A DNA stretch of 64,000 nt, taken from NCBI GenBank assembly GCA_002269645.1, contig NIVC01001498.1, forward strand, positions 214,602 through 278,601, written 5' to 3'. The notes beneath the pieces were generated by a model, which made no database searches, had not been told where the DNA came from, and saw only the letters and a list, made by a program, of their open reading frames with translations. The DNA is from Macrostomum lignano (lineage: Eukaryota). This document shows positions 1 through 64,000 of this stretch, one piece after another. Position numbers and translations under genes: made by a program. Each line of letters opens with the position of its first letter. Position 1 is the first letter of the stretch.

Positions 1-30
1 TTACTTTAACTTTTCAAGCGCTGTGTAACA

Positions 31-1610
31 TGCGATATTAGCGACTCCTAACTTAGATGTTAGTGACTGCTGACATAGATATTAGCGTCTCCTGACATAG
101 ATTTTAGCGACTCCTGACATAGATGTTAGCGACTCCTGACATGGATATTAGCGACTCCTGATATGGATATAGCGACTTCTGACGTAGATATTAGCGACTG
201 CTGACATGGATATTAGTACTCCTGACACAGATATTAGCGAATCATGACATGGATATTAGCGACTGCTGACATAGATATTAGCTACTCCTGACATGGATAT
301 TAGCTACTCCTGATATGGATATTAGCGACTTCTGACATAGATATTAGCGTCTCCTGACATGGATATTAGCGACTTCTGACATAGATATTAGCGTCTCCTG
401 ACATGGATATTAGCTACTCCTGATATGGATATTAGCGACTCCTGACATAGATATTAGCGTCTCCTGACATGGATATTAGCTACTCCTGATATGGATATTA
501 GCGACTTCTGACGTAGATATTAGCTACTCCTGACATAGATATTAGCGACTGCTGACTTAGATGTTAGTGACTGCTGACATAGATATTAGCGTCTCCTGAC
601 ATAGATTTTAGCGACTCCTGACATAGATGTTAGCGACTCCTGACATGGATATTAGCGACTTCTGACATAGATATTAGCTACTCCTGACGTAGATATTAGT
701 GACTCCTTGACATAGATATTAGCGAATCTTGACATGGATATTAGCTACTCCTGACACAGATATTAGCGACTGTTGACATAGATGTTAGCGAGTCATGACA
801 TGGATATTAGCGACTGTTGACATAGATGTTAGCGAGTCATGACATGGATATTAGCGACTGCTGACATAGATATTAGCGAGTCATGACATGGATATTAGCG
901 ACTGCTGACATAGATATTAGCTACTCCTGACATGGATATTAGCTACTCCTGATATGGATATTAGCGACTTCTGACGTAGATATTAGCTACTCCTGACATA
1001 GATATTAGCGACTCCTGACTTAGATGTTAGTGACTGCTGACATAGATATTAGCTACTCCTGACGTAGATGTTAGCGACTCCTGACTTGGATGTTAGTGAC
1101 TGCTGACTTAGATGTTAGTGACTGCTGACATAGATATTAGCGTCTCCTGACATAGATTTTAGCGACTCCTGACATGGATATTAGCGACTTCTGACATAGA
1201 TATTAGCTACTCCTGACGTAGATATTAGCGAATCTTGACATGGATATTAGCTACTCCTGACACAGATATTAGCGACTGTTGACATAGATGTTAGCGAGTC
1301 ATGACATGGATACTAGCGACTGCTGACATGGATATTAGCGACTGTTGACATAGATATTAGCGAATCTTGACATGGATATTAGCTACTCCTGACACAGATA
1401 TTAGCGACTGTTGACATAGATGTTAGCTACTCCTGACATGGATATTAGCGACTTCTGACATGGATATTAGCTACTCCTGACGTAGATATTAGCGACTGCT
1501 GACACAGATATTAGCGAGTCATGACATGGATATTAGCGACTGCTGACATAGATATTAGCGAGTCATGACATGGATATTAGCGTCTCCTGACATGGATATT
1601 AGTACTCCTG
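31..1610. repeat. 22-bp minisatellite (GATATTAGCGACTCCTGACATR)
   Basis: About 70 diverged tandem units read directly. Confidence 0.95.
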
Positions 1611-2094
1611 AAACAGTTCATGGTGACCCTTGTCTCCCAGACACATCAAATTGCAGTGCATTATTAAAAAGATGTTTCATTGAAATCAAATTTCGCCCCA
1701 ATTCGAATTTGCCGCAATAATCCCGAGGATAAATGATTAATTTAAATTACATTTTTTTTCCTGTGTACGTGTAATGATATGGAAAATCTATTGGGTTCTC
1801 GTGTCTGCGGATTTTATTTAATTATAGTAATCGAGGCCCCTTGAAGCTGTATTGAATAATTGATAATTTTGCAGAGCGATACGAAAGAATTCCGCACTGT
1901 AACTATGGGGAACAAGGCGAATTCACTAATCCAATTTCAGTTGTTAATTTTTTGAAGACGTCTCAACTGAATATTTGCATCTGGTAGAGGCTTGAGATTT
2001 TTTTCTCTTGCAGCTTGTACTATCATATCCGCGATCTCTCCGTTTCGGGAAAGAGTACTCCAGCTTGCCTCAGCTCTCTTGGTTTTTCTATCCT

Positions 2095-5000
2095 CTCCAC
2101 TCCTCTCATCTCGTCTCTCTTTTCCTCTCATCTTCTCTCCTCTCATCTCGTCTCTCCTTTCCCCTCATCTTCTCTCCTCCCATCTCGTCTCTCCTTTCCC
2201 CCCATCTTCTCTCCTCCCATCTCGTCTCTCCTTCCCTCCCATCTTCTCTCCTCCCATCTCGTCTCTCCTCCCCCCCATCTTCTATCCTCCCATCTCGTCT
2301 CTCCTTCCCCCCCATCTTCTCTCCTCCCATCTCGTCTCTCCTTCCCCCCATCTTCTCTCCTCCCATCTCGTCTCTCTTTTCCCTCCCCCATCTTCTCTCC
2401 TCCCATCTCGTCTCTCCTTTCCCCCCCCCATCTTCTCTCCTCCCATCTCGTCTCTCCTTTCCCCTCATCTTCTCTCCTCTCCTCTCATCTCGTCTCTCCT
2501 TTCCCCTCATCTTCTCTCCTCCCATCTCGTCTCTCCTTTCCCCCCATCTTCTCTCCTCTCCTCCCATCTCGTCTCTCCTTTCCCTCCCCCATCTTCTCTC
2601 CTCCCATCTCGTCTCTCCTTTCCCCTCATCTTCTCTCCTCTCATCTCGTCTCTCCTTTCCCCCCATCTTCTCTCCTCCCATCTCGTCTCTCCTTTCCCCT
2701 CATCTTCTCTCCTCTCCTCTCATCTCGTCTCTCCTTTCCCCTCATCTTCTCTCCTCTCCTCTCATCTCGTCTCTTCTTTCCCCTCATCTCCTCTCCTCTC
2801 CTCTCATCTCGTCTCTCCTTTCCCCTCATCTTCTATCCTCTCCTCTCATCTCGTCTCTCCTTTCCCCTCATCTTCTCTCCTCTCCTCTCATCTCGTCTCT
2901 CCTTTCCCCTCATCTTCTCTCCTCTCCTCTCATCTCGTCTCTCCTTTCCCCCCATCTTCTCTCCTCCCATCTCGTCTCTCCTTCCCCCCCATCTTCTCTC
3001 CTCCCATCTCGTCTCTCCTTCCCCCCCATCTTCTCTCCTACCATCTCGTCTCTCCTTCCCCCCCCATCTTCTCTCCTCTCATCTCGTCTCTCCTTCCCCC
3101 CCATCTTCTCTCCTCTCATCTCGTCTCTCCTTTCCCCTCATCTTCTCTCCTCCCATCTCGTCTCTCCTTTCCCCCCATCTTCTCTCCTCCCATCTCGTCT
3201 CTCCTTCCCTCCCATCTTCTCTCCTCCCATCTCGTCTCTCCTTTCCCCCCCATCTTCTCTCTTCCCATCTCGTCTCTCCTTCCCCCCATCTTCTCTCCTC
3301 CCATCTCGTCTCTCTTTTCCCTCCCCCATCTTCTCTCCTCCCATCTCGTCTCTCCTTTCCCCCCCATCTTCTCTCCTCCCATCTCGTCTCTCCTTCCCTC
3401 CCATCTTCTCTCCTCCCATCTCGTCTCTCCTCCCCCCCCATCTTCTCTCCTCCCATCTCGTCTCTCCTTCCCCCCCATCTTCTCTCCTCCCATCTCGTCT
3501 CTCCTTCCCCCCATCTTCTCTCCTCCCATCTCGTCTCTCTTTTCCCTCCCCCATCTTCTCTCCTTCCATCTCGTCTCTCCTTTCCCCCCCATCTTCTCTC
3601 CTCCCATCTCGTCTCTCCTTTCCCCTCATCTTCTCTCCTCTCCTCTCATCTCGTCTCTCCTTTCCCCCCATCTTCTCTCCTCTCCTCTCATCTCGTCTCT
3701 CCTTTCCCCCCATCTTCTCTCCTCTCCTCCCATCTCGTCTCTCCTTTCCCTCCCCCATCTTCTCTCCTCCCATCTCGTCTCTCCTTTCCCCTCATCTTCT
3801 CTCCTCTCATCTCGTCTCTCCTTTCCCCCCATCTTCTCTCCTCCCATCTCGTCTCTCCTTTCCCCTCATCTTCTCTCCTCTCCTCTCATCTCGTTTCTCC
3901 TTTCCCCTCATCTTCTCTCCTCTCCTCTCATCTCGTCTCTCCTTTCCCCTCATCTCCTCTCCTCTCCTCTCATCTCGTCTCTCCTTTCCCCTCATCTTCT
4001 ATCCTCTCCTCTCATCTCGTCTCTCCTTTCCCCTCATCTTCTCTCCTCTCCTCTCATCTCGTCTCTCCTTTCCCCTCATCTTCTCTCCTCTCCTCTCATC
4101 TCGTCTCTCCTTTCCCCCCATCTTCTCTCCTCCCATCTCGTCTCTCCTTCCCCCCCATCTTCTCTCCTCCCATCTCGTCTCTCCTTCCCCCCATCTTCTC
4201 TCCTCCCATCTCGTCTCTCCTTCCCCCCCCATCTTCTCTCCTCTCATCTCGTCTCTCCTTCCCCCCCATCTTCTCTCCTCTCATCTCGTCTCTCCTTTCC
4301 CCTCATCTTCTCTCCTCCCATCTCGTCTCTCCTTTCCCCCCATCTTCTCTCCTCCCATCTCGTCTCTCCTTCCCTCCCATCTTCTCTCCTCCCATCTCGT
4401 CTCTCCTTCCCCCCCATCTTCTCTCCTCCCATCTCGTCTCTCCTTCCCCCCATCTTCTCTCCTCCCATCTCGTCTCTCTTTTCCCTCCCCCATCTTCTCT
4501 CCTCCCATCTCGTCTCTCCTTTCCCCCCCATCTTCTCTCCTCCCATCTCGTCTCTCCTTTCCCCCCATCTTCTCTCCTCCCATCTCGTCTCTCCTTTCCC
4601 CTCATCTTCTCTCCTCCCATCTCGTCTCTCCTTTCCCCCCATCTTCTCTCCTCCCATCTCATCTCTCCTTTCCCCCCATCTTCTCTCCTCTCCTCCATCT
4701 CGTCTCTCCTTTCCCTCCCCATCTTCTCTCCTCCCATCTCGTCTCTCCTTCCCTCCCATCTTCTCTCCTCCCATCTCGTCTCTCCTTTCCCCTCATCTTC
4801 TCTCCTCTCCTCTCATCTCTCCTTTCCCCTCATCTTCTCTCCTCTCCTCTCATCTCGTCTCTCCTTTCCCCTCATCTTCTCTCCTCTCCTCTCATCTCGT
4901 CTCTCCTTTCCCCTCATCTCCTCTCCTCTCCTCTCATCTCGTCTCTCCTTTCCCCTCATCTTCTATCCTCTCCTCTCATCTCGTCTCTCCTTTCCCCTCA

Positions 5001-6690
5001 TCTTCTCTCCTCTCCTCTCATCTCGTCTCTCCTTTCCCCTCATCTTCTCTCCTCTCCTCTCATCTCGTCTCTCCTTTCCCCCCATCTTCTCTCCTCCCAT
5101 CTCGTCTCTCCTTCCCCCCATCTTCTCTCCTCCCATCTCGTCTCTCCTTCCCCCCATCTTCTCTCCTCCCATCTCGTCTCTCCTTCCCCCCATCTTCTCT
5201 CCTCTCATCTCGTCTCTCCTTCCCCCCATCTTCTCTCCTCTCATCTCGTCTCTCCTTTCCCCCATCTTCTCTCCTCCCATCTCGTCTCTCCTTTCCCCCA
5301 TCTTCTCTCCTCCCATCTCGTCTCTCCTTCCCTCCCATCTTCTCTCCTCCCATCTCGTCTCTCCTTCCCCCCATCTTCTCTCCTCCCATCTCGTCTCTCC
5401 TTCCCCCATCTTCTCTCCTCCCATCTCGTCTCTCTTTCCCTCCCATCTTCTCTCCTCCCATCTCGTCTCTCCTTTCCCCCCATCTTCTCTCCTCCCATCT
5501 CGTCTCTCCTTTCCCCTCATCTTCTCTCCTCCCATCTCGTCTCTCCTTTCCCCCCATCTTCTCTCCTCCCATCTCATCTCTCCTTTCCCCCCATCTTCTC
5601 TCCTCTCCTCCCATCTCGTCTCTCCTTTCCCTCCCCCATCTTCTCTCCTCCCATCTCGTCTCTCCTTCCCTCCCATCTTCTCTCCTCCCATCTCGTCTCT
5701 CCTTTCCCCTCATCTTCTCTCCTCTCCTCTCATCTCTCCTTTCCCCTCATCTTCTCTCCTCTCCTCTCATCTCGTCTCTCCTTTCCCCTCATCTTCTATC
5801 CTCTCCTCTCATCTCGTCTCTCCTTTCCCCTGATCTTCTATCCTCTCCTCTCATCTCGTCTCTCCTTTCCCCTCATCTTCTCTCCTCTCCTCTCATCTCG
5901 TCTCTCCTTTCCCCTCATCTTCTCTCCTCTCATCTCGTCTCTCCTTTCCCCTCATCTTCTCTCCTCTCATCTCGTCTCTCCTTTCCCTCCCCCATCTTCT
6001 CTCCTCCCATCTCGTCTCTCCTTTCCCCTCATCTTCTCTCCTCTCCTCTCATCTCGTCTCTCCTTTCCCCCCATCTTCTCTCCTCTCATCTCGTCTCTCC
6101 TTTCCCCTCATCTTCTCTCCTCTCTTCTCATCTCGTCTCTCCTTTCCCCTCATCTTCTCTCCTCTCCTCTCATCTCGTCTCTCCTTTCCCCTCATCTTCT
6201 ATCCTCTCCTCTCATCTCGTCCCTCCTTTCCCCTGATCTTCTATCCTCTCCTCTCATCTCGTCTCTCCTTTCCCCTCATCTTCTCTCCTCTCCTCTCATC
6301 TCGTCTCTCCTTTCCCCTCATCTTCTCTTCTCTCATCTCGTCTCTCCTTTCCCTCCCCCATCTTCTCTCCTCCCATCTCGTCTCTCCTTTCCCCTCATCT
6401 TCTCTCCTCTCATCTCGTCTCTCCTTTCCCCCCATCTTCTCTCCTCTCATCTCGTCTCTCCTTTCCCCCATCTTCTCTCCTCTCATCTCGTCTCTCCTTT
6501 CCCCTCATCTTCTCTCCTCTCATCTCGTCTCTCTTTCCCCCCCATCTTCTCTCCTCTCATCTCGTCTCTCCTCTTCTCTCCTCTCATCTCGTCTCTCCTT
6601 TCCTCTCATCTTCTCTCCACTCATCTTCTCTCATCTCATCGCATCTCATCGCATCTCATCGCATCTCATCTCCTCTTCTCAATTTTCTTC
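2095..6690. repeat. 4.6-kb polypyrimidine satellite, about 35-45-bp units (CATCTTCTCTCCTCCCATCTCGTCTCTCCTTTCCCC)
   Basis: Almost only C/T on the plus strand. Source of the 1272-1563 aa spurious ORFs. Confidence 0.95.
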
Positions 6691-7274
6691 TCATCTTAAC
6701 CCCTTTTTGCAATATTTCTCAGTTAGTTTCATATTATCTCATCTCGTCTCAGCTCATATATTTTCGCCCCCTCTCGTCTCCTAACATCTCAACTCAACAT
6801 CTCAACAGTGATTTATGCTATTTACAGCTGAAGGACTAGAAATGAGCTAAAGAGAATCGTTACAAATATTTGACCTCCCACACTGCTTTGTCTATTTAGT
6901 TAGCCATCGCATACCACACTGGCACGGTGGTCATGTAATATACAATCTATGAGCGAAGCCACGGCCACACAATTTAGTGCACACTATATTAATCTCATTA
7001 AAATGCGAGCACACACTTCCTGACACAGGATTGTCTCGGCTCTGTCCCATTAGGCATGAGAGAGATAGAGAGAGAGAGAGAGAGAGATCTCATTTGAAAG
7101 CTGTTGAATTGACCTACACCACAAGTAAATGGATCTCTCATTTGAACATTATTTATTTTCGTTAGTTTGAGTAAGCAAATTAACTGCACAAACTTTTTTT
7201 CGAACTTTTGCATTGGTTTCTTAGAGACTGAAATTGATGCGCTTCTTATTGAATTAGCCGCTCTGACGAACTTT

Positions 7275-8100
7275 ATTGCCTGTCTCTTCTCCCGCTGCCT
7301 GTCCTCTATTGCCTGTCTCTTCTCCCGCTGCCTGTCGTCTTTGCCTGTCTCTTCTCCCGCTGCCTGTCCTCTTTGCTTGTCTCTTCTCCCGCTGCCTGTC
7401 CTTTATTGCCTGTCTCTTCTCCCGCTGCCTGTCCTCTTTGCCTGTCTCTTCTCCTGCTGCCTGTCCTCTATCGCCTGTCTCTCCATCCGCTGCCTGTCCT
7501 CTATTGCCTGTCTCTTCTCCCGCTGCCTGTCCTCTATCGCCTGTCTCTCCATCCGCTGCCTGTCCTCTATTGCCTGTCTCTTCTCCCGCTGCCTGTCCTC
7601 TATTGCCTGTCTCTCCATCCGCTGGCCTGTCCTCTATCGCCTGTCTCTCCATCCGCTGCCTGTCCTCTATTGCCTGTCACTTCTCCCGCTGCCTATCCTC
7701 TATTGCCTGTCTCTTCTCCCGCTGCCTGTCCTCTATTGCCTGTCTCTTCTCCCGCTGCCTGTCCTCTATTACCTGTCTCTCCATCCGCTGGCCTGTCCTC
7801 TATCGCCTGTCTCTCCATCCGCTGCCTGTCCTCTATTGCCTGTCTCTTCTCCCGCTGCCTGTCCTCTATCGCCTGTCTCTCCATCCGCTGCCTGTCCTCT
7901 ATTGCCTGTCTCTTCTCCCGCTGCCTGTCCTCTATTGCCTGTCTCTTCTATCGCTGCCTGTCCTCTATCACCTGTCTCTCCATCCGCTGCCTGTCCTCTA
8001 TCGCCTGTCTCTCCACCCCTGTCCCTCTGGTACAGCCAGTTTCTCCTCCACCCCCAACCTGTCCTCCAACCTGTCCTCCAACCTGTCCTCCAACCTGTCC
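7275..8100. repeat. 33-bp minisatellite (CTGCCTGTCCTCTATTGCCTGTCTCTTCTCCCG) followed by a 12-bp repeat (CCAACCTGTCCT x4)
   Basis: Direct reading. Confidence 0.92.
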
Positions 8101-8914
8101 TTTTAACTGTGACTTTCTTCAACTGAAAAATTCAGCGCTCCAGTCTGTTACACTCGGGAGCGGAATTATAGTCAGTGGAAAGGCAGCAACACAGCGACTT
8201 CTTGTACTTATACACTGATCCTTACTCCTGATAACCTCCTTATGATAGCCCATACAGACCTGTTGGCTGCTGCACTTCTTCCTTCCACCCAGTTTGCGGA
8301 ACAAACCCTGAACACCCCTGGACACAGAGAGGCTGACTCCCGGGAGGTAAGCATTATAATTATATCGGCATCAAGGACTTACCCAACCTTCCGCTAAAAT
8401 CTCCTTCTCCATCGCTTCCCAAAAGTCTGGGCCAAAGTGCCAATTGGATCAAGGTGTCTGTAACTGGGGCGCCATTGTGTCGGGTTAAACTTTCAAGGAG
8501 ATTGCGAGACAAAAATCTGGGAGTAGAGAAAATCCTTCGTAAGTAGTGATGCTTCTACAATAGGAGGCTGGTTAGCAGTGTACAATATCCGTAGGACACG
8601 GCCTTTTCTTGTATAAGTAAAGCTGAAACTAACCGGGAGTTGCTGATCCAGATTCTAGTGCTGGATCTCCTTGAAAAGAACAACCCGGAAAGCGCGCTGT
8701 TCTGCTGCCGACCCGTGTGGTCTCGGCCCGCTAATCAAAGGTTATACGGGTTTGCAATTTTTCTACTGTAGTTCTCTGGCAGGGTGTTGCACCCTGTTGC
8801 TGCTTCTGTAAAACTACCAGTTCGCTTTCGTTCCGTCACGCCAGTGTCTAACTGATTTCTTCGGGGGCTAAGGAAGAAACTCATTGGCAAGAAGGAATCA
8901 ATTTACGTATATTT

Positions 8915-10470
8915 TCGATACATATCGGATTAATAATGGCCTAATTTATATTTCTATCGATACATATCGGATGAAGAATAATCTATTTTATATTTCTATC
9001 GATACATATTGGATGTAGAATAACCTATTTTATATTTCTATCGATACATATCGGATGAAGAATAATCTATTTTATATTTCTATCGATACATATCGGATGT
9101 AGAATAATCTATTTTATATTTACTATCGATACATATCGGATGTAGAATAATCTATTTTATATTTACTATCGATACATATTGGATGTAGAATAATCTATTT
9201 TATATTTACTATCGATACATATTGGATGTAGAATAATCTATTTTATATTTACTATCGATACATATCGGATGAAGAATAATCTATTTTATATTTCTATCGA
9301 TACATATCGGATGACGAATAATCTTTTTTATATTTCTATCGATACATATCGGATGAAGAATAATCTATTTTATATTTCTATCGATACATATCGGATGAAA
9401 AATAATCTATTTTATATTTCTATCGATACATATCGGATGAAGAATAATCTATTTTATATTTCTATCGATACATATCGGATGAAGAATAATCTATTTTATA
9501 TTTCTATCGATACATATCGGATGAAGAATAATCTATTTTATATTTCTATCGATACATTTCGGATGAACAGTAATCTATTTTTTCTATTTAATATCGATAC
9601 ATATCGGATGAAGAATAACCTACTTTATATTTACTATCGATACATATCGGATGTAGAATAACCTACTTTATATTTAATATCGATACATATCGGATGTAGA
9701 ATAACCTACTTTATATTTAATATCGATACATATCGGATGTAGAATAACCTATTTTATATTTACCATCGATACATATCGGATGTAGAATAACCTACTTTAT
9801 ATTTACTATCGATACATATCGGATGTAGAATAACCTACTTTATATTTAATATCGATACATATCGGATGTAGAATAACCTATTTTATATTTACCATCGATA
9901 CATATCGGATGAAGAATAACCTACTTTATATTTACTATCGATACATATCGGATGTAGAATAACCTACTTTATATTTACTATCGATACATATCGGATGTAG
10001 AATAACCTACTTTATATTTACTATCGATACATATCGGATGTAGAATAACCTACTTTATATTTAATATCGATACATATCGGATGTAGAATAACCTATTTTA
10101 TATTTACCATCGATACATATCGGATGTAGAATAACCTACTTTATATTTACTATCGATACATATCGGATGTAGAATAACCTACTTTATATTTACTATCGAT
10201 ACATATCGGATGTAGAATAACCTACTTTATATTTACTATCGATACATATCGGATGTAGAATAACCTACTTTATATTTAATATCGATACATATCGGATGTA
10301 GAATAACCTATTTTATATTTACCATCGATACATATCGGATGTAGAATAACCTACTTTATATTTACTATCGATACATATCGGATGTAGAATAACCTACTTT
10401 ATATTTAATATCGATACATATCGGATGTAGAATAACCTATTTTATATTTACCATTGATACATATCGGATG
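8915..10470. repeat. 42/43-bp AT-rich satellite (ATCGATACATATCGGATGWAGAATAAYCTAYTTTATATTT..)
   Basis: About 36 tandem units, each with an invariant ATCGATACATATCGGATG core. Confidence 0.95.
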
Positions 10471-10894
10471 AAGAAGGGCCTAATTTATATTCTACTTGTA
10501 TTTAGTCTCTATGCATACCGAGTGGTCAATTAAGCAAATTGAACCGTCCAAAACTTACTTTCCTGGGAGTGCGCTTGGCAAAAGCAATGTAGAAAACTTT
10601 CATTAAACAAAGCAACCGGGTTTCATTCTCAGAATGTAAAATTTTAACCCCAGAAAATTTTTTCTTCAAATCTGCTCAAAGCGCTTGAAGGGGTGGCAAT
10701 TTAATTAACAAAAACGACAGAGAATCTTGAAGAAAAACTTTGCCCCACCCAGGGGAATTAGTGACTTCCCCCACCCAACAAAGGGGAACAAAAAGTTGAA
10801 GTATAGCTGTTGACAAAAGTGTTTTTTTCCTGGAAGATCTGGCACTTTGGCTCAAAGAAATAATTAAGTCCCTCCCAGTTTTCTCATCTCCCCC

Positions 10895-12590
10895 TTCCAT
10901 CTCTCCCATCTATCTCACTTCCATCTCACTCATCCCCTCATCTCTCTCTCTCATCTCTCTCATCTCACTTCCATCTCACTCATCCCCTCATCTCTCTCAT
11001 CTCTCTCATCTCACTTCCATCTCACTCATCCCCTCATCTCTCTCATCTCTCTCATCTCACTTCCATCTGACTCATCCCCTCATCTCTCTCATCTCTCTCA
11101 CTTCCATCTCACTCATCCCCTCATCTCTCCCATCTATCTTACTTCCATCTCACTCATCCCCTCATCTCTCTCATCTCTCTCACTTCCATCTCACTCATCC
11201 CCTCATCTCTCCCATCTCTCTCACTTCCATCTCACTCATCCCCTCATCTCTCTCATCTCTCTCATCTCACTTCCATCTGACTCATCCCCTCATCTCTCTC
11301 ATCTCTCTCACTTCCATCTCACTCATCCCCTCATCTCTCCCATCTATCTTACTTCCATCTCACTCATCCCCTCATCTCTCCCATCTATCTCACTTCCATC
11401 TCACTCATCCCCTCATCTCTCTCACCTATCTCACTTCCATCTCACTCATCCCTCATCTCTCTCATCTATCTCACTTCCATCTCACTCATCCCCTCATCTC
11501 TCCCATCTATCTTACTTCCATCTCACTCATCCCCTCATCTCTCCCATCTATCTCACTTCCATCTCACTCATCCCCTCATCTCTCTCATCTATCTCACTTC
11601 CATCTCACTCATCCCCTCATCTCTCCCATCTATCTTACTTCCATCTCACTCATCCCCTTATCTCTCCCATCTATCTCACGTCCATCTCACTCATCCCCTC
11701 ATCTCTCTCATCTATCTCACTTCCATCTCACTCATCCCCTCATCTCTCCCATCTATCTCACTTCCATCTCACTCATCCCCACATCTCTCTCATCTATCTC
11801 ACTTCCATCTCACTCATCCCCTCATCTCTCTCATATCTCTCACTTCCATCTCACTCATCCCCTCATCTCTCCCATCTATCTTACTTCCATCTCACTCATC
11901 CCCTCATCTCTCCCATCTATCTCACTTCCATCTCACTCATCATCTCATCTCTCTCATCTATCTCACTTCCATCTCACTCATCCCCTCATCTCTCCCATCT
12001 ATCTTACTTCCATCTCACTCATCCCCTCATCTCTCCCATCTATCTCACTTCCATCTCACTCATCCCCTCATCTCTCCCATCTATCTCACTTCCATCTCAC
12101 TCATCCCCTCATCTCTCTCATCTATCTCATCTCTCTTCCATCTAACTCATCCCCTCATCTCTCTCATCCCACTTCCATCTAACTCATCCCCTCATCTCTC
12201 TCATCCCACTTCCATCTAACTCATCCCCTCATCTATCTCATCCCACTTCCATCTAACTCATCCCCTCATCTCTCTCATCCCACTTCCATCTAACTCAACC
12301 CCTCATCTCTCTCATCTCTCTCATCTCTCTCATCTCTTTTCCATCTCGCTCATCTCCCCCTCATCTCCCTCTTATCTCCCTTTTATCTCTCATCTTCCAT
12401 CATCTCTCTTATCTCCCTCCGACCTCTCTCTTATCTCTCTCTCATCTCTCATCTCCCCTTATCTATCTCATCTCCCCCTCATCTCTCACGTCTTCTCCTC
12501 ATCTGTCTCATCTCCCTATCTCCCTCCTATCTCTTTTTTATCTCCTTTTCATCTCTTATCTCCTCTCATCTCTCATCTCCCTCCTATCTT
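10895..12590. repeat. About 41-bp C/T-rich satellite (CTCACTTCCATCTCACTCATCCCCTCATCTCTCCCATCTAT)
   Basis: Direct reading. Degenerates towards the right end. Confidence 0.93.
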
Positions 12591-13963
12591 TGCAATCGAA
12601 ATTCCATCCAATACACTAACATCTGGTTAGTTCTCTGAACTAACATGACAACCACTTGCATATTTTATTGACTCGGTGTTTTTCGAAGCATTCTAAGCAT
12701 TTGTCTAAGAAGACGATAAACCACAAAAGTTATCGCCACCAGTCTCTCAAGGTCTTGAACAGCGCAAAGTAGCAGACCGCGGACGCGAACTGTATAAATT
12801 GCTGCGAGCACATTTGAAAGAGAATCATAAGGGGTCTGGTTCATGTCACGCTTGTTAGCTTTGACGAAATAATATAATATAGGAAACACAGCTTCACCCA
12901 GTTCAGACAGAACTAGATGTACATTACACACAGTTACGTGGTATTAGTCACGTGGTTGCGAATTGGTTTCGTTAACTGCCAGACTCTGCAAATTGCAATC
13001 ATAATCCACAGATGCAAATTGTATTCAGATCTGCCTGTGCTTGCTTGTATGTATGCTTGTATGTTTGGATTGCGCTGGCTCTAGCAGATGTCAATCGGAT
13101 CCGATGTCAATCGGAGGTGCCAAAGATCGCAGACACACGCTCACACACGGTGCACAGCGGTCTTGACTTTCTAATCGTCTGTGCCTTGGGAGTTGGCCCT
13201 TCTGAATCTGGCCGAGGCCAAAGATCAAAGGGAAAGTTAAGATTATAGGCCATGGCTCAAGGGGAGTTGCTGAGATACCAATGCTCAATGTGCCGATATC
13301 TTTAGAATTCGTGCTTTAAAGCTTAAAACTACATCTTTAAAAAGCTCTCTGTGCACCCAGAATCCTACGAGTACATGCGTAGACAGCATAGTAGTTTTTG
13401 AAAATCATTTTACCTCCCCAAAACGGGGGGGGGCATAGATTGCTAGTCCAATATACCAAAATTATCGATATATTGCTGCGTCTTTCCACAGCGCACGCCG
13501 ATGGCCCAAGACTGGAGTGTTTTAAGTGGCGCCTCTTTCGCCCGCTCTCATCTTGTTTGCCTCGGGCAAACACAGAACAGTAAAGGATTTATTGAATACG
13601 AATAAACTGTATTTAGTCGATTATATTTGTCGCCAAAGTGAGATTAACTCTCTTTTATATATAGGAGGATATTAAAGTTTTATTAAGTATCAACACAAAG
13701 CTGACTTGCCGATAAAGACTAGGGCATTTGAGTTCCAGACATTTGCTCTGCATCTTTGATAAAGAAGCCTTCCAAACTAGGGCATTGAGTCTGACTTCCG
13801 TGACTTCTGAGGGATCGAATGTTCTGCTAATTTGGTCTGGGGGCTTGGTCTGGGGATAAGCTGGTAAGGGCTGACTTCGGATCCGCTTGGCGGGATTTGG
13901 CTTCCTGCCAAAGGCCGGCCTGGAATTGAATCTAGTGCAAAATATCCATCCAACTCTCTATTC

Positions 13964-19509
<5,546 letters not shown>

Positions 19510-43800: not shown

Positions 43801-46800
43801 CGTCTTGCAGCTTTCTCTGCACGATCCGGACTGAGGTGGCCTTCTCGTATGCCACGTTTTGCAACTGGAGTTTTCGAATAGACGGGCTTGGGAGTGACAG
43901 GAGAAGAAATGAAGGCTGGGTGCTATGTAGGGAGAGGGAGATTGGAGAGAGATGTAAGGAGAGGGAGATTGGAGAGAGATGTAAGGAGAGGGAGATTGGA
44001 GAGAGATGTATTGTGGAGATTGGAGAGAGATGTATTGTGGAGATTGGAGAGAGATGTATTGTGGAGATTGGAGAGAGATGTATTGTGGAGATTGGAGAGA
44101 GATGTATTGTGGAGATTGGAGAGAGATGTGTTGTGGAGATGGAGAGAGATGTATTGTGGAGATTGGAGAGAGATGTATTGTGGAGATTGGAGAGAGATGT
44201 AGGGAGTGGAATATCAGAGAGATAGAGCGCAAAGGAGATTGGAGAGAGATGTAGGGAGAGGGAGATTGGAGAGAGATGTAGGGAGAGAGATTAGAGAGAG
44301 ATGTAGAGAGAGGGAGATCGGAGAGAGATGTAGGGAGAGGGAGATTGGAGAAAGATGTTAGGAGTGGAATATCAGAGAGATAGAGCGCAAAGGAGATTGG
44401 AGAGATATGTAGAGACTAAGTGAGTTTTGTAGCCTCTGTACTTAATTAAAAGCGCAAAAACCTGCCACATACTACTATTCGACTACTCACGCGTCTCAGC
44501 TCGTCAGCATCGGCATTTTTTCTTCTCTGATAGGATTGCACTTTTCTGTCCGCTGACTTGCACTGCTTCGTCTTTTCAATGTAGTCCTTGATCTCTTTCT
44601 GAGAATGTTTTGAAGAATGGTTTTTTATTGGTGTATTAATGAAATGGGGATTAGAAAGTGGGGGATTAGGGAATGGGGGATTAGCCAATGGGGATTAGGG
44701 AATGGGGGATTAGCCAATAGGGATTAGGGAATGGGGATTAGGCAATGGGGATTAGGCAATGGAGGAGTAGGGAATAGGGGATTAGGCAATGAGGGATTAG
44801 TAAATGGGAGATTAGGAAATGGTGGATTAGGGAATGGGGATTAGGTAATAGGGATTAGGCAATGGGGATTAGGCAATGGGGATTAGGCAATGGAGGATTA
44901 GGGAATAGGGGATTAGGGAATTGGGATTAGGGAATGAGGGATTAGGGAATGGAGGATTAGGGAATAAGGAATATAGGAAATGGGAACTTTAGGGAATGGG
45001 GGAATAGGGATTGGTGAATTTAGGAAATTGGAAGCTCATATATGCAGTTTAAGGCATGAGAGGTGAAATAATGGGGAATACAGGGAATCAAAAATAAAAA
45101 ATAGACTATCTGAGTCGCGGGGAATTGAGTGTACAGGGAATTTAGAAAGAAAATCAGTTTAGTGAAATTAAATGCTAGGATAGTAAATTGTAATTCATGG
45201 CGAATACAGATGTTTAAATAGCCCATTGGGAAAACTTCAATAAATAACTGTTAATATCGCAGCTCACCTCATACGGGCCAAACTGATCCTTAAACACTAT
45301 CGTCTCCTCAATCGGAATTGTCTCCAGGCTCTTTGCACCGTTTTGCCCAATATTTGTCAGAATCTGCAAATGATTTTGCAAAATTATTAAGACTTTTTAT
45401 TCTATAAATGCACGTTTATGACAAAAAAACAATTTTTACCTCAAAGCTGCGTCTAAACTCTGACTTCTCAACCCAGTTGTCTTCATACAGGCTGTCCAAC
45501 TCTGAGAAAAACTTCTGCTGCGATGTGATGAAGGCTGGAGACGAGATAACTAAGTGTTAACTGGGGCTGTTTGCAATGAAACCCATTAAAAAGCACTACT
45601 ATACTACTTCACACCTCCCCGACTCTCTACCCCTAGCCTAAATAAACCCCACTCCTCCCGGACTCTCTACCCCTAGCCTAAATAAACCCCACTCCTCCCC
45701 GAATCTCTACTCCTAGCCTAAATAAACCCCACTCCTCCCCGATTCTCTACCCCTAGCCTAAATAAACCCCACTCCTCCCCGACTCTCTACTCCTAGCCTA
45801 AATAAACCCCACTCCTCCCCGACTCTCTACTCCTAGCCTAAATAAACCCCACTCGTCCCCGACTCTCTACCCCTAGCCTAGGTAAACCCCACTTCTACCC
45901 GACTCTCTACCCCTAGCCTAAATAAACCCCACTCGTCCCCGACTCTCTACCCCTAGCCTAGGTAAACCCCACTTCTACCCGACTCTCTACCCCTAGCCTA
46001 AATAAACACCACTCGTCCCTGACTCTCTACCCCTAGCCTAGGTAAACCCCACTTCTACCCGACTCTCTACCCCTAGCCTAAATAAACCCCACTCGTCCCC
46101 GACTCTCTACCCCTAGCCTAGGTAAACCCCACTTCTACCCGACTCTCTGCCCCTAGCCTAAATAAACACCACTTTTTCAGAAAAGCTTAAGCCACACACC
46201 CTAGATATTCCTTCATTAAATTTGACATTAATTCCCAGGGAATATTCCTTCACTCACTTCTATAGGACTCCGTGTATTGTCGAAGAACTTTATACAGTCT
46301 ATCCATCTTTTTCTGAAATGTAAGAATTAAAATAAACTGATTCTATAAGCGCATAATTTATTCACTCATAAAATTACTCGTGAAATCATTCAGGAGCTCA
46401 TGCATGAACTGATTCATTAAATCACTAATAAACTCACTCAAAAACTTAATAAACTCATTCATGGCTGAAACCGACTCACTGATAAATTCACTCAAAAAAC
46501 TCACCTTATAAGCACATCCATAAACTCACACGTAAACTCAATCATAAACACACTCTCAACTCATCTATAAACAAATTTATAAACACACGGATAAACTCAT
46601 TCCTAAACTGACTCATAAACTCACTCATACGAGCGTAAACTCATTTATTAACACACCTATAAACTCACCAATAAACGCTCCCATAAACTCAGTCATAAAC
46701 TAATTTATAAACACACATAAACTCAGTCATAAACTAATTTATAAACACACATATACTACTCATAAACTCACCCACAAACTCACTCATGAACTCACCTTCA

Positions 46801-47130
46801 AATTCTTGAGCTTCTCATCGCTCGCCATTACCGAGTCGGTCTCAGCCATGCCGCTCGAAGCCGAAGGTGAGAGGCCGCTGAAATTCTAAAACAAAAATTG
46901 GGTCGCGCGCAGCACAAGGCCAAGAATTAGCAAGTCACTACCTCTTTAAAGCAATTAGCAGAGTCGCAAGAAGCCCCAGATAGAAACATCCAACTAAGCA
47001 GCAGTCGAAGTGAGTGTTGATGAAAATCGAATGTCTAATAAAATTTAGCCAATTCAAATCCTATTTTAGAAAAAGCCAGTTCGATATAAATGCAGAGCCA
47101 TAACTTTACCATCTTCCTGAGGGTTTCCAT
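40894..47130 (-). CDS. BAR-domain protein, amphiphysin/BIN-like, no SH3 domain, about 337 aa, 11 exons
   Basis: Exons 47130-47110, 46885-46796, 46312-46258, 45534(or 45549)-45440, 45363-45268, 44598-44491, 43864-43779, 43705-43630, 42699-42617, 42562-42493, 41127-40894. All are GT-AG with matching phases. Motifs match amphiphysin BAR: RLYKVLRQY (RLQKDLRTY), SLYEDNW (EVYEPDW), LQDELPKFYNSRMEFY (LQEELPSLWNSRVGFY). First and last exons are less certain. Confidence 0.8.
41200..42370. repeat. 23-bp minisatellite (ATGGAATCTCACCGTAATCTCTC) in BAR intron 10
   Basis: About 38 near-identical units plus degenerate copies. Confidence 0.96.
42722..43580. repeat. 20-bp minisatellite (GTGAGAGTGACATGGGTGAT) in BAR intron 8
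   Basis: Direct reading. Confidence 0.94.
43920..44410. repeat. 24-bp purine-rich repeat (GAGAGATGTATTGTGGAGATTGGA) in BAR intron 6
   Basis: Direct reading. Confidence 0.9.
44645..45040. repeat. About 14-bp G-rich repeat (GGGGATTAGGGAAT) in BAR intron 5
   Basis: Direct reading. Confidence 0.88.
45612..46170. repeat. 40-bp minisatellite (CCCACTCCTCCCCGACTCTCTACCCCTAGCCTAAATAAAC) in BAR intron 3
   Basis: About 14 units, with alternating AAATAAA/AGGTAAA variants in the right half. Confidence 0.93.
46370..46795. repeat. Degenerate ATAAACTCAC repeat in BAR intron 2
   Basis: Recurrent TAAACTCA motif. Confidence 0.7.
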
Positions 47131-47202
47131 GTTGCTGGCGGATACGGGAGGGCAGGAGCTGGTGGCAGGAAGGCCAGTGTGAAAGCCAGCGCCAATGCAT
47201 GA

Positions 47203-47210
47203 TTTATATA
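47203..47210 (-). promoter_or_regulatory. TATA box of the BAR gene
   Basis: TATATAAA on the minus strand, about 75 nt upstream of an ATG in good Kozak context (gcaacATGG, 47130). Confidence 0.55.
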
Positions 47211-47689
47211 CGGCGCCCTGTGAACTAAAATCAGACAGAATACACGAGATCATTTCTTGCTTTAATGAAGGCCATGCGGGCTAAGATAATTAGTTGCCAA
47301 TGAGATATGAGGCTGCGGACTAGGTTGCCCGCTGATAACTTCAGGCTCTGTCGCCAATGTACGGCAAACTGAACTCTACTGTAAACACTGCAGCCTGTGC
47401 TGATGCAGATAAGAAGCTGGCAGGACTGCCTAGGTGTACAACAGTCCACTTTGCTGATACTGACTGCAGGGCGGATTGCAAGCCTCTATCAGGTATGCAA
47501 TTCTTAGAGATTTAATAGGTGGGCATGTCGGCCGCAAACCGAACCAGACTGGATTTGTTTTGCTTTTTTCTGCGCTGTGGCTGCTGGATAGGCAGCTTTT
47601 TTACAGTATAGAAAATTCTTTGCTGTCCCTGTGGCGAGTTGGTTCGCTTCATCCTCCTGTGAAACTCTGTGTGCGATCCCTTGCTGTCT

Positions 47690-48205
47690 TCTCTGTGTCA
47701 CCCCCTCTCCATCTACCTCCCCTTAATCTCTCCGTCTCTCCCCCTCCCCGTCTGCCACCCCCTCCCCCTCTCCAGCTCTCCCTCTCCCCGCCTACCTCTC
47801 CTTCCCCCTCTCCCTCGCCGTCTCTCCCTCTCCGTCTCTCCCTCTCCCTCTCCGTCTCTCCCTCTCCCTCTCCGTCTCTCCCTCTCCCACTCCGTCTCTC
47901 CCTCTCCCACTCCGTCTCTCCCTCTCCCTCTCCGTCTCTCCCTCTCCCTCTCCGTCTCTCCCTCTCCCTCTCCGTCTCTCCCTATCCGCCTCTGTCTCCG
48001 TCTCTCCCTCGCCGTCTCTCCCTCGCCGTCTCTCCCTCTCCCTCTCCGTCTCTCCCTCTCCGCCCCTGTCTCCGTCTTTCCCTCTCCATTTTCATCTTTC
48101 CCTCTCCGTTTTCCGTCTTTCCGTCTCCGTCTTTCCCTCTCAATCTCCGTCTCTCCCTCTCCCTCTCCCTCTCCCTCTCTCTTCCTCTTCCTGTCCTCTC
48201 TCCTA
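47690..48205. repeat. C/T-rich repeat (CTCCCTCTCCGTCT) between the SLC6 and BAR genes
   Basis: Direct reading. Confidence 0.88.
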
Positions 48206-49174
48206 CTCCAGCCACTCTGATGCATTCGGTCAAAAACAAGTCAAGCCAAACAATTTTTGTAGCGCCCTTGGCAGACCTGCCTTTTTGGGTGGAGCTTGTG
48301 AACTATATTTTTTAAGTCGCAAACACCAAGACTAGTTGTAATGACGCACACAATATCGAATTAAAATCAACACAATACTTTTTAACAGAAGATACAAAAA
48401 AACTGACGACAAAAGAGAACGCCTTGAGTAAAACTGTGAAAGAAATGTTTCAAAATGATCCTATAAAAAGAATTATTTGAACTTGCGCTTAACTACTACT
48501 CAATTACGGAATATATTACTATTAGTAGAGCATTAGATATACTTTTCAAGCTAATTTAATAGTAAATCCTGAAATGCATAAGAAAAAAAGTGTCCCCATG
48601 GTGATTCCATGGCTAATTAAAACTACTTAGAACAAAAATGGCAAGCAGAAAAACACAATAGTGTAAATTTTAAAGTACGAGCGTACATGTGTACTTGCAA
48701 AGCTACCAGAGCTTTACACTAAAGATATGACGATTCTAATGATAGAAAAGCCAAAAACACGAATTCTAACTTTAAGAAATTGCTTTTTAGAAAGGCAATT
48801 TCGACGACAGATATAGACTATTCTATTGCAATTTGCAAAGTTTAATTCTTTGCTGATTAAAAAAAATTGCTGAAGGTTTCAAACAGTCTCGAGTTCATGA
48901 TTTATACAACTTACTAACTCAGTAGTTTACTTGTCTAAAATTTAAGCTATAGATTAATTCATTATTTGTGCGATTGAAAGAAAGTAATTGTTTATTAATT
49001 ACGTTCCTTAGATATTCAGAGTGGAAATTTCTCTGAGAAATATAGTATCTAGGATTTTTATTTAATAGGGAATTCGTCACAAATAATACAGCTTGGATAA
49101 TAAAATTGAGATTCCGAGAAATCCAGTCACTTTGGCATTCAATAAATTTGAAATTCTATGAAATACAGTCGCTA

Positions 49175-49606
49175 GGCTATTCAATAAATAGGGAAATTCT
49201 AAGAAATCAAGCAGCTTTGCCATTCATTAAATAGGGAAATTCTAAGAAACCAAGCAGCAATGCTATTTTAAATAAATAGGGAAATTCTAAGAAACCAAGC
49301 AGCAATGCTATTTTAAATAAATAGGGAAATTCTAAGAAACCAAGCAGCAATGCTATTTTAAATAAATAGGGAAATTCTAAGAAACCAAGCAGCAATGCTA
49401 TTTTAAATAAATAGGGAAATTCTAAGAAACCAAGCAGCTTTGCCATTCATTAAATAGGGAAATTCTAAGAAACCAAGCAGCAATGCTATTTTAAATAAAT
49501 AGGGAAATTCTAAGAAACCCAAACAGCAATGCTATTTTAAATAAATAGGGAAATTCTAAAAAACCAAGCAGCAATGCTATTCAATTAATAGGGAAATTCT
49601 AAGAAA
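49175..49606. repeat. 45-bp minisatellite downstream of the SLC6 stop (AAATAGGGAAATTCTAAGAAACCAAGCAGCAATGCTATTTTAAAT)
   Basis: About 9 units. Confidence 0.92.
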
Positions 49607-49732
49607 CGGTATGGCTTAAACTAAAAAAATATTTTTTCTGTTATGTATAAACTACTCCATGAACTCTCGACCGTCGTTTAAAAGTTCATTTCAAAACAGC
49701 GTTAATTATACGCTTAACCCTAATTAACATAA

Positions 49733-55880
<6,148 letters not shown>

Positions 55881-56544
55881 TGATAACGCGATTCAGTAAA
55901 TATATCAGGAAGCTTGCAGAATCAAAGTCTGGCTCCAAATCCTTCAGATCGTATTTTTATATAAGTCTGAGACCAAGGATTTACTCCGCGGAGGCGGGTG
56001 GGGGCGAGGGCGACGGCGAGGTAATATAGCCGGTTAGAAAGCGGCCAGTCGGAAGGTGAGGGGGAATTTCCATTCCAGTTCCCGTCCTGAGTCAGGGGAG
56101 GGGGGCTGGTTGTGGGAAATCCACAGATAGCCTAGATTCCTTAATGCTGACGTTGCACGCTGTTCCTACGTGATTCGGCAGATGAGCTGCGGGCTGGGGG
56201 GTTGTGAGATGGGGGGATCCGGTTGGGTCCGGTTTTAGCCGGCTAGGCTGGTCTCCCATCCAACCCGACTCAAACCCCAAGGCTCCCTCAGTTCTCAATT
56301 GACGAATACGAGCTTAGCAAACGGTGGGATGTTGGGATGATTAAAGAGACGTGGCGCAGCTGTTATTGAGGCTATTCGAGAGTTAATAACTAGGACAACA
56401 AGGATGACAAGGTTAACAAAAATTTAGGCTGATGAAAATATTGCATCGGAGTAATAAATTATTTTTGAATATTTATCCATGCATATTTAACACTTTAGGT
56501 CTTTTGATACTTTTTCATGGTTTATGGCTCAAAGGTTTGCCAGC

Positions 56545-57420
56545 TGATGGGTTGTCGGTTGAGATGGTTGTCGGCTGAAGGGTTGTCGGTTAAGATGGTT
56601 GCAGTCAGCTGATGGGGTTGTCGGTTGAGATGGTTGTCGGTTAAGATGGTTGCAGTCAGCTGATGGGGTTGTCGGCTGATGAGTTGTCGATTGAGATGGT
56701 TGTCGGCTAATAAGTTGTCGGTTGAGATGGTTGTCGGCTAATGAGTTGTCGGTTGAGATGGTTGTCGGCTGATGAGTTGTCGGTTGAGATGGTTGTCGGC
56801 TAATGAGTTGTCGGTTGAGATGGTTGTCGGCTGATGAGTTGTCGGTTGAGATGGTTGTCGGCTGATGAGTTGTCGATTGAGATGGTTGTCGGCTAATAAG
56901 TTGTCGGTTGAGATGGTTGTCGGCTAATAAGTTGTCGGTTGAGATGGTTGTCGGCTGATGAGTTGTCGGTTGAGATGGTTGTCGGCTGATGAGTTGTCGG
57001 TTGAGATGGTTGTCGGCTAATAAGTTGTCGGTTGAGATGGTTGTCGGCTAATAAGTTGTCGGTTGAGATGGTTGTCGGCTAATGAGTTGTCGGTTGAGAT
57101 GGTTGTCGGCTGATGAGTTGTCGATTGAGATGGTTGTCCGCTGATGAGTTGTCGGTTGAGATGGTTGTCGGCTGATGAGTTGTCGATTGAGATGGTTGTC
57201 CGCTGATGAGTTGTCGGTTGAGATGGTTGTCGGCTAATGAGTTGTCGGTTGAGATGGTTGTCGGCTAATGAGTTGTCGGTTGAGATGGTTGTCGGCTAAT
57301 GAGTTGTCGGTTGAGATGGTTGTCGGCTAATGAGTTGTCGATTGAGATGGTTGCATGGAGTCAGCTGATGGGGTTTTGGTTGTGATGGTTGTCAGCTGAA
57401 GGGGTTGTCAGCTGGTAAAA
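56545..57420. repeat. 31-bp minisatellite (GTTGTCGGTTGAGATGGTTGTCGGCTGATGA) upstream of SLC6
   Basis: Direct reading. Confidence 0.93.
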
Positions 57421-58196
57421 GTAAGGGATGTAAGCGTGTTGGGATATTGTGTACTGTTTGACTCCAGACTACTAAAGAAATTTTTTCTGATATTGTGTCT
57501 TCCCGCGGCTTTCCATTTCCCCTTTTTAAATCAATCTTCAAAAATCAATTTCCAGACTGAGCAGAGCCGGACAGAAAAGTGATAAACAACACAGAGCTCT
57601 AAGTTATTGCTTCTAAAATTGTCTAGCTACGAGTACATGCGCTGCTACCTGCTATGGGCATCAATAATTTCGATTCTAAGCTCAAAACAATAAAGAAGCT
57701 GATAGAACGAATGAAGAATTATGAACTGACCATGAATCAGATAGTTTTTATCGACTCAAATTGATGATAGATTTGCCCTTGGTAATTACACATGATTACT
57801 CTTTTTGCAAACTCGCTGGCACGCCGGCCAGGGACTACTCTAAATAAAAGTTTAAATTAAAATAGTCCTTTCGAGCACGCTATTTTCTACAGGAGTTATT
57901 TGTAATTGACTACAATTGACTAAGTATTTCTTTGATTGTCGCGGTTCAAGTGGTTTTATTTACGAGCGGTAGTATAATTTCAACAAATATCTTAATTGTA
58001 GATAAAATTCCGCTTTCACTAATAAATAATAATTAAGTAAATTCCAATAGTGTCAAATAGTTTCCATTGAAATGTACTATTTTAACGCTAACTGGATAAA
58101 TAAGTGAGTCCAGCTTGTGAAAAACACAGACGTCAATTTCCCGAGCAATTCTGCTTGAAATTTCACTTAAAACTGGGTTATAGACTACTTAAAGTA

Positions 58197-58441
58197 CACA
58201 TTTTCACGTTCAATTTTGATCAGAGTCCACAGTTCTAAAAAAACTAGCGGAAAGTCAATTCAGACTGGGGACATTTTTGTCTGTGGCTAAACCTTGCTTC
58301 AGTGGCAAAATGGACAGAATGTTTTGAGCTGGGGTTTGTTTTTATTGATTTTCCGTAAGCGTTGCCTGAATTGTCTGAATTGAATTTCCGCTAGTTTTTT
58401 TAGAACTGGACTTTGATCAAAATTGAACGTGAAAAGGTGTG
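58197..58441. mobile_element. MITE, 245 bp, about 69-bp terminal inverted repeats, TA-flanked (Tc1/mariner-type)
   Basis: Left arm 58197-58265 (CACATTTTCACGTTCAATTTTGATCAGAGTCCACAGTTCTAAAAAAACTAGCGGAAAGTCAATTCAGAC) is the near-perfect reverse complement of 58373-58441. TA at 58195-96 and 58442-43. Confidence 0.8.
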
Positions 58442-58645
58442 TAGTTGCTTACAAGCAACAAGCAGAGTTTGATTTTTCGTGAGAAATACGACTCAAGTGG
58501 GATGAATCGTTGTGAACTAGAATCTAATTGCTTTGCCAACAAGTTCTCGTATTATTAGAAAACAACTGGAGTTAGACGTCGTGTAATTTCTTGGTCTATC
58601 TATAAAGCCTAAGGGTCTCAAAATGGAAGCGTGGCCGATTTTTTC

Positions 58646-58858
58646 GCATGCAATGGCGGGTACAGCACGCCTGTGTAGCATGAGACAGACTAGGCCTACG
58701 AGCTAAGGTCTGCGATCCTACACACCTGCACCCCCTCTATTCTGGTGCAGGAATGGCAGGAGAACTCTCTCCAAGCTGACTCGCAAGCCGACCCAGGGGT
58801 TCGCGCCCCGCATGTGTTCAAGGCAGCCCTAGGGCTGCTGGACTGACTGGGCTCCGGC
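58646..58858 (+). ncRNA. HDV/CPEB3-like self-cleaving ribozyme at the retrotransposon 5' end
   Basis: P1 GCATGC 58646-51 / GCATGT 58810-15 (G.U first pair); P2 CCCAG 58792-96 / CTGGG 58847-51; P3 GGG 58797-99 / CCC 58807-09; L3 TTCGCGC; P1.1 C58802-G58816; P4 58818-58842; J4/2 CTGA with catalytic C58843. Paired by eye, activity untested. Confidence 0.75.
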
Positions 58859-59242
58859 GGCGGCAACCCATCCGTGGCCTTTTGGCCAAGTTGGGTACGG
58901 GCTCCGCCCGGAAGTGAACCTGTGCAGGTACCTCTGGCCACGGCTCTGAGGAACAGGTACCACCCTCTGACCTTAACAGGGTATGCGGCCAGTCCGCAGG
59001 CTCCGGAGGCAGTCCTCCTGCTTCCCTCAAGGGCCCAGTGTAGTACCGTGCTGATGGTCCTTTGGTTCGGCCTCTGGTTTCTCCAAGCCGGGCTCTTAGC
59101 CGGGGAGTTTCTCGGTTGCTAGCGGTCGGGCCGGTACGGGCTTAAGCCACCCCCGGTCGCTGCCTCTTGGCCTGGCTGTTGGGTTTGGGGTTACGGCCCA
59201 GCGGCTTCTCACCTCTAGTCCCCACTCGCCTTTCAGCGACTC

Positions 59243-60695
59243 ATGGAGTATTCATTTACACCTAACACGACCGATGCTGCTGGAGCACCAACCGAGGTTG
59301 GCACCGCGGCTCAGCCGGACATTCGCAACACCGGAACCCCGGTGCCTCTCAATCTGCCGCTGCCGCCGCTCAGGATAATACCGGAGTGGCTGGACAAGAC
59401 AGCGGACCTCAGATTTCGAAAAAGAAGGCCCGTAGCATTGCTCGGTACAAAGCCTTTCTCCAGCGCAAAGCAGAGGAACGGAGGAATGCGAAAGCCGCCC
59501 CTCCGGCCACCTCTGAGGAGGGTGCCAGTAACTCTGCGAACCCCGCGGAGGAGCCGACATCCGACAAGGGGGTGGACCCCGCGCGCCGGTCTGATGCGTC
59601 AGGTGCCGCCGAATCTCCTGGTGCGGCTGGCCCCTCCCGTGACCGGACCTCTGCCCGTGTGGAAGCTCCCACGGCTGTGGAGGGATCCAAAGCGGGGGGC
59701 GCTGGCCAAACCACAAAGCCGAAGCGAACCTACGCGGCTATGGCCAAGAGGCAGCCGGCCCTGGTTATCCAAGGCCAGGAGACGCCTCTTACGGCCGAAC
59801 AGCTCCACCTTATCTGGCGCAGGTTGGACTCCCACCTGGTCAAGATGGCCTTGAGCGGCACCATCATTCGAGTCCAAAAGACGAAAGTCGAGGGCCAAGC
59901 CCTCTATATCCAGCCCGCCGACAGCCAGTCAGGACAGCAGCTCGAAACTTCGACTGGGGTACGGAGCTGGAGAACCTGTTCATCTACAGGGAGGACGAGC
60001 GACCCGGACACACCGGCACCGTGCCTGGATTCCGGCTCGCAGCTGCATCACCAAGGCCGACGAGCTGCGTCACCTGCTAGTGGCTTCCAACCCGGAGCTA
60101 CCGGCCAATGGTGTCGTAGTTCACGAGACCATCTCCAAGCCGGGCGGAGACGGTTTCACGGCTATTCTTGGACTGTCGGATAGCTGGATGCTCCGCTACC
60201 CGGACATGTCCATCATCTCTGTCGGGCTGTTGCAGATTCAGCTCTTTAGCTTCGAGTCTGACGCCACCCGCCCACCGCCCCCGGAGAAGCGTAAGCGGGC
60301 AGTCGGGGCTCTGCCGGCGGAAACGCCCAGGAAAAGAAGCTCCCGGCCGTCACGACCCCTCCGAGGACGTGGACCCTGTCAGAGGGAAAGCCGCGAAAGC
60401 TGCAGCAACAGGCGAACGTGGAAAGGGCCGGAAACCCGCCCGGAACACTATCCGCTCTGGTCTGACTCAGCGCGCGAAGCAGCTGCTGGACACCGCCAAG
60501 GCCCCCAACCGCAGCCACCCCCAGCCCAGTGTCACCACTGTGACTCCCCCGGAAAACCGGGCCGAGAGCGAGAATGCCGCCCAGGTAGCGACATCGCCCT
60601 CGACCATGGAATCCATCCGGGAGGAGCCCATGGAGCTGGAGCCTGAAGCTATCGGCGAGGCAGAAGAGGCAGCTCTCCTGCACAACTCGCCTTGA
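59243..60695 (+). CDS. Retrotransposon ORF1 (DUF4780-like by recall), broken by about five -1 frameshifts
   Basis: ATG 59243. Reconstructed frames give RTYAAMAKRQPALVIQGQETPLTAEQLHLIW, RHRAWIP, LRHLLVASNPEL, and end at HNSP-TGA 60695. No CCHC knuckle seen. Confidence 0.65.
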
Positions 60696-60740
60696 GCCGG
60701 CAGGAAGGAAGCTGCGCGGACCACTCGTGGAATCCCCGGA

Positions 60741-63700
60741 GTGGACATCCTGCAGCTAAACCTGCACCACTGCATCGCGGCCTCGACCAACCTGATGCGG
60801 GTGGCAAACTTTGCGAAACCGGGCATCATCCTACTCCAGGAGCCCTGGACAAAGAAAGGTAAGATTCCGAATATTCCTGCTGGTTTTGACTGTTTTCAGG
60901 ACCCTCAAAACCCCAGAGCAGCCATGTTCGTGTCTACCCATCTCAAAGCTTGGCACAGACCGGACCTCTCTGACAGAGATCTCTGTGTCATTCAGTCCAA
61001 CCACATTATCACCAACCGCACGGTCATAATCGCCTCGATTTATATCCCTGGCGATGGCCCCGCGGTTCCACCCAACCTCACCTCCCTCGTGGACTACTGC
61101 TCTAACCGTAGGTTCGAGCTGCTGGTGGCGGGCGACATCAACGCTCACCACACCCACTGGGGCAGTAATTCTTCCAATAGCAGAGGCGAGGAACTCCTTG
61201 CTTACATCTGCACCACCAACACTGAGTTTTGCAACATTGGTGGAACCCCCACCTTTGACAACGGGCGATGGACGGAGGCCCTCGACGTTACCCTCGTCTC
61301 CCATGGCCTGGCTCCTTTAGTCAAGGACTGGGAAGTTTGGGACGAAGAGGAGTCTCTGTCTGACCATCGCTTCGTTCGTTTTCGATTGCAATCCTCTTGC
61401 CCCAAGCCTCACATTCTGTGGAAAAGGAACGTCTGGAACACTGACTGGACGGCTTTCACGGAAACCCTGAAATGCCAGACAGATCAGCTGACTACCGTCG
61501 CTCCAACCACCTGTCAGGAAGTGGATGACCTTGCAGACTTGCTCAGCAAGACCGTCCTGACAGCCCATGAGGCTTCCTGTCCTCTTAAAGCCTACAAAGG
61601 CAAAAAATCCGCCCCCCCCTGGTGGCACCCGGCGCTCGGATCCCTCCGGCGCAAGGCAAAGTGCCTCCAACGGAAAGCTCGCAAGAGCAAGGACCCAGCT
61701 GACCTGGCCGCCTATCAAGAAGCGATCCGCGACTTTAAGCGTGAAACCAGGAAAGCCAAGTCCGACAAATGGCGCCAATACTGCGCGGAGTTAGAAGGCA
61801 CCCGCCCTACTTCGCGCGTAGTTAAGGCTCTCACCCTCGACAAAATGTCAAAGCTCTCAGTTATTAAAAGACCGGACGGCCGGCTCGCTGAGAACCCTGG
61901 GGAATCGCTGGACATTATGCTCACCAGCTCTTTCCTACGTGCCGCACCGCAGCTAGGCCCACCGGACCACTCTCCGGGCGGACAGATCCTGGCTTCGACC
62001 ATCATTACCAGAGAGAGGACGGCTCGCGCCGCAAAATCCTTCTCTCCTTTCAAGTCCCCGGGTCCTGACAACATTTATCCTGCCTTCCTTCATGAGGCAG
62101 TTAAAAATGACAGGTTTCTCGGCCTCCTCTGCAACCTCTTCAAGGCCAGCATTACCCTCGGGTATGTGCCAAAAGCCTGGCAAGAGGCTACGGTAGTCTT
62201 CATACCCAAGCCAGGAAAGGGAGACTATCACTCCGCCAAAGCTTACCGCCCTATCAGTCTGACGTCCTTCTTCCTCAAACTGATGGAACGGCTGGTGCTC
62301 TGGCGCCTTCTCCTCGTTGAGCTGAGGAACTCCCCGCTCTCCCCTAATCAGCACGCCTTTCGTCCTGGACGTTCCATCGAAAGTGCGCTGCACGCCATTG
62401 TCGACAAGCTGGAGCGCGCCGTGCTTGGCAGTGGATACGCGCTGTCGCTTTTCCTCGACATTGATGGTGCTTTCAACAATGTGCTCTTTGAAGCCTTTAA
62501 GCGAGCCCTGGAATCCCGGGACACGCACGAGCACCTCACCCGCTGGATCATGTACATGGTCTCCCATCGTACTGCCACCTCGCACCTCCTGGGACACTCA
62601 CGCTCCGTGGAAGTCCAGAAGGGCGGACCGCAAGGTGGAGTCCTCAGCCCGATCCTCTGGAACTTAGTCATGGACGAGCTGCTTTGCAGCCCGCATCCGG
62701 ACCCTGTTCAGAAGGTCGGCTACGCGGACGATGTTACCGCCACTGTGGCTGGACCATCGCCCGCGGTCCTCAGGGACCTCCTTCAAGCCTTCATTCACCG
62801 TACCGAGCGCTGGGCACATAGCTGCGGCCTCAGGTTCTCTGAGTCTAAAACCGTGGCTATCATGTTCACCAGCCGCCGAAACTGGAGGATCGAACCGCTC
62901 TCCCTGTATGGCAAACCTGTTGCCATGGAGAAACAAACTAGATGTCTGGGCGTCACCCTCGACCACAGGTTGAGCTGGACCCCGCACGTCCAAACGAAAG
63001 CCCGCAAAGCTCTCGCGACTCTCGCGCAGATCCGCAGAGCTTTCGGTGCTACCTGGGGCCTCACCCCCGCCGCCTCTGGTGGATTTACACTGCCATTGTT
63101 AGACCGGCCATCTCCTTCGCCGGCTTCATTTGGAACAGTGCCCTAGAGGTGAAAGGGGTTCTTGAGGTTTTAAATAGGGTGCAAGGCCGCGCTTGTCGAG
63201 CTATCATGAGCGCGGCTCCCTCTACGCCCTTCGCTGGCATGAACTCCTTCTTGGACATTCCCCCCCTCGACCTCTTTGTTAGAGGGGAGGCAATGAAAAC
63301 CACCCGTCGTCTGCTTGACGCGGGTGTCCAAATCCAGAAGCAGTTTGCCTTCAGAAAGCGGAACCTCCGGCCGCATGGCGACCTCAGCCTGCGAGACCTG
63401 GAAGCAGCGAGAGGCCTGCTGACCCTCTCGGACGGAATCCCGTCCACGCTCTGCCCCGGCTCAAATTCAAAACCAGCATTCCACCACGCCATGAAGCGAG
63501 AGACAACTGGAAACCCCATGAAATCCACTGCTTCACTGACGGGTCCCAAATCAACTCCGCCTCTGGATACGGCTACTGCATCGTGTCTGGAGGGAGAACT
63601 GTGGCGACCTTCTCCCAACACACCGGCACCTGCTCCACCGTCTTCCAGAACGAAGTTCTCGCCATCAGCTCCTGCGCCATGGAGCTGTACAATCAGCGCG

Positions 63701-63980
63701 TCTGGGGGAAGGAAATTACCCTCCACTCGGACAGTCAAGCGGCGATTCACGCCCTTGAGCGCACCACCACCTGCTCGCGTACAGTCCTCGACTGCATCGG
63801 GCAGCTCAACCGCTTAAGCGCCTCCAACAAGGTGTCCCTAAGGTGGATCCCCGGGCATTCGGGCCACCCGGCAACGAGCTGGCCGATCGCCTGGCCAAGG
63901 CTGGCTCGACCGGTTCTTTCACTGGTCCCCTGCCCGTGGCCCCCACCCCCATCGCCGTTGTCACCACTCGGATCAACTAG
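60741..63980 (+). CDS. Retrotransposon ORF2: APE endonuclease, reverse transcriptase, RNase H (three -1 frameshifts, TAG at 63978)
   Basis: APE: ILQLNLHH, LLQEPW, AGDINAHH, LDVTL, SDHR. RT: KSPGPD, FIPKPGK, YRPISL, QHAFR, FLDIDGAF, PQGGVLSP, YADD, LGVTLD. RNase H after restoring frames: FTDGS, QNEV, SDSQAA, WIPGHSG, NELADRLAK. Confidence 0.92.
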
Positions 63981-64000
63981 TGGGTGGCTTCTAAGCACAG

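What the first reader, a model, noticed from the sequence alone, without database searches (positions are those of the whole stretch)
58646..58858. HDV/CPEB3-like self-cleaving ribozyme defines the 5' end of the retrotransposon
Seen: every element of the nested double pseudoknot occurs in the correct order. P1 is GCATGC (58646-51) with GCATGT (58810-15), giving a G.U pair at the predicted cleavage site. A 140-nt J1/2 insert carries its own hairpins (CAGACT/GGTCTG, CCTGCACC/GGTGCAGG, GGAGA/TCTCC). P2 is CCCAG/CTGGG, extendable by GCCG/CGGC. P3 is GGG/CCC. L3 is UUCGCGC (CPEB3 has UUCACGU; the U...G reverse-wobble positions are kept). P1.1 is a single pair, C58802-G58816, next to a U.U mismatch, as in CPEB3. 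P4 is UC-AA-GGCAGCCC/GGGCUGCU-G-GA, and J4/2 is C-U-G-A (C-N-R-A) with catalytic C58843. P1 starts right after a T-rich host-like flank, near where the high-GC element sequence begins. Established: HDV-like ribozymes process the 5' ends of co-transcribed non-LTR elements such as R2, RTE, L1Tc and Baggins. Inference: this element frees its RNA from a host read-through transcript by cleaving between C58645 and G58646. Caveats: P1 is 6 bp rather than 7, and a weaker alternative P1 strand (GCATG) exists at 58678.
Basis: partly seen in the sequence, partly recalled or inferred. Interest (0 to 1): 0.9.

Follow-up and report, generated by a model that had tools for sequence, protein, structure and literature searches.

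The report
HDV-like ribozyme heading a retrotransposon
The first ~213 bases of a decayed LINE-type retrotransposon fold into the double-pseudoknot shape of a hepatitis-delta-like self-cutting RNA, and a distant relative keeps that shape through matching base changes, so this is very probably a real but ordinary example of a known way for such elements to trim their own RNA.

Summary
Window 58646-58858 (+) carries P1, a structured 140-nt J1/2 insert, extended P2, P3, a 7-nt L3, P1.1, P4 and a C-U-G-A J4/2, in the order of an HDV-like ribozyme.

A descriptor built from textbook HDV-like features hits only this site in the 64-kb window. Shuffles give 0.075 hits per window, and 1 of 300 shuffles of the element's first kb gives a hit.

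The only relative with a 5' UTR that I could fetch is L001 (ORF2 76% identical, about 50% identity at aligned window bases).
- All 32 tested pairs form in L001.
- Six pairs changed on both sides: P1, P2, P1.1, two in the J1/2 closing helix and one in a J1/2 hairpin.
- Slid controls give 30-42% pairing and at most one double change.
- The L001 contig starts exactly at the base aligned to G58646.

Against: Rfam models see nothing, only two sequences exist, L001 has a G-C cleavage-site pair and CUGC in J4/2, and cleavage is untested. The window copy has frameshifts, and no sense-strand host transcript is evident.

Verdict: a new member of a known kind (R2, RTE, L1Tc and Baggins carry such ribozymes), probably in a flatworm element. 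Moderate-to-low interest.

The parts
58646..58651 (+). P1 5' strand (GCAUGC). The predicted cleavage is 5' of G58646, which is also the first base of the element.
   Evidence: All 6 bp are kept in L001 (GCCUGC/GCAGGC). Pair 3 changes A-U to C-G and pair 1 changes G.U to G-C. The L001 contig starts at the aligned G.
58652..58655 (+). 4-nt linker (AAUG) between P1 and the J1/2 domain
   Evidence: identical in L001.
58656..58784 (+). Structured J1/2 peripheral ('P1.2-like') domain. The closing helix is 58656-61/58779-84. Inside it lie hairpins at 58686-91/58707-12, 58725-32/58744-51 and 58759-63/58768-72.
   Evidence: The closing helix is kept, with two double changes (G-C to A-U, U-A to G-C). 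Hairpin 58686-91/58707-12 is kept, with one double change. By eye, hairpin 58725-30/58746-51 corresponds to L001 80-85/90-95 with two double changes. Hairpin 58759-72 is not conserved in L001.
58785..58786 (+). 2-nt linker (AA) before the extended P2
   Evidence: identical in L001.
58787..58796 (+). P2 5' strand: extension GCCG 58787-90, unpaired A58791, core CCCAG 58792-96
   Evidence: The extension is invariant. The core is kept, with C-G changed to U-A at 58793/58850. L001 also has one extra A-U pair at the P3-proximal end.
58797..58799 (+). P3 5' strand (GGG)
   Evidence: invariant.
58800..58806 (+). L3 (UUCGCGC). U58800 and G58805 sit at the reverse-wobble positions. C58802 is the P1.1 partner.
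   Evidence: L001 L3 is UCUCCGU, so U1 and G6 are kept while positions 2-4 and 7 change. PMC3774820 describes the L3 G as highly conserved.
58807..58809 (+). P3 3' strand (CCC)
58810..58815 (+). P1 3' strand (GCAUGU)
58816..58817 (+). J1/4, the P1.1 3' side: G58816 pairs with C58802, and U58817 lies opposite U58801
   Evidence: L001 has U181-A195 (both sides changed) and C180-G196 (a pair gained).
58818..58842 (+). P4 hairpin: U58818-A58842, C58819-G58841, an internal loop, then 7 bp 58822-28/58833-39, with loop CUAG
   Evidence: L001 has a longer P4 of different sequence at the same place (198-227, 12 bp).
58843..58846 (+). J4/2 (CUGA). C58843 is the predicted catalytic cytosine, equivalent to C75 of HDV.
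   Evidence: L001 has CUGC at the aligned place, so the C is kept and the final A is not.
58847..58858 (+). P2 3' strand: core CUGGG 58847-51, unpaired CUC, extension CGGC 58855-58
58859..59242 (+). Rest of the 5' UTR, with blocks conserved in L001 and further covarying hairpins
   Evidence: Examples: 59176-85/59195-204 is 10 bp with 3 double changes; 59098-105/59110-17 is 8 bp with 2 double changes.
59243..60700 (+). ORF1 (start ATG 59243), broken by at least one frameshift near 59945-60005
   Evidence: tblastn of the intact L001 ORF1 matches in two frames.
60741..64000 (+). ORF2 (APE endonuclease, reverse transcriptase, RNase H). It has at least three frameshifts and runs off the end of the window.

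Best explanation
Window 58646-58858 is the HDV-like self-cleaving ribozyme of a non-LTR (LINE-type) retrotransposon that encodes APE, RT and RNase H. It forms the first 213 nt of the element RNA.

The fold is shown by sequence and covariation. P1 (58646-51/58810-15) stacks on P1.1 and P4. P2 (58787-96/58847-58) stacks on P3 (58797-99/58807-09). Together they make a nested double pseudoknot. A 129-nt structured J1/2 domain is closed by its own helix. It is joined by 4-nt and 2-nt linkers to P1 and to an extended P2, so it would hold P1 and P2 side by side.

The chemistry is inferred from what is established for HDV ribozymes. The 2'-OH of C58645 attacks its own 3' phosphate, with Mg2+ and with C58843 in J4/2 acting as general acid. 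The upstream RNA is left with a 2',3'-cyclic phosphate, and the element RNA begins with a 5'-OH on G58646.

The biology is inferred from R2, RTE, L1Tc and Baggins. An element without a reliable promoter of its own is transcribed as part of a longer RNA. It cuts itself free at its exact 5' end, and reverse transcription of the full-length RNA rebuilds the ribozyme in each new copy. The structured leader may also help translate the uncapped RNA.

This particular copy is decayed, with frameshifts in both ORFs. Its ribozyme still has every consensus feature.
For: 1. All parts are present in the right order at the stated coordinates.
2. The strict descriptor finds only this site in 128 kb of scanned strand. 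Shuffles give 0.075 hits per window, and 1 of 300 shuffles of the element's first kb gives a hit.
3. L001 is an independent test. It shares 76% of ORF2 residues and about 50% identity at aligned window bases. 63 of 64 cells pair, and all 32 pairs form in L001. Six pairs changed on both sides: P1 A-U to C-G, P2 C-G to U-A, P1.1 C-G to U-A, two in the J1/2 closing helix and one in a J1/2 hairpin. Sliding the partners by 1-3 columns gives 30-42% pairing and 0-1 double changes.
4. Only 2.6% of arbitrary 6-bp window stems, and 2.7% of 5-bp stems, are kept with a double change in L001.
5. L3 keeps U1 and G6 while four of its other five positions (2, 3, 4 and 7) change. The C that opens J4/2 is kept.
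6. The L001 contig begins exactly at the base aligned to G58646. GC content rises from about 0.45 to about 0.62 across the boundary.
7. The architecture fits published large HDV-like ribozymes. A 6- or 7-bp P1 is normal, and a structured J1/2 ('P1.2') with short linkers and an extended P2 activates Agam-2 ribozymes (PMC4908430). R2 ribozymes have J1/2 loops of 216-498 nt (PMC3774820).
8. Baggins and RTE elements are already known to carry such ribozymes (PMC6765202).
Against: - No Rfam HDV-type model matches, even at E<=10 on the 96-nt core. Those models are narrow and do not model pseudoknots.
- The covariation rests on only two sequences.
- L001 has intact ORFs and so is presumably the more recently active copy. 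It departs from the consensus in two ways: its cleavage-site pair is G-C rather than G.U, and its J4/2 reads CUGC, lacking the 'constrained A'. In L001, G197 could also pair with C228 and sequester the presumed catalytic C.
- More distant relatives (35-38% ORF2 identity, loci L003-L011) show no HDV-like motif in their 5' regions.
- I found no sense-strand host transcription unit upstream of this copy.
- The sharp 5' end is equally expected for an internal promoter that starts transcription at +1.
- Cleavage has not been tested.
Confidence: 0.8

Rival explanations
1. The 5' leader is a conserved structured RNA with another job, such as an IRES-like translation element, an internal promoter read as DNA, or a binding or packaging site for ORF1/ORF2 protein. 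It only resembles the HDV fold and does not cleave. The sharp 5' end comes from transcription starting at +1.
For: The whole 5' UTR up to the ORF1 ATG is rich in conserved, covarying helices, not just the ribozyme part. In GC-rich sequence, relaxed HDV-like descriptors match often by chance. Rfam finds nothing. L001 lacks the J4/2 A and the G.U wobble. L1Tc shows that the same 5' bases can be both promoter and ribozyme (PMC3383444).
Against: A non-catalytic leader has no reason to keep this exact topology: a 3-bp P3, a 7-nt L3 with U1/G6, a P1.1 that covaries across a pseudoknot, a C opening J4/2, and P1 starting at the first base of the element. The strict descriptor is rare in shuffles. A dual role would not exclude cleavage.
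Confidence: 0.12
2. The family has a working ribozyme, but this window copy is a dead relic. The element has frameshifts and is not transcribed in the sense direction, so nothing is cleaved at this locus today.
For: ORF1 has at least 1 frameshift and ORF2 at least 3. The only recognisable neighbouring gene, an SNF/SLC6 transporter, is on the opposite strand. The locus lies in a dense field of tandem repeats.
Against: This copy's ribozyme has no visible lesion. All helices pair, and G.U, L3 U/G and CUGA are intact. It is more canonical than L001. This rival concerns expression, not identity, and is compatible with the best explanation.
Confidence: 0.4
3. The resemblance is a chance match of a permissive motif in GC-rich sequence and has no function.
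For: The core-only descriptor gives about 0.8 hits per shuffled window. The loose descriptor gives two further distinct sites elsewhere in the real window.
Against: All 32 pairs are kept in L001, six of them with double changes, against 30-42% pairing in slid controls. P1 starts exactly at the element and contig boundary. The strict descriptor gives 0.075 expected hits per window.
Confidence: 0.03

Closest known systems
HDV-like ribozymes of insect RTE elements (drz-Agam-2 family; PMC4908430)
   Same: Both sit at the 5' end of a non-LTR retrotransposon. Both have a large structured J1/2 ('P1.2') domain joined by short linkers, and a P2 extended beyond the usual ~7 bp. The 'pinch' architecture is the same: here a 4-nt and a 2-nt linker, and a P2 of 5+4 bp with an internal loop.
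   Different: The retrotransposon clade differs: RTE lacks RNase H and ORF1. There is no sequence similarity. Here the J1/2 domain is a multi-hairpin domain of 129 nt (about 152 nt in L001) rather than one long helix. Activity was measured for Agam-2 and not here.
R2 retrotransposon ribozymes (Drosophila, silkmoths and others; PMC3774820)
   Same: Both are HDV-like double pseudoknots at the 5' end, and cleavage defines the element's RNA 5' end. R2 has very long J1/2 loops (216-498 nt in silkmoths). The L3 G and the catalytic C are conserved. Covariation in P1 between species is used as support.
   Different: R2 inserts site-specifically in 28S rDNA and is co-transcribed by Pol I. It has a restriction-like endonuclease and a single ORF. 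This element has APE, RT and RNase H plus an ORF1, and it sits in non-rDNA sequence.
Baggins (LOA clade) and L1Tc (ingi clade) 5' HDV-like ribozymes (PMC6765202, PMC3185411)
   Same: These are RNase-H-bearing APE-type LINEs with an HDV-like ribozyme in their first bases. They insert with little site specificity and rely on read-through transcription. One ORF2 hit at 35% identity is named 'lian-aa1', and from my own knowledge Lian belongs to the LOA clade.
   Different: I could not read the Baggins ribozyme sequence or place this element on a tree. L1TcRz is compact (77 nt) and doubles as a promoter. Here the ribozyme spans 213 nt. The host is probably a flatworm, not an insect or a trypanosome.
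Mammalian CPEB3 intronic ribozyme
   Same: L3 is UUCGCGC here and UUCACGU in CPEB3 (mouse primer GTTCACGTCGC, PMC10274809).
   Different: CPEB3 is a compact ~68-nt ribozyme in a mammalian intron, unrelated to mobile elements. The relative L001 has a 2-bp P1.1 and a different L3, so the CPEB3 likeness belongs to this copy and not to the family.

Membership tests
HDV-like self-cleaving ribozymes | Nested double pseudoknot in the order P1, J1/2, P2, P3, L3, P3', P1', P1.1, P4, J4/2, P2' | tested here: met
   Searches give the coordinates listed under 'parts'. It is the only strict-descriptor hit in the window.
HDV-like self-cleaving ribozymes | P1 of 6-7 bp whose first nucleotide is the cleavage-site G, usually in a G.U wobble | tested here: met
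   The window has 6 bp with G58646.U58815. PMC4908430 states that P1 is 6 or 7 bp. L001 has G1-C194 instead of G.U, which is a deviation in the relative.
HDV-like self-cleaving ribozymes | A 3-bp P3 closing a ~7-nt L3 that carries the U...G reverse-wobble positions | tested here: met
   GGG/CCC is invariant. L3 is UUCGCGC in the window and UCUCCGU in L001, so U1 and G6 are kept. PMC3774820 describes the L3 G as highly conserved.
HDV-like self-cleaving ribozymes | P1.1: 1-2 pairs between L3 and the nucleotides directly 3' of P1 (the second pseudoknot) | tested here: met
   The window has C58802-G58816 plus a U.U mismatch. L001 has U181-A195 and C180-G196. One pair changed on both sides and one pair was gained.
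HDV-like self-cleaving ribozymes | A catalytic C opening J4/2, followed by a constrained A (C-N-R-A) | tested here: inconclusive
   The window has C58843-U-G-A, which meets the feature. L001 has C-U-G-C at the aligned place, so the C is kept and the A is missing. Catalytic function cannot be tested here.
HDV-like self-cleaving ribozymes | Helices supported by compensatory changes among relatives | tested here: met
   32 pairs, 98.4% of cells paired, 6 pairs changed on both sides, none broken in L001. Slid controls give 30-42% pairing and 0-1 double changes. Only two sequences were available.
HDV-like self-cleaving ribozymes | Match to a curated covariance model (Rfam HDV_ribozyme, CPEB3_ribozyme, drz-Agam and similar) | tested here: not met
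   Searches give no hit, even at E<=10. From my own knowledge, these models are lineage-specific, ignore pseudoknots and cannot span a 140-nt J1/2. Known HDV-like ribozymes were found with structure descriptors rather than sequence models (PMC6765202).
HDV-like self-cleaving ribozymes | Mg2+-dependent site-specific self-scission 5' of G1 that depends on the J4/2 cytosine | not testable with these tools
   This needs in vitro transcription and cleavage assays.
Ribozyme-terminated non-LTR retrotransposons (R2, RTE, L1Tc, Baggins type) | The ribozyme's G1 coincides with the first base of full-length element copies | tested here: met
   The L001 contig begins at the base aligned to G58646, and composition breaks there. 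This rests on one contig, and there is no second copy in the window.
LOA clade (Baggins/Lian/LOA) | ORF2 with APE, RT and RNase H plus a separate ORF1, and phylogenetic placement with LOA-clade RTs | tested here: inconclusive
   The domain order is met. Relatives' ORF1s carry DUF4780. One hit is named 'lian-aa1' at 35% identity. No tree was built and no reference LOA, I or R1 sequences were available.
CPEB3 ribozyme family | An orthologous ribozyme in an intron of the CPEB3 gene of mammals | tested here: not met
   The ribozyme lies at the 5' end of a retrotransposon, and there is no Rfam CPEB3 hit. Only L3 and P1.1 resemble CPEB3.

The most novel reading that the evidence does not exclude
The family's presumably active representative (L001, with intact ORFs) has a G-C cleavage-site pair and a J4/2 without the constrained A, while keeping a conserved 130-150-nt multi-hairpin J1/2 domain. 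If that version cleaves efficiently, this flatworm-type lineage uses a variant HDV-like active site. That site may be propped up by the peripheral domain, which might also serve as the ORF-protein-binding or IRES module. The lineage would then be a natural test of how far the J4/2 and G.U rules can be relaxed.
Probability: 0.15. Interest if true: 0.5.

Novelty: new member of a known kind. Interest (0 to 1): 0.35.

Why it matters
[quoted passage not shown] This finding extends a known mechanism rather than opening a new one.

Its value is local.
- It fixes the exact 5' end of this element family at G58646, which helps annotation.
- It adds an example from what is probably a flatworm (Macrostomum-like) genome. 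In another flatworm, Schistosoma mansoni, the non-LTR elements studied so far were linked to twister-variant ribozymes instead (PMC8501958 abstract).
- It provides a large multi-hairpin J1/2 domain with an extended P2 and short linkers. This fits the 'pinch' model of peripheral-domain activation (PMC4908430) and could be used to test it.

Tried and rejected
- **Rfam.** I scanned the whole window at gathering thresholds, then 58400-59400 and 58775-58870 at E<=10. No HDV-type hit appeared, only chance matches such as mir-8799 at E=2.9.
- **Alternative P1 5' strand GCAUG at 58678-82.** Rejected. L001 has GUAUG there, and L001's P1 3' strand (GCAGGC) would mismatch it.
- **A 7-bp P1 starting at C58645 (C58645-G58816), with cleavage one base upstream.** Not favoured. 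The L001 contig starts at the G. G58816 and its L001 counterpart A195 covary with L3 position 3 as P1.1. This is not strictly excluded.
- **Minimum-free-energy folds.** They cannot show pseudoknots, and they pair the 5' GC.UGC differently in the two sequences. Only the P1 pairing is common to both. Z-scores were modest, -1.8 and -2.7.
- **Other copies in the window.** None found.
- **More relatives.**
  - P0002's contig has no DNA available, and P0003's contig lacks the 5' UTR.
  - An ORF1 search found only Macrostomum lignano UniRef entries without contigs.
  - A search with an ORF1 fragment returned nothing, not even the protein it came from.
  - Two DNA-pattern scans of metagenome contigs gave 0 hits.
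- **Distant relatives at 35-38% ORF2 identity (L003-L011).** No credible HDV-like motif upstream of ORF1. Relaxed descriptors produced many chance hits in GC-rich leaders, so I dropped them.
- **MAFFT alignment A2.** It misaligns P4 and P2'. I used A1, where P2' is in register, and left P4 out of the pair count.

Full report
**1. What is at the coordinates.**
Reading 58300-59300 confirms every string and coordinate in the finding.
- P1: GCATGC 58646-51 pairs with GCATGT 58810-15. This is 6 bp, and the first pair is G58646.U58815.
- P2: CCCAG 58792-96 pairs with CTGGG 58847-51. The extension is GCCG 58787-90 with CGGC 58855-58, across a small internal loop.
- P3: GGG 58797-99 pairs with CCC 58807-09, enclosing the 7-nt L3 TTCGCGC.
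- P1.1: G58816, directly after P1, can pair with C58802 in L3, next to a U.U mismatch.
- P4: spans 58818-42.
- J4/2: CTGA 58843-46. It starts with the C that would correspond to the catalytic C75 of HDV.
It closes the whole J1/2 insert into a discrete domain. That domain is joined by AAUG to P1 and by AA to the extended P2.

**2. What the region belongs to.**
- GC content rises from about 0.41-0.49 upstream to about 0.6 from 59 kb to the end of the window.
- Downstream lie an ORF1 starting at ATG 59243 and an ORF2 from 60741. In the window the ORF2 matches the APE endonuclease and reverse transcriptase families.
- The intact ORF2 of relative L001 matches APE, RT and RNase H.
- ORF2 has 197 homologues. 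The best are P0001 (76% identity), P0002 (57%) and P0003 (47%), followed by a broad set at 35-38%. One of that set is named 'lian-aa1 retrotransposon protein'.
- ORF1 of the closest relative finds only Macrostomum lignano proteins. The window is therefore probably from a flatworm of that kind.
- The element is an RNase-H-bearing LINE, possibly of the LOA clade. I did not build a tree.
- The window copy is decayed. tblastn with the intact L001 proteins shows one frame change in ORF1 and three in ORF2.
- There is no other copy in the window.

**3. Is the motif more than chance?**
- A loose HDV-like descriptor gives three distinct sites on the window's + strand.
- A core-only descriptor gives about 0.8 hits per shuffled window.
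- Relaxed descriptors hit GC-rich leaders many times.
- The bare resemblance is therefore weak evidence.
- A strict descriptor with the textbook features hits only this site in the real window. Those features are a 6-7 bp P1 starting with G, a 5-bp P2, a 3-bp Watson-Crick P3, L3 with U1 and G6, at least one P1.1 pair, P4, and J4/2 of the form C-N-R-A.
- Dinucleotide-preserving shuffles give 0.075 hits per window on both strands. One of 300 shuffles of the element's first kb gives a hit.
- I wrote the descriptor after seeing the candidate, so this is an upper bound on its significance.
- Rfam's curated models see nothing at any threshold. Those models are narrow and ignore pseudoknots.

**4. 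The independent test.**
P0001 lies on a 6492-nt Logan contig, L001, which carries intact ORF1 and ORF2 and 598 nt of leader. The two leaders are only about 50% identical at aligned window bases.

On alignment A1 I marked P1, the J1/2 closing helix, one J1/2 hairpin, P2, the P2 extension, P3 and P1.1, which is 32 pairs.

Results of the pair count:
- 63 of 64 cells pair. The one exception is the window's own U.U.
- All 32 pairs form in L001.
- Six pairs changed on both sides:
  - P1 pair 3, A-U to C-G.
  - P2 pair 2, C-G to U-A.
  - P1.1, C-G to U-A.
  - Two pairs in the J1/2 closing helix.
  - One pair in hairpin 58686-91/58707-12.
- Five more pairs changed on one side and stayed paired.
- Sliding the 3' partners by 1-3 columns gives 30-42% pairing and 0-1 double changes.

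Empirical null: of all 6-bp stems that can be drawn in the window leader, 2.6% are kept with a double change in L001. For 5-bp stems the figure is 2.7%.

Seen directly in the sequences:
- L001 has an extra A-U pair inserted in P2.
- Its second P1.1 position is C-G where the window has U.U.
- L3 keeps U1 and G6 while positions 2, 3, 4 and 7 change.
- P4 is a different, longer hairpin at the same place.
- A second J1/2 hairpin (window 58725-30/58746-51, L001 80-85/90-95) has two more double changes.

P1, P2 and P1.1 together define the nested double pseudoknot. Covariation in all three is the strongest evidence available here.

**5. The 5' end.**
The L001 contig begins with GCCTGCAATGGCAG, aligned base for base with window GCATGCAATGGCGG at 58646. 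An assembly breaks at a repeat boundary, and a transcript contig ends at the RNA's end. Either way this marks G58646 as the family's first base, which is the predicted cleavage product. I could not find out what kind of run ERR14788467 is. The contig's 3' end has no poly(A). A sharp 5' end alone would also fit an internal promoter.

**6. Points against, or unresolved.**
- L001 is presumably the fitter copy. Its cleavage-site pair is G1-C194 rather than G.U, and it reads CUGC where the window has CUGA. It therefore lacks the 'constrained A' noted for R2 ribozymes (PMC3774820).
- G197 in L001 could also pair with C228.
- Only two sequences exist. All attempts to get more failed.
- Relatives at 35-38% ORF2 identity show no such motif. 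The ribozyme may be confined to this sub-lineage, or those contigs may lack true 5' ends.
- At this locus the only recognisable host gene is an SLC6/SNF transporter on the minus strand. Its most N-terminal exon seen is at 55638-55880. The element lies upstream of that gene and points away from it, so no sense read-through transcript is evident.

**7. How it most likely works.**
- Shown: the fold, its conservation and the coincidence with the element's 5' end.
- Inferred from established HDV ribozyme chemistry: the 2'-OH of C58645 attacks the scissile phosphate with Mg2+ and C58843 as general acid. This gives a 5'-OH on G58646.
- Inferred from PMC4908430: the closed J1/2 domain, with 4-nt and 2-nt linkers and an extended P2, matches the architecture in which a peripheral 'P1.2' domain pinches P1 and P2 together. 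In that work it accelerated cleavage by up to about three orders of magnitude.
- Inferred from R2, L1Tc, RTE and Baggins (PMC6765202): cleavage frees the element RNA from a longer transcript. The structured leader may also promote translation of the uncapped RNA.

**8. Comparison and novelty.**
The region works like the RTE (Agam-2), R2, L1Tc and Baggins ribozymes, and it passes every structural membership feature I could test in the window copy. It fails only the Rfam model match, and the J4/2 A is inconclusive in the relative. It is not a CPEB3 family member. Only L3 (UUCGCGC here, UUCACGU in CPEB3) and the single-pair P1.1 resemble CPEB3, and L001 does not share those traits.

I file it as a new member of a known kind, probably the first described for this flatworm-type LINE lineage. 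A search of the held papers for Macrostomum together with ribozyme found nothing relevant.

**9. Verdict.**
- My confidence that this is a genuine HDV-like ribozyme of the element family is about 0.8.
- My confidence that this decayed copy is cleaved in vivo today is lower.
- Interest is 0.35.

Noticed in passing
window 53651-55880, minus strand: There are three exons of a sodium:neurotransmitter symporter (SLC6/SNF) gene: 55638-55880 (Pfam SNF profile positions 1-37), 54572-54919 (52-151) and 53651-54184 (153-327). The introns between them are filled with micro- and minisatellites. The gene runs away from the retrotransposon.
   Followed up: partly
window 1-57353: The density of tandem repeats is extraordinary (52 TRF rows at score >=200). 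Examples are a 5.5-kb (ATCT)n-type array at 13964-19509, a 4.5-kb array of a 37-nt C/T-rich unit at 2100-6572, and many 15-45-nt minisatellites with extreme strand skew (GC skew down to -1.0).
   Followed up: no
window 58859-59242 (rest of the 5' UTR): Blocks are conserved with L001 (for example GCAGGTACCTCT, CCCAGTGT...CGTGCTG, TAAGCCACCCCCGG). Further helices are kept with compensatory changes (59176-85/59195-204 is 10 bp with 3 double changes; 59098-105/59110-17 is 8 bp with 2). The whole leader, not only the ribozyme, looks structurally constrained and may be IRES-like or protein-binding.
   Followed up: partly
L001 189-237: The relative with intact ORFs has a G1-C194 cleavage-site pair, J4/2 CUGC instead of CUGA, an extra A175-U232 pair in P2, and a longer P4 (198-227). 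G197 could pair with C228, the presumed catalytic C.
   Followed up: partly
window 59243-64000: This copy of the element is decayed. The ORF1 match changes frame between about 59945 and 60005. The ORF2 match changes frame near 63035-63070, 63440-63460 and 63860-63875. The element runs off the window at about residue 1090 of about 1232 of ORF2.
   Followed up: yes
L004 1-650 and L005 150-370: The 5' regions of a distant relative (35-38% ORF2 identity) contain short tandem and inverted duplications instead of any HDV-like motif. The two contigs with the same ORF2 differ in how many repeat units they carry.
   Followed up: no
window 59128-59207: There is a weak Rfam match to the mir-8799 precursor (20.2 bits, E=2.9, gathering threshold 46.2) in the GC-rich leader. 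It is almost certainly chance.
   Followed up: no
tool behaviour: A homologue search with a 190-residue internal fragment of L001 ORF1 returned no hit at all, not even the parent protein P0121 found. The absence of ORF1 relatives in that search is therefore not informative.
   Followed up: no
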